From the NCBI GenBank assembly GCA_963665115.1, contig OY762007.1, positions 6,592,001 through 6,656,000 of the forward strand: a DNA stretch of 64,000 nucleotides. Reading direction: 5' to 3'. A program made the position numbers and the translations under genes. The notes under the pieces were generated by a model. It did no database searches, had not been told where the DNA came from, and worked only from the letters and a program-made list of their open reading frames with translations. Source of the stretch: an uncultured Rivularia sp. (GTDB lineage: Bacteria; Cyanobacteriota; Cyanobacteriia; Cyanobacteriales; Nostocaceae). Positions 1 through 64,000 of this stretch are shown here, one piece after another. The first letter of the stretch is position 1. Each line of letters begins with the position of its first letter.

Positions 1-182
1 ATCCCAGCGCTTATTACGGTGCTGGATTGGCATTTATACAAATGAAACAATATCCCGATGCCATGCGCGTATTACAATACTCTAGGGATTTATTCTTAGC
101 ACAAAATAATCAGCTATGGGCTAGTAACGCCGAACAGCTTATGCAGCAAGCACAAAGCTTTACTTATCAAATTCCTCGATAA
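1..182 (+). CDS. 3' end of a TPR-like protein (partial, runs off the window start)
   Basis: The frame from nt 3 reads PSAYYGAGLALYKMKQYPDAMRVLQYSRDLF...QIPR, with TAA at 180-182. AYYGAGLALYKM..Y.DA is a TPR helix pattern. Confidence 0.6.
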   Translation, partial: PSAYYGAGLAFIQMKQYPDAMRVLQYSRDLFLAQNNQLWASNAEQLMQQAQSFTYQIPR

Positions 183-282
183 AAAGTTATCAATACTGCT
201 GCTAACTAGCAACAAGGTACGTCACAATATAAAGAATTGCTCGAACAATGGCTGGTGTGGTCTGTAGTTCTCTTGGTAGTTC

Positions 283-852
283 ATGTTTATGTTTGTGAAA
301 AAACGTCCCAAAAGCCAATTTCTATTATGGAACCGTTGGTTAGATCGGCACAGAATAGTCAGCAATATGGAGACTTTTTGCGACTTAGTTGTTATTTCTC
401 TATGTTTTTGTTTGTTCTCTGTAATGGTAGTCAAGTTATGGGGGATATTTCACGATATATTGCATTCTGTTAATTACAAAGAAGTAACTGCAAAAATGCT
501 ATTTATTTTAATTTTAGTCGAGTTATTTCGACTATTAGTGGTGTATCTACAAGAGCATAGCATTGCAGTTGGAGTCGCCGTGGAAGTAACGATTGTATCT
601 TTGCTACGAGAGGTAATCGTTCATGGTGCGATGGAAATTTCTTGGATTCAAGTAGCTTCTATTTGTGGTTTATTAATAATTTTGGGTGTATTACTACTCG
701 TGTGCGCTAAAACTCCACATATGGATTGTATTAGCGCTAATACTAAATATTGTCCTTTTATTTATCCTGACGACAACCAAGAATCTTCTGGAGGTTGTGG
801 GCAAGGAAGAACATCGAATCATTATCAGGAGAATAGGCAAGTTAAAACTTAG
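283..852 (+). CDS. Phosphate-starvation-inducible PsiE-family membrane protein
   Basis: Four hydrophobic segments; ILILVELFRLLVVYL...VEVTIVSLLREVIV is typical of PsiE-like proteins. Start codon uncertain. Confidence 0.75.
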   Translation: MFMFVKKRPKSQFLLWNRWLDRHRIVSNMETFCDLVVISLCFCLFSVMVVKLWGIFHDILHSVNYKEVTAKMLFILILVELFRLLVVYLQEHSIAVGVAVEVTIVSLLREVIVHGAMEISWIQVASICGLLIILGVLLLVCAKTPHMDCISANTKYCPFIYPDDNQESSGGCGQGRTSNHYQENRQVKT

Positions 853-877
853 CCTTTATCTATATTTTAATTTGATG

Positions 878-902
878 AAAACCCGTCAATGGCGGGTTTT
901 TT
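878..902 (+). terminator. Intrinsic terminator
   Basis: AAAACCCG-tcaatgg-CGGGTTTT hairpin plus T-run, 25 nt after the stop codon. Confidence 0.7.
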
Positions 903-904
903 AA

Positions 905-990
905 TTGGGGATTGGGGATTGGGCATGGGGGATTGGGGATTGGGGATTGGGGATTGGGCATGGGGAATTGGGCATGGGGAATTGGGGAAT
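905..990. repeat. STRR-type heptamer tandem array (TGGGGAT/TGGGCAT)
   Basis: Direct tandem G-rich heptamers; the same family occurs at 26885-26930, 27030-27058, 41635-41668 and 52457-52475. Confidence 0.85.
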
Positions 991-1062
991 AAATTTTTTA
1001 TATTTCTACCCGTTATAATTTAATGTTAGAAATATTCCGTAATTGGGTTATTTCAGCCTAAA

Positions 1063-1128
1063 TAAACCCGGTTTCTATTCGTGAAGATATGAATATATTG
1101 TTATCTAATCAACAAGAAACCGGGTTTA
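1063..1128. repeat. Small inverted-repeat element
   Basis: TAAACCCGGTTTCT (1063-1076) and AGAAACCGGGTTTA (1115-1128) are perfect 14-bp inverted repeats; a related hairpin lies at 48591-48620. Confidence 0.6.
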
Positions 1129-1307
1129 TAACACCCTTGTAAAATGTGAAGTTGGAATACCGCTAAATTAAACCGCTTGCTACAATTTTGACAAAGCTGA
1201 TTGATATAATCTGGGCTTTTTCTCAATATAATTACGGTTTTTATGTTTTAGGGGTAAAAATAGTCTTTAGTAATTGAGCATAATATTTCACTAAGATTAA
1301 TAAAAAT

Positions 1308-1625
1308 ATGAATAAAAAAAATATTACTAAAATTGCTGTTGGTTTCGTAATTGCTTATACCCTTTCTTATGTCGGGATTCGATTAACAAGTAACAGCATT
1401 GTTCATGGTTCCGGAACTTCTGGCTGTACTTATTATTATCATAGTGTGGAACCGGGGGACTCTGGTATCATCGGTTTATTGATTAATGGACAATTGGCAT
1501 TGCTATTTACTCCTTTACGTTGGCTGGAAGTGAGATATTGGTACGCAGTTCAACCAGTTGGTTCCCAACTTTCAGAACAGGATAAAAAGCGTAATAAATT
1601 TGCATCTTGTACCAATGAAACTTGA
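1308..1625 (+). CDS. Hypothetical membrane or secreted protein
   Basis: 105-aa ORF with a basic N-terminus and a hydrophobic segment. Confidence 0.6.
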   Translation: MNKKNITKIAVGFVIAYTLSYVGIRLTSNSIVHGSGTSGCTYYYHSVEPGDSGIIGLLINGQLALLFTPLRWLEVRYWYAVQPVGSQLSEQDKKRNKFASCTNET

Positions 1626-1790
1626 TGTTAAAGCTGTTCAAATTATAATATCTCAAAAGAAAAATTTTGACTCTATAGCAAGGATGTATTTAATCCTACC
1701 CTTTTGGACAGATGAATAACTTTTACCCAATCGGTAAAAGTGAAAAAAGCGCGAATTGTGCTTTCAATTATCTGGGCGCGTTGTATGAAC

Positions 1791-2171
1791 CTATTGAGAA
1801 TAATTTTCTCTCTTAAAGGATAAATAACGACTTAAATCTTTGTTAGTAGCCATATAAATTGGAATAATGGCACAGAGAACAACCATAATCAAACTTCCAA
1901 CGACGAGAATGGTAGAGAGCTTTGAACTGAGAGCCAAAACCATTGCGATTAAAAGCACAACCAGCAAACTACAGATACCCATCAACAGATATTTTGCCCA
2001 TTTTCGCCCTTGCAAAACAAAGTACATAACTATGATTGTTAGTAAGATGCGTCCAATTGCCCACTTATCCCGTGCAATCACGACTAACGCTATATCTAGG
2101 ATACAAAGCACCACAAACATAGTTAGTAATGTATTTCGAGCTTTCAAGGCAGATAGATCTGGTTGGAGCAT
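1791..2171 (-). CDS. Hypothetical integral membrane protein
   Basis: Four hydrophobic helices; the ATG at 2171 (MLQPDL) is preferred over the upstream start in the ORF track. Confidence 0.65.
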   Translation of the reverse strand: MLQPDLSALKARNTLLTMFVVLCILDIALVVIARDKWAIGRILLTIIVMYFVLQGRKWAKYLLMGICSLLVVLLIAMVLALSSKLSTILVVGSLIMVVLCAIIPIYMATNKDLSRYLSFKRENYSQ

Positions 2172-2387
2172 AGCTTTTGGATGATGTTCTAAGGATAAAA
2201 TTAGAAAAAATCTTCGTTTCAATCCAATATTAGTGGTTAACTTCTCGTTTACGTGTAAATTTTCCCGCCCACCTACTTACACGCCAAGAAAACGGTTTGT
2301 TAGGCGCGAAACACATACTCCATCACAGTTTAAATTAACTATCGCGCCATAACGCACCCTACATTTCAATTACCAATCACCAATTAC

Positions 2388-3716
2388 CTATTCACTTTCC
2401 AATTGACTCAAATTGATTGATTCATTGTGCAATATTCTGACCAAAATCTTATCAACGCGGTTGCCATCCATATTCATGACTTCAAAACGCATATCTTTCC
2501 ATTCAAAGTGATCTGTAGCGATGGGAATCCGACCTAAATGAGTCATAACTAAGCCACCTAATGTTTGGTAACTGTCGCGGGAGTGGGATTCTATTTCTTC
2601 TTCCATGTCGAAAAGTTCAAAAAACTCATCCATTGTTAACATCCCATCGAGTAACCACGAACCATCGTCTCTTTGTACGGCTTGTGGTTCTTCTTCCTCA
2701 TCGTCATCGTTAGGGACATCACCGACAATTTCAATTAATATGTCGTTCAATGTTACCAATCCTTGAATTACTCCATATTCATCAACCACCAACGCTACAT
2801 GATTAACGGTTTGCTTGAATATCTCTAAAACTTTTAACCCACGGGTGCTTTCGGGTACGAATATCGGCTCTCGCAATCCTACCGTTAAATCCATCTGTTC
2901 TCCAGTAAAACAGCGAGCTAATAAGTTGGTGACTGGAATAATTCCCAATATATTATCTAATCCTTCTTGACACACCGGATACCGCGAATAGCCATTTTCA
3001 ATAATTTTCTCGCGGTTTTGAGTAATATTATCTACCAAATCCAACCAGATCATTTCCGGACGTGGTGTCATGAACGAACTTACCGGGCGATCGCCTAAAC
3101 GAAACACCCGCTCTACCATGTCCTGCTCTACTTCTTCAAAGGTTCCTTCTTCGGTGCCTTGTTCGATTAATACTTTGATTTCTTCTTCTGTAATTTGCGG
3201 TTCGGTGGAAGGTTTAATTCCTAATAATCGTACTATTGTATCTGTACAAACACTTAATATAAATACAACTGGGTAAGCAATTTTTACTAAGTTTTTTATC
3301 GGCAAAGCAACAATAGTCGCAATTAACTCTGGGTGATTTAGCGCCAAACGCTTGGGTACGAGTTCACCGAGAATAATCGCTAAAAATGTAATAATTACTA
3401 CTGATATACCATGAGCTACCTGAAATTGATATAAAGGAATAAAATTTAAAAGTGGATATATTCTTTCATAAATAATTTGTTCTCCGAAGGCACCAGCGAC
3501 GATAGTAACTAAAGTTATCCCGACTTGAACGGTACCTAAAAATTGGGTCGGAGAGGAAGCTAACTCAAAAGCGGCTCTGGCTCTGGTGTTTCCTTGGTTG
3601 GCAAGCTGTTGTAAACGGACTTTACGAGCGGAAACTATCGCTAACTCCGACATGACGAACATGGCATTAGCGAAAATCAGCAGAAAAATAATTAATAACT
3701 CAAAATTAAGGGACAT
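2388..3716 (-). CDS. Hemolysin-family / CNNM-CBS-CorC (HlyC/CorC) transporter-associated protein
   Basis: N-terminal DUF21/CNNM (FANAMFVMSELAIVSARK, GELVPKRLAL), CBS pair (YSRYPV, VVDEYG..GLVT..DI) and C-terminal CorC domain (GSWLLDG, YQTLGG). Confidence 0.9.
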   Translation of the reverse strand: MSLNFELLIIFLLIFANAMFVMSELAIVSARKVRLQQLANQGNTRARAAFELASSPTQFLGTVQVGITLVTIVAGAFGEQIIYERIYPLLNFIPLYQFQVAHGISVVIITFLAIILGELVPKRLALNHPELIATIVALPIKNLVKIAYPVVFILSVCTDTIVRLLGIKPSTEPQITEEEIKVLIEQGTEEGTFEEVEQDMVERVFRLGDRPVSSFMTPRPEMIWLDLVDNITQNREKIIENGYSRYPVCQEGLDNILGIIPVTNLLARCFTGEQMDLTVGLREPIFVPESTRGLKVLEIFKQTVNHVALVVDEYGVIQGLVTLNDILIEIVGDVPNDDDEEEEPQAVQRDDGSWLLDGMLTMDEFFELFDMEEEIESHSRDSYQTLGGLVMTHLGRIPIATDHFEWKDMRFEVMNMDGNRVDKILVRILHNESINLSQLESE

Positions 3717-4178
3717 TCTAAAAAATTGCCGTTCTTTTTCGGCTAGTTATGCACGGTTATAGTCTTTAAGTATTTAGCATCCCAGACGTACTAAGAAAAG
3801 ACTCTAAATACATAAAATTTAAAATTTAATCCGAGAAAGAAACTTCTTGCCGAATACAGAACACACTTACGTATAGTAGGCAGGGGCCAGTGTGGTAATT
3901 TTACTAGTAAAAAACGGTAATGAGCAAAATTGACCGTTGACGCTTCTAAAATAGTTAAGTAGGCATTCATAAAAAAGACTTGTTGCCTGTATTTTAGAAA
4001 AGGGATAATTTCTTTACTTATACCTCGATTTATTGAGGTAAAGGTCTGTTATATCTACAAATCAACCTTTACGATCGGCTAAATCTCCCGTGCCAACTCC
4101 AGCACCATAGTAGGTCGTATTGCGGTTTAGCTAAAGGGATGCGGCTGATTTTAATTACGAATTACGAATTATAAAGTT

Positions 4179-7100
4179 ATGGCTTTTTCTTCCATAGTGC
4201 GTGCTTTGGGGCGTACCCCTCTCACCACCGAACTACTTTCTAAGTTAAAGACTCAAACACAATTACAGTTAAATGGGATTCCACGTTTACCAAAAGGGTT
4301 GGTTGCTTCGGCATTAGCGAATAGTTCGGAGCGGAACTTATTTGTAGTCTGCGCTACTTTGGAAGAAGCCGGACGTTGGACTACACAATTGGAAGCGATG
4401 GGATGGAAGACTATACATTTTTATCCCACTTCTGAAGCTTCCCCCTACGAACCGTTCGATCCCGAAACAGAAATGACTTGGGGGCAAATGCAGGTTCTCG
4501 CCGATTTAATTAAGTTAACTCCCCAATCTGAAAAGTCGGATAATTCTGACTCTGTAGCAGTAATCGCCACTCAAGCAGCTTTACAACCCCATTTACCACC
4601 TCCCGAAGCATTCAAGCCTTTCTGTTTGAATATTGCCAAGGGAATGGAATTTAATCTGGGTACCTTTGCCAAAAAAATGGCTGCTTTGGGATACGAAAGA
4701 GTTCCTTTGGTTGAAATGGAAGGTACTTGGAGCCGTCGGGGAGATATTGTAGATGTGTTTCCCGTATCTTCGGAATTACCTGTACGTTTGGATTGGTTTG
4801 GCGACGAAATCGACCAAATCCGCGAATTCGATCCTTCTACTCAGCGTTCTGCTTTAGATAAAATTAACCAAATAATTCTTACTCCTACTAGTTTTGCTCC
4901 TATCTTAATGTCAGACACACAATTTAGTGCGTCTATAGAAAATTATCTATCACCAGAAGAAAAAGAACAGTTAGAATCGGGACGGTTATTAGAAGGTACC
5001 CGCAGATTCTTGGGTGTAGCTTACGAAAAACCCGCTTCTTTATTAGATTATTTACCAGAAAATACTTTAGTTGCCGTTGATGAAATAGAGCAGTGTTACG
5101 CTCACAGTTTGCTTTGGGTGGAGAATGCCCAGGAGCAATGGCTTGGGGAAGGAGAGGGGGAGAGGGGGGGACAAGGGGATGATGATAATTCTCTTATTAC
5201 CGATGCCCAATCCCCGATGCCCGATGCCCAATCCCCCATGCCCCATATTCAATTACCAAAAATTCACCGTTTTTGGGAAGATTGTCTCAAAGATTTAGAT
5301 AAATTTGAAAGTTTGTATTTGTCGGAGATTGCTGAGGAAGGTGATGATGCTGTTAATTTGGCGGCTCGTTCGATTCCGGTGACTCCTCATGCTTTTGCAA
5401 AGTTGGCGGAGACTTTAAGGGAAGAGCGCGATCGCAATTTTAATATTTGGCTAATTTCGGCTCAACCTTCTCGTTCGGTTTCTCTTTTACAGGAACACGA
5501 TTGTCCGGCTCAGTTTATTCCTAACCCCCGCGATTATCAAGCTATCGATCGCTCGTTGACTAGTCACGTACCTGTAGCTGTGAAATATTCGGGGTTGGCT
5601 GAGTTAGAAGGTTTTATTTTACCTACTTACAGAATTGTTGTTGTCACCGATAAGGAATTCTACGGACAGCATACTTTAGCGACTCCCGGTTATGTCCGCA
5701 AGCGTCGTAAAGCTAGTTCTAAGCAGGTAGATCCTAACAAGTTACGTCCGGGTGATTATGTAATTCATAGAAATCACGGTTTAGGCCAATTTATTAAGTT
5801 GGAAAGTCTGACATTAAATCATGAAACCCGCGATTATTTAGTTGTTAAGTATGCAGATGGATTATTACGAGTAGCAGCCGATCAAGTTGGTGCTTTATCT
5901 CGTTTTCGGACAACTACCAACTCGTCACCGCAATTAAATAAAATGACGGGTAAGGCTTGGGAAAATACAAAGAATAAAGTCCGCAAAACCGTTAAAAAAT
6001 TAGCGGTTGATTTATTAAGACTGTATTCTCAACGCACCCAACAAACTGGTTTTACCTATCCCCAGGATTCCCCTTGGCAGGAAGAGATGGAAGATTCTTT
6101 TCCTTATCAACCTACAATCGATCAGTTAAAAGCAACCCAAGATGTCAAACGGGATATGGAAAGCGAACGTCCGATGGATCGTTTGGTTTGCGGTGATGTG
6201 GGTTTTGGTAAAACTGAGGTGGCAATAAGAGCGATTTTCAAAGCTGTGACTTCTGGTAAACAAGTTGCATTACTCGCACCTACAACAATTCTTACCCAGC
6301 AGCATTATCACACTTTAAAAGAACGATTTGCACCTTACCCGATCGAAGTTGGATTGCTCAACCGTTTTCGTAGTGCTGAAGAAAAACGGAATATTCAAAA
6401 ACGATTGCTGACGGGAGAATTAGATATAGTTGTCGGTACCCATCAACTTTTAGGTAAAAGCGTTCAAATTAAAGATTTAGGATTATTAGTAGTAGATGAA
6501 GAGCAAAGATTTGGGGTTAATCAAAAAGAGAAAATAAAATCCTTGAAAACTCAAGTTGACGTACTTACTTTAAGTGCAACACCAATTCCCCGTACTTTGT
6601 ATATGTCCTTATCGGGAATAAGAGAAATGAGTTTGATTACCACACCACCACCATCAAGAAGACCAATTAAAACTCATCTTTCACCAATGAATCCCGAACC
6701 GATTCGTACCGCCATACGTCAAGAGTTAGACAGAGGCGGACAAGTATTTTACGTAGTTCCGCGAGTCGATGGAATTGAAGACAAATCGGCATTTATCCGA
6801 GAAATGATACCGAATGCAAAGATTGCGATCGCGCACGGCCAAATGGAAGCCAGCGAATTAGAATCGATCATGCTTTCTTTCAGTAGTGGGGAAGCAGATA
6901 TTTTAATTTGTACGACTATTATTGAATCGGGTTTGGACATTCCGCGAGTTAATACAATATTAGTAGAAGATGCTCATAAATTTGGATTGGCGCAACTTTA
7001 TCAGTTGAGGGGAAGAGTTGGGCGGGCTGGAATTCAAGCTCATGCATGGTTATTTTATCCCAGACAAAGATCGTTATCGGAAGCAGCCAGGAAAAGATTG

Positions 7101-7757
7101 CGAGCAATTCAGGAATTTACCCAGCTAGGTTCCGGTTATCAACTAGCAATGCGAGACATGGAAATCAGGGGGGTTGGTAACTTATTGGGAGCAGAGCAAT
7201 CGGGACAAATGAACGTTATCGGCTTCGATTTATATATGGAAATGTTAGAAGAAGCCATTCGGGAAATTCGCGGACAAGAAATTCCGACAGTGGAAGATAC
7301 ACAAATCGATTTGAATTTGACAGCGTTTATTCCAGCAGATTATATTACCGACTTAGATCAGAAAATGAGCGCTTATCGTGCGGTAGCAGTAGCCAATTCC
7401 AAACAAGAATTAACATTAATAGCAGCCGAATGGAACGATAGATACGGTAAAGTACCCACATCAGCTAATGATTTGTTACGGGTTATGGAATTAAAGCAAT
7501 TAGCCAAGAACTTGGGATTTAGCCGGATAAAACCAGATGGGAAACAACATATTGTTTTAGAAACTCCGATGGAAGAACCCGGTTGGAAATTGTTAGCAGA
7601 AAAACTACCGCAGAATATGATGAGTAGGTTTGTATATTCTCCTGGGAAAGTAACAGTTAGAGGATTGGGAGTAATGAAAGCAGATGTGCAATTGCAAACC
7701 TTGATAGATGCATTTATTAAGATGCAGGATGCTGTGCCCGAAGTTGTGATGGTATAG
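4179..7757 (+). CDS. mfd: Transcription-repair coupling factor
   Basis: 1192 aa; [10 protein letters not shown], CarD-like domain, [43 protein letters not shown] and TRCF C-terminus. Confidence 0.97.
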
Positions 7758-7778
7758 GTTAATTTTTGGAATGAATAT

Positions 7779-7982
7779 CTGGCGATTGAAAATACCCGGT
7801 GATTGAAATCGCGTCTACACAGGCAAAACCCAGATGGTGCGTGGGTTTAGGTTTGTAGTTTGCGCTTCAGCGCTTCTTTTATTCGTAGAAAGCCCGACGA
7901 TTCAAATCGCACGTTGCTACAACGGCTGCGTTCCCCCGCAACGCAGTAGCTTGTCTACACAGGCAAAATCCACCTGGGTTTA
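7779..7982. repeat. Two degenerate tandem copies of a small dispersed palindromic element
   Basis: GATTGAAATCGC..TCTACACAGGCAAAA..CC...GGGTT occurs at about 7800-7848 and 7898-7981; the second copy carries an inserted GC-rich hairpin (about 7911-7951). Related copy at 57258-57333. Confidence 0.6.
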
Positions 7983-8139
7983 TTTGTAAGGTGCTGTTAT
8001 TAGGAGAGTACAGCACCATTCTTATATTGTTATTAAGCGGGATTTACCGATTACAAAATCAATATATAGTTGTTATTAATTGTGTATTAACTGTTTATTT
8101 AATTTAAATAAAATAAGTAATAATACATAGATATTAACA

Positions 8140-8586
8140 ATGAAAAAATTAATCTCAATTCTTTTAAGTACAATCACATTAACAGCTTGTTCCTCAGATA
8201 CATCTTCAGTTGCGTTACAAAGAGGAAATAATGGTAAAAACTTTGAGAATTGGTGTAAAGAGAAATCAACCTTACCTGAAGAGACACAGATTACGATTGA
8301 AATATTGTTAAAAGAAGCAGGTACTCAAGATTGTAGAAAAGCTAATCTAAAACTTGATAAATTAACTTACCTTTCTTTGACTCAGCTTCTACTTGGGCAA
8401 AATCAAATAAGTGACATCAAACCGCTTTCTAATTTGACTAATTTAACTAGACTTACTTTTCAACACAATAAAATAACTGACATAAAACCACTTTCTAATT
8501 TAACTAATTTGACTTGGCTTCAGCTTGATACAAATAGAATCACTGATATAAAACCGCTTTCTAATTTTTTAATTATAAATAATTAA
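8140..8586 (+). pseudogene. Internalin-like LRR lipoprotein, 3'-truncated
   Basis: Lipobox ITLTAC, Cys-containing N-cap and about 3 LRRs. It lacks the C-terminal CPxxxxxxC cap found in the intact paralogues and ends overlapping the stop of the convergent gene. Confidence 0.65.
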
Positions 8587-8948
8587 TATCCCTCTCCAGA
8601 AAACTCCTTTCTCAAAATACTATCTGCATTATCAATACAAGCTTCATACTTATCTTGCTCTGTTTCTTCAGGCAATTGAATGCATTCCCATTGCAAATAA
8701 AATCTTCTAACCTCGCTGTCAATATTGAAATTAATTGAAGCATCATTTTCTAAAGCTGTTTTATAGCAATCTGTAAACTTATCCCTATCCTTAATAAAGT
8801 CAATACAGCTTTCTTGATGATTACTTAACTTGTTCCAAGTCCTCATTTGTGTATTTTGCTCCATTCCAGCGGACGCATCGTATAAACTGCATCCCGTCAA
8901 TAAAATAGCTGCGATATGAATTAAAGAGATATATTTATATTTTTTCAT
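8583..8948 (-). CDS. Small Cys-rich lipoprotein
   Basis: Lipobox LLTGC; four further Cys; 121 aa. Confidence 0.7.
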   Translation of the reverse strand: MKKYKYISLIHIAAILLTGCSLYDASAGMEQNTQMRTWNKLSNHQESCIDFIKDRDKFTDCYKTALENDASINFNIDSEVRRFYLQWECIQLPEETEQDKYEACIDNADSILRKEFSGEGY

Positions 8949-9111
8949 TTGCGTTTTTGAAGGGTGGTTTTATCTATAGACTGCAAACCACAACTCTAGT
9001 TTCTCTAGATATGATTTCCAATTAATTCCGTTAGTGCGTTCAGCTATGCTGCCTCTATCGCGCAGATGTGCAGCTAATGGCATTAAGGTGAAGCTTCGGA
9101 ACTCCTTCTCT

Positions 9112-9184
9112 ACATCAAATCTTTAATCAAACCGAGTTGATACCTTACGAAATCAAGATTGTGTGTTATGAAGTATGTATTAGA
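9112..9184 (+). promoter_or_regulatory. Conserved upstream element of LRR genes (copy 1)
   Basis: ACATCAAATCTTTAATCAAA...ATACCTTACGAAAT...TGTTATGAAGTATGTATT, also at 21297-21366 and 22887-22959, each about 35-50 nt before an LRR start codon. Confidence 0.6.
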
Positions 9185-9230
9185 CAACTTTTATAGTCTC
9201 TAATGATACTATATGTTACGTAATAACACT

Positions 9231-10796
9231 ATGAAACAAAATATAATATTCCTTTTCACTCTAATTACTATTACATCCTGTACGAAAAACGAACAAACAG
9301 TCGCAACCCCACAACCGGACATCTCTTACGACAGTTTCATAGAATGGTGCGAACAAAAATCTACACTACCAAAAGAAACGAAACATACAGTAGAAGTGCT
9401 GTTGAAAAAAGCTGCTACTCAAGATTGTCAGCAAGCAGATGAAAAACTTAGCGATTTGACCGAACTCGATGTTATGGGAAGTGGAATAAGTAACATAAAA
9501 CCGCTTTCTGGGTTTACTAAATTGACTAAACTTTACCTTGGTTATAATAACAAAATAAGTGACATAAAACCGCTTGCAAATTTAACTAATTTAACTATTC
9601 TTAGGCTTGAACAAAATCATCTTAACGATATAAAACCGCTTGCTAAGTTAACTAAATTGACCTGGCTTGAGCTTACCAGAAATAAAATAAGTGACGTAAA
9701 ACCGCTCTCTAATTTAACTAATCTGACGACCCTTAGAATTAACGAAAACCAAATAAGTGATGTCAAACCACTTGAAAATTTAACTAATTTGACTGAACTT
9801 GGTCTTGGAGAAAACCAAATAAGTGATGTCAAACCACTTGAAAATTTAACTAATTTGACTCACCTTAATCTTGGAAAAAATCAAATAAGTGACATAAAAC
9901 CGCTTGCGAATTTAACTAAGCTAAATTACCTATTTTTAGGAACAAATCAAATAAGTGACTTAAAACCACTTGAAAATTTAACTAATTTGACTGACCTTTA
10001 CCTTTGGAATAATAAAATAGGTGACGTAAAACCGCTAGCGAATTTAACTAATTTGACTCAACTTACTATTACAAATAATCAAATCAACGATATAAAACCT
10101 TTAGCTTCCTTAACTAAATTGAATTCGTTGGAAGTTGGAACAAATAAAATAACTGACGTAAAACCGATTTCGACCTTAACTAATTTATATACTTTGCAAC
10201 TTAATAATAATAAAATAAGTAACTTGCAGCCGCTTGAAAATTTAAGCAACTTGACTCTACTTCAACTTGAAAATAATCAGATAGAAGATGTAAAACCGCT
10301 TGCTAATTTGAATAAACTGACTGACCTTTCCCTTGGGGAAAATAAAATAAGTGATGTCAAACCGCTGAAAAATTTGACTAAACTAACTAGTATTAGGCTT
10401 CACAGTAATCAAATGAGTGACCTAAAACCACTTTCTTCATTGACCAATTTAACTTCGCTTGGGCTTGGGGGAAATAAAATAAGTGACCTAAACCCACTTG
10501 CAAATTTAATTAATTTGGAGCAACTTGAACTTACAAATAATCAAATTAATGATGTAAAACCGCTCTCTTCACTGATTAAGTTAACTGGACTTCACCTTAA
10601 GCAAAATCAAATTAGCAACGTCAAACCGCTCTCTTCACTGACCAATTTGACTTGGATTAATCTTAAATATAATCAAATAAGTGATGTAAAATCGCTTTCT
10701 TCACTGAATAATTTGAATTTGCTTTTTCTTGAGGAGAATAAATTCTCTTTCTTTAATAAACACTGTCCTAGAAAAGATATTACATGTTCTTTCTGA
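9231..10796 (+). CDS. Internalin-like LRR lipoprotein
   Basis: Lipobox ITITSC; N-cap F.EWCEQKSTLPKETKHTVEVLL..A.TQDC; about 20 22-aa LRRs; C-terminal CPRKDITC. Alternative ATG at 9213. Confidence 0.9.
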   Translation: MKQNIIFLFTLITITSCTKNEQTVATPQPDISYDSFIEWCEQKSTLPKETKHTVEVLLKKAATQDCQQADEKLSDLTELDVMGSGISNIKPLSGFTKLTKLYLGYNNKISDIKPLANLTNLTILRLEQNHLNDIKPLAKLTKLTWLELTRNKISDVKPLSNLTNLTTLRINENQISDVKPLENLTNLTELGLGENQISDVKPLENLTNLTHLNLGKNQISDIKPLANLTKLNYLFLGTNQISDLKPLENLTNLTDLYLWNNKIGDVKPLANLTNLTQLTITNNQINDIKPLASLTKLNSLEVGTNKITDVKPISTLTNLYTLQLNNNKISNLQPLENLSNLTLLQLENNQIEDVKPLANLNKLTDLSLGENKISDVKPLKNLTKLTSIRLHSNQMSDLKPLSSLTNLTSLGLGGNKISDLNPLANLINLEQLELTNNQINDVKPLSSLIKLTGLHLKQNQISNVKPLSSLTNLTWINLKYNQISDVKSLSSLNNLNLLFLEENKFSFFNKHCPRKDITCSF

Positions 10797-11083
10797 AGAA
10801 TGATTATATATTTCCTTTTTTTTGAATAATCAGATTATTAGCATAAATTAACCATTACTTAATCAATAACGGATTAACTCAGAATAATTACCATAACTTG
10901 TTTGTAAACCCCGAAAACATAACAAATCTATAGCTAAGTGAGTAATGAAGGATTTTTCATAGAAGTGATTTGTTGTTTTTGGGGTTCCCCCGAGTTGTGA
11001 AATAGTTCGTAAGTAATGGAAGAAAACAAGATAATCCTGAATCAAATAAAATTTAAATTTTGAATACAATTAATAAATATATG

Positions 11084-13333
11084 ATGAAAAAAATAGCCAT
11101 AATCCTTTGTACGGCACTAGCTTTAACATCCTGTGGGTTAAAAAATCAATATTCAACTTTCAAACAAAAAGCTGAAATTGCTGAAAAGATGACAGAATGG
11201 TGTGAGAAAAAATCAACTTTAGCCGAAGAAAGAAGAATTACGGTTGAAGCTTTATTAGAAGAAGCGGGTACAAATGATTGTCAAAAGGCTGGCGAAAGAC
11301 TTAGTAATTTGGAAAAAATTTATCTATCACAAAGTAATATCAGCGATTTAGTACCTGTTGCTGATTTAACTAATTTAACTGGACTTGACCTTGAAGATAA
11401 TAATATCAGCGATTTGACACAGCTTTCTAATTTAACTAATTTAATTGCTCTTAAGCTCGGTGGAAATAATATCAGCAATCTAGCACCAATTTCCAATTTA
11501 ACTAATTTAACTGAGCTTAGTCTCGGAGGAAATCAAATTAGCGATTTAAAACCACTTTCAAAATTAGTTAATTTGGCTCGACTCGAACTTGATAGCAGTC
11601 AAATCGACGATGTAGTTCCACTCAGTTCTTTTAAAGAGTTAAGATATTTGAGTTTAAAGTCTAATAATATCAGCGATATCCAACCGCTAGCTGATTTAAC
11701 TAACTTAGAGAAACTTCGGCTTGATCGCAATAAAATAACCGATATCAAACCACTGACAAAGTTAGCTAATTTGACTGAGCTTACGCTTTGGGGAAATGAA
11801 ATATCTGATATCACACCGCTGACAAAATTAACTAATTTGAAAGAATTTAAAATTCCCCCTCAAAGTTTTTTCTGGTGGTGCGAGCAAAAAGCAATCTTAC
11901 CCAAAAAAACAAAGCATACAGTAGAGGTTTTATTAAAAGAAGCAGGTTCCCAAGATTGTCAAAAGGCTAATCAAAAACTGAGTAGTTTGACTGAAATTAA
12001 TCTTTATGACAAAGGAATTAGCGATTTACAACCGATCGCAAAGTTAACTAATTTGACCTATATTTACCTTTTGGGCAATAACATCAGCGATTTAAAACCG
12101 CTATCTTCTTTAAGCAATTTGACTCATCTTACCCTCAGTTTTAATCCAATTAAAGACTTAAAACCGCTTGCTGATTTAACTAATTTAAGCGAACTTATCC
12201 TTAGTCACAATCAAATTGAGGATCTAAAGACGCTCTCTTCTTTGAATAATCTGATTAGTCTTTCTATTACTAATAATCCAATAAAAAATCTACAACCACT
12301 TTCAAAGTTAACTAATTTAACTGAGCTTTATCTTTATGATAATCAAATTAGTGATCTAAAACCACTTTCAAAATTAACTAATTTAACTAGTCTTTTTCTT
12401 AGTCGTAATAAAATTAAGGATATCAAACCGCTTTCAAAATTAACTAATTTAAATACGCTTTACCTTAGCGATAATCAGATTAAGGATATTAAACCGCTTT
12501 TAAGCTTAACTAATTTGAATAATCTTTATATTGATAGTAATCAAATTCAGGATATTAAACCGCTTTCGACCTTAACCAGTTTAACCTCGATTAAACTTAG
12601 TAGTAATCGAATCAGTGACTTTAAACCGCTTTCAAATTTAACTAGTTTAACTTGGCTTGACGTTAGTCAAAGTCAGATAAGCGATTTAAAACCGCTTTCA
12701 ACATTAAATAATTTAGCTTGGCTTAACCTCAGTAGAAATCCAATCAGCGACTTAAAACCGCTTTCAAAGTTAACTAATTTAGGCAGCCTTTATTTGAATA
12801 AAAACCGAATTAGTGATTTAAAACCGCTCTCAAATTTAACTAGTTTAAAAGCGCTTGAGCTTGATGAAAACCAAATTAACGACTTAAAACCCGTTTCAAC
12901 GTTAACCAATTTAACTAGGCTTTACGCTGGGAAAAATAAAATTAGCGACCTCAAACCACTTTCAAAGTTAACTAATTTATCTAAGCTTGCTCTCTATCAA
13001 AATAAAATTAGTGACTTAAAACCGCTTTCAAAGTTAACTAATTTGACTGAGCTTTACCTTGAAGCAAATAAAATTAGTAATTTAGAACCGCTTTCAACAT
13101 TAACTAATTTAACTCTACTTAAAGTTAGTCAAAATCAAATTAACGACGTAACACCGCTTTCTGATTTAACAAATTTTACCCAGCTTGACCTTAGTCAAAA
13201 CAAAATCAGTGACCAGCAACCGCTTTCAAACTTAACTAAGTTAGATGATAGAGGTCTTAATCTTTTGGAAAATCCGCTCACTAATAAAACCTGTCCTGTA
13301 AAGCGAAAGTCTGCATGCTTTCTTTTAAATTGA
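11084..13333 (+). CDS. Internalin-like LRR lipoprotein, two-module
   Basis: Lipobox LALTSC; second internal N-cap FFWWCEQK...DCQKAN; C-cap NPL..KTCP.....AC. ATG at 11081 or 11084. Confidence 0.9.
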   Translation: MKKIAIILCTALALTSCGLKNQYSTFKQKAEIAEKMTEWCEKKSTLAEERRITVEALLEEAGTNDCQKAGERLSNLEKIYLSQSNISDLVPVADLTNLTGLDLEDNNISDLTQLSNLTNLIALKLGGNNISNLAPISNLTNLTELSLGGNQISDLKPLSKLVNLARLELDSSQIDDVVPLSSFKELRYLSLKSNNISDIQPLADLTNLEKLRLDRNKITDIKPLTKLANLTELTLWGNEISDITPLTKLTNLKEFKIPPQSFFWWCEQKAILPKKTKHTVEVLLKEAGSQDCQKANQKLSSLTEINLYDKGISDLQPIAKLTNLTYIYLLGNNISDLKPLSSLSNLTHLTLSFNPIKDLKPLADLTNLSELILSHNQIEDLKTLSSLNNLISLSITNNPIKNLQPLSKLTNLTELYLYDNQISDLKPLSKLTNLTSLFLSRNKIKDIKPLSKLTNLNTLYLSDNQIKDIKPLLSLTNLNNLYIDSNQIQDIKPLSTLTSLTSIKLSSNRISDFKPLSNLTSLTWLDVSQSQISDLKPLSTLNNLAWLNLSRNPISDLKPLSKLTNLGSLYLNKNRISDLKPLSNLTSLKALELDENQINDLKPVSTLTNLTRLYAGKNKISDLKPLSKLTNLSKLALYQNKISDLKPLSKLTNLTELYLEANKISNLEPLSTLTNLTLLKVSQNQINDVTPLSDLTNFTQLDLSQNKISDQQPLSNLTKLDDRGLNLLENPLTNKTCPVKRKSACFLLN

Positions 13334-13355
13334 TAATAATAAGGAAACTTAAAAA

Positions 13356-14321
13356 ATGAAATTAATTGCATTGTTTTTAACAACACTAACTTTAACAAGC
13401 TGTACTTTAGGAATTTCTCAGCAGAATCAATCTTATAAAACCTTTACTGAATGGTGCGAGAATAAATTAAGTTTATCTTGGGGAGCTAAACATACAGTCG
13501 ATGTTTTATTAAAAGAAGTGGGTACTAAGGATTGTCAGGAAGCAAATCGAAGACTAAGTAATTTAGAAGACCTTTCATTAGGTAGAAAAAGAATTAGTAA
13601 TCTACAACCACTTTCAACTTTAACTAATCTAAATTCTCTTATACTCAATGATAATAATATTAACGATATCAAACCGCTTTCCAAGTTAACAAATTTAGAT
13701 TGGCTTAGCCTTGGTAATAATCAAATCAAAGATATAAAACCGCTGGCAAAATTGACTAAATTGAGAAATCTTCATCTTCAAAGAAATGAAATTGTTAATA
13801 TCAAACCTCTGGAAAATTTAGATAAACTTGAATCTGTCTTTCTTGGAAACAATCAAATTACTGATACTCAGCCTCCTGTAAAGTTAACTAGTCCTAATTT
13901 AAGATTTCTCTCACTTCATAGAAATAAAATTAGCAATTTGAGCTTTGTGTCCGAATTAAAGAATTTAAGTTCCCTTCATCTTGATTCAAATCAAATCAGC
14001 GACCTCAAACCGCTGCAAAACCTAACTAATTTGACTAATCTTGACCTCAAGGATAATAAAATTTTTAATTTAAGACCGCTTTCTGATTTATCTAATTTAA
14101 CCGAACTTAAACTTAGTCAAAATGAAATTAGCGACCTTAAACCGCTTTCTGATTTAAATAACTTGAATAGACTAAGACTTAACCAAAACGAAATTAGCGA
14201 CCTCAAACCGCTTTCTAATTTAAATAATTTGACCTTAATTGAGCTTGGTCAAAATCCTATCGAGGATAAAACTTGTCCGGTAAAGTTAGCTTCTGTATGT
14301 TATTTTCCAAATGAGAATTAA
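13356..14321 (+). CDS. Internalin-like LRR lipoprotein
   Basis: Lipobox LTLTSC, N-cap, LRRs, C-cap NPIEDKTCPVKLASVC. Confidence 0.9.
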   Translation: MKLIALFLTTLTLTSCTLGISQQNQSYKTFTEWCENKLSLSWGAKHTVDVLLKEVGTKDCQEANRRLSNLEDLSLGRKRISNLQPLSTLTNLNSLILNDNNINDIKPLSKLTNLDWLSLGNNQIKDIKPLAKLTKLRNLHLQRNEIVNIKPLENLDKLESVFLGNNQITDTQPPVKLTSPNLRFLSLHRNKISNLSFVSELKNLSSLHLDSNQISDLKPLQNLTNLTNLDLKDNKIFNLRPLSDLSNLTELKLSQNEISDLKPLSDLNNLNRLRLNQNEISDLKPLSNLNNLTLIELGQNPIEDKTCPVKLASVCYFPNEN

Positions 14322-14414
14322 AATTACGAGTTTGCTTTTTTAGAGATGAAAGGAGTCAGTCAAACATAATTAATAAATCAACTGGCTTTAATAAATTAAA
14401 ATTACATTAATAAA

Positions 14415-15881
14415 ATGAAAAAAATAGCCATAATCCTTTGTACGCTACTAACATTAACAGCCTGTACGCAAAAAAAACAACCTGCAAATTCTCTTAATGA
14501 AAAAGCTGAAATTGTCAAGAAAATAATAGAATGGTGCGAGAAAAAATCTACTTTAGCCGAAGAAACAAGGATTACGGTAGACGCATTATTGGAAAGAGCG
14601 GGTACAGATGATTGTAAAACAGCCGGTTACAGACTTCGTAATATAACTAAGCTTTACCTATCACAGAATAACATCAGCGATTTAGAGCCAATTTCTGATT
14701 TAACACATTTAACCCATCTTTACCTATCAGAAAACAATATCAGCAATCTAGAGCCAATTTCTAACTTAACTAATTTAAGTGAGCTTGATTTATCAGAAAA
14801 TAATATCAGCAATCTAAAAGCACTTTCTAACTTAACTAATTTAAGTGAGCTTGATTTATCAGAAAATAATATCAGCAATCTAAAAGCACTTTCTAACTTA
14901 ACTAATTTAACCGAGCTTAATTTATCGGAAAACAATATTAGCAATTTACAACTGCTTTCAAAGTTAGCTAATTTGGTTCAACTCAAGCTTGACAGAAATC
15001 AAATTGAAGAGATACAACCGCTAGCTGATTTAACTAGCTTAAAACAACTTCAACTCGATGATAATAAAATCACCGATATTAAACCGCTCTCTACCTTAAC
15101 TAATTTGAAAGTAATTACGCTTTATGAAAATAAAATTACCGACACAAAACCGCTTTCAAGCTTAACTAATCTCACCGAACTGGAAATTCCCGCTCAAAAT
15201 TTTATCTGGTGGTGCGAGCAACAAGCAACCTTACCCAAGCGAACAAAGCATACAGTTGAGCTTTTATTAAGAGAAGCAGGTACCCAAGATTGCAAAAAAG
15301 CCAATCAAAAAATAAGTAGTTTGACCAAACTTAGGCTTTATAACAAGAAAATTAGCGATTTACAACCGCTTTCATCATTCAGTAATTTAATTAACCTAGA
15401 CCTTGATAATAATCTAATTAGTAATTTAAAACCTCTTGCTGGTTTAACTAATTTGACTATACTAGACCTTAACAATAATCGAATTAGTGATTTAAAACCT
15501 CTTGCTGGTTTAAATAAACTGACTGAGCTAAATATTGAGATTAATCGAATTAGTAACCTAAAACCTCTTACTAATTTAACTAATTTGACTAAACTTGAAC
15601 TTTGGCGAAATAGAATAAGTAACGTAAAACCACTTGCTAATTTAACAAATTTAACTGACCTAGACCTTTCAGCCAATAGAATAAGCGATGTCAAACCGCT
15701 TGTTAATTTAAAAAATTTAACTGGTCTAGGTCTTTCTTACAATAAAATCAGCGATATAAAACCGCTTTCTTCTTTAACTAATTTAACCAAAAGTTCTTCA
15801 TTTCGCGGACTAAATCTTACTGGAAATCCTATTGAGAACAAAATCTGTCCTGTAAAACCAGATGATATATGCCGGTTTTAA
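14415..15881 (+). CDS. Internalin-like LRR lipoprotein, two-module
   Basis: Lipobox LTLTAC; internal second N-cap; exact 66-bp unit duplication at about 14759-14890; C-cap NPIENKICPVKPDDIC. Confidence 0.9.
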   Translation: MKKIAIILCTLLTLTACTQKKQPANSLNEKAEIVKKIIEWCEKKSTLAEETRITVDALLERAGTDDCKTAGYRLRNITKLYLSQNNISDLEPISDLTHLTHLYLSENNISNLEPISNLTNLSELDLSENNISNLKALSNLTNLSELDLSENNISNLKALSNLTNLTELNLSENNISNLQLLSKLANLVQLKLDRNQIEEIQPLADLTSLKQLQLDDNKITDIKPLSTLTNLKVITLYENKITDTKPLSSLTNLTELEIPAQNFIWWCEQQATLPKRTKHTVELLLREAGTQDCKKANQKISSLTKLRLYNKKISDLQPLSSFSNLINLDLDNNLISNLKPLAGLTNLTILDLNNNRISDLKPLAGLNKLTELNIEINRISNLKPLTNLTNLTKLELWRNRISNVKPLANLTNLTDLDLSANRISDVKPLVNLKNLTGLGLSYNKISDIKPLSSLTNLTKSSSFRGLNLTGNPIENKICPVKPDDICRF

Positions 15882-16007
15882 TCAGTAACACCATAGATTG
15901 AATAGCTGCTGCTGAAAACTCAAACGACAAAGCTTTTAAACTATGCTATCAATTTAATATTTGATATTTAAGCTAGCAATTAAAAATAATATTACTTAGA
16001 TAAAATA

Positions 16008-17386
16008 ATGAGAAAATTTTTAATAATTATACTTGCAGCAATAACTTTAACATCCTGTACCCAAAACAAAAAACAAGTTGAAAAATTTACTCAGTTGTGT
16101 CTGGAAAAATCGACTTTACCCGAACAAAGCAAATATACAGTAGAAGCGTTATTAGAAAGAGCAGGTACTCAAGATTGCATAAAAGCCAATCGAAAACTTA
16201 GCAGTCTGACCGAGCTTGACCTTAGAGGACACAATATCAGCAATCTAGAACCACTTTCTGAGTTAATCAATTTAACCGAACTCAACCTTTCAGAAAACAA
16301 CATTAGCAACTTAACACCGATTTCAAAACTAACTAATTTGGTTCAACTTCGACTCGATCAAAATAAAATTAATGATTTAACAATACTGGCTTCTTTAAAC
16401 AAATTAAAATCTTTGAGATTAGCATCTAATAATATCACCGATATCAAACCACTATCTTCACTAATTAATTTAGAATCGCTTAGCCTTGCTGATAACCAAA
16501 TCGAAAACCTACAACCGCTAGCTGATTTAACCAACTTAAAACAACTTCGACTCGATGATAATAAAATCACCGACATCAAACCGCTCTCTAACTTAAATTC
16601 TTTGACAGTAATTGCGCTTTATGGAAATCAAATAAATGACCTAAAACCACTGTTTTGGGAAAATCAAATCGGCGATCTAAAACCACTATCAAAATCAACT
16701 AATTTTACCGAACTTAAAATTCCCACTCAAAGTTTTATCTGGTGGTGCGAGCAAAAACCAACCTTACCCAAACAAACACAGTATACAGTTGAGGTTTTAT
16801 TAGGAGAAGCGGGTACCCAAGATTGCAAAAAAGCTAATCAAAAATTGAGTAGTTTGACTAAACTTATCATTTACGACGATAAAATTAGTGATTTACAACC
16901 GTTTTCTACATTCACTAACTTGACCGATCTTATCCTTACGTCTAATCAAATCAGCGACATCAAACCGCTTTCTGGTTTAACAAATTTAACTAACCTTATA
17001 ATCAAATAAGTAATTTGATACCGCTTGCTAATTTAACTGAGTTAACTCAGCTTCAGCTTCAAGATAATCAAATAAATGATTTAAAACCACTTGCTAATTT
17101 AACTGAGTTAACTCAGCTTGACCTTGGTGATAATCAAATAAGTGACTTGAAACCACTTGCTAATTTAACTGAGTTAACTCGGCTTGAGCTTGAAGATAAT
17201 CAAATAAGTGACATAAAACCGCTTTCTTCTTTGACAGAATTAACATCTCTTTACCTTCATAATAATCAAATAAGTGATATAAAACCGCTTTCTTCTTTGA
17301 CTAACTTACGTAGCACTTTATTATTAGGAAATAAAATATTTAATAAAGTTTGTCCATTAAAACCAGAATCTAAATGCCACTTTTAG
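16008..17386 (+). pseudogene. Internalin-like LRR lipoprotein split by a frameshifting deletion near 17000
   Basis: ...ACT AAC CTT ATA ATC AAA TAA stops, while another frame continues AAT CAA ATA AGT AAT TTG ATA CCG (NQISNLIP) through LRRs to the C-cap CPLKPESKC. Confidence 0.8.
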
Positions 17387-17489
17387 GCATTACTTAAAAT
17401 ACTCAAACAGCTAATATGCTGTAAATCTCCGATTTAATATGGACTTATAAAAAATATATTAGCTCTAACTACATAGATAAAAGAATAAA

Positions 17490-18458
17490 ATGAAAAAAAT
17501 AATCATATCACTTTGCACTATACTTGCTTTAACAGCTTGCAAGCACAATCAAAAGCCTGCTAAAAATTTTACTCAATGGTGCCAGGAAAAATCTACATTA
17601 CCACAACAAACGAAATATACAGTTAAACTGTTATTAAAAGAAGCAGGTACTCAAAATTGCGAAGATGCTAACCGAGAACTTAGTGAATCGAATTTCCTTA
17701 ACTTTACTGAAAACGGAATTAGCGACTTAGAGCCGCTTAGCTCTTTAACCCATTTGACTTCCCTTAATATTAACGGAAGCAAAATCAGCAATTTAGAACC
17801 GCTTAGTTCCTTAACTAACTTGACTTCTCTTAGTATTTATGAAAGTAAAATCAGCAATTTAGAACCACTTTCAAAGTTAAGAAACTTAATTTCCCTTGCT
17901 ATTAGTGGAAACAAAATCAGCAATTTGGAACCACTTTCAAATTTAACTAATCTGACTTCCCTTAGTATTAGTGGAAACAAAATCAGTAACTTACAACCAC
18001 TTTTAGAGTTAACAAATTTGACCGAACTTTACCTTAAAGATAATAAAATCAGCGTTCTAAAACCCCTTGCTGGATTAACCAATTTGACTAAACTTTACCT
18101 TGTAAATAATAAAATCAGTAACTTACAACCACTTTCAGAGTTAACAAATTTGACCGAACTTTACCTTGGAGACAACAAAATCACTAATTTACAACCGCTC
18201 TCAAAGTTGACAAACTTGAAGAAACTAGGGCTTGCAAATAATTTTATCAGCGACATAAAACCGCTTGCTAATTTATCCAATTTAACTAACCTAGACCTTT
18301 CTTCTAATAAAATCAGCGATGTCAAACCGCTTTCTTCTTTAACTAATTTAACTAAATCAACAAACTTTAATTCATTTGGACTAAATCTTGATAGAAATCC
18401 TATCGAGAACAAAATCTGTCCTGTAAAGCCAGATGATATATGCAGTTTTAAAAATTAA
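17490..18458 (+). CDS. Internalin-like LRR lipoprotein
   Basis: Lipobox LALTAC, N-cap, LRRs; C-cap nearly identical to that of the 14415 gene. Confidence 0.9.
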   Translation: MKKIIISLCTILALTACKHNQKPAKNFTQWCQEKSTLPQQTKYTVKLLLKEAGTQNCEDANRELSESNFLNFTENGISDLEPLSSLTHLTSLNINGSKISNLEPLSSLTNLTSLSIYESKISNLEPLSKLRNLISLAISGNKISNLEPLSNLTNLTSLSISGNKISNLQPLLELTNLTELYLKDNKISVLKPLAGLTNLTKLYLVNNKISNLQPLSELTNLTELYLGDNKITNLQPLSKLTNLKKLGLANNFISDIKPLANLSNLTNLDLSSNKISDVKPLSSLTNLTKSTNFNSFGLNLDRNPIENKICPVKPDDICSFKN

Positions 18459-18623
18459 TACCATAAATAAAATATACGGTTTTAACTTGGGTGCAATTCA
18501 AATCGACTTCACCCTCGTTCCCTTTGCCTTCATATCGGCTATGGTGTACACAACAGTTAAGGTTTTTCCAACATTGATTATTTGCGATCGCGATGGTGGT
18601 GAATTTAAGCTCGATTTTAATCG

Positions 18624-18662
18624 TGTCACCGCATCTTCGACGTTGCGGTGACATTTTTTTTT
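18624..18662 (+). terminator. Intrinsic terminator-like hairpin
   Basis: TGTCACCGCA-tcttcgacgt-TGCGGTGACA followed by a T-run; related hairpin at 21119-21146; right half only at 23243-23276. Confidence 0.65.
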
Positions 18663-18800
18663 GCAATAAACCCTTGCCTATATCCACCACCGAATCTGCA
18701 ATCCAATTAAATTTATAATGTAAAAATTCAGTAATTTTAGTCATTTCAATGTATTAAATATTAGCTATAAATGAACTAAATAATTTTTTTTGCTTAAAAT

Positions 18801-20280
18801 ATGAAAATAATTAAAGCTTCTTTTTGTACTGTATTATCCTTCGCAGCATTATTACAAACTACAAAAGCTATTGCAGCACCTCTCAAAACTTTTACAGAAT
18901 ACTGTCAGCAAAAATCAACGTTACCTAAAGAAACCAAACATACCGTTGAAGTGTTGTTAAAAGAAGCCGATATTCAAAATTGTCAGCAAGCGAATCGCAA
19001 ATTAACGAGTTTGACTGAGATAGACCCTTCTAGATAATAAAATCAGCGATTTAAAACCGCTTGCTAGTTTAACTAATTTGACCAAGCTTAACCTTGTAAG
19101 AAATCAGATAAGAGACTTAAAACCGCTTTCAACCTTAACTAATTTAAATCAGCTTTACCTTTCTAATAATCAAATCAGCGACATCAAACCTCTCTCAACC
19201 TTAACCAATTTAGAGCGACTTTTTCTTTCTGGTAATCAAATCAGCGACATCAAACCTCTCTCAACCTTAACCAATTTAGAGGGACTTGTTCTTAATGAAA
19301 ACAAAATCAGCCACATCAAACCACTCTCAAACTTAACTAATTTAGAATATATTTTACTTCATCAAAATAAAATAAGTGACATCAAACCGCTTTCAAACTT
19401 AACTAATTTGACCGAACTTTACCTTGACGGAATTCAAATAAGTGATATCAAACCACTCTCAAACTTAACTAATTTGACTAGTCTTGCCCTTGGCGAAACT
19501 CAAATAAGTGACATCAAACCCCTCGTAAAGTTAACTAAATTAAATAATCTTTCTCTTGCAATTAATCAAATCAGCGACTTAAAACCGATTTCAAGCTTAA
19601 TTAATTTGGAATCGATTAAACTCTCCGGAAATCAAATCAGTGACTTAAAACCGATTTCAACTTTAACTAATTTAAAATTTATTCATGTGAATGGAACTTC
19701 AGTTAGTGACTTAAAACCACTATCAAATTTAGCTAATTTAGAATATATTTCACTTAATCAAAATAAAATAAGTGACATCAAGCCACTTTCAAAATTAACT
19801 AATTTAGAAGGAATTCAACTTAATAAAAACCAGATTAGTAACATCAAACCGCTGTCAAATTTAACTAATTTGGCTCGTCTTTCACTAAGCCAAAATAAAA
19901 TTAGTGATTTAAAACCGCTCTCAACTTTAACCAATCTATATATTATTCAACTCAGCCAAAACCAGATTAGTAACTTAAAACCGCTTTCCAGCTTAAAAAA
20001 CTCAACCAGAATTTTCCTTACTGGTAATAAAATTAGCGACCTAAAGCCACTTTCAAAATTAAATAGCTTGACTATTCTTAGTCTTGATAGCAATCAAATA
20101 AGCGACGTTAAACCGCTATCTTCTTTAAGAAATTTAGCATATCTTAATTTGGATAAAAATAAAATTAGCGACATCAAACCACTGTCTAACTTAACTAATT
20201 TGACCGATCTTAATCTTAAGGATAATCACATTGAGGATAAAACTTGTCCCATACAGCAAAAATCTGTTTGCAAATTTTAG
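18801..20280 (+). pseudogene. Secreted internalin-like LRR protein with a +1 frameshift at 19025-19027
   Basis: GAG ATA GAC C CTT CTA GAT AAT AAA ATC AGC: removing one C restores EIDLLDNKIS and a single 492-aa ORF with a signal peptide (KAIAAP) and C-cap. Confidence 0.8.
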
Positions 20281-20502
20281 TTATTTATCCTTAAGCTTTC
20301 TTATCGCGATATCTAATAAAATATTTGCTCGATTGCAGATATATTTTTTATTCGGTTTTTACGTGATTTTGTTTATTAACTGCAAATCGCGAGTCTAGTT
20401 TGTTGTAGATGCGTTCAGCTATGCTGCCAAGCTTGCCCTATGTTTTGATGCTGTGCCTTAAGCGATCGCCGTATTATGGTACTTCCTTAACTATCCCCAC
20501 AT

Positions 20503-21075
20503 CAAATCAGCGATTTAAAGCCGCTTGCTAATTTAACTAATTTGACTTCTCTTAGTCTTTCAGAAAACCAAATAAGCAATGTCAGAGCGCTTGCTAATTT
20601 AACTAATTTGACTTCTCTTAGTCTTTCAGGAAATCGAATAAGTGACGTAAAATTGCTTTCTAGTTTAACCAATTTAAATTTTCTCAACCTTCCCTATAAT
20701 CGAATAGTTGATGTTAAACCGCTTGCTAATTTAACTAATTTGACTAGGCTTAACCTGATTGAAAATAAAATCAGCGACATAAAATCGCTTTCTTCAATGA
20801 CCAACTTGACTTGGCTTAACCTTAGCGAAAATAAAATAACCGATATCAAACCACTTTCTAATTTAACCAATTTGAGTCAGCTTTACCTGAAAAAAAATAA
20901 AATAAGTGACGTAAATTCCCTGAAAAACCTAACTAAGCTAAGTTTCCTTTCTCTTGATTTCGATGAAGTCAACGATTTAAAACCACTTTTTCATTTGAAA
21001 TTAGTGGATCTTTCAAGTAAGCAAGCCAAGTTTTTCACTTGTAACTTATTTGCTCCTGCTAATTGCGGATTTTAG
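20503..21075 (+). pseudogene. LRR gene remnant lacking its 5' end
   Basis: The LRR frame (QISDLKPLANL...) starts directly after a truncated copy of the upstream element; no signal peptide or N-cap. Confidence 0.8.
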
Positions 21076-21415
21076 TTACTACGATGTAGAAATAATAAGC
21101 ATTAAGACGACAGATAGTGTCACCGCAATATCAATATTACGGTGACTAATTATTTCTAGGTTTGGAATTGGTTACAATATGCTTTATTTATGTGGTGTTC
21201 AGCTATGCTACCTAAGCTCGCCTTCGATCAACTGCTGTAATTAAATCAACAATTGTAAGGCGATCGCCCTATTATCATACTTCCTTAACTATCCCTACAT
21301 CAAATCTTTAATCAAATCTTGTTAATACCTTACGAAATTAACTTCATGTGTTATGAAGTATGTATTCGGCTGGTCATACAGCATTAAATATCACTATTTG
21401 ATAAGTAGTAATACT

Positions 21416-22645
21416 ATGAAAAAGATAATCGCATCCCTTTGCACTATACTTGCTCTGAATCATGCCAAAGCTATCGCAACACCATTACATAAACAAGATA
21501 GTGTAAAAAGTTTTACAGAATACTGTCAACAAAAATCTACGCTACCAAAAGCAACGAAGCATACCGTTGAAGTGCTGTTAAAAGAAGCTGCTACTCAAGA
21601 TTGTCAGCAAGCGAACCGGAAACTTAGGAGTTTGACAGAACTGAATTTAAAAGAGAAGCAAATAAGTGACCTAAAACCGCTTTCAACCTTAACTAATCTG
21701 ATTAAACTTAACCTTATTAGTAATCAAATAAGTGACATCACACCGCTTTCTTCTTTAACTAATTTGACCAAGCTTAACCTGGGGGGAAATCAAATCAGTG
21801 ACCTAACATCGCTCTCAAAATTAACTAAATTGAATCTGCTTTACCTTTGGGCAAATAGAATCAGTGATATCACACCGCTTTCTTATCTAACTAATTTAAC
21901 TCTACTTAGCCTTGGGGGAAATCAAATAAACGACATCACACCGCTTTCTTCTCTAACTAATTTAACTCTACTTAGCCTTCGGGATAATCAAATCAGTGAA
22001 TTAAAACCGCTCTCTTCGTTAATTAATTTAAAGCAGCTTGAACTTTTAGGAAACCAGATAGAGGAATTAAAACCGCTCTCTTCGTTAACTAATTTAAACT
22101 GGCTTCATCTCAGTTTCAATAGAATCAGCGAATTAAAGCCACTCTCTTCGTTAACTTCTTTAAAGCGACTTAGCCTTAGACAAAACAAGATTAGTAATAT
22201 CAAACCGCTCTCAACACTAACTAATTTAACTAATCTAGAGCTTACCCGAAACCCAATTAGTGACTTAAAACCGCTCTCTTCGTTAACTAATTTGACCCAT
22301 CTTTTCCTTGTTAATAATCAAATCAGCGAGGTTAAACAGTTATCTTCTTTAACTAATTTAAAATTCCTTGCTTTGAATAAAAATCAAATTAGCAACGTAC
22401 AACCACTTTCTAACTTAACTAAATTATCAATACTCCATATTAATGAAAATAAGATAAGTGATGTCAAACCACTTTCTGTGCTTAATAACTTAACTGGGCT
22501 TTCCATTAGGAAAAATCAGATCGACAACCTACAACAGTTTTCTGATTTCACTAATTTAAACTGGCTTTACTTACAGGATAATCCTATCCGCAATAAAACT
22601 TGTCCCATACACTTAAAATCTGTATGTTACTTAGATCCGTACTAA
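21416..22645 (+). CDS. Secreted internalin-like LRR protein
   Basis: MKKIIASLCTILALNHAKAIA signal without a lipobox, N-cap, LRRs, C-cap NPIRNKTCPIHLKSVC. Confidence 0.9.
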   Translation: MKKIIASLCTILALNHAKAIATPLHKQDSVKSFTEYCQQKSTLPKATKHTVEVLLKEAATQDCQQANRKLRSLTELNLKEKQISDLKPLSTLTNLIKLNLISNQISDITPLSSLTNLTKLNLGGNQISDLTSLSKLTKLNLLYLWANRISDITPLSYLTNLTLLSLGGNQINDITPLSSLTNLTLLSLRDNQISELKPLSSLINLKQLELLGNQIEELKPLSSLTNLNWLHLSFNRISELKPLSSLTSLKRLSLRQNKISNIKPLSTLTNLTNLELTRNPISDLKPLSSLTNLTHLFLVNNQISEVKQLSSLTNLKFLALNKNQISNVQPLSNLTKLSILHINENKISDVKPLSVLNNLTGLSIRKNQIDNLQQFSDFTNLNWLYLQDNPIRNKTCPIHLKSVCYLDPY

Positions 22646-22992
22646 AATCTCTTAGCAAGATTTTTAGATTGCTCTACCGGAGGCGATCGCCCACTTTAAA
22701 ACACATGAATCAAGTTTACCGATAAGCTTTTCATGGTGAACGACTATATCTAATCGCAACAAAGCTATTTAATTTCCTTCATAGTATTTTGATAGAAAAG
22801 CTAATTTTAACTAAGTTTTGCGCCATTGAAAATATAGTTGCAGTGCTTGCCTATTGCTCTATGATTTATTTTTCCTTAATATCCCCACATCAAATCTTTA
22901 ATCAAACCCAGTTGATACCTTACGAAATCAATATTGTATGTTATGAAGTATGTATTAGATTAAAAAAAAACTGTCACCTTTATAACTTTAAT

Positions 22993-23277
22993 ATGCGTAT
23001 AAACACTAAATTACGAAGAATCCTATTTATTAGCGCTTTATTTGTCCTGAATTATGGAAAAGCAATAGCAAATCCAATAGCTCAGCAAAATGACATTAAA
23101 ACTTTTACAGAATATTGTCAACAAAAATCGACACTCCCAAAAGAAACTAAACATACTGTTGAAGTGCTGTTAAAAAAAGCTGGTACTAAAGATTGTCAGC
23201 AAGCGAATCGGAAATTAACGAGTTTGACCGAGCTTGATATCAGCATCTTCGAGGTTGCGGTGACTTTATTTTTTTAG
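22993..23277 (+). pseudogene. LRR gene remnant (signal peptide and N-cap only)
   Basis: MRINTK...KAIANP plus N-cap, then LTELDIS fused to the right half of the terminator hairpin seen at 18624-18662. Confidence 0.8.
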
Positions 23278-23414
23278 CAATAAACCCTTGGCTATATCCC
23301 AGCATCGAATCTGCAATCCAATTGAATTTATAATGCGAAACTTCAGTAATTTTCGTCATTTCAATGTATTAAATATTAGCTATAAATAAACTAAATAATC
23401 TTTTTTCTTAAAAT

Positions 23415-24641
23415 ATGAATATAATTAGAGCCTCTTTTTGTACTGTATTATCCTTAAGTGCATTATTACAAACTACGAAAGCGATCGCAGCACCTTTCCA
23501 ACCGAGGATTAAAACTTTTACAGAATATTGTCAGCAGAAATCTACACTACCAAAAGCAACAAAACATACTGTTGAAGTACTGTTGGAAAAAGCTGCTACT
23601 CAAGATTGTCAGCAAGCGAATCAAAGACTTAGCAATTTGAATTCCCTTAGTCTTGGATTCAAAAAAATTGTCAACTTACAACCGCTGTCTTCTTTCAGTA
23701 ATCTGACTTTCCTAAATCTGGGAGGGAATGAAATTGAGGATATACAACCGCTCTCAAACTTGACTAATTTAAACAAACTCTGGCTTAACAACAATAAAAT
23801 CGGCGATATTAAGCCACTTTCAAATTTGACTGGTTTAACCGATCTTATTCTTAGAGAAAATCAGATAGACAATTTAAAGCCGCTTTCTAATTTGACTAAC
23901 TTGGCTTATCTTAGTCTGGTAAAAAATAAAATCAACAATGTTGAAGGACTTTCTTCTTTAACCAGATTGACTCGACTCTATGTTCAAAGTAATAAAATTA
24001 GCGACATCAAACCGCTTTCCTCTTTAACAAATTTGACTCAACTCAATCTCAGCAATAATAAAATCAAGAATGCTGAAGGACTTTCTTCCTTAACTAATTT
24101 GACTGAGCTTAGCCTTAGTGTGAATAAAAATATTGATATAAAACCGCTTCGAGGATTAACTAACTTGACCAAGCTAGATATTGCATTTAGTAGAATTAAT
24201 AGTATAGAATCGCTCTCAAGGTTAACTAACTTGACTAAGCTAGAACTTGGGTTTAATAAAATTACCAATATAGAACCACTTTCTTCTTTGACTAGTTTGA
24301 CTGAGCTTGTCCTTTATGGCAATAAGATCAGCGATCTAAAGCCGCTTGCAAACTTAACTAATTTGAATTCTCTTAACCTATTGCACAATAAAATCAATGA
24401 TATAAAGCCGCTTTCAAACTTAACTAATCTGAATTCTCTTTGGCTCGCAGGTAATGAAATTAGCGATGTAAAGCCGCTTTCTAATTTAACTAATTTAGAT
24501 TTCCTTTGGCTCTCAAACAATAAAATCAATGATATAAAATCGTTAGGTGGTTTAAATCAGTTAACTGCTCTCTTAGTTAATAATAATCCTATTCAAGACA
24601 AAACTTGCCCCATACAGCAAAAGTCTGTATGTCTTTTTTAA
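23415..24641 (+). CDS. Secreted internalin-like LRR protein
   Basis: Signal KAIAAP, N-cap, LRRs, C-cap NPIQDKTCPIQQKSVC. Its upstream 170 bp and N-terminus closely match those of the 18801 locus. Confidence 0.9.
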   Translation: MNIIRASFCTVLSLSALLQTTKAIAAPFQPRIKTFTEYCQQKSTLPKATKHTVEVLLEKAATQDCQQANQRLSNLNSLSLGFKKIVNLQPLSSFSNLTFLNLGGNEIEDIQPLSNLTNLNKLWLNNNKIGDIKPLSNLTGLTDLILRENQIDNLKPLSNLTNLAYLSLVKNKINNVEGLSSLTRLTRLYVQSNKISDIKPLSSLTNLTQLNLSNNKIKNAEGLSSLTNLTELSLSVNKNIDIKPLRGLTNLTKLDIAFSRINSIESLSRLTNLTKLELGFNKITNIEPLSSLTSLTELVLYGNKISDLKPLANLTNLNSLNLLHNKINDIKPLSNLTNLNSLWLAGNEISDVKPLSNLTNLDFLWLSNNKINDIKSLGGLNQLTALLVNNNPIQDKTCPIQQKSVCLF

Positions 24642-25068
24642 CTATTAGCTGGCGGAGAAAGCGATTAGATATACATCATTTTATTTTTATTCATGTCCTA
24701 GCAAGTAGTTTAACTTTGATCTAGGACATTTTATTGCTTGTAGATAAACGAGCTTCCCAAGTAGATTATCTATTTAAAAGTAAAGATTAAAGGTTTAGAA
24801 AATCATATAACTTTGTAGATAAAAAAATTAGGGAATTGAAATTAAAACTCTTAATCTCAAATCGGTTGGTATCGAAACTAAATCTTAATCCGTATTATAA
24901 ATAAACTTCTCATCATCAGATAGATGAATTAATTCTATTTTTGACTCCCGAGATAAAATCCACTTCCACCTTTAGTATAATTTACGAATCTACCTATTGA
25001 CTTTCTTGTAACATATGTGTAGCATAAGGCTTTGAAAGCGATATTGCACAGATTTTTCAGCGTGCGTC

Positions 25069-26886
25069 ATGGCAAACTTAAGAGATATCGTTAGTTATTT
25101 TCGTCCCTACTGGAAGCTGAGCGTATTTAGCATCGCCGCATCCAGCCTTTACGAAATTTTAGATTTACTAGTACCTTATGCGATTGGACAGATACTAAAC
25201 CTGCTTTCCGGGCAACCGTTAGACGGGTTTTTGAAGAGTGCGATCGCCACTATTTCTGATATCACAAATTATCCGGCGAACAAGAATTTATCGTTAGGTA
25301 TTTTACTGGGTTTAATTTTCCTTGTAACAGTTGTGAGAGCGCCGACACAGCCGTGGTTGAGCGGTTGGTTTCATTGGGTAATTGCATTAAAAGCACGTCG
25401 AGATCAAAGTCAAAAAGCAGTAGAAAAAATTCTCACATTACCTTTAGAATTTTATGATGAAAACAATCCTGGAAGAATAGCATCGAGAGTAGCAAAAGGA
25501 ATTTCAAATCATACCTGGACATATCCAGAAGTCACGGGACAATTGTTTCCCAAACTGTTTAGAGTCTTGGGAATTTTTATATTTATTTGCTTCGTTGATT
25601 GGCGGATTGCGGCTTTATTTTTGACTTCTTTTGTAATCATTCTTAGCTTTACTTTAAAGCATTTACAAAAGCTAATTGAATATGAAAGTCGTTTAGATAA
25701 ATATTCCGAGAATACAGAAAGTCGAGCATCAGAAATTATCAGTAATATAAAAACTGTTAAAGCATTTGCCACCGAAGCCAAGGAATTAAAACGTCAGCAG
25801 CAACGTTACGAACGCGAATTAGATGTAGTGGTATATCGTATTCACAAAGGTTACGTCAAATTAAACACCTGGCAAAAAAGCGTAATTCAGTTTTGCGTTT
25901 TCATGGTGCTTGGTTTAACTTTAGCCGCAACCATCGAAGGTAGAATTACCTTGGGTAACTTTATCACGACTTTGACCTTATCAAGCATGGCATATGCCGA
26001 GCTAGAACCAATTAGCATCCTTGCAGAGATGTTCGCTCGTCGTTATAGTTCCATGTTGCGGTTCCACGAATTTCTTCAAGAGCCATCTGGAGTTGATTCC
26101 GAGGGACTTTTAGAAACGCGTAAACCAGAAAAATCCTACAATTTTACCGGAAAAGTTGAATTATCCCACCTTAGCTTTGGTTACGAACCCAAACGCCTAA
26201 TTTTACACGATATTAATCTGCTAATCGAACCATACCAAACAGTAGCATTAGTAGGACGTAGCGGCTCCGGTAAATCGACATTAGTAAAACTGCTATTTCG
26301 TTACTTTGAACCCCAGGGAGGGAAAATACTTATCGATGGTGAAGACATCCGCGATTTAGACGTAGGAGAATATAGACGCAGATTAGCAATAGTTCACCAA
26401 GAAGTAGATATTTTTAACGGTACGGTTTTGGATAACCTTACCTATGGAAACGAAAGCGCAACTTTTGCCGAAGTTGAAGAAGCCTGTAGAATCGCCAAAC
26501 TCGATGAAGTAATTAGTCTCTTACCTGAAGGTTACTATACCGTAGTGGGCGAACGCGGAGTCAGATTATCCGGGGGACAAAGACAGCGAGTTGGCATAGC
26601 CAGAGCATTGTTAGTTAATCCCGACGTACTCGTATTTGACGAAGCAACATCTAGCTTAGACTACGAATCCGAGCGATCAATCCAGCTAGCCATGAGTTCC
26701 ATCCAAGGAACTCGCACCACTATAGTCATCGCTCACCGACTGAGTACTGTGAGAGAAGCCGATAAGATTGTGGTTTTAGATAACGGCAGAATCGTAGAAA
26801 TAGGCAGCCACGACGAGCTATTACAAGAAAAAGGGATTTACAAGAGATTGCATTCATTGCAAGAGACTGGTGAACTTTTGAGTTAG
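25069..26886 (+). CDS. ABC exporter, fused permease/ATP-binding
   Basis: N-terminal TM domain; GRSGSGKST, LSGGQRQR, VFDEATSSLD, IAHRLST. Confidence 0.95.
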   Translation: MANLRDIVSYFRPYWKLSVFSIAASSLYEILDLLVPYAIGQILNLLSGQPLDGFLKSAIATISDITNYPANKNLSLGILLGLIFLVTVVRAPTQPWLSGWFHWVIALKARRDQSQKAVEKILTLPLEFYDENNPGRIASRVAKGISNHTWTYPEVTGQLFPKLFRVLGIFIFICFVDWRIAALFLTSFVIILSFTLKHLQKLIEYESRLDKYSENTESRASEIISNIKTVKAFATEAKELKRQQQRYERELDVVVYRIHKGYVKLNTWQKSVIQFCVFMVLGLTLAATIEGRITLGNFITTLTLSSMAYAELEPISILAEMFARRYSSMLRFHEFLQEPSGVDSEGLLETRKPEKSYNFTGKVELSHLSFGYEPKRLILHDINLLIEPYQTVALVGRSGSGKSTLVKLLFRYFEPQGGKILIDGEDIRDLDVGEYRRRLAIVHQEVDIFNGTVLDNLTYGNESATFAEVEEACRIAKLDEVISLLPEGYYTVVGERGVRLSGGQRQRVGIARALLVNPDVLVFDEATSSLDYESERSIQLAMSSIQGTRTTIVIAHRLSTVREADKIVVLDNGRIVEIGSHDELLQEKGIYKRLHSLQETGELLS

Positions 26887-26944
26887 GTAATGGGTAATTG
26901 GGGATGGGGCATTGGGCATGGGGCATTGGATATGAGGAATAGCT

Positions 26945-26967
26945 AGCGAGCAAGATGCTCGCACTAC
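26945..26967 (-). repeat. GTAG-type REP-like palindrome
   Basis: AGCGAGCAAGATGCTCGCACTAC, identical copy at 62122-62144. Confidence 0.7.
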
Positions 26968-27139
26968 AAATAGTTGGCGTTGCTGAATCGAAAATCGTTT
27001 CATTGTTTCCAATTCCTTATTTATTTTCCCCTTGCCCTATGCCCAATCCCCAATCCCCGTGAGCATTTCAAGACTTTTTCAAAAAAAACGTTGGTATTTT
27101 CCAGACCTTGTGATACTATTAGTAATCGTGAGACGACAT

Positions 27140-27221
27140 GGGTCGGTGTCCGAGTGGTTAATGGAGGCGGACTGTAAATCCGCTGGCTTAGCCTACGCTG
27201 GTTCGAATCCAGCTCGGCCCA
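27140..27221 (+). tRNA. trnY: tRNA-Tyr (GTA)
   Basis: GGGTCGG acceptor arm, anticodon loop CTGTAAA, long variable arm, GGTTCGAATCC T-arm; CCA not encoded. Confidence 0.95.
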
Positions 27222-27285
27222 TTTTCACTTCTGGGTTTTGGATTTAGCTTTAGAAAAATTCAAGACCTAGATTTAAATTTTCTTC

Positions 27286-27357
27286 GCCGATGTAGCTCAG
27301 TGGTAGAGCACACCCTTGGTAAGGGTGAGGTCACGAGTTCGACTCTCGTCATCGGCT
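27286..27357 (+). tRNA. trnT: tRNA-Thr (GGT)
   Basis: GCCGATG/CATCGGC acceptor stem, TAGCTCAGTGGTAGAGC D-arm, loop TTGGTAA, GTTCGAC T-loop. Confidence 0.95.
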
Positions 27358-27441
27358 TTTTAGATTTTTAATAACATCAATAATTCTTACTGTTGTTGTT
27401 CATGTAGTTTGACGGTGTTAGAAGATTACTCTTGCTGCCCT

Positions 27442-27669
27442 TTAGTCAAACTTCACACCAAAATCAACACCTAGTACTTCTTCTATTCTTTGTAAGGTTT
27501 CAATAGGTAAGGCTTTAGTTTCTTCAGCTTCAATTCTATACCAGTTCATTGTCGTCATTGGTATTTGGCGACAAACTTCAGCCAGCGAGCGACTATCAGC
27601 TTCTCGTGCTTGACGAATACGCGAACCTAATTTTGGAATCTCTATTTCTAGTATTTTTTTGACTTTCAT
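27442..27669 (-). CDS. XRE-family HTH transcriptional regulator
   Basis: LGSRIRQARE..RSLAEVCRQI.MT..NWYRIE...LPIETL.RIEEVLGV. Confidence 0.8.
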   Translation of the reverse strand: MKVKKILEIEIPKLGSRIRQAREADSRSLAEVCRQIPMTTMNWYRIEAEETKALPIETLQRIEEVLGVDFGVKFD

Positions 27670-27787
27670 CAATATTTCCTTACTGTCATATCCTCCTTTG
27701 TTCTAAATCATTATGTTACATCTGATAAATAGTAAAGCATAAAGTGTAACTTTATGGTTGAATAATCATGGTGCAGAATGAGAAACT

Positions 27788-27985
27788 ATGAAACAATCAA
27801 CTGCAAGCGCTTTACTGAAAGCGTACAATTCATTACAGGAAATAGTTGTGGAGCTTTACAACTAATTTCAAAAAGCAGTGGAAAATAGAGATGATGCAGA
27901 TGCAAGTTTGCTTGAGTCAAGAGCAGAAATTTTGTTTGAACAAGCGGAAGCGATTATAGCTGTTTTGGAGGAGCAAAATGGATAG
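27788..27985 (+). pseudogene. Small helical protein gene with an internal stop
   Basis: MKQSTASALLKAYNSLQEIVVELYN*FQKAVENRDD...LEEQNG*: in-frame TAA at 27863-27865; the frame continues and overlaps the next ATG. Confidence 0.6.
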
Positions 27986-28187
27986 AGAAGAAGCGCAAAA
28001 TTTAGCGAATGATGCTAAAAACTTAAGTCAGCAGGGATTAGAGTTGATTCAGCAAGGAAAATATCGCGAGGGACATAATTTAATACGTCAAGCTGTAGAA
28101 GCTGGTAGAAAATGCCGAAAGTTTTTGGAACAGCCAAAAATAGAAAGAGGTTTGGGAATACTTGAACAAATGCATGAACAAGGTTAA
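27978..28187 (+). CDS. Small helical hypothetical protein
   Basis: 69 aa; GGAGGAG ribosome-binding site; followed by the hairpin CCTCCG-gtga-CGGAGG plus T-run (28209-28235). Confidence 0.7.
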   Translation: MDREEAQNLANDAKNLSQQGLELIQQGKYREGHNLIRQAVEAGRKCRKFLEQPKIERGLGILEQMHEQG

Positions 28188-28255
28188 GAATGCTAAAGAT
28201 AATTTTAGCCTCCGGTGACGGAGGTTATTTTTTTGCTTGATCGCAAATATCCAAG

Positions 28256-28546
28256 GTGATGTATGATTTGTTGTTGGACAATCCAAAATCCAAACCCAAA
28301 TCGCTAGATGAATACACCACACACAACTTTATTTGGAATATTGCTGATGATGTATTAAAAGACGTTTATGTTCGTGGAAAATACCGACATATAGTTCTAC
28401 CAATGACGATGTTAAGACCTTTGGATTGTTTGTTGGAACCCACTAAGGATAAAATGCTTGAGCGGTATCAGCAATTGGAAGAAGGTAAGTTCGGAAAAAA
28501 GGCGATCGCCCAGAAAAAGATAGATGATAAAAATATTACAGGGTAA
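28256..28546 (+). pseudogene. hsdM: Type I restriction-modification HsdM N-terminal fragment
   Basis: NFIWNIADDVLKDVYVRGKYRHIVLPMTMLRPLDCLLEPTKDKML matches the HsdM N-terminal domain; no methyltransferase core follows. Confidence 0.75.
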
Positions 28547-28596
28547 GAGTTTAGTGTACTTTTATTAGCTAATAAGACAACTAATAACAAACGACT

Positions 28597-29751
28597 ATGA
28601 ATGATAATCGAAATGATAGTTATGCTAATCTTCCTGATGAACTTTTAGAAGATATTTTGGAGGATGCACCAAAAATAGCAGATAAAATCAAACCGTTATT
28701 TGAAGAATTACAACAACAAAGAAAAACAATACACCAAACATTAGAAGATAATGATTTAATTTGTAGAGTTGGTGATTTAGACAATCCTGCCAGTCCTTCT
28801 GTTGCTGCTATTGATGGTGGACAAGCGATTGAAAAATCTATTGGAGCTGATACTGTAATCGCTGTAGGTGTTGGTGTTGAAGGATTAGTAAGAGAAGATA
28901 AGCGTAAATGGGGTTCAGTTCAATATAAAAACTGGCAAGATGTTCTTCCTCATAGTTCTGAGAGTAATCCTAAAGTTACTAGAGGGGCGATGACTGCTTT
29001 AGAATTATTAGTCATTAGTCAAACTCCCCACGATGTTGTAATTGCTGATGGTTCTCATCAAACACCAGTAATAGGAATTAATAGTTTAACAAGTATGTCA
29101 ACATTAGATGAGCCTCATTTACAACAGGTTGCATGGGACATTCTGAATCAATTTAATGTGATAGATTCTCTTAATAAAGCTATGACAAATCCCAACGTTG
29201 TTTATATGGTTAAATATGATTCTTCACAAGAAATTGGCTTAAAATTTCTTAGTGATTTTAATTCTAAGCTTGATGATAAAACAATTATGACATTAATTTT
29301 AAAATCAGATGAGTATACAAAACCTTTACCCGTAGGTCAAACTCCTAAAACAAAAAAAGTTTGGGGTGATTTATATATTTCAGTTTCAAATAAATTCGAT
29401 TTTCATGGGAAACGAGACAGTATTAAAGAGGGATTAAACAAAGCAATCATCTTACCCAAAAATCATAAAATATATTTTACTTACTATAAACCTTATCAGT
29501 GGTCGCCTGCCTATAGAATAGAAATGAAAGAGAATTGTGCAAAAACAGATATTGAATTTGCAAAAGTTTTAAAAGCAGTTAAAGAACAAGTTGTTTCTAC
29601 TGAAATTAAAGAACCTTACCCTCAGTATTTAGCTGATATGATGGCTAAAAGCATTAGTGGCGGTTTAGAAGCATTAAGAGCCGTTATACAGTACCAATTC
29701 AGTGATAATCAAGATTTTCTTCAACTACTAACTCAATCATACAGAACCTAA
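28597..29751 (+). CDS. NurA-like (RNase H-fold) nuclease
   Basis: VAAIDGG, LELLV, VVIADGS and C-terminal EPYPQYLADMMAK fit the NurA motif series; lies directly before a HerA-like ATPase. Confidence 0.75.
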   Translation: MNDNRNDSYANLPDELLEDILEDAPKIADKIKPLFEELQQQRKTIHQTLEDNDLICRVGDLDNPASPSVAAIDGGQAIEKSIGADTVIAVGVGVEGLVREDKRKWGSVQYKNWQDVLPHSSESNPKVTRGAMTALELLVISQTPHDVVIADGSHQTPVIGINSLTSMSTLDEPHLQQVAWDILNQFNVIDSLNKAMTNPNVVYMVKYDSSQEIGLKFLSDFNSKLDDKTIMTLILKSDEYTKPLPVGQTPKTKKVWGDLYISVSNKFDFHGKRDSIKEGLNKAIILPKNHKIYFTYYKPYQWSPAYRIEMKENCAKTDIEFAKVLKAVKEQVVSTEIKEPYPQYLADMMAKSISGGLEALRAVIQYQFSDNQDFLQLLTQSYRT

Positions 29752-29775
29752 TTAATATTTTCACGAGGGAAAGAG

Positions 29776-31578
29776 ATGGATTTACTAGATTTATTAAAAG
29801 ACCACTCAAATCAATTTAATATCGGTAGTGTTGGTTCACCAAGTAATACAACAGAAATTATTATTGACATTAATCAAAAAAGCGAACAAAAAAGAAATTT
29901 AGGTCAATTAGTATGTCTTATTCAACCACAAGAACAAGAACAACTAGTCGTTATTGGACAAATTAGCGAAATAGAAACTAAAAATCGTTGGCACGAAGAT
30001 TTGACTTTTAGAGGAATAATTAAACGTAGAGGTTCACTTCCTCATCTGAGTGGAAAAGCAGACGTAAGAACAGCTAAATTAAATGTACAAGCTTGTTTTA
30101 GTATTGCATTAGATGGAAAAATTAGTGAAGGAACATTAGGTACTTCTCCAGCAACAGGTACGCCTATTTTTTCAGTGAGAGATGAAATTTTAGATAAACT
30201 TTTAGAACAGTATAAAAATCAAATTATTTATTTAGGTAATGCCTATGCCACCGATGTAAAAATGCCGCTTTGGTTAAAGCATTTTGATAGAGGAGAAGGA
30301 GGTGCAGGAGAAGCTTATCATATCGGAGTTTTTGGTAAAAGTGGTTCAGGAAAATCTGGTTTAGCTGCTTATACTTTGTTAGGATATGGCAAGCATAAAA
30401 ATATGGGAATTATTTTTATCGATCCTCAGAATCAATTTGCTAGCGATACTGATTTACCTTTTAAATTACATGATTCTCTAAGGAGTTTGGGTAGAACAGT
30501 TAATATTTATCGTTTAACAAATCAAATTAGATTAGGAACTAAAAAAAATGCCGTGAAGTTGTTTGTTAATCTTTTACTTAAAGCAGATTTTTATAGAAAT
30601 ATTGGAGTTAGAAATAAAGAGAATCAAGAATATGCTTCTGAGGAAGTAGATCGAATCATAAGAAATATTTTATCAGGCTTTCAGCCAAGACTTGAATTAA
30701 AAAATTCTCCTGATGATTTATTGCGTAGAGTATTAACTGAACTAAGAGACGATGATAATGCCTTACAAAGAATATATGCTACTACACAACCAAGACAAAG
30801 ACTAGAACAAGCTCTTGGTAATCTTCTTATTGAAAGAATAGAACTTCAAAGAGTTAAAGAGCAAATTTGGCAACCTGTATTAGATTTATTTCTGGAAAAT
30901 GATAGCGCAGGTAATCATAGGACTTCTTTATGGCATATTGTTCAAAAAGCTGCTACAGATGAGCAAAAACCTATTGTATTTTTAGATATTAAAGGAGAAG
31001 GTACAACATTTGCCGATAATGAGGAAATTAAAGCTCTTATTCTGAAAGAAATTAGTATCACTCTAAAAGTCGCTGGAGAAGAAGCATTTAAGCATGATAC
31101 AAAATTAAACTGTTTGATTTGTCTCGATGAAGCCCATCGATTTGTTAAATCTTCTTTTGGCAGTGGTGATAATAGTGAAATGTCTAATTTAACACGAGCT
31201 TTTGTTGATGGAGTAAGAACAACTAGAAAATATGGTCTTGGTTATATGTTTATTACTCAAACTATTGCATCTTTACATAAAGAGATTATTCAACAATTAA
31301 GACTTTATGCTTTTGGATATGGTCTTACTTCAGGTAGTGAATATAGACAAATTGAAGAATTAGTAAGTGATAGACAAGCCTTAAGTTTATATAAATCATT
31401 TGTAGATCCTCAAAGTAGCAGACAATATCCTTTTATGTTTCTAGGTCCAATTTCTCCTTTATCTTTTATAGGTTCGCCTCTATTTATTCAAATGTTTACA
31501 GAATTTAGTAAGTTTAAAGAGGCTAATAAATTAGTAAAACAATCTCAAGGTAATTTATTTAATAATGATATATTGTAA
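29776..31578 (+). CDS. HerA/FtsK-superfamily ATPase (HAS-barrel plus DUF87 type)
   Basis: N-terminal beta-rich barrel; HIGVFGKSGSGKS (Walker A), IFIDPQNQF, CLDEAHRF (Walker B), RKYGLGYMFITQ. Confidence 0.85.
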   Translation: MDLLDLLKDHSNQFNIGSVGSPSNTTEIIIDINQKSEQKRNLGQLVCLIQPQEQEQLVVIGQISEIETKNRWHEDLTFRGIIKRRGSLPHLSGKADVRTAKLNVQACFSIALDGKISEGTLGTSPATGTPIFSVRDEILDKLLEQYKNQIIYLGNAYATDVKMPLWLKHFDRGEGGAGEAYHIGVFGKSGSGKSGLAAYTLLGYGKHKNMGIIFIDPQNQFASDTDLPFKLHDSLRSLGRTVNIYRLTNQIRLGTKKNAVKLFVNLLLKADFYRNIGVRNKENQEYASEEVDRIIRNILSGFQPRLELKNSPDDLLRRVLTELRDDDNALQRIYATTQPRQRLEQALGNLLIERIELQRVKEQIWQPVLDLFLENDSAGNHRTSLWHIVQKAATDEQKPIVFLDIKGEGTTFADNEEIKALILKEISITLKVAGEEAFKHDTKLNCLICLDEAHRFVKSSFGSGDNSEMSNLTRAFVDGVRTTRKYGLGYMFITQTIASLHKEIIQQLRLYAFGYGLTSGSEYRQIEELVSDRQALSLYKSFVDPQSSRQYPFMFLGPISPLSFIGSPLFIQMFTEFSKFKEANKLVKQSQGNLFNNDIL

Positions 31579-31580
31579 AC

Positions 31581-32645
31581 ATGACAATTGATGAATTATA
31601 TGAATTAAAACAAGAATTATTAACTAAATTAGCAAATTATGGAGTTGAATGGGATTTTGATTCAGAAAAGCTAATTGTGGATGATTTAAAACATATGCAA
31701 AAACAATTAGCTGAACATACTAATTTACGAGGTTTAAAATATGAAAGTAAATTCAAAAACTATTTAGCTAAACCTCAAGAAATAGATATTCTTAAAATTA
31801 ATCCTTATTTAAAAGTTGTCAAAACTCAAGCAGAAAGAGAGCTTTGGGCTTATGCCACCTCTTTTTGGTCAATTCCAGTTACAAATGGCTATGGGAGAAG
31901 AATTCGTTTTTTAGTATTTGACGAACAAAATAATAAATTAATCGGTATTTTAGGATTAAGTGACCCTATTATTGGTTTAGGAATAAGAGATAAATATATT
32001 GGCTGGACAAAAGAGCAGAGATTGCAAAGATTATATAATTGCATGACTGCGTATATTTCAGGCGCAGTACCACCTTATAACTTAGCTCTTGGAAGCAAGT
32101 TAATTGCTTTGTGTTTAATGTTTCCAGAAATTAGAAGAGTTTTTCATGATAAATATAAAGATAAGATATCTCTTATTTCTGGTCAAAATAAAAAAGCTAA
32201 TCTTGTCTATATAGATACTTTAGGAGCTTTTGGAAAGTCTGCGATATACACTCGTTTAATGAATTGGAAATTTATTGGTTATACAAAAGGTCAAAGTCAT
32301 TTACATATAACAGCTAATGGAAGTTGGGAATTAATTAAAAAAGCTGTTCCTGAAGATTTTTTTAATACTTACAAATTTGGTCAAGGTCCTAATTGGAAAA
32401 TGAGAGTTCTAAAAAAAGGGCTTAGAGAATTAGGATTTTCAGAACATATGTTAAGTATTGGCTGGCAAAGAGGATATTATAGTTGCCCTTTAGCTGATAA
32501 TTGGCAAGAATATCTTTCAGGAGAATCTAATCAACCACAATGGAAAAAATTTAGCAAAACTGAATTAATCGAATATTGGAAAAATAGATGGATTATTCCG
32601 AGATTAGAAAAGTTAGAGCATAATTTAGAAAAATTGATTCTATAA
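31581..32645 (+). CDS. DUF4338 / Druantia DruA-like protein
   Basis: WSIPVTNGYGRRIRFLVFD....KLIGILGLSDP....IRD.YIGW, GAVPPYN..LG.KL.A and FGQGPNWK resemble DruA motifs as I recall them. Confidence 0.7.
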   Translation: MTIDELYELKQELLTKLANYGVEWDFDSEKLIVDDLKHMQKQLAEHTNLRGLKYESKFKNYLAKPQEIDILKINPYLKVVKTQAERELWAYATSFWSIPVTNGYGRRIRFLVFDEQNNKLIGILGLSDPIIGLGIRDKYIGWTKEQRLQRLYNCMTAYISGAVPPYNLALGSKLIALCLMFPEIRRVFHDKYKDKISLISGQNKKANLVYIDTLGAFGKSAIYTRLMNWKFIGYTKGQSHLHITANGSWELIKKAVPEDFFNTYKFGQGPNWKMRVLKKGLRELGFSEHMLSIGWQRGYYSCPLADNWQEYLSGESNQPQWKKFSKTELIEYWKNRWIIPRLEKLEHNLEKLIL

Positions 32646-32648
32646 TCC

Positions 32649-33044
32649 CTACTTCCAAGCTCTCACCTTCCCATCCTTATGAACTTTCGCAATAAAAGGT
32701 GCTGCTGTTTTGTTAAAAAAGCGCTTCATCGAAGGTACTGCTTGGGCAAATATCTCTGCCATTTCGCTACCGGATAAATTACCTGAAACCAAAACGAACA
32801 TACAAGCACCGGAATTTTGAACAGCCATCATTTCTAAACGTCGATGGGCAATTTTTTTATCAGCAGTCAAAATTATCCAACCCTTTGATGCTACTACAGG
32901 CAACCAATCTGTATCGGGAGTTGCTTGGTTAAAATGGTTGTCGTGAATCTCGACTAATTCACCTATATCTATTAAAGCATTAACAACATGAGTTTTTCCC
33001 AAAGAACGATCGATAAAAAATATAATTTCAAGTTTTTCACTCAT
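32649..33044 (-). CDS. PIN-like toxin (VapC45/PIN_10 type)
   Basis: FFIDRSLG, H..HF....PD.DWL, GWIILTADKKI; 4-nt overlap with the DUF433 gene. Confidence 0.8.
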   Translation of the reverse strand: MSEKLEIIFFIDRSLGKTHVVNALIDIGELVEIHDNHFNQATPDTDWLPVVASKGWIILTADKKIAHRRLEMMAVQNSGACMFVLVSGNLSGSEMAEIFAQAVPSMKRFFNKTAAPFIAKVHKDGKVRAWK

Positions 33045-33742
33045 GCAGCTAATGCCAATTCATAACGGATAGCTTCTTCTACTTTCAAGCGATCGCACTT
33101 ATAATCTAGTGCCAAATCATCAATTGATTCTCCAGCACCATACCTTCCTACCAATATACTAGTTGGTATTCCCGTTCCTTCTAAAACAGGTTGTCCAAAG
33201 GATACTAAAGGATTTATAACAATCAACTTTGGCGTTGCAGTTTCTTTTGTGCGAGTAAAAGGATAAAGTGTAGTCGGTAAATCATCTTCATCCCATTCAA
33301 TTCTTTTTAAATAAATTTGCACAATTTCTGGTATGACTAACTGTCCACTTTTTGAAGTATTTACCAAATATCCCAACTGTTCAATAAATAAATCTATTCC
33401 ATCGGTATAAAGCTTTTTGTTAGCAAGAGGATGTTGCATTCCCGTGTGGCTTTGAAGATATGAAACCCCAAGTCTTACCTTTTCTAAAGGTACTTTATGA
33501 TAGCGTCGAATAGCATTAAGAACGTGTAATTCGATCAAATTAGTGAAAGACAATAATCGTTCGTGTGGCTCTGGAATAGTAATAATTGGCTCGAAACGTT
33601 TTGAACCGGCTTTAGTTCGATATCGAGCGCCAAATACCCAAGAACGCACGGTAGAATATGGTACGCGCAAATGGTGTACTGCTTCTGCTACGCTATAAGT
33701 CCCAATGTTGCGGGGATCTTTACCTTGATAAAGCTTGCTCAA
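33041..33742 (-). CDS. DUF433-domain antitoxin (VapB45 type)
   Basis: N-terminal HTH (YSVAEA...VPYSTVRSW), LSFTNLIEL, C-terminal INPLVSFGQPVLEGTGIPT...GESIDDLA.DY. Confidence 0.85.
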   Translation of the reverse strand: MSKLYQGKDPRNIGTYSVAEAVHHLRVPYSTVRSWVFGARYRTKAGSKRFEPIITIPEPHERLLSFTNLIELHVLNAIRRYHKVPLEKVRLGVSYLQSHTGMQHPLANKKLYTDGIDLFIEQLGYLVNTSKSGQLVIPEIVQIYLKRIEWDEDDLPTTLYPFTRTKETATPKLIVINPLVSFGQPVLEGTGIPTSILVGRYGAGESIDDLALDYKCDRLKVEEAIRYELALAA

Positions 33743-33802
33743 CAGTTAATCTCCATCTACCTGTTATATTTTTTTATTTTAAAGCTTAATTGTTGCTTTA
33801 AC

Positions 33803-34417
33803 TCAAAACTCAACATCATCAATCAATTCTGCCAAAGCCGACTGTTGATTATCTGCTGATAAATTATCAAATACTTGATTTAAAACATCTGGAGATACAT
33901 TATTCACAAACCAATCATCGCCGGGATTTTCTTGAATATCTAAAAAATATTTTAAGCGTTCTTCTATAGCTTGCTTATCACCTTTATCTATTTGTCCAAT
34001 TCTAGTTAACCAATCACCGCTATCATCTTTAAAACAACTTGCATCAACAGTGAATATCTGATGAGCTAAAGCAAAAGATTGTTTTTCAAATCCATTACTC
34101 TTTGTGGGATTAATTGGGTAAGCTGTTGGTAAACCTTTATTCTTTTCTAAAATACTGAAAGTTAAAGGAATTGCAGTAAAAGTATCTATATAGTTGACAC
34201 CGTTTTTAAATTTATCGGATTCCCAGATGATATAAGCCTGTTCTCTGCGAAATAGCATACTATAGTTAATTATTTGTCTGCAATCACCAGTTTTACAGGA
34301 AATTTTATCCGGTTTATCTAATTTATAAAAGTGAAGATGATCGAGTTTACAACGAAGAAATACGCGGTAGGGATTTATTAAATATATCCAACCTTGTCTA
34401 GGTTTGTTTCCAGCCAC
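33803..34417 (-). CDS. PemK/MazF-like toxin with an insertion
   Basis: PRQGWIYLI, TAIPLT, NGFEKQSFALAHQIFTVD, RIGQI......IEERL; GTG start. Confidence 0.65.
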   Translation of the reverse strand: MAGNKPRQGWIYLINPYRVFLRCKLDHLHFYKLDKPDKISCKTGDCRQIINYSMLFRREQAYIIWESDKFKNGVNYIDTFTAIPLTFSILEKNKGLPTAYPINPTKSNGFEKQSFALAHQIFTVDASCFKDDSGDWLTRIGQIDKGDKQAIEERLKYFLDIQENPGDDWFVNNVSPDVLNQVFDNLSADNQQSALAELIDDVEF

Positions 34418-34426
34418 TTGATAATC

Positions 34427-34909
34427 CTAATTCAGTTCACTAACTAATTTTTCTCGCTCTAATTGCAGGTTAAGTTTAACTTTTTCTTCTGGTTTATGTT
34501 TCTCTTTAACCTCAACCATTGGAGCAGTACTATACACATAATCTGATAACTGCTTAATTTTATCTTGTCCGGAACCAGACCATTCTCTTCTAATATTATC
34601 AATAATTAATTTTAAGCTAACAGGTAACTGTAGATCGTCGATATTACCTGCTTTTGAACCAAGTTTAATAAACGTAGTATTGTATTCAGTTTCTAAATTA
34701 ATTTCTTTACCATTCATTTTATCCAAAGCAGAATTTATATCTTCATCCCAAGGACCTAAATGATAATAATACCAATTTAGTTGAGTCAGTTGTTTACTTG
34801 TCCACTTCACTGCATAAAGGTCAGCTAAATACAAAAACCGGATCAGCTGTATTTTACTAATATGACCTTTTGTTGCGTATGCAAAGTATTTTATCAGTTT
34901 GTCTAACAT
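34427..34909 (-). CDS. Panacea (DUF4065/SocA)-like antitoxin
   Basis: KIQLIRFLYLADL.......LT...WYYYHLGPW and YVYSTAPM; directly upstream of the MazF-like gene. Confidence 0.7.
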   Translation of the reverse strand: MLDKLIKYFAYATKGHISKIQLIRFLYLADLYAVKWTSKQLTQLNWYYYHLGPWDEDINSALDKMNGKEINLETEYNTTFIKLGSKAGNIDDLQLPVSLKLIIDNIRREWSGSGQDKIKQLSDYVYSTAPMVEVKEKHKPEEKVKLNLQLEREKLVSELN

Positions 34910-34983
34910 TGCTTTTAGCTATGCATTGTATAGGTTAGATATACCACAATAGTTTCAAAGTATAAGTTGATTTAATGCATTAA

Positions 34984-35382
34984 TCAAATAAACAATCCAA
35001 CATCAGTATTAAAAAAATCACCCAAAGCTTTTGCTTGTGCTTTGCTAATTTCTCGCTTCCCATTAATAATTTCTGATACTACACCACTAGAACCAATTAC
35101 ATCAATTAAATCTGCTTGTTTCAAACCACGAACTTCCATCAAATGCAGAAGCATCGACAATGGAGTTGTTTCACCCATCGGATATGCATCATTTTCATAT
35201 TTTTCTATTAATGCAATCAATAATTCATATAAAGCTGATTCTTCCGATGTTCTATTATTTTTGTGTGCCAGTTCCTCCGCTATTGCTATCGCTTGTTCAT
35301 TTTCCGCGTCATTTGTAATTACTTTCGGTTGGTATTTACCTAACAACTGAGCGTAAGTTTCTCGATTAAAAGTAAGGGTCAT
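34984..35382 (-). CDS. higA: HigA-family antitoxin
   Basis: LIEKYE...YP, LMEVRGLKQADL....GSSGVVSEIINGKREIS. Confidence 0.85.
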   Translation of the reverse strand: MTLTFNRETYAQLLGKYQPKVITNDAENEQAIAIAEELAHKNNRTSEESALYELLIALIEKYENDAYPMGETTPLSMLLHLMEVRGLKQADLIDVIGSSGVVSEIINGKREISKAQAKALGDFFNTDVGLFI

Positions 35383-35665
35383 TTTTCCACTTGTCTTTAT
35401 CGTATTCGGCGTGAGTTAAAATATATTTTACAAAAATAGTCTGGTCTACATATACAATATCTACAATTAGCCGATATGTATTACCTTTGATATTGAAAAC
35501 AGTCAAATTCCCTACTGATTCAGCAGTGGAATATATTGCTTGCACCTCGATTAAATTAGTCCATTTTGCTTTACTAACAAATTTGTACCAATTATTTAAA
35601 GCTTCGTAGGAATCGGGATGAGTACCCCAAAAATCCCGAAGTTTTTTACGACTAATTATATGCAT
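35366..35665 (-). CDS. higB: HigB-family mRNA interferase
   Basis: MHIISRKKLRDFW..HP, VFNIKGNTYRLIV, THAEYDK; toxin-first order. Confidence 0.9.
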   Translation of the reverse strand: MHIISRKKLRDFWGTHPDSYEALNNWYKFVSKAKWTNLIEVQAIYSTAESVGNLTVFNIKGNTYRLIVDIVYVDQTIFVKYILTHAEYDKDKWKNDPYF

Positions 35666-35691
35666 CCTAATTTATTTATCTCCAAACTATG

Positions 35692-35717
35692 CTCTCAAAA
35701 TGAGAGGAAGCTGTCAA
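35692..35717 (-). promoter_or_regulatory. Probable higBA operator palindrome next to a -35 box
   Basis: CTCTCA-aaa-TGAGAG palindrome with TTGACA on the minus strand at 35717-35712. Confidence 0.5.
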
Positions 35718-35750
35718 GTATAAGTTTTAGGAAGGTTTATATCACTAGTC

Positions 35751-36006
35751 GTAGATTGGGTTAGACACGTTAGCGTTCACGCGGAGCGTGCAGTTCAGCG
35801 TGTCCCGGAGGACATAAAGCAATTTGATTTGTAAGAATAATTTATGTTTTCGTGTCGTAACCCAACATCATAAATGTGGATAAGCAATATTATTTTTAAC
35901 AGAATGTAGAATGTTGGAAAATACCTACAAATTGATCTTGGGTTACGACGCTTTCATCACTTTGAGTTGGCAACGATATTTGCGAAATGCGTCTAACCCA
36001 ACCTAC
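35751..36006. mobile_element. Inverted REP doublet (REPIN-like)
   Basis: Outer IR GTAGATTGGGTTAGAC / GTCTAACCCAACCTAC (15/16 match); inner IR GTCGTAACCCAA (35854-35865) / TTGGGTTACGAC (35938-35949). Confidence 0.7.
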
Positions 36007-36054
36007 AAACTGTTAACTCAACATTGATAATTGATAACTGTTAATTGATAACTA

Positions 36055-38292
36055 CTAACTGTTAAACCGATACATTATCACCTTAGCTTTCGCATCTTCT
36101 TCAACAAATACCAAATATTCGCCATTTTTACGTCGAAAAGCACGTACACCATAAGGTATATCAACCCAACCAGTTTCCCCGAAGACTTCTGCACCGGGTT
36201 TCAAAATCTTCACTTGTCTTCCCGTCTTCGCATCATAAACGTAAACTTCGGCTTTTTTCACCGTCACAGCAAATACGTAATCTCCCGCTATACTCATAGC
36301 TGCTGGATTTAAAACTTCCGGAGGTGCGCTTCTATCTACGGGAAGCACTATGCGATATTTTGGTTTACGGTTTCCTTTGCTCCAGTTGTCGTAACGAGCG
36401 ATTTCCGAGCCGATTAATTTCGCGTAATCGTTGTTAATTGCAGGATTGTCTGGGGTGTAACCGGATAAATACATGGTGTCGGTTTCGGGAAAATATTCTA
36501 TTCTGCGTAAGTCTCCAAATATTTTGGGATGATTGATTTTTTCCATTTTGCTGTAGCTGTAGATGGGGTTGCCATTTTTATCCAATCCCTGTAGAGGAAA
36601 ATGACGAATCCCAACACCATCTTGAGTACGTAAACTTTTCCAAATATCGCCTTTACTATCTACCCACCATCCACCAATATAAGGATGGTCTTCACTTTTA
36701 TCGTATTCGTTGCTTTCAAATTTACCGTTACCGTTTTTATCGCGCCAAATCCATTCACCGGAAGTTGGTTGAAAGGGGGGAAAATCACCTTCTATAGCTT
36801 GTTTCCCATCTGGATGAGTACCGATAAACATTCCTGAAGGTATGGCAATTTCACCATCGGTTTGCTTGTTAAAACGGAAAATTTGCAGCTTTCCACCGTA
36901 CATATCCGTTAGAAACAGAAATTTTTTACCTTGAATGCGACGTACAAAAGGCGCGTCTGAGGGAATATGCAAGCGGGGATCTTGAGGATATTTGAAAGCG
37001 TTTAATGTATAACCTTTGTAAGTTGCTTCCTTCCCAGCTTGCTTGCTGTAATCCATTGTGAAGCGTTCGTTTTTGGTATATACATCCAAGCCGTTTGTTG
37101 ATGGATCTACATCGGCATTATCAAGGAATTGTAATCCCAATAATTTCCACTGTAATTCACCCGATGGGGAAAAACTGCGTAAATCTACTCCCGAACGTTC
37201 AAACCCGTCATTACTAACGTAAATATTACCCCGGCTATCGCTACCAACTCCCGAAATACCGTAAAATTTTAAATCTTTAACTTCTCCAGGAATCCCCGCA
37301 TAAATTCCACCTTTGACACCGAAAGTTCCAACTTGTTTTGGCTTATTCTTAATATCGTAAATTAGAATTTGCTGGCGATCGCCATTTTCTGCAACTAAAA
37401 GTCTACCGCGATTATCAATAGCAACTGCACTGGGATTTTGGAAATTAGAAATACGATACGCTAAGGGCTTTCCTTGTTTTGAATAATTTACAACTTTGTT
37501 ATTTTGGATTATCCATAAATTACCTGTCTTATCGACAGCAATATTTCCGGGTTTTGTGAAATTAAAACTACGTAACTCCTGCATCGTATCGGTATTATAG
37601 ACGCGCACCTTATTCGCTGCATTATCGCTGACAAATAATTCTTTACCGACAGTTGCCAGCCCAGTTAGTTCATCTTTTTGACTAACAATTAACATACTTT
37701 TATCCCACCCCTTGCCATTTGGGAAAGGAGCAGTTTTACCCGTTAAATCATACCTTCTTACACAATACCAATTCGTTCCTTTTGGTGGGAAACCATCTTT
37801 CTTTTGCTCGATCCCTGATTGTTCCATCGCGACATAGATGTATTTCTTATTGGCAGTAATAGCAACTCCACCGCTTCTTGCCCATCCATGTAAATCTTCA
37901 GCTTTTCCGATTACATCTCCGTTTCGATAAATCCCAACTTCTCTACCTGCTTCATCCCACTCGCTATTCGTATAAATAGTTCCATCCGGAGCCACATACA
38001 TTCCGCTAATTTGAATTTGTACCCATTTATCACCACCACCGAAACTATTTCCAATCCACGAAGTTCTATAGCTATTTGAAGAAGCAGCCGGGGTTATTTT
38101 TCCATCAAAGTGAATTGCAACTATAATCGAAGTCGCTAAAGTAGCGCTTAAAATTAATAGAAATTTCTCAGTTCCACCATATCTAAGACTTCCGCTCTTA
38201 AAGAAATTTTGAAGATGTGAAACAAAAGTTGTTATTTTACTTATTTGACTTTGGACAAATTTGCCAAATTTTGTAACTAATTTATTTTTCAT
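36055..38292 (-). CDS. Membrane-anchored or secreted NHL-repeat / beta-propeller protein
   Basis: 745 aa; hydrophobic anchor; PGNIAVDKTGNLWI, PSAVAIDNRGRLLVAE and GVGSDSRGNIYVS repeats. Confidence 0.75.
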   Translation of the reverse strand: MKNKLVTKFGKFVQSQISKITTFVSHLQNFFKSGSLRYGGTEKFLLILSATLATSIIVAIHFDGKITPAASSNSYRTSWIGNSFGGGDKWVQIQISGMYVAPDGTIYTNSEWDEAGREVGIYRNGDVIGKAEDLHGWARSGGVAITANKKYIYVAMEQSGIEQKKDGFPPKGTNWYCVRRYDLTGKTAPFPNGKGWDKSMLIVSQKDELTGLATVGKELFVSDNAANKVRVYNTDTMQELRSFNFTKPGNIAVDKTGNLWIIQNNKVVNYSKQGKPLAYRISNFQNPSAVAIDNRGRLLVAENGDRQQILIYDIKNKPKQVGTFGVKGGIYAGIPGEVKDLKFYGISGVGSDSRGNIYVSNDGFERSGVDLRSFSPSGELQWKLLGLQFLDNADVDPSTNGLDVYTKNERFTMDYSKQAGKEATYKGYTLNAFKYPQDPRLHIPSDAPFVRRIQGKKFLFLTDMYGGKLQIFRFNKQTDGEIAIPSGMFIGTHPDGKQAIEGDFPPFQPTSGEWIWRDKNGNGKFESNEYDKSEDHPYIGGWWVDSKGDIWKSLRTQDGVGIRHFPLQGLDKNGNPIYSYSKMEKINHPKIFGDLRRIEYFPETDTMYLSGYTPDNPAINNDYAKLIGSEIARYDNWSKGNRKPKYRIVLPVDRSAPPEVLNPAAMSIAGDYVFAVTVKKAEVYVYDAKTGRQVKILKPGAEVFGETGWVDIPYGVRAFRRKNGEYLVFVEEDAKAKVIMYRFNS

Positions 38293-39040
38293 AATCTATC
38301 TTGATTATTAATTATTCCCATTTATAAAGCTATAATCAACTTTATCTATCAAAAATATCGATGCAAACAATAAATATATCCCTTATTTAAGTTTGGCAAT
38401 CTATGGATAAATCATATCTATAAATGCTGTTTCTCTGCAAAATAGCCTATAATCCATATGGAATCATCACAAATAAACCAATTTGGTTAATATCATATTT
38501 GAATTAATTTAAAAGTTTGGATGAGAAATAAGTAAAAATAGTAAAAAGTAAATATTTCATTCCTTTAAATACCTTATACTTCATGTACGGCTACAGCTTT
38601 ATAATTTGGCTTTCATCAACAAGAATAATGATTAATGGCAAAACTTGTATTTGTTTTACACAAAATTTATGAAATTAACACAAGATTTTTAAATAAGGGC
38701 TAATTATTTTCAACATTAAATATCAAAATGGATTGTGTCCTTCATACTTAGGGAATAAGGTTATTCTCTATACATAAATCTAGCGATAAACAAATTCTTT
38801 CTAAATAGCTTCATAGTAATTGATTGCTAATTATTAATAATTTAGAGCCTTGCTATTTAACCAGATGCGTAATTCTATGGAATTATCAATTCTTCAAAAA
38901 ATAGGTGCAAAAAGCTATAAACAAGTTAGAATTAGACGAATTATATGCTTTGAGCAATACATATAGATATTGAAAAAAGCGTATGAGTTAAGCTCTACTA
39001 GACATAAAAACTGAGATTATAGGATATTTTTCTTATTCGT

Positions 39041-40237
39041 ATGGGAGCAGCAAAAGTGATATGTAATGAAAAAAATTATACTTCAGTGAAGCCCGCATCA
39101 ATACTTTGTTTGGGTTTGGGTTGGTTTCCCAAAACTCCTGGAGGCTTGGAAAGGTATGTTTACGATCTGACACTGAGATTAGCAGAGAATAAAGACCAAG
39201 TAGAATTGTGTGGGGTTGGTTTACCAGAGGATGAAACCAACCTGCCCATTAAAATGACAAATTTAGCCGCACCGGATACTCCAATATTGCAAAGATTGTG
39301 GACGGTGAGGAATAACTTTAAAAAAACAAGGATAAATAAGCCAGATGCAATAAACTTGCATTTTGCATTGTATAGCCTGCCAATATTAGACTTAATCCCC
39401 GCAGATGTGCCAATAACCTTTAATTTTCACGGTCCTTGGGCATCAGAATCTCAGGAAGAAGGGCTTGATAACATTACGGCTTTGCTCAAAAAAACTTTAG
39501 TTGAAAAAAGAACTTATAAACGTTGCGATCGCTTCATTGTTTTAAGTAAAGCATTCGGTAATATTCTGCATCAAAAATATCAAATTCCTTGGGGAAAAAT
39601 TCATGTAATCCCCGGTGGAGTAGATATTAATCGCTTCAAACCCGACTTATCGATTACTGAGGCACGTACCAAGTTAGGATGGTCGGTAGAACGTCCAACT
39701 CTATTTACATCCCGGCGTTTAGTACATCGCGTCGGACTTGATAAATTATTAACAGCCATAGCTCAAATTAAACCGAAAATTCCCGATATATATTTGGCGA
39801 TCGCCGGAAGAGGACCGTTACAAAATAGTTTACAGCAACAGGTTACAGAATTGGGACTCGAAAACAACGTTGAATTTTTAGGTTTTCTACCCGACGAACT
39901 TTTACCAGTAGCATATCAAGCAGCAGATTTATCAATAATGCCTTCTCAATCCTTTGAAGGCTTTGGGTTAGCAATAGTAGAATCCCTCGCTTGCGGTACT
40001 CCTGTTATCTGCACCCCCATCGGTGGAATGCCAGAAATCCTCGAACAATTTTCACCCAATTTGATTACAGACTCCATCCAAGTAAACGCCATTGCTAAGA
40101 AATTAGAACAGGTATTTTCGGGAGAAATAACCAAGCCTTCACGACAACAGTGTCGCGAATATGCGGTTGACAACTTTAATTGGGATAAAATTGCTCAAGA
40201 AGTTAGAAAAGTAATATTACGGCAGGAGATTAGGTAG
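39041..40237 (+). CDS. Glycosyltransferase family 4
   Basis: GGLERYV, FHGPW, RRLVHRVGLD, EGFGLAIVESLACGTPVI. Confidence 0.92.
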   Translation: MGAAKVICNEKNYTSVKPASILCLGLGWFPKTPGGLERYVYDLTLRLAENKDQVELCGVGLPEDETNLPIKMTNLAAPDTPILQRLWTVRNNFKKTRINKPDAINLHFALYSLPILDLIPADVPITFNFHGPWASESQEEGLDNITALLKKTLVEKRTYKRCDRFIVLSKAFGNILHQKYQIPWGKIHVIPGGVDINRFKPDLSITEARTKLGWSVERPTLFTSRRLVHRVGLDKLLTAIAQIKPKIPDIYLAIAGRGPLQNSLQQQVTELGLENNVEFLGFLPDELLPVAYQAADLSIMPSQSFEGFGLAIVESLACGTPVICTPIGGMPEILEQFSPNLITDSIQVNAIAKKLEQVFSGEITKPSRQQCREYAVDNFNWDKIAQEVRKVILRQEIR

Positions 40238-40239
40238 AA

Positions 40240-40440
40240 GGGGAGATTATTAAAGTAATGAGTAATGAGTAATGAGTAGTGAGTAGTGAGTAATAAGTAG
40301 TGAGTAAAAATAGACGCAATTAGCAGCGACATTTATGACAATAATAAAAAGTGATTTACTTGCTACTTGCTACTTATTACTCATTACTTGCTACTTGCTA
40401 CTTGCTACTCATTACTCATTACTTGCTACTCCTAACTATT
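40240..40440 (+). repeat. Composite element copy 1 (unique ends, heptamer arms, conserved core)
   Basis: Inverted counterpart of 41668-42001; 40301-40367 is the exact reverse complement of 41769-41835. Confidence 0.85.
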
Positions 40441-40471
40441 TGTTCCCCGTGCCCGTTCCCAATTATAAATT

Positions 40472-41623
40472 ATGAAAATCTTATTTTTAGATCAAAGCGG
40501 TAAACCCGGTGGTGCCGAATTATGTTTAATAGATATTGCCAAACCCTATCAAAATGATTGCTTGGTAGGATTGTTCGCCAATGGTTCTTTTAAGGATTTA
40601 TTAGAAAAAAATCATATTCCGGTACGGGTTTTAACAAATAAAGCTATACAGGTTAAAAAAGAAAGTTCTTTTAGTCAAGGATTAGCAAGTATTACTCAAC
40701 TTGCACCTTTAATTACCAAAGTAATTAAAATAGCCCGAAATTACGATTTAATTTACGCTAATACCCAAAAAGCATTAGTTGTCGGCGCGATAGCAAGCAT
40801 TTTCAGCCGCCGCCCTTTGGTATTCCACCTACACGATATTCTTTCAGCAGAACACTTTAGTAAAACTAATCGCAATATTTCGGTTACATTAGCAAATCGT
40901 GCATCCTTAGTTATTGTTAATTCTCAAGCTAGTAAAAAAGCCTTTATTGAAGCAGGTGGGAAAGCCGAATTAGTCGAAATAGTTTACAACGGTTTTGAAC
41001 CGCAAAATTATATAAGTCAAGAATCCGAAATTCAGCAAATTAGACAAAAATTAGAACTAGACGATAAATTTATCGTCGGACACTTCAGCCGTCTTGCACC
41101 TTGGAAAGGACAGCATATATTAATTGAAGCATTCGCAAAATGTCCGCCAGAAGTTACGGTAATTTTAGTTGGAGATGCTTTATTTGGCGAACAAGATTAC
41201 GTCAAACAGCTACATCAACAAATTGAAGAATTGCAACTACAAAACCGAGTCAAATTTTTAGGTTTTCGTAACGATATTCCCCTTTTAATGGCGGCTTGTA
41301 ATTTAGTCGCGCACACCTCCACTTCTCCAGAACCTTTTGGAAGAGTCATTGTAGAAGCCATGCTATCCGGAACACCCGTTGTAGCAGCAGCAGCAGGTGG
41401 CGCAGTTGAATTAGTAGAGCCTGGTGTAAATGGTTTTTTAGCAACTCCAGGAAATCCCCAAGAGCTTACCGAAATTATTAACACTTGCCTATCTGACAAA
41501 CAAAAAACTGACGCTATCGCACAAAAAGCACGTAACAGCGCCAGCCAAAGATTTCATGTCGCAAATATCAATCGGCAAATCGCTCAACTACTTCAACAGT
41601 TACCAGTAAACAGCGAACAGTGA
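40472..41623 (+). CDS. Glycosyltransferase family 4
   Basis: GGAELCL, SRLAPWKGQ, EPFGRVIVEAMLSGTPVV. Confidence 0.92.
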   Translation: MKILFLDQSGKPGGAELCLIDIAKPYQNDCLVGLFANGSFKDLLEKNHIPVRVLTNKAIQVKKESSFSQGLASITQLAPLITKVIKIARNYDLIYANTQKALVVGAIASIFSRRPLVFHLHDILSAEHFSKTNRNISVTLANRASLVIVNSQASKKAFIEAGGKAELVEIVYNGFEPQNYISQESEIQQIRQKLELDDKFIVGHFSRLAPWKGQHILIEAFAKCPPEVTVILVGDALFGEQDYVKQLHQQIEELQLQNRVKFLGFRNDIPLLMAACNLVAHTSTSPEPFGRVIVEAMLSGTPVVAAAAGGAVELVEPGVNGFLATPGNPQELTEIINTCLSDKQKTDAIAQKARNSASQRFHVANINRQIAQLLQQLPVNSEQ

Positions 41624-41667
41624 ACAGTTATCAGTTGGGAATTGGGCATGGGGCATCGGGCATTGGG

Positions 41668-42001
41668 AATAGTTAGGAGTAGAGAGTAGGGAGTAGTAAG
41701 TAGAAAGTAGGGAGTAGTAAGTAGAGAGTAGAGAGTAGCAAGTAGTAAGTAGTAAGTAGAGAGTAGAGAGTAGCAAGTAAATCACTTTTTATTATTGTCA
41801 TAAATGTCGCTGCTAATTGCGTCTATTTTTACTCATTACTCATTACTCATTACTTACTACTCACTACTCACTACTCATTACTCATTACTCATTACTTACT
41901 ACTCACTACTCACTACTCATTACTCACTACTCACTACTCATTACTCACTACTCACTACTTACTACTCACTACTTACTACTCACTACTTCAATAATCTCCC
42001 C
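41668..42001 (-). repeat. Composite element copy 2, inverted, with expanded heptamer arms
   Basis: Shares both termini and the core with 40240-40440; longer (TACTCAC/TACTCAT)n array. Confidence 0.85.
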
Positions 42002-42009
42002 ATCCCCCC

Positions 42010-42285
42010 TCACGCTGCTTCTCGCAACTGGGGTTTTTGCGATTCCGGAAACGTAAACTGCAACTGTTCGGAAACGGGTGCTTTTTCCTTCTGCAAAACT
42101 TCAATCTCAATATTTACGCCGATCAAATAATTACCTCCATCAGCATCAACTGCTTCTGCAATTAACTTGGCAATATCTGGACGCTTGGAACTAAGCACAT
42201 CGCGCAAAATACATCTATCCCATTCGTGCTTGGCAGTAGGGTTGATACTCAGAATAAAATGCTTAACCATCTTAGCAATATCCAA
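42010..42285 (-). CDS. Hypothetical protein
   Basis: 91-aa ORF with normal composition; start uncertain (ATG at 42269 possible). Confidence 0.6.
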   Translation of the reverse strand: MDIAKMVKHFILSINPTAKHEWDRCILRDVLSSKRPDIAKLIAEAVDADGGNYLIGVNIEIEVLQKEKAPVSEQLQFTFPESQKPQLREAA

Positions 42286-42630
42286 TATTTAAATATTTAT
42301 CTTCTCGAAGGCTTTTATATCGCCATTTAGCTTATTATAGTACATATGAACCATAAAAACAATATTTCTTCAGGAGTAGGTAAAAATCGAGGAGAAAAAT
42401 AGATGATTTCGGTTAAAAGCCTTATAACTAGTCGTTTCTTAGCAATGACACAGATTTGCGATCGATCAAAAAGCTTGCTGCTAAAGGATGAGACAAGTTT
42501 ATTCCTACGGTGAAATAATATGCTGACGGGGAATTAATCGTTTGTCATTGATTCCTCTAATTTAGATAGAGCAGAGGGAGCGGAGGAACCAAAAAGTTTT
42601 AAATAAGGGATAACTGCTCGCTGCTCACTG

Positions 42631-44226
42631 TCAATTGTTTGCTGAATTCAGCCAAACTGATTGTTGCAATACGGGAATACTTATTCCAGCTTTATCGAAG
42701 GTAACTTTAAGACGACGACGATATTCTCTGGCTACATCCCATTGTTTGAGGGGTTGAGTTTTAATCCAGATGCGAATTATCAAACCGCGATCGCCAAAGT
42801 TCTCAACTCCTAAAACTTCAGGTGGTTCGATGATTTGATGTTCCCATCGCGCATCTTTATCCATATCTAAACCAACCGTTTCAATTAGCTTCAAAGCTTG
42901 ATCGACATCCGTTTGATAAGCGATTGGGATGGTCAAATCGGCACGGGACCAGCGACTTGAAAGGTTGGCAACTATTTTAATTTCACTATTGGGAATTGTA
43001 ATCAAGCGTCCTTCTGCATCGCGTACCTGTGTTATCCGTAAGTTGAGGTTTTCTACCTTACCCCCCACATCACCCACATCAATTACGTCACCCAAAGCGT
43101 ACTGGTCTTCTACAATAATTAAAAAGCCATTGATTGCATCTTTAATCAAGCTCTGAGAAGCTAAAGAAAGAGCAACACCGACCAAACTTGCACCGGCTAA
43201 TAAGGGAATGATATCTATTCCTAAAGCCGTTAATGCCACCAAAACACCAATTGCCAGCCACAGAAGAGTAATTATACTTTTTGATACACCAGAAAAAGTA
43301 GAAACTCGTAGTTGGAGTCTTTCGGACGTTTCTGGAGTTATTAAAGTACTACTGCGGACGAAAGCAGTGGTAAAGCGGTCAATTAATAGATAGGTGAGGC
43401 GAATTGCTACATAAGTTACCAGTGCTACAATACCCAACCTTAAAGGAATTCGTATGGCAGCGATAATTCCGACTTCAATTGCTCGCGTATAGGGAAACAA
43501 ACTCAGTATTAATAAAGTTCCGCCAGTCCAGATTACAGCCTGAGTTAGCTGAAAAAAACGTCGTTTGAATTCTAAAATATGCCGATTTTGCTGATGGCTC
43601 AGTTGTGTTGTAATTGGTTTAATTACTCGTACATCTGAAGTTGGTGGCTTTAACATAAAATTTCGTTTGGAACGTTGCGATAAACGCCAGACTCCCCAAC
43701 TCATCAGAATCATTCCCCCGCCAATAGCCACAGCTATCTTGCTTTGATTAATAATAAATTCAGGTTGTCGCTCTAGCATCGCTCGTTCTAAACTATCTTG
43801 AATATCTTGCTCAAGATTCCTAGCTAAAATTTGAGGCTGAACCTGTCGTAACTTTGCATCTTCTTGAGTGACAGTTAAAAGATATTGGTCATTAACGTAA
43901 ATTACTGGTAAGCCGTTTTGAGTCCGAATTTGAACATTAAGTTCTTTATCGGATGATTCCAGGTAATTTTGGCTAATTTTAGCAATTTTTAGATTGATGT
44001 CTTGCAAGCGCTCATTTATACTAGCCCTGGGAGCAGCTATTTGAAATAAGCGCCGACCATCTAAATAAACCCAACTACTAACAACTTTGTTTTCTAAATC
44101 TTTAATATCTAAGGAAGGTGGTTGTACTTGAGGTAAAAAGGGAAACTGCGCCATCCCCACCTTGGCATCAATCCCCACAATTACTAATAATGAACATAAA
44201 GCAATAACAATAAATCGATAACGCAA
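42631..44226 (-). CDS. MscS-family mechanosensitive channel
   Basis: LIKDAINGFLIIVEDQYALGDVI....GKVENLNLRITQVRD.EGRLITIPNSEI; TTG start preceded by AGGAGG. Confidence 0.92.
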   Translation of the reverse strand: MRYRFIVIALCSLLVIVGIDAKVGMAQFPFLPQVQPPSLDIKDLENKVVSSWVYLDGRRLFQIAAPRASINERLQDINLKIAKISQNYLESSDKELNVQIRTQNGLPVIYVNDQYLLTVTQEDAKLRQVQPQILARNLEQDIQDSLERAMLERQPEFIINQSKIAVAIGGGMILMSWGVWRLSQRSKRNFMLKPPTSDVRVIKPITTQLSHQQNRHILEFKRRFFQLTQAVIWTGGTLLILSLFPYTRAIEVGIIAAIRIPLRLGIVALVTYVAIRLTYLLIDRFTTAFVRSSTLITPETSERLQLRVSTFSGVSKSIITLLWLAIGVLVALTALGIDIIPLLAGASLVGVALSLASQSLIKDAINGFLIIVEDQYALGDVIDVGDVGGKVENLNLRITQVRDAEGRLITIPNSEIKIVANLSSRWSRADLTIPIAYQTDVDQALKLIETVGLDMDKDARWEHQIIEPPEVLGVENFGDRGLIIRIWIKTQPLKQWDVAREYRRRLKVTFDKAGISIPVLQQSVWLNSANN

Positions 44227-44479
44227 TTAATACCTCCTTTACTTATTTGGAGTAAGCTGACACCGATTTTGGCAAATAGTTTCTGCAAATGTACCTATCG
44301 ATAGTCGAGTTTTAACCAATTTGGATATCTAATTGTGATATGCGATACATATAAACAAAGAAAGAACTAGTTGAAAACCATATATGATTTCCAAAATAGA
44401 AGTAAATCATGGTCTTTATTTGCCAGACTTGTTCTAATCTAGTAGAGTGCGTCTTTTTGGATGCAACATTTTTAATTAA

Positions 44480-45772
<1,293 letters not shown>

Positions 45773-45844
45773 TTTAATTTCAAACTTGAATTAGATTTGA
45801 ATCAAATTTAAATTTAATGTGAATTTAATTTGAATTAATTATGG

Positions 45845-45872
45845 GATGGGCTTTGATGCCCATCTTTTTTTT
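45845..45872 (+). terminator. Intrinsic terminator of ahcY
   Basis: GATGGGC-tttgat-GCCCATC followed by 8 T. Confidence 0.75.
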
Positions 45873-46099
45873 CGTTGAATATAGCAGCACAGCCCGCTCA
45901 GCCCCTTTTTCAGGTCGGTTTGAGGGGATGTCAACCTCTGGAATGCATATCTTAGATGCTTATTAATAAATCACTAATTCTGTTTTCTGATTTGTTAAAC
46001 TGATTTAAGCGATACTTGATTTGCTTTGATATTAGTAAATATACTGATTTAGTTCTCATCTTGATGAATGACTTTAGGATGTATCCCTTTTTTAAACTT

Positions 46100-46597
46100 A
46101 TGAGCACAAAAGTTGCGAAAATCGTCAGTTTGTTCGCAAAACCAACCAATATGATTGCTGAAAATAAATTAAGCAGGTTGTGGGTTTCCAAAATACCTGA
46201 AGCTGAAATTGAACTTGAAGACTTGCAAAAAGCCGTTATTCATCTTAAAGATGCTGTGGATGTCATGAAACCGTTAGAAAATTCTCCACAGAAAGTGGAA
46301 ATACATGATTTCACGACTGCATTTTGGTTTTTGGAATCTGCGAGAGAAGCACTATCCCGAGCCAGTATTCCCAATGCAGCCTCTTCTATGAATAAAGCTA
46401 TTAACAATATCAAGGCAGCTTGTCAAGCAAAGTCAGTAGTACACCAAAAAATGCTGATTGCAGGAGTATTAGATGCTTTGAATAGGGTTTTAAATTCGGT
46501 AGAAAAATCAATGGCTAACGTTGTAACTCCTATAGTTACGCATATGAATTATGAGCAATTACTATCTAAAATTGCAGTGTATGAGCAGTATTATTAA
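46100..46597 (+). CDS. Hypothetical helical protein
   Basis: Open frame 46016-46597; ATG start chosen, but uncertain. Confidence 0.5.
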   Translation: MSTKVAKIVSLFAKPTNMIAENKLSRLWVSKIPEAEIELEDLQKAVIHLKDAVDVMKPLENSPQKVEIHDFTTAFWFLESAREALSRASIPNAASSMNKAINNIKAACQAKSVVHQKMLIAGVLDALNRVLNSVEKSMANVVTPIVTHMNYEQLLSKIAVYEQYY

Positions 46598-46800
46598 AGT
46601 TTATGCTACTAATTTTAAGCTTGTGGAGGAGTGCAATAGGATTTCAGGCAATACTATTATATAGAGTCCTTATATTTTCTCGCGATTGAAGCACGGTCAA
46701 AAATAAACTTACGTTATGTTAAACACCTCTATACTTGACATTGGTTGCGTAAGTTTTTTTTATTGCATATGAGTGATAAGTGATGCCTCCAAGACGCTAA

Positions 46801-47258
46801 GGGACATCCAAAAATAATTTATCCAAAACAATCGTAGTGCGTTAACGTTACCCTAATACCATTTCTTTATAAAGATGCGCCTAATTCAGCCCGTGCAGAC
46901 GGGCTTTGTTTCGATAGCCCCAGTCTTCCAGACTGAGGGCGATTCAGCGCAGCCTTATACAGAATTGGTATAACGAGTCAGTAAGCTGTTGCTTGCGTCG
47001 CCCGAAGGGCGATACACGCAGTGCGGCGAGCGTCCGTAAGGAGATGTATCTTGCTCGCGATATACCCCTCTTTTGCAGGGAGATGAAGTACATTACTATG
47101 CTTTACAATTCTTATGGGATAAACATCCCGGAGCATCCGAATGTACTTCACTAAAATCAAATATGCTGTATCTCCAGCGGACAGGCTGCGTTAGCGGAGC
47201 GAGACGATAGTCTTAGGCAGCATTACGGTAGTTGAATATTTTTTAATTCGGAAGTCTC
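46801..47258. mobile_element. MITE family A, copy 1 (contains nested insertions)
   Basis: TAA|GGGACATCC...GGAAGTCTC|TAA: imperfect TIRs with a 3-bp TAA duplication; left end homologous to 61991. Confidence 0.65.
46857..46970. mobile_element. MITE family B, 114 bp, copy 1
   Basis: TAA|TACCATTTCT...AGAATTGGTA|TAA; colinear with 62191-62304. Confidence 0.85.
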
Positions 47259-48036
47259 TAAAGCCAAGAGCAACAGCTTCAAAAGAACTTTATCATAGTT
47301 GATAGTTTGAATAAGATATTGCTGCCAGTTTGGCATTATTTGAGATAATTTTCTCCTTAAAGTAAACATACTTGCTTTCTATTTTCCACCTACACATCGT
47401 TTTCAAAGGCAAAGAGTTGACTTCTCTAATCATTTATAAGCAGGCATCACCTAACAAACACGGTAACTGATTGATTCCTGCCCACCTAGTAAGCGTTTCA
47501 TGACCAAAAATAAACTGATTAATAACCAGTGATACCTTCAGGGGTAAACTCTTAACCCTAGATAAAATTCTTATCCTGTTAAATTGGAATCAAGAGTATG
47601 ACATATGAGATAAACCCTACAAATTATTCCGGAAGCTTGAAACAATGAAAAATAGTCTCTCTCCAAACTTCTGTAGAAACTGTCTTAATAACTTTTCTTT
47701 CCGACTCTATTTTTTTGCTTAAATTATTTCTATAAACATAATTTGAGATAAGTGCGATCGTACAATTCATAAACTTTTTTATGATAGAAGCAAGACTAAC
47801 TCCGGATCGACTACCTTAAACTAGAAACTAAAACGGGATTTACGATCAAATATAAAAGAAGCGTAATTTTATTTAAAGTAAAGAACAAACCATTCTATCA
47901 ATGTTGGTACCGAAGACAGTAAGAGTGAAAGTAATTAAAATTATAAATTATAAATCTTAGCGTTATTTTTGTTCTTCTTGTCCCTTAGTTGCTTATACCG
48001 TGAAGGGAAACCATTATCTGCTTAGGCCCAAAACTG

Positions 48037-48528
48037 ATGTTTAAAATCCCAAATTCCAAAAACTTAGCTAGTCCATTGGACTATAAAGGAGTTTACCCTT
48101 GTCCAGTATGTAGAGTAGGAAAAATCCAAAATATGCCTTTAATGGAGGCAATGTCTTGTGATTTTTGCCATCAAATTTTTACCGTCAACTTAGAGCAACA
48201 GCAACTGAAAATGCCTTCGCGGGAACCTCCCTTAATTTGGCGCTGGAATGGCTTCTATTGGGCGGAGGCTCATTTAGAAGGAGTTGAATTTGGCTGGGGT
48301 TATATATTAGCTACAATAGCATTTGTATTACTTCCCACCAGTCTAATCGGACTAGTTGCCTATAATTTTCCCCCCGATCCAAATGCTCCTCTATCCTGGG
48401 TTCCTTACATTTGGACAATACTGACATTTTGTTCTCATCTAACAATTATAATTTGGCTGTTCGTAGAAGTTTATCAAATTCCAATCAAGGCATATTTTAG
48501 AGCTTTGCAACAGCGTTTTCTTAGTTAA
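48037..48528 (+). CDS. Zinc-ribbon plus two-TM hypothetical protein
   Basis: CPVC...CDFC followed by two hydrophobic helices. Confidence 0.75.
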   Translation: MFKIPNSKNLASPLDYKGVYPCPVCRVGKIQNMPLMEAMSCDFCHQIFTVNLEQQQLKMPSREPPLIWRWNGFYWAEAHLEGVEFGWGYILATIAFVLLPTSLIGLVAYNFPPDPNAPLSWVPYIWTILTFCSHLTIIIWLFVEVYQIPIKAYFRALQQRFLS

Positions 48529-48786
48529 TAAACGAAATGCAAAATATAAAAGAACATTTTAAATAACTAAGTAAATAATTTCCCATTTTTAAACCCGGTA
48601 TCTCAAAGATATCGGGTTTCTTTATTTTGAGTATTTAGTATTAATAGTACAGTCAATAAATTTTATTTTGATCGCCATTACTTAAATAAAGATGTAAAAT
48701 GCTTTACATGATTTCAAATACAGCTACCTTCGTTAATGTGAATATTTGCGCTAACATCCTAATAATGTAAACCAATCCACTGCAAT

Positions 48787-49152
48787 ATGGAGCCAGATTC
48801 ACTAGTAACAGAAGTAATTTTAACCTCCGAGCATCAGTCTCTAGGCAGCATGAAACTTGATTGGACACCACAACCTGGAAACTATATTGACTTAAATGGT
48901 AAAACCTACGCAGTTTTAGAACGTCACCACCGCTACCAGTTAAAAGAAGGACGTTATTGCTTGCACAAGATAGCGATTTATGTACAGTCAGCAAAAAGAC
49001 CAGATGAACAAACCCTAGTGAATGGACGTTGGGTGATTGGTAATGCCAACTGTACTTATAACGCTCTTTCAGAAATTATCCGCTGTGCAATTAATCCAGT
49101 AGGACCTTGTGAAGGTTGCAAATATTTTGAAAAGGTAATTGCTAATTGCTAA
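48787..49152 (+). CDS. Conserved cyanobacterial protein (DUF6464-like)
   Basis: LERHHRYQL..GRY.L, IGNANC.YNA.SE..RCAINP.GPCEGC..FE. Confidence 0.7.
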   Translation: MEPDSLVTEVILTSEHQSLGSMKLDWTPQPGNYIDLNGKTYAVLERHHRYQLKEGRYCLHKIAIYVQSAKRPDEQTLVNGRWVIGNANCTYNALSEIIRCAINPVGPCEGCKYFEKVIANC

Positions 49153-49243
49153 TTGCTAATTGCTAATTGATAATTGATAATTGATAATAATCGCTTTAAA
49201 AAAAACATTTAACTCCTAACTCCTAACTCCTAACTCCTAACTC

Positions 49244-50248
49244 CTAACTCACGCTCCCTAATTCTTCTCCTACAGTTAAACGGGTACCGTTGACAAAATC
49301 CCATCCCGACTGGGGGCGTTTACCAGCTAGCTGTACTTCTCGTAATAACAATAAACCATTCCCGGTTTGTACAATTGCTCCTATATTTTTAACAATACTG
49401 ACAACTTGCCCAGGTTTACCTGACAGGTTTGATAAATCTGGCAATTTATCTTGGATTTCTTGCTGTAATTGTGGCAATCGCCTCAAGTAGTCAGGATCGA
49501 GGGGAGCGGTAGCTGCAATTTTGATTGTTTGATTGCGAAATGTGGCAACACAATTAGGGTAAAAACCCCGAATTTTATTATGTAACTGTATGGCACTCTT
49601 AGACCAATCCAAATGGTAATCTTCTTTTTTGATCAAAGGTGCATAAGTTGCTTGAGAATTATCTTGAGTCTGAGGTTCAATTTCTTTGTTTTGAAGTTTT
49701 ATGAGTGTTTCTACTAACAAATCTGCACCTATTGATGCTAATTTTTCTGCTAACTCGTGAGAATTATCGAGCAATCCAATGGGTGTAGTAGCTTTTAATA
49801 ACATTGGGCCGGTATCCATACCCGCGTCCATTAACATAGTAGTGTTGCCGGTTTCTTCTTCTCCATTATGCAAACACCATTGAATCGGGGCTGCACCGCG
49901 ATATTTCGGTAAAATCGACCCATGCACGTTAACGCAAGCAATTTTCGGCATATCTAGAATCTCTTGCGAGAGAATTTGTCCGTAAGCAATTACAACAAAT
50001 ACATCCGCATCCACTTCCTTTAATTGATTTAAAGTCGATTCGTCTTTTTTTATTCGAGTCGGTTGCCACACGGGTAAGTCGTGTGTCAGAGCAACACTTT
50101 TCACGGGAGACGGTGTAATTTTCTTGCCACGCCCCCTAACTTTATCTGGCTGAGTAACAACTGCAAGTACTTCAAATTCTGAACGATCGAGCAATTGTTC
50201 TAGGGTCGGAACGGCAAATTGAGGAGTACCAAAAAATATTACTTTCAT
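49244..50248 (-). CDS. fmt: Methionyl-tRNA formyltransferase
   Basis: [44 protein letters not shown]. Confidence 0.97.
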
Positions 50249-51024
50249 CTTTTTCAACACGGCTAACGTCCAATTGTAAACAGTAACACTACCGATAAAC
50301 TTTTTAAGAATAAGTCAAACGGTAGAGTGGCACTAGTAAATCTATAGACTATAATTATGTAGAGTAAGTCGAATATTGAAAATTTAATATTTTTATCAGT
50401 TGAGTTACTTATTTTTTTATTATTTAGAAGGAAACTGAGCATCTGTAGCGAAGTTTCTATATTATTTTGGTTACTTGTACTGTTGCAATTGAAACTTATA
50501 CGTGTTTCACTGTAATAAAATATTCAGTAGCATCTATAATACGGCTTTAATTTTTGTTCTACTATTTTTGGGATATTCCACATCATCACCGGAATCGGGG
50601 GTTGAAATGTGGAAGTTAAATTAGCACACGCTACTTAACACCTAGCATTCTACTTGTAATATCTGTACAAAGTGATTTCGGTTACATTAGTTTAGGTGTA
50701 GTTACTTTTCTGAAAGAGCGAGTTTGTTGTAGCTAATTTAACCTTTTTGGCCCAATGTTAGGTTTTGTTGTCATTTTCAGGTTTTTTGTAGCTACGCGAC
50801 AATATTGTTGTTAAGCGGACAAAAATTCAATCGTAATTTTTCTAAACGATTGTTTAGAATGTGAGTAAAAAAAGATACTTTATTTTCGGGAAATATGCGA
50901 AATTAAAGTACTGAATGTCGCTAAATCTTAAGTTCCCTGTTATACATATAAAAGATAGCCTCCCCCATTGCCGCGAGGCATTGCTCCTCCCACAGCAACC
51001 GCCCTCTAGAGAGTCAACCAAAAA

Positions 51025-52380
51025 ATGCTGAAACATCTTTTATTATCAGGATGGTTCCGCGTACAACCATTCCTTAAGTACGTATTAGTCGTAGTACTGA
51101 TTGCGCCTTTAGTCGGAGCGTCAGGACATTCGAGTTCGGCTTATCTATCGCAATCGCAAGCAACTGAAGTTACTGCCGAGATGCCAGAATTGGACTCGGT
51201 GTTAGTAGAGGTTCCGATTGCTAGCGAATACAAATTATCGCAACCAGAAACTGTCAAAACTTTGACACCGGAAAATAATTCTGAGTCAACGAAACTGGCT
51301 GCGGTTGTAGAGCCTGAAATTAAACAGCCGACGTATTTAATAGAGTCTTTAACGATAGAGACTTTGACTGGAGAAAAAGAAGTAACATCTTTTAATAATT
51401 CTTCTTCTATAAATGAAGACCCATTTAGAGAAGTTGAACTTGCTCCTCCTGTTAGTAATCCTGAACTAGAATCAGGAAAAATTTCTCCTTCTCCCCGCAG
51501 AATTAAGTTGGTACAGCGTTTAAAAGCTGCAAAAACTCAATCTTCAAAAAAAGATACTTTAGTAGCTAAATTGGCGCGTGTTAAGTCGCTCAAGGCAACT
51601 AAATTAGTCGCTTTGAGAAGAAATTTGATTCCCGAACCGACAGATGCGCCTGTAAGCGAAGAACCAGAACAATCAGAATTATCGCAGCAAGATCCAATTG
51701 GAAGTCCTCATCCAGTTCCCTGGAAATGGATAACGGCGACTCAAGAAGCTGTAAGTTCCAAGAATGGTTCGGGAGTACGGTATTACCGTAGCGCACCCGT
51801 AATGTCTCCAGATGGTCGTTATTCTATTTACAGCCGCGTAAGGTTAGAAGTTAAACCGCAAATGCACAAAAGCCGTGTTAGCAGCGTGTTGTTTGTGGAA
51901 GACAGAAAAACTAATAATTTGAAAGTTGTTGCATCTACTTCTGCTTTGGTAGATCCTCTGCTTGAAGCGAAGGAAATGGGTGGCGAAGCTAGTCAAATTC
52001 CAGGAAAAATCGGCGTATTAGTTCCTGTTGGCTGGTCAGAAAATGGCGAGCGTTTCTTAGCACGTAAGTTTGAAGGCTTATTCAATACTGCTCACGCTAC
52101 AGATCAAGCCCTTATCTGGAATCGTCAGAAAAACCACTCTAATACAGTTGCTCCTTCTCAGAAGAATCATCAGCATGATATTGCAATTTTATTAGGTTGG
52201 AGTAAAAATACACCTGACAACGTAGTATTCCAAGCTGGCGAAATGGGTCAAGAAACTTGGCCTACAATTACAGTTGCCAATGATGGTAGAACAGTTGCTA
52301 CACCAGAAGTAGACCAACCTACCACTTTTGGTAGAAAGACTACTGATGTTTGGGCTGGGCCGCAAGTTGCTTATCAATAA
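51025..52380 (+). CDS. Exported hypothetical protein with a low-complexity linker and a beta-rich C-terminal domain
   Basis: Signal-like N-terminus; DPIGSPHPVPW, SPDGRY, VPVGWS motifs. Confidence 0.8.
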   Translation: MLKHLLLSGWFRVQPFLKYVLVVVLIAPLVGASGHSSSAYLSQSQATEVTAEMPELDSVLVEVPIASEYKLSQPETVKTLTPENNSESTKLAAVVEPEIKQPTYLIESLTIETLTGEKEVTSFNNSSSINEDPFREVELAPPVSNPELESGKISPSPRRIKLVQRLKAAKTQSSKKDTLVAKLARVKSLKATKLVALRRNLIPEPTDAPVSEEPEQSELSQQDPIGSPHPVPWKWITATQEAVSSKNGSGVRYYRSAPVMSPDGRYSIYSRVRLEVKPQMHKSRVSSVLFVEDRKTNNLKVVASTSALVDPLLEAKEMGGEASQIPGKIGVLVPVGWSENGERFLARKFEGLFNTAHATDQALIWNRQKNHSNTVAPSQKNHQHDIAILLGWSKNTPDNVVFQAGEMGQETWPTITVANDGRTVATPEVDQPTTFGRKTTDVWAGPQVAYQ

Positions 52381-52407
52381 GTTAACAATTTTTACAATAC
52401 TTAAAGT

Positions 52408-52442
52408 AATCCCGTTCTAGTAAACACTAAAACGGGATTTTT
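52408..52442 (+). terminator. Terminator-like hairpin
   Basis: AATCCCGTT...AACGGGATT followed by T-run. Confidence 0.55.
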
Positions 52443-52641
52443 CATTATTGGTAATAGGGCATGGGGCATGGGTATAGAAATTAACTTATTAACCTATTTT
52501 CTATTTTTTTAATTGTTAACCCTTGAGTAATTTGAGTAATTGTCATTAAAAATAAAATCCCTCTACATTTATTTATATATAGAGTTTTTTATGTTCAATG
52601 CCCTATGCCCTATACCCAATAAAGAGATATTGCTTAGAAAA

Positions 52642-52944
52642 TTACTCAGACTTTTTTTCGCCTGTTTCCGACTCCGCAGCAGAGTCTTTTACTCGACGAA
52701 TGGGTACATTGGCAATCAAAGCTGTTGTACGCTGGTTGCTTTCCAACGAAAACTCCAAGCCATCAGCTTCAACTTCCACGTAGCGACAAACAATTTCTAA
52801 GATTTCTTGCCGCATTTTCTCTATCATTTGAGGGCTTAAATCAGCCCTATCGTGAGCAATAACTAATTGCAAACGACGTTTAACATCATTGCGACTGTTG
52901 TCGTTACCGCGAAAAAAAAGTCGTTCTAAAAGTTCAAGAATCAT
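52642..52944 (-). CDS. minE: Cell division topological specificity factor
   Basis: [12 protein letters not shown]...[14 protein letters not shown]...ANVPIRRV. Confidence 0.96.
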
Positions 52945-52974
52945 TGCAGCCCTATGAGCGCATACTGGATTTAA

Positions 52975-53781
52975 TTAAATAATTTTTGTCCACAATAACC
53001 TTCGGAGGCGGGAAAATAGGTTGTCTTGGGACGAGTCAAAATCAATAAAATCTACCGTTTCCCCTTCCATTCTACGAGCAATGTTATCGTAAGCCGTGGC
53101 AGCTAAAGAAGGATTTTCGGATAAAACCAGAGGTTCGCCACGGTTGGTAGAAACAATTACCCGCTCGTCGTCGGGAATTACCCCAATTAAAGGAACTGCT
53201 AGAAGTTCCTGGACATCCTGCACAGACATCATATCATTTAACCGAATCATTGCGGGTTTTATCCGGTTAATTATTAAGTGGATTTTCTTTACCCCTTGTG
53301 CTTCTAATAACCCAACTACCCGGTCAGCATCACGGACTGCTGCTATTTCGGGAGTTGTGACAATTAAAGCTTCTTTTGCTGGAGCGATCGCATTTTTGAA
53401 ACCCATTTCGATTCCAGCGGGGCTATCGATAATGATGTACTGATATTTCTGCGCTAAAGCATTAACCAGTAACTTCATTTGATCGGGTGTGACAGCTTCT
53501 TTGGTGCGATTCTGTGCCGCAGGTAGCAGCACTAAATTGGGTTGTCGCTTATCTTTGACTAAGGCTTGTTCCAAACGACATTCCCTAGCCAAAACTTCCA
53601 GCGCAGTGTAAACAATGCGGTTTTCAAGCCCCAACAACAAATCCAAATTTCGCAGACCAAAATCAGCGTCAACTAATGCAACTTGACGACCAAGTTTGGC
53701 TAAAGCCATACCAAGATTGGCTGTAGTAGTGGTTTTTCCTACTCCTCCCTTACCGGAGGTAATGACAACAATTCGGGTCAT
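52975..53781 (-). CDS. minD: Septum site-determining ATPase
   Basis: TSGKGGVGKTT, DFGLRNLD, DSPAGIE, AVRDADRV. Confidence 0.97.
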   Translation of the reverse strand: MTRIVVITSGKGGVGKTTTTANLGMALAKLGRQVALVDADFGLRNLDLLLGLENRIVYTALEVLARECRLEQALVKDKRQPNLVLLPAAQNRTKEAVTPDQMKLLVNALAQKYQYIIIDSPAGIEMGFKNAIAPAKEALIVTTPEIAAVRDADRVVGLLEAQGVKKIHLIINRIKPAMIRLNDMMSVQDVQELLAVPLIGVIPDDERVIVSTNRGEPLVLSENPSLAATAYDNIARRMEGETVDFIDFDSSQDNLFSRLRRLLWTKII

Positions 53782-53880
53782 GATTACGAAAGCGCTCGTG
53801 ATGGCATTGCAAAATATATTAGTAGTTAGTTGTTAGTTGTTAGTTGTTAGTTGTGAGAACTAATAACTAATAATTAATAA

Positions 53881-54951
53881 CTAATAACTAATTCGAGAAA
53901 AATCATTAGCGTTGGTGATGCGGATTCCCTGTGTCGTTATATACGCGACCTCAGCATATGGCTGCGTAGGCGATTTTTCTGGTGCCCTAGCCAAAGCATT
54001 GGCAATTCGCAATTGGGTTGGTTCCATTTGTAAAGCCATAATTGTGCATTCGCTGTTTCCTTGGGCACCCGCATGAGCAACCCCACGCAAGCGACCCCAA
54101 ATTAGAATATCGCCATCTGCGACTACAATACCACCAGGATTTACATCTCCCAAGATAATTACGCTACCTCTATGACGAATTTCTACACCAGAACGCACGG
54201 TGGTTTCCATGTAAAGTGGTTCTGCTGGGGGTAAGTTAGCCTTCTCAGATTCAAACGAAAAAGCCGTTTTCGGCTGCAATTGCTCTACAGAATAACCAGC
54301 ACCCGCAGCTGCGATCGCAGTTTGACGACGACTGGTACCAACGGATTTTAGCTGCAAAGACAATTCGCTTAAGGTATCGGCTATGTCTTGTAGCTGTCTG
54401 CTATCAAGTAAACGGTCGTATGCAACCAAATGTACGCTTATCTTCGAGGAAAAAAAGCGTTTTTGGGCTAAAAGCCGCAATTTCATTTGTTGCCAAATTT
54501 CAGACCAGCTGTACTCGGATACAGAAGCTTCCGATACAGTTGGTAAAGTTAACACCAATCTATCTTTCTCGCTTCTGATTTCTACCTGTATTTTTTGATG
54601 AGCCGCATTTTCTAATAACGGTTTATCAATGCTTATCTGATTATCAATTTGTTCAACCGCAGCATTTTCCTTGATGTTTGTTGGTTCGGAAACCGATCGA
54701 TCTAAAGTCACATGAGAATTTTCTTCATCGCTAGCTCGCTCAGAGACATCTTGATGGAGATTAACAGTAGAATTATCTTCAGCAGTAGTTTGATTAGAAA
54801 CTACTGCTGAAGAAACATTTACATTATTTGGACTGGATATAAAAGTCACTTCTGTCACAGTAGACTCCTCATCCGAACTAGTAACTTTGGAGTCTGTCTC
54901 AGAAACATCATTGTGAGAATTAAGATCTGGGATAGCTTCTTCAGAAGTCAT
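53881..54951 (-). CDS. minC: Septum site-determining protein with an acidic N-terminal extension
   Basis: TVRSGVEI...GDVNPGG.VVADGDILIWGRLRGVAHAGA; first gene of minCDE. Confidence 0.95.
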   Translation of the reverse strand: MTSEEAIPDLNSHNDVSETDSKVTSSDEESTVTEVTFISSPNNVNVSSAVVSNQTTAEDNSTVNLHQDVSERASDEENSHVTLDRSVSEPTNIKENAAVEQIDNQISIDKPLLENAAHQKIQVEIRSEKDRLVLTLPTVSEASVSEYSWSEIWQQMKLRLLAQKRFFSSKISVHLVAYDRLLDSRQLQDIADTLSELSLQLKSVGTSRRQTAIAAAGAGYSVEQLQPKTAFSFESEKANLPPAEPLYMETTVRSGVEIRHRGSVIILGDVNPGGIVVADGDILIWGRLRGVAHAGAQGNSECTIMALQMEPTQLRIANALARAPEKSPTQPYAEVAYITTQGIRITNANDFSRISY

Positions 54952-55204
54952 GCAACACCATCCAAAAAGCGAACATTAAGCAATTATCAAACATTTAACA
55001 TTGGAAATTACAATTCCTGCATATTTAACCTGTATGATGTATCACTAATAACAATTCACACACATTAAAGATGTTTGGTTAATTGACGCACTACAATAGC
55101 ATTAAATGCAGGCATTTTAGATAATTATTTTTTATTCACGTAAAAATGCGAACTTCTCATGCATTGAAAAACTAATGGCGGTATGTGGGAAATATTATCA
55201 AACC

Positions 55205-56530
55205 TCAGTTTAAATTTTTACTTAACCTTTGGTAAACGGTAGAGACAGCATCCGCATCACCAACATTACCTGGAAATAGCACCACTGGTAAATTAGGAAA
55301 CTGGGGATGATTCTCCGGAGTACGCACCATCGAAACACCAGCGAGAATTTGACCGAGCAAACGCGCTGTTTTCAAAGCCAAACCATTACTTAAAACATCG
55401 TTAGAAGTAATACCTCCCTTACTAATTAAAAATCCGATATCCTCAGGTAAATTCCGCACGACATCCATTAATAAAGCTGAAACCTTAGCTCCAAATTGCA
55501 ATCGCGTATCAATATCCTCAAAAGTTAATTCCTGACGGCTGGTATAAACTACTGGTGTGTTGCCAGCATTATGTGCTTCACGAACATTTTTGAGTATATC
55601 GGGTAGCAGTGTAGCAGATTGATTCTCATTATCAAGTAACTTGGCTACATCTACTTCGATTCCGACAATACCTTTTGTCTGTAAAAGTACTTCGAGTTGT
55701 TGGGTAGTTTTTTTAACGTGAGAACCAACTATTATCGCTCCCGGTTTACCCGTAATTACATATTCAGCCATGTTTTCCGAGGAAACTGGTTGGGGAGGAA
55801 GTGCAGCCAAAGCAGTTAAAATACTTGCAGCAGAACGAAATAGAAAGCGCTTTCCCTGACTTGCTGCCGTTAACACATCTTCAGCGAACTTATCTAAATC
55901 GGCTTGCGTTTCACCATCGACAACACCACATTGATTGCCGCTGAGCTTCATCAATCGTTCCAGGCTACCACCGCGAATGTCATCAAGTAAAAATCTTTCT
56001 ACATTGGAGGCAGCAATGCGCCCTTGGGTTTTTTCCTCTACATACTTGGGTAAATAACTGTGATTATAGGCAAATACCGAATCGCGAGCGAATTCAGTTT
56101 CATGAACTGCAACGGGGGCACCCTGCATCATTAAGTAATGTATGCTGTCGCGAGTAATACGCCCTCCTTCAAAAAACGCCGGTACCAAGAAATGAGCATC
56201 AAAAGGGCCTAATTCTTCAGCAATAACATCAGTTTCAATTGGATAATGTCCCCGTAAAGTTGAGTCACTACGACTAACAACTAGAAAATCCTCGATTTTT
56301 TCGGCATCTATTGCCAATTTCAAGTTATGACAAGCTTCTTTAGTCACAGATGCAGCTTTTTCTGGAGTTAAGGCTCTAGTATTAGTTAAAACAAAAAAAA
56401 TCGGTGAATCATCTTGTAACCCCAAACGCAAAGTATCCACATCCCACTGCATTAATAACAAGCAACCGTGGACAGTTTGAGAACCCGTTGGATCGTCATC
56501 GAGAACAATTATTTTTGGTTTTGTAGCCAT
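55205..56530 (-). CDS. Four-carbon acid sugar kinase family protein (DUF1537)
   Basis: IVLDDDPTGSQTVH, SRSDSTLRGH, ISKGGITS, FPGNVG. Confidence 0.88.
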   Translation of the reverse strand: MATKPKIIVLDDDPTGSQTVHGCLLLMQWDVDTLRLGLQDDSPIFFVLTNTRALTPEKAASVTKEACHNLKLAIDAEKIEDFLVVSRSDSTLRGHYPIETDVIAEELGPFDAHFLVPAFFEGGRITRDSIHYLMMQGAPVAVHETEFARDSVFAYNHSYLPKYVEEKTQGRIAASNVERFLLDDIRGGSLERLMKLSGNQCGVVDGETQADLDKFAEDVLTAASQGKRFLFRSAASILTALAALPPQPVSSENMAEYVITGKPGAIIVGSHVKKTTQQLEVLLQTKGIVGIEVDVAKLLDNENQSATLLPDILKNVREAHNAGNTPVVYTSRQELTFEDIDTRLQFGAKVSALLMDVVRNLPEDIGFLISKGGITSNDVLSNGLALKTARLLGQILAGVSMVRTPENHPQFPNLPVVLFPGNVGDADAVSTVYQRLSKNLN

Positions 56531-56548
56531 TTTTTAGTTAGATTAAAA

Positions 56549-57214
56549 CTATTTGGGCGACTGTAACTTTCTTATTTGAGATTGAACATCAACAGCAATC
56601 TGCAAAGATTGATTAAGAAGTTGGGCATATTCGCCAGCTTCCGTACTAACTTGCAAAGCTTGCAGATTGGCTAAATTGTTAACAAATAAATCTTGATTGT
56701 TCGCAAGTAACTTTTTATTATCCCGTAAAATTCGTTCCGTTTTCAAAGCTCGTACCAAATCTTCTCGAATTAGTTGTAATGCGCCAATAACTTTATCTCT
56801 ATCATTAATATTACTTTGCGTATTTCCCGCTGTATCCAATTGGTCGTTAAGATCGATAGCTTGGATAACTTCGTGATATTCATCAACTTCATCCAAAAGT
56901 TTTGTCAGCGATTTTGGACAATTTCGTCGTCGTAAAAACCCCCGTACTAATATCACCATGACTGGTACTAAAGATAACAATATTAATCCGATAGAAATTG
57001 AGGAACCGATTGTAGGTAAAATAATAAATGCATAAATAAAACCAACAAAAATAGGAGTAAACGCTAAGGCTGTAATTACTTCATTCATGAAAAAAGCAAA
57101 TCGTTTTTCGCGATTTTTTAGAATCGAAGGGCGAAATACATCTTCTGGATCGACTCCCGTTAAGCGTCTTAATTCACCTTTAGTAATTTCTAAACCGATT
57201 AAATCTGGCTGCAC
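56549..57214 (-). CDS. Hypothetical two-TM, coiled-coil protein
   Basis: 221-aa ORF with a GTG start, co-oriented with the downstream kinase gene. Confidence 0.75.
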   Translation of the reverse strand: MQPDLIGLEITKGELRRLTGVDPEDVFRPSILKNREKRFAFFMNEVITALAFTPIFVGFIYAFIILPTIGSSISIGLILLSLVPVMVILVRGFLRRRNCPKSLTKLLDEVDEYHEVIQAIDLNDQLDTAGNTQSNINDRDKVIGALQLIREDLVRALKTERILRDNKKLLANNQDLFVNNLANLQALQVSTEAGEYAQLLNQSLQIAVDVQSQIRKLQSPK

Positions 57215-57378
57215 TGGGGGATATTCTCCTATTTATGGGTTGTGTATTTTAAGAATACCTGGCGAATTAATTCGCGGCTACACAAACGAAACCCACCTAT
57301 GTCCTAACGGACACGCTGCGCTAACGTGGGTTTAATTAATTCTGGAGTCAGCATTTCAAGTAAATACATATCAATTAT

Positions 57379-57404
57379 GTAGAGACGTTGCACTGCAACG
57401 TCTC
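57379..57404. repeat. GTAG-type REP-like palindrome
   Basis: GTAGAGACGTTGCACTGCAACGTCTC; variant GTAGAGACGTAGCACTGCTACGTCT at 63170-63194 shows a compensatory T-A/A-T swap. Confidence 0.7.
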
Positions 57405-57572
57405 CCCGCATTTTGATTATTATCGAGAATTTAGAAAATAGTATTAACTATAAAGCTACAAGAAACGAGTTTGTATTTTCGGAATATATTCTCTGCTATT
57501 TTTAAAATAATTTAATCAAGACGAATCTGTTAGTATTTACCTAAATACAGCTACTATCAAATCTCTGTTGGT

Positions 57573-60500
57573 ATGAGCATAAATCAGAAAAAAGCATCAA
57601 ATTCAAAAGCAAATCGCGCTTTACAATTATTTATTGACAGGCATCATTTAATCAAACATTTTGCAAAATATATTAATAATGAGCCAGTTACAGAGAAAAT
57701 TCTGTATTTTTATGGCGATGGTGGTAATGGTAAATCTTTGTTACTCAAGTATTTAAGGACAAAATGTTGCAATAGATTCGATCAAAAAATATGGCAGCAA
57801 ATAATACATCAAAAAGATTTTAAATTATTAGCTAGTGATATTGCAATTCCTAATAATAATGATTTTGTTCGAGTACCAGCAGTATTACATGATTTTGGCT
57901 CACCACCCATTGATGACGATAAACCCCAAGATTTATTTTATGGGTTGTTGATGTTACGCCGAAATATTGGTATTGAGGCGAATGACTCAAAATATAAGTT
58001 GAAATATAAGCTGCGTTTTCCTTTGTTTGATTTTGCTTGCGTTTGGTATCTGCATCAAAAGCATCAACTCTCAAAAGATAGATGGAAAGAACTTTTTCCC
58101 GAAGAAGAATTTGAATTTACCATGCAGATTGTTGATACTTTGAGTAACACATCTTGGGGACAAATTGCTGATGTGGTGCTTGATGTGTTGATGAAATATT
58201 CTGGTAAAAATCTCTACGTAATGTTTCAGCAGCGAAGGTTGACAAAAGAAAACATCGAAGAAATTCGGGATATGGATGTAGACACCGAATTAATTTTCCA
58301 GTTACCAAGATTGCTAGCTCAAGATTTAAATTCAGCAATGTCTGAGAAAGATTCACCTGAAAGACTTGTATTGTTTTTTGATACTCATGAGGCTTTTTGG
58401 GGTAGTCAGCGGGATGTTGGAGATTACCGCTATTTTCAACAAGATAAGTGGTTGCGGTATTTTTTGGCAGAGTTGGAATTTTCACATGGAATTATGGTTG
58501 TGGTTGCGGGAAGAGAAGTACCTCGTTGGCAAGATGCTGATGAATATGATATTCCCCAAAAGTTTTTGGATACCCAATTAGTAAATCATCTTGCAGAAAC
58601 TGATGCTCGCGAGTATCTACGCAGAGCGGGAATTAGCAACCGGGATTTTCAGCAGAATGCGATTGATTACTCTAGCGCTAGGGAAAATCAAGTTCATCCG
58701 TTTTTATTGGGTTTGTGTGCGGATGTGATTTTGCAGGGAAACCAGGGGTTAAACGAACTCGATCTTAATGCTGATTTTGCGGATAAAGCTAAACAATTAA
58801 TTAACCGTTTGCTGAAATATGCAGATAGAGAAATTAATTATGCGGTACAGGCTTTAAGTGCTTGTCGTGGTTTTAATTATGATATTTACGAATTGCTAGG
58901 AAAAGAATTAAAATTTAAAACTAGCAAGCCTAGCTTTAATATCCTGACAGAATTTTCCTTTGTTTGGGAAGCGCAACGGGGTGAAGATTGGTATCGTATT
59001 CATGATTTATTGCGACGGTTGAATTATGAGGAAGATAACCAAACTACCCGACAAGCTCATGAGGTATTAGAGAAATATTACCGCGAACAAGGGGAAATCG
59101 CAGAAGCAATTTATCATGCTAACCGTTTGGATTGGGAGCGGGGTATTGATGAATGGGTTAATGAGTTTGATGAAACATTAAAATTGAGTCGCTATGATGA
59201 ATGTCGCGTTTTATTGGAAATTAGAAATGAGTTAGTTATTCAAAGCGATTTTCAATTAGGTAGTGTCTCGCAGTCTGAAGGTGATTACTTCGCGACATTG
59301 GCTCAACATCAGCAAGCAGAAAAAGAATATTTAGAAGCCGTAGAATCCTACAACCAAGCACTTAATCGCGCTCCCGATGATATTTCTGCTCACAATAATA
59401 AAGGAAACGCTTTAGCAAGTTTAGGGGATTTACAAGCAGGTTTATCACAACATCAAGATGCGTTAAATTCCTACACCCAAGCGATCGCATCCTACGACGA
59501 AGCACTCAATCGCGCTCCCGATTATATAAATGCTCACAATAATAAAGGACTAGCTTTACAAAGTTTAGGGAATTTACAAGCAGGTTTATCACAGCATCAA
59601 GATGCGTTAAATTCCTACACCCAAGCGATCGCATCCTACGACGAAGTACTTAATCGCGCTCCCGATGATATAAATGCTCACAATAATAAAGGAATCGCTT
59701 TAAAAAGTTTAGGGGATTTACAAGCAGGTTTATCACAGCATCAAGATGCCTTAACTTCCTACACCCAAGCGATTCGCATCCTACGACGAAGCACTCAATC
59801 GCGCTCCCGATGATATTTATGCTCACAATAATAAAGGAAACGCTTTACTAAGGTTAGGGAATTTACAAGCAGGTTTATCACAGCATCAAGATGCGTTAAA
59901 TTCCTACACCGAAGCAATTGCATCCTACGACGAAGCACTTAATCGCGCTCCCGATTATATTTATGCTCACAATAATAAAGGACTAGCTTTACAAAGTTTA
60001 GGGGATTTACAAGCAGGTTTATCACAGCATCAAGATGCGTTAAATTCCTACACCCAAGCAATCGCATCCTACGACGAAGCACTCAATGGCGCTCCCGATG
60101 ATATTTATGCTCACAATAATAAAGGAAGCGCTTTAGCAACTTTAGGGGATTTACAAGCAGGTTTATCACAGCATCAAGATGCCTTAAATTCCTACACCGA
60201 AGCAATTGCATCCTACGACGAAGCACTTAATCGCGCTCCCGATTATATTTATGCTCACAATAATAAAGGACTAGCTTTACAAAGTTTAGGGGATTTACAA
60301 GCAGGTTTATCACAGCATCAAGATGCGTTAAATTCCTACACCCAAGCAATCGCATCCTACGACGAAGCACTCAATGGCGCTCCCGATGATATTTATGCTC
60401 ACAATAATAAAGGAAACGCTTTACAAAGATTAGGGGATTTACAAGCAGGTTTATCACAGCATCAAGATGCGTTAAATTCCTACACCCAAGCAATCGCATC

Positions 60501-61461
60501 CTACGACGAAGCACTCAATGGCGCTCCCGATGATATTTATGCTCACAATAATAAAGGACTAGCTTTACAAAGTTTAGGGGATTTACAAGCAGGTTTATCA
60601 CAGCATCAAGATGCCTTAACTTCCTACACCGAAGCAATTGCATCCTACAACCAAGCACTCAATCGCGCTCCTGATTATATTCAAATTCACAATAATAAAG
60701 GACTCGCTTTACTAAGTTTAGGGGATTTACAAGCAGGTTTATCACAGCATCAAGATGCCTTAACTTCCTACACCCAAGCAATTGCATCCTACGACGAAAT
60801 ACTCAATCGCGCTCCCGATCATATTTCTGCTCACGGTAATAAAGGAAACGCTTTACTAAGTTTAGGGGATTTACAAGCAGGTTTATCACAGCATCAAGAT
60901 GCCTTAACTTCCTACACCCAAGCGATCGCATCCTACAACCAAGCACTCAATCGCGCTCCCGATCATATTTCTGCTCACGGTAATAAAGGAAACGCTTTAC
61001 TAAGTTTAGGGGATTTACAAGCAGGTTTATCACAGCATCAAGATGCGTTAAATTCCTACACCCAAGCGATCGCATCCTACGACGAAGCACTCAATGGCGC
61101 TCCCGATTATATAAATGCTCACAATAATAAAGGACTTGCTTTAGCAAGTTTAGGGAAATTACAAGCAGGTTTATCACAGCATCAAGATGCCTTAAATTCC
61201 TACACCCAAGCGATCGCATCCTACAACCAAGCACTCAATCGCGCTGCCGATGATATTTATGCTCACAATAATAAAGGAGTCGCTTTAGCAAGTTTAGGGG
61301 AATTACAAGCAGGTTTATCCCAGCAAGAAGAAGCAATAAAAAACTACGAAGCAGCATTAGCAGAGTTTAATCTTTCGTTAGAAATTGCACCAAATGATGA
61401 AAAAGTTAGAAATATAAGAGATGAGTTGCAAGAATTATTAGATAGTCTCAAGTCAACTTAA
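57573..61461 (+). pseudogene. P-loop (STAND/AAA_16-like) NTPase with 14 TPR-like repeats; +1 frameshift at 59773-59774
   Basis: YFYGDGGNGKS, LVLFFDTHE, VVAGRE, HPFLL, YRIHDLLR. Removing one T from GCGATTCGC gives one 1295-aa ORF ending at TAA 61459-61461. Confidence 0.8.
59334..61323 (+). repeat. Coding tandem repeat, 144-bp unit x14
   Basis: The GCTCACAATAATAAAGGA marker (or a close variant) recurs at 59388, 59532, 59676, 59821 ... 61261; spacing 144 except one of 145. Confidence 0.95.
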
Positions 61462-61488
61462 AATACGAGATTATATTTATAGGTTGTT

Positions 61489-61517
61489 GTTGGGTAACAT
61501 ACGTCAACCCAACCTAC
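61489..61517 (-). repeat. Compact GTAG REP
   Basis: Minus strand GTAGGTTGGGTTGACGTATGTTACCCAAC; same family as 35751-36006. Confidence 0.7.
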
Positions 61518-61669
61518 TGAAACTCTTCTAAATACAGTTCTGTCGCTTCTTTAAGATTACTAATAGCCTCTTCTACCGTTTCTCCTTGACTAGCTGTTCC
61601 TACTTCAGGACATTCAGCCACATACACATCTTCTTCCCAATAAATCACTGCGGTAAAAATTTTATTCAT
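61514..61669 (-). CDS. HicB-family (UPF0150) antitoxin-like protein, 51 aa, probably truncated
   Basis: MNKIFTAVIYWEEDVYVAECPEVGTASQGETVEEAISNLKEATELYLEEFQ; below the ORF-track size cutoff. Confidence 0.8.
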   Translation of the reverse strand: MNKIFTAVIYWEEDVYVAECPEVGTASQGETVEEAISNLKEATELYLEEFQ

Positions 61670-61750
61670 TGCATTCTCAAATCGTTACGTATCGTCTCAG
61701 GCTTTATTTTCCGCTCTATAAACTTAATTTAGTAACTCTGTAAAATAGCT

Positions 61751-61966
61751 GTGCGGATATCAACCAAGTTACTAGAAATTAACCGCTCTATCCGTGACTT
61801 ATCCCTAGAAGAACAAATGTGGCTTTTAGAAAGTTTAGTCAAGAATTTGCGAAAGAAGACAAATACAAATTCTTTTCCATTAAATCAAGATATCGAAAAA
61901 GAAATGGCTGCAATGGCGAACGATAGTGATATTCAAGTTGAGATTGCTGCTATTGATGTTAATTGA
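61751..61966 (+). CDS. Small hypothetical protein (antitoxin-like)
   Basis: IRDLSLEEQMWLLESL...MAAMAND.DIQ.EI; no toxin gene follows, a MITE lies there instead. Confidence 0.55.
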   Translation: MRISTKLLEINRSIRDLSLEEQMWLLESLVKNLRKKTNTNSFPLNQDIEKEMAAMANDSDIQVEIAAIDVN

Positions 61967-61990
61967 TATTTTTAAAAATTACTGCAATAA

Positions 61991-62180
61991 GGGACTTTTA
62001 AAAAATAATTTATCCTTCATAAGTAGTGCGTTAGCCGCACCTCCGGTGAACGCGCTTAGCGGAGCGTACCGTAGGTATTGCGTGTCCGTAAGGACATACA
62101 TTTTGCTCGCTGTATGTCTCAAGCGAGCAAGATGCTCGCACTACCTAATGTTTTCCGGAGATATCTAATTTGGAAATCCT
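61991..62180. mobile_element. MITE family A, copy 2
   Basis: TAA|GGGACTTTTAAAAAATAATTTATCC...GGAAATCCT|TAA; contains an inverted REP pair with nested GC-rich hairpins. Confidence 0.65.
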
Positions 62181-62190
62181 TAAATACTTA

Positions 62191-62304
62191 TACCGTTTCT
62201 TTATAAAGATGCGCTTAATTCAGCCCACGCAGGTGGGCTTTGTTTGGGTAGCCCCACTCTTCGAGAGTGAGGGTGATTTAGTGCAGCCTCATATAGAATT
62301 GGTA
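62191..62304. mobile_element. MITE family B, 114 bp, copy 2
   Basis: TTA|TACCGTTTCT...AGAATTGGTA|TTA. Confidence 0.85.
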
Positions 62305-62527
62305 TTACACAAAATTAATAATTCCCGATAACTCCCACCCTTACCCACCATCTCTCTATAACCTCTTCCCTCAGCGCCCTCAGCGCCTCTGCGGTTATTT
62401 ATACCTAACTCCCCCAAACATTTCAGAATGTTGCAAAAACTACATTATGAGAATTTGTAACAAATAATAGTGGTAAATCTGAATACTTTTTACTATCTAT
62501 TAACTATAGAGCCAGGGAGATAAATTT

Positions 62528-63133
62528 ATGACAGACGCTAATCAACAAACACCAATACAAACCTTTACTGCTAGTGAAGGCGTTCTCAAAACTAACAATA
62601 GTAATGCTACTACAATTAACATCCGTTCGGGTCCTTCGTTGAATCGTCAGGTGATTCACCAAGGAAAAAAGGGAGATAGGGTTAAAATTCTCGATCAAAA
62701 AAAACCTGCTGGGGATACTTATTCTTGGTATAAAGTCAAATTCGGTTCGGAAGCAGATGATATCGGTTGGGTACGTGAAGATGTAATCGAATTAACTTAC
62801 ACAAATCCTTCTTCTGCTTCAACATTATTACTTTTTGCAACCAACAGCAGAACAGTAAGAATTTATTCCGAAGAAAAGCAGATTTATATGAATGTTTACG
62901 ACAACCGCGCTGAAAAGACAGAATTATACGCCGTTGATGCTGCAAGATTGCCAAAAGTTGATGCAGAAAGTAAATTTAAAAGCTACGTTGCCATCAAAGA
63001 TAATACCGCTTACTATGTCAGGTTTATTCCTTTTGGTGAAGTAGATTTTATTGTTAATAACGCCACTAACGGTAATATTATCCTCAAAGAAAAAGGTTTC
63101 CGTGCAAGCGGTAGCGAATATCAGAACAATTAA
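62528..63133 (+). CDS. Bacterial SH3-domain protein
   Basis: INIRSGPS....I..GKKGDRVKIL.......WYKVKF......GWVREDVI. Confidence 0.8.
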   Translation: MTDANQQTPIQTFTASEGVLKTNNSNATTINIRSGPSLNRQVIHQGKKGDRVKILDQKKPAGDTYSWYKVKFGSEADDIGWVREDVIELTYTNPSSASTLLLFATNSRTVRIYSEEKQIYMNVYDNRAEKTELYAVDAARLPKVDAESKFKSYVAIKDNTAYYVRFIPFGEVDFIVNNATNGNIILKEKGFRASGSEYQNN

Positions 63134-63237
63134 CAATTATCAATTATCAATGAACATTCGATCGCTGATGTAGAGACGTAGCACTGCTACGTCTTTATCA
63201 ATATTTTGATAATTGATTATTGTTCATTGATAATTGA

Positions 63238-64000
63238 TTAAGGATATAATCCTCGATCGTTCATAGCTTGCGCTACTCTTCCTACACCAAGTACATAAGC
63301 TGCTAATCTGGGAGAAATTTTCCTTTCCTGAGATTGCTGCATGACTTTACGATATGCCTGCACCATCAAATTTTCCATTTCGCCATTCACTTTTTCTTCA
63401 TCCCAAAACAAGTAAGAAAGTCCCTGTACCCATTCGAGATAACTAACTACAACTCCACCAGCGTTACTTAAAATATCTGGTAATACTGTTACACCACGGG
63501 CTTCTAATTCTAGGTTTGCTTCGAGTGTAACTGGGCCATTTGCGGCTTCAGCAATAATATTAGCTTGGATTCGATCGGCGTTTTCTTTAGTAATTTGATT
63601 TTCTAAAGCTGCGGGAATTAATACGTCACAAGGTAAGGTTAATAACTCTGCATTACTAATTGGTTTCGCTTGAGGAAATCCCGAAATTTTTCTATTATTA
63701 TCTTTTTTATAAGCTTTCAATTCTTCTATATCTAAACCATTCTCCGCGAAAACACCACCTGAACCTGTAGATACGGCAATAATTTTTGCTCCGGCTTGAT
63801 GCAGCAATTCAGCCGCAGCGCCGCCGACGTTGCCAAAACCTTGGATGGCAATTCGGGTATCTTTTAAAGATTTACCTTTATCTTTTAAAGCTTCGCGAAC
63901 GATAATCATTACACCACGTCCGGTTGCCATTTCTCTTCCCAAGGAACCACCGATCGAAAGCGGTTTCCCGGTGACTACTCCAGGTACTGCATGACCGATA
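63238..64000 (-). CDS. gdhA: Glu/Leu/Phe/Val dehydrogenase (glutamate dehydrogenase), 3' part
   Basis: VVTGKPLSIGGSLGREMATGRG, IQGFGNVG, EAANGP, PDILSNAGGVVVSYLEWVQ; the frame stays open to the window edge. Confidence 0.9.
   Translation of the reverse strand, partial: IGHAVPGVVTGKPLSIGGSLGREMATGRGVMIIVREALKDKGKSLKDTRIAIQGFGNVGGAAAELLHQAGAKIIAVSTGSGGVFAENGLDIEELKAYKKDNNRKISGFPQAKPISNAELLTLPCDVLIPAALENQITKENADRIQANIIAEAANGPVTLEANLELEARGVTVLPDILSNAGGVVVSYLEWVQGLSYLFWDEEKVNGEMENLMVQAYRKVMQQSQERKISPRLAAYVLGVGRVAQAMNDRGLYP

Follow-up and report, generated by a model that had tools for sequence, protein, structure and literature searches.

The window, a stretch of 64,000 nucleotides from the genome of an uncultured Rivularia sp., carries on its forward strand three consecutive genes that encode a NurA-like nuclease (28597..29751, 384 aa), a HerA-like ATPase (29776..31578, 600 aa) and the DUF4338 protein DruA (31581..32645, 354 aa), separated by 24 nt and then 2 nt. 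All three frames are intact and the triad has a GC content of 30.7%, against 37.9% for the genome, a value equally low in 0.1% of 17,380 4-kb windows, and its genes have a GC3 of 0.12-0.17; the ORFs and the composition agree with the original prediction of three co-oriented, intact and AT-rich genes. The triad contains no HIP1 site, an absence that was dropped as evidence because 22% of 4-kb windows likewise have none. A contig of the public run X4 covering 27589-34000 shows 24 letter differences and a single gap, which lies at 33769 and hence beyond the triad, and the three frames are therefore not an assembly artefact. A promoter and terminator scan found 19 elements where 21.4 were expected, which is the chance level. 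In one mat sample, contigs from RNA libraries contain the triad of a relative, but its transcription cannot be read from them because they contain the adjoining DNA too.

The surroundings are also as first described. An N-terminal remnant of hsdM (28256..28546, forward strand, 96 aa; PF12161 (HsdM_N) 41.2 bits, PADLOC MTase_I E 2e-19) lies upstream of the triad, and the tRNA-Thr(GGT) gene (27286..27357, forward strand), which forms the left anchor of the variable region, ends 1240 nt before it. No tRNA-derived att repeat was found, the last 14-25 bases of the tRNA having no exact second copy in the genome. Outside the triad, on the reverse strand, follow three toxin-antitoxin pairs (32649..35665), assigned by Pfam as PIN_10/DUF433, PemK-MazF/Panacea and HigB/HTH, of which the first two are also found in congeners that have no triad.

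Boundaries drawn by blastn against congeners define a swappable cargo slot of 4.4 kb (28190..32643) that holds the hsdM remnant, the triad and no other gene. In the congeners the same flanks enclose different defence-like genes, namely a DRT-type reverse transcriptase with a NERD helicase, a REase-like gene or a Z1 helicase set, and run X5 has a contig in which 28233 and 33840 are separated by 665 other letters. Only one of 24 congeners carries the triad, and in 48 of 51 triad loci the GC content is lower than in the flanks. The conclusion that the triad is mobile, horizontally spread and defence-like, and that it sits at a defence hot-spot, is supported.

The nuclease, the ATPase and DruA

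The three domains named in the original prediction all score above their Pfam cut-offs: NurA (PF09376) with 25.3 bits (cut-off 21), the DUF87 domain of HerA (PF01935) with 39.1 bits (cut-off 23.2) and DruA (PF14236) with 225 bits (cut-off 27), the last also matching PADLOC DruA1 at E 1.9e-86. The AF2 model of NurA (pLDDT 91) has an RNase H fold, for which the top Foldseek match is the archaeal NurA 2ygk (E 2e-11), while the TdpB chain 8wfd_G comes at rank 12 (E 1e-4); as modelled, the NurA of the triad is structurally nearer to archaeal repair NurA than to TdpB. Its DG motif aligns with that of Pyrococcus furiosus NurA, and D73 (of DGG), E136 and D151 are invariant in 57 aligned relatives. In HerA, residues 187-193 form Walker A (K193) and D451/E452 Walker B, and K193, D451/E452, R484 and Q495 are invariant in 41 relatives. 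The roles of NurA E136 and D151 and of HerA R484 are those that we presume from family motifs. Judged from these alignments, the catalytic motifs of both proteins are intact.

Profile searches match HerA to Sir2-HerA, archaeal HerA, DUF4297-HerA and TdpA with E-values from 2e-10 to 2e-8, TdpA being at 2e-8. Sir2-HerA (Nezha) and DUF4297-HerA resemble the triad in joining a HerA motor to an effector enzyme in defence, but the triad has neither a Sir2 nor a DUF4297 partner and its HerA reaches 12-13 bits against the NCBIfam anti-phage HerA models, whose cut-offs are 800-850. Both of these defence systems are reportedly blocked by Gam, a protein that binds DNA ends. With the archaeal and bacterial repair NurA-HerA pair, which occurs with Mre11-Rad50, the triad shares both folds and the catalytic motifs (acidic residues, Walker A/B, Arg finger), but it is patchy, AT-rich and tied to DruA, and the canonical NurA of the Rivularia genome (148 bits) is encoded elsewhere.

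DruA is a basic protein (pI 9.4) with a modelled GNAT fold (AF2 pLDDT 95). To our knowledge, no function has been assigned to it since Druantia was first described. Its top match in a VIA search is Mom (8bv8; Z 10.4, rmsd 4.2, 173 aligned residues), ahead of ordinary GNATs by less than one Z unit (10.4 vs 9.7, a tie by VIA's rule), with many ordinary GNATs scoring within 1-2 Z of Mom and with Foldseek E-values of just 0.03-0.05. Mom of phage Mu is itself a GNAT with insertions (family PF25680, PDB 8bv8) that modifies adenine in a Gly-tRNA-dependent reaction at a loose SASNY consensus and in which R111 and S124 are essential (PMC13219725). DruA resembles it in having insertions in the GNAT fold and in being basic, but differs in being cellular and coupled to a nuclease, and no direct sequence or profile link was found between the two, PF25680 having no match in DruA. 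A two-step profile chain leads from DruA to a phage DUF4338 protein of 250 aa (P 97%, E 3e-11) and from there to the Mom family (P 87%, E 4e-6); an archaeal short DUF4338 protein compared with Mom by hhalign gave no link (P 0.3%). In the alignment obtained by these two indirect steps, Mom R111 and S124 face DruA I159 and L174, so that the chemistry of Mom is probably not conserved in DruA and both residues appear to have been lost. No DNA-recognition domain was identified. An ESM Atlas lead (0.83, GNAT-phage-like) was set aside and not used. Phage homologues of DruA are encoded within T4-like replisome modules, where Mom-like genes and glycosyltransferases lie close by.

DruA is common to the triad and to type I Druantia, in which the effector differs, the triad having NurA-HerA and none of DruB-E. 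The Rivularia protein is 32-35% identical to Druantia-type DruA, and 42 of the 49 residues conserved in the triad DruAs are retained in all four DruE-linked DruAs; R106, D114, R136, D137, K173, Y223 and R297 are conserved in the DruAs of the triad, of Druantia and of phages alike. The Druantia DruAs group in a clade apart (SH-aLRT 98) in a quick IQ-TREE run, in which L167 and the phage rows carry a long-branch warning. The DruE helicase profile PF09369 (MZB/DUF1998), positive in 8 of 14 control genomes, has no match in the complete Rivularia genome, which extends to the whole genome the earlier statement that no druE-like gene is present. Likewise, none of the 10 proteins of 28256-35665 matches DruB, DruC or DruD in PADLOC, the same models matching a true Druantia locus at E <1e-100.

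Linkage of the triad and exchange of its third gene

The recurrence expected by the original prediction is found: when loci were collected with NurA, all three genes were present at 61 of 80, in at least 13 phyla. Outside the Armatimonadota a PF14236 gene adjoins NurA at 64 of 66 loci, both misses being at contig edges, and in the converse test 15 of 17 full-length DruA genes in Chloroflexota (351 genomes) and 6 of 7 other PF14236 matches in cyanobacteria (400 genomes) adjoin NurA/HerA. The triad is a real and conserved gene linkage. It matches no named system at cut-off in PADLOC or NCBIfam, again as predicted, and no description of it was found in the literature searched, with subscription papers mostly outside that search; two papers on Mom-type systems in bacterial genomes (Iyer 2009, Iyer 2013), as represented by their citation in PMC7824862, may already show the triad neighbourhood.

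The third position of the cassette varies. N6/N4 methylases adjoin related NurA-HerA pairs in DruA's place at three loci (L100, L178, L179), and a short DUF4338 protein is the third gene at three others (L063, L213, L214). In the same quick tree, one cyanobacterial DruA clade (SH-aLRT 99) is found with two unrelated NurA-HerA lineages, that of Rivularia and a second whose best sequence matches in the PDB are TdpA (E 1e-23) and TdpB (E 0.16). From these sequence comparisons the third gene appears exchangeable and usually a candidate DNA modifier. Since DruA has been swapped between lineages and methylases occur in its place, a free-standing DNA-marking enzyme fits better than a dedicated subunit. 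Several observations argue against a modification-restriction cassette with DruA as the writer of a mark, among them the narrow lead of Mom, the apparent loss of its residues, the likeness of the NurA to archaeal repair NurA and the mre11-rad50 genes at two loci (L011, L012). In addition, 14 Armatimonadota loci have a closely related NurA without DruA (in draft genomes, PF14236 was found in 0 of 5 and HerA in 5 of 5, mostly unlinked), no modifier could be recognised beside L182 and L183, which are NurA-HerA pairs of more distant relationship, and in a metagenome copy (L107) druA has a premature stop while nurA and herA are intact.

Proposed function and alternatives

A close model in organisation is TdpABC. 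An et al. in 2025 reportedly described it as a phosphorothioate restriction-modification system in which the self-mark blocks the TdpA-TdpB machine. It comprises, according to extracts of two papers, the HerA-type ATPase TdpA, the NurA-fold nuclease TdpB and the self-modifying enzyme TdpC (PMC12914056, PMC13223576; PDB 8wet, 8wfd). The triad likewise has three genes, for a HerA-type ATPase, a NurA-fold nuclease and one predicted modifier, a match at the level of the superfamilies and not specific to TdpA/TdpB; the second DruA-linked lineage is closer to TdpAB than the Rivularia lineage, whose NurA-HerA is no nearer to TdpAB than to archaeal HerA or other defence HerAs. The third gene, by contrast, encodes a GNAT (DruA, PF14236) and not the sulfur-inserting TdpC, and the predicted mark would lie on the base where that of TdpC lies on the backbone.

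On these sequence, model and analogy grounds we lean, by a little, towards a TdpABC-like modification-restriction cassette in which DruA is the predicted writer of the self-mark. DruA would modify the host DNA chemically, likely by adding an acyl group to adenine; HerA, a ring-shaped motor, would start at a free DNA end and drive the DNA through NurA; NurA would destroy incoming DNA that lacks the mark, likely that of phages or plasmids; and marked DNA would, by analogy with TdpABC, stop or release the HerA-NurA machine. That DruA acts on DNA is a prediction, as are the base and the group, and adenine is taken by analogy from type I Druantia and not from the Rivularia locus. In Druantia I, PacBio sequencing gave an 'm6A' signal on host DNA at CAGCTGNC, yet the system 'lacks a Methylase domain' and the gene behind the host adenine mark is unidentified (Ojima 2024, 10.1101/2024.04.14.589459); we found no methylase Pfam in DruB-E, and the CAGCT motif of Druantia I is, as it happens, compatible with the SASNY of Mom.

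The original prediction had DruA as a sensor or regulator, and such a protein could acylate HerA, NurA or a phage protein, or read modified phage DNA, and so switch the nuclease on. GNATs for the most part have proteins or small molecules as their substrates, which speaks for such a role, as do the many ordinary GNATs that score close to Mom and the apparent absence of the Mom catalytic residues. A DUF4338 GNAT fused to DndF is read, in an excerpt of Rakesh 2024 (PMC10853773), as a possible protein-targeting co-effector, which points the same way. Outside cyanobacteria the DruA distances follow those of NurA and HerA (rho 0.90), as for binding partners, although matching trees also arise from co-inheritance alone. 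Against a regulator stand the movement of DruA between unrelated NurA-HerA lineages, its occurrence in DruE systems, fused to DndF and in phage replisomes, and the DNA methylases that take its place; with a fold whose top match is Mom, these leave the regulatory role less supported than it first seemed, and we consider it rather unlikely.

It is improbable that the triad is an accessory module for DNA-end processing or repair, with DruA tuning resection and the genes spreading for stress tolerance and not for defence. In literature abstracts the archaeal NurA-HerA pair is a resection machine, and two of the 80 loci (L011, L012) have the order druA-nurA-herA-mre11-rad50, as in repair operons, though the Rivularia locus has no mre11-rad50. 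The Armatimonadota pairs without DruA also suit a repair role, as do the five of six Nitrospirales loci that have neighbours in common and the 15 of 45 scanned loci without a defence or mobile gene within two genes, an uncontrolled count that took in 150 of 188 non-redundant neighbours. By contrast, the presence in a single congener and the separate canonical NurA, which dispose of a vertically inherited core repair locus, tell against it, together with the low GC, the slot for defence cargo, at least 11 broken copies and the 8 of 80 loci whose fourth gene encodes a type IIG restriction-methylase.

There is similarly little to recommend a selfish addiction module, with NurA-HerA as poison and DruA as antidote, that protects mainly itself or a mobile element and has little anti-phage effect: the cassette does lie among toxin-antitoxin pairs, deletions in cyanobacterial copies do remove part of druA along with part of the gene for the nuclease or the motor (L004, L006 and the fusion protein P0044), and of the 8 single lesions 7 affect nurA or herA (among 86 loci, 7 with nurA or herA only, 1 with druA only and 3 with both, some stops perhaps being assembly errors), but this skew is not significant once gene lengths are considered (binomial p 0.28; P ~0.3 by hand), the loci were found with NurA, and nearly all copies lie off plasmids and viral contigs (0 close plasmid matches, 1 viral contig), among which the lineage-2 NurA was not found. 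Because restriction-modification systems are often addictive, this reading overlaps with the modification-restriction cassette.

For that cassette a bolder extension may be entertained, which we hold only tentatively and rather doubt as a whole. DruA would write a base modification new to cells, an acyl or aminoacyl group read as m6A by PacBio, which would also account for the orphan adenine mark in Druantia I; the triad would be without precedent among restriction-modification systems in having a GNAT as writer, and would belong to a plug-in family where NurA-HerA works with TdpC, with a methylase or with DruA; and aquatic phages of the T4-like kind would mark their own genomes through their DruA homologues. 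If the modification-restriction reading is right, bacterial self/non-self discrimination would gain a new writer chemistry, and NurA-HerA would serve generally as an engine of restriction that works with one mark or another. The triad isolates DruA with only two partners, both of known biochemistry, and so makes its function directly testable. In the Chloroflexota and Cyanobacteriota samples, full-length DruA is found mainly in the triad and not in Druantia, and 'Druantia protein DruA' annotations there therefore mostly denote the unnamed triad system.

The nurA-herA-druA operon and its genomic slot

The three ORFs, nurA (28597..29751), herA (29776..31578) and druA (31581..32645), all on the forward strand with gaps of 24 and 2 nt, and their neighbours (an hsdM remnant, three TA pairs and a tRNA-Thr) match the original prediction, and the domains that it named score above their Pfam cut-offs (NurA 25.3 against 21, DUF87 39.1 against 23.2, DruA 225 against 27). 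A public run from the same organism spans the triad gap-free. The AlphaFold models are confident (pLDDT 91 for NurA, 95 for DruA); that of NurA adopts the NurA fold, with 2ygk as best structural match (E 2e-11) and TdpB at rank 12, and alignments of relatives show no variation in the acidic residues of the nuclease or in the ATPase motifs. The AT-richness that had been noticed is real, the operon having 30.7% GC against 37.9% for the genome (8.69 Mb), a value as low being found in just 0.1% of 4-kb windows; HIP1 sites are indeed absent from the triad, which says little since 22% of windows also have none. Further upstream (19078-24641), internalin-like leucine-rich-repeat genes lie in tandem, some apparently split, in an array that may reach back to about 9000, judging by low GC and skew.

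The triad is mobile cargo and not a repair locus. As evidence against a vertically inherited core repair locus, the subfamily of the triad's NurA turned up in one of 24 congeners, and a canonical NurA is present elsewhere in the genome (this gene and a second HerA-like gene, at G000:C1:2358140-2359405 and 7367786-7369549, are mutually unlinked). Congeners share the flanks, on the left up to about 28190-28233 and on the right from 32643 or 33800, and in the slot carry a UG34 reverse transcriptase and a NERD helicase (G007), a REase-like gene (G013), Z1 helicase, HATPase, STAS and PIN genes (G021) or STAS and PIN genes (G003); G019 lacks synteny. The two G007 genes are convergent (L102:5883-9205) and form a candidate DRT system according to PADLOC. 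In 48 of 51 loci the triad has a lower GC content than the sequence flanking it. In 30 of 45 loci (25 when the linked type IIG gene is left uncounted), a defence or mobile gene lies at most two genes away; these are uncontrolled counts, by our reading of a scan that covered 150 of 188 neighbours.

Distribution and gene order

The triad is a conserved unit. Recurrence, on which the original prediction depended, was surveyed in the best 80 of 86 GTDB loci retrieved with a NurA alignment: 61 contain all three genes, in the order druA-nurA-herA (48), in the order of the window (8, all cyanobacteria), with convergent druA (4) or as a herA::druA deletion fusion (1). Of the other 19, two have only druA and nurA, two run into contig edges, in one from an archaeon the third gene is a divergent short DUF4338, and 14, all Armatimonadota (L013-L024, L030, L076), have no DruA. 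Armatimonadota draft genomes encode PF14236 in 0/5 and HerA in 5/5, mostly unlinked to NurA, and the pair is possibly a domesticated nuclease-motor pair in this phylum.

Triad-type loci occur in at least 13 bacterial phyla. PF14236 is found in 7 of 400 other cyanobacterial genomes, six of them with the nurA-herA-druA operon. The 351 Chloroflexota genomes, including the centre genome (that of L043), give 17 full-length DruA matches, 14 directly 5' of NurA and one each before a HerA of a second NurA-HerA lineage (lineage 2), beside a DruE-like helicase and at a contig end; of 13 shorter or weaker matches, two also precede NurA. Plasmids gave five full-length matches, and the four annotated ones inspected were all helicase-linked and Druantia-type. 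Among non-cyanobacterial triads (n = 42), DruA tree distances track those of NurA and HerA (Spearman 0.90 and 0.91), which indicates co-inheritance only, because kin are not independent.

Among the best 80 loci, eight have a type IIG restriction-methylase gene after herA, as does one viral contig; this four-gene subtype, with the enzyme (about 1060 aa) directly 3' of herA, comprises L029, L043, L049, L053, L062, L069, L071, L077 and L193. Two of the 80 have mre11-rad50 after herA, in druA-nurA-herA-mre11-rad50 operons (L011:8839-17856, L012:8838-17746), the L011 HerA ORF having an N-terminal HNH domain. An actinomycete variant (L059:7882-9381; also L054, L064, L079) has druA convergent or separated and an HTH/IrrE-type peptidase gene 5' of nurA; the L059 DruA carries an N-terminal HTH.

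The third gene and its target

In NurA-HerA cassettes, the third gene has the behaviour of a writer that can be swapped. A single clade (SH-aLRT 99, quick tree) unites the cyanobacterial DruAs and lies far from the DruAs in L011 and L012, the loci that hold the nearest non-cyanobacterial relatives of the window's NurA and HerA, and we infer that druA replacement gave rise to the window's gene order. The same clade is linked to the unrelated lineage 2 (L096-L098, L111; DruA identity 61%), which occurs in 3/400 cyanobacteria, with DruA in 3/3, and for which the best PDB matches by sequence were TdpA, at E 1e-23, and TdpB, at E 0.16. Loci of this TdpAB-like lineage coupled to the cyanobacterial DruA clade are L096:5406-9396, L097, L098, L111 and L210, where DruA directly precedes HerA. 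Other cyanobacterial genomes matching the window's NurA profile have the DruA triad in three of five cases. Three more distant pairs have an N6/N4 DNA methylase directly 5' (L100:4063-7991, L178:5188-9120, L179:4813-9004), and one of these genomes also has a DruA triad; two distant plasmid pairs have no modifier among adjacent genes. These three operons run methylase-nurA-herA. That of L100 lies within a decayed type I R-M locus, with probable Tn7-like genes beside it; the N-terminus of the L179 methylase is weakly ParB-like.

The DruA model has a GNAT fold, with phage Mu Mom as best match (Z 10.4, rmsd 4.2, 173 aligned); the next GNAT, at Z 9.7, counts as tied under the tool's criterion. DruA could be a protein-acylating regulator or sensor: in Rakesh 2024 (PMC10853773), DUF4338 is a GNAT for which a protein target is suggested when fused to DndF. 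We consider this reading unlikely; several results point to DNA. Phage homologues, 24-30% identical, are found in T4-like replisome modules together with polymerase, sliding clamp and clamp loader genes, with phrog_1384 Mom-like genes (17/58 loci) and glycosyltransferases nearby, and others occur in Pelagibacter phages; they measure about 400 or 250 aa (L115-L163; phages HTVC008M, Mosig, S-SCSM2R). Profile comparison connects DruA with the 250-aa phage DUF4338 (P 97%) and the latter with Mom-family proteins (P 87%, E 4e-6), though a direct DruA-Mom comparison gives no match. The DruAs of triads are basic proteins, with a median pI of 9.8. In Druantia I, a PacBio 'm6A' signal at CAGCTGNC was seen only in cells carrying the system, which its authors describe as having no methylase domain, without assigning the mark to a gene (Ojima 2024, 10.1101/2024.04.14.589459). 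DruB-E have no methylase match among Pfam families; PacBio calls m6A from kinetics, in which Mom's mark is also visible (PMC13219725). A recruited host methylase possibly makes the Druantia mark. Triad-conserved DruA residues are kept at 42/49 positions in 4/4 DruE-linked DruAs and at 22/49 in 6/6 phage DruAs. By the indirect, two-step alignment, Mom R111 and S124 correspond to I159 and L174 in the window's DruA, so donor and chemistry likely differ from those of Mom.

A proposed restriction-type cassette and known systems

We lean, by a modest degree, towards a restriction-type cassette, its steps being inferred from marking onward: DruA would mark host DNA, HerA would load onto incoming linear DNA at a free end and pass it to NurA, and marks would halt the machine, so that host breaks would be spared. 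TdpABC, with a single writer TdpC, a HerA and a NurA-fold nuclease (PMC12914056, PMC13223576; PDB titles), is nearest in predicted working mode, the triad having a GNAT at the writer position. Defining genes set the triad apart from Druantia, TdpABC, Sir2-HerA and DUF4297-HerA alike, and the lack of a druE-like gene, already noticed in the window, extends to the whole genome as regards DUF1998 helicases. In keeping with the suggestion that the triad is undescribed, no account of it was found in the mainly open-access literature covered, PMC12458937, 10.64898/2026.05.12.722862, PMC12977600 and PMC7824862 included.

A repair accessory and an addiction module are both very improbable. Lesions among the 86 loci affect nurA or herA alone in seven cases, druA alone in one (L107) and both in three; these counts lie in the direction expected if druA is never lost alone, the difference not being significant. 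Cyanobacterial internal deletions (the fusion protein P0044; L004:11175-12809; L006:11174-13284) produce in-frame nurA::druA or herA::druA fusions or clip both genes.
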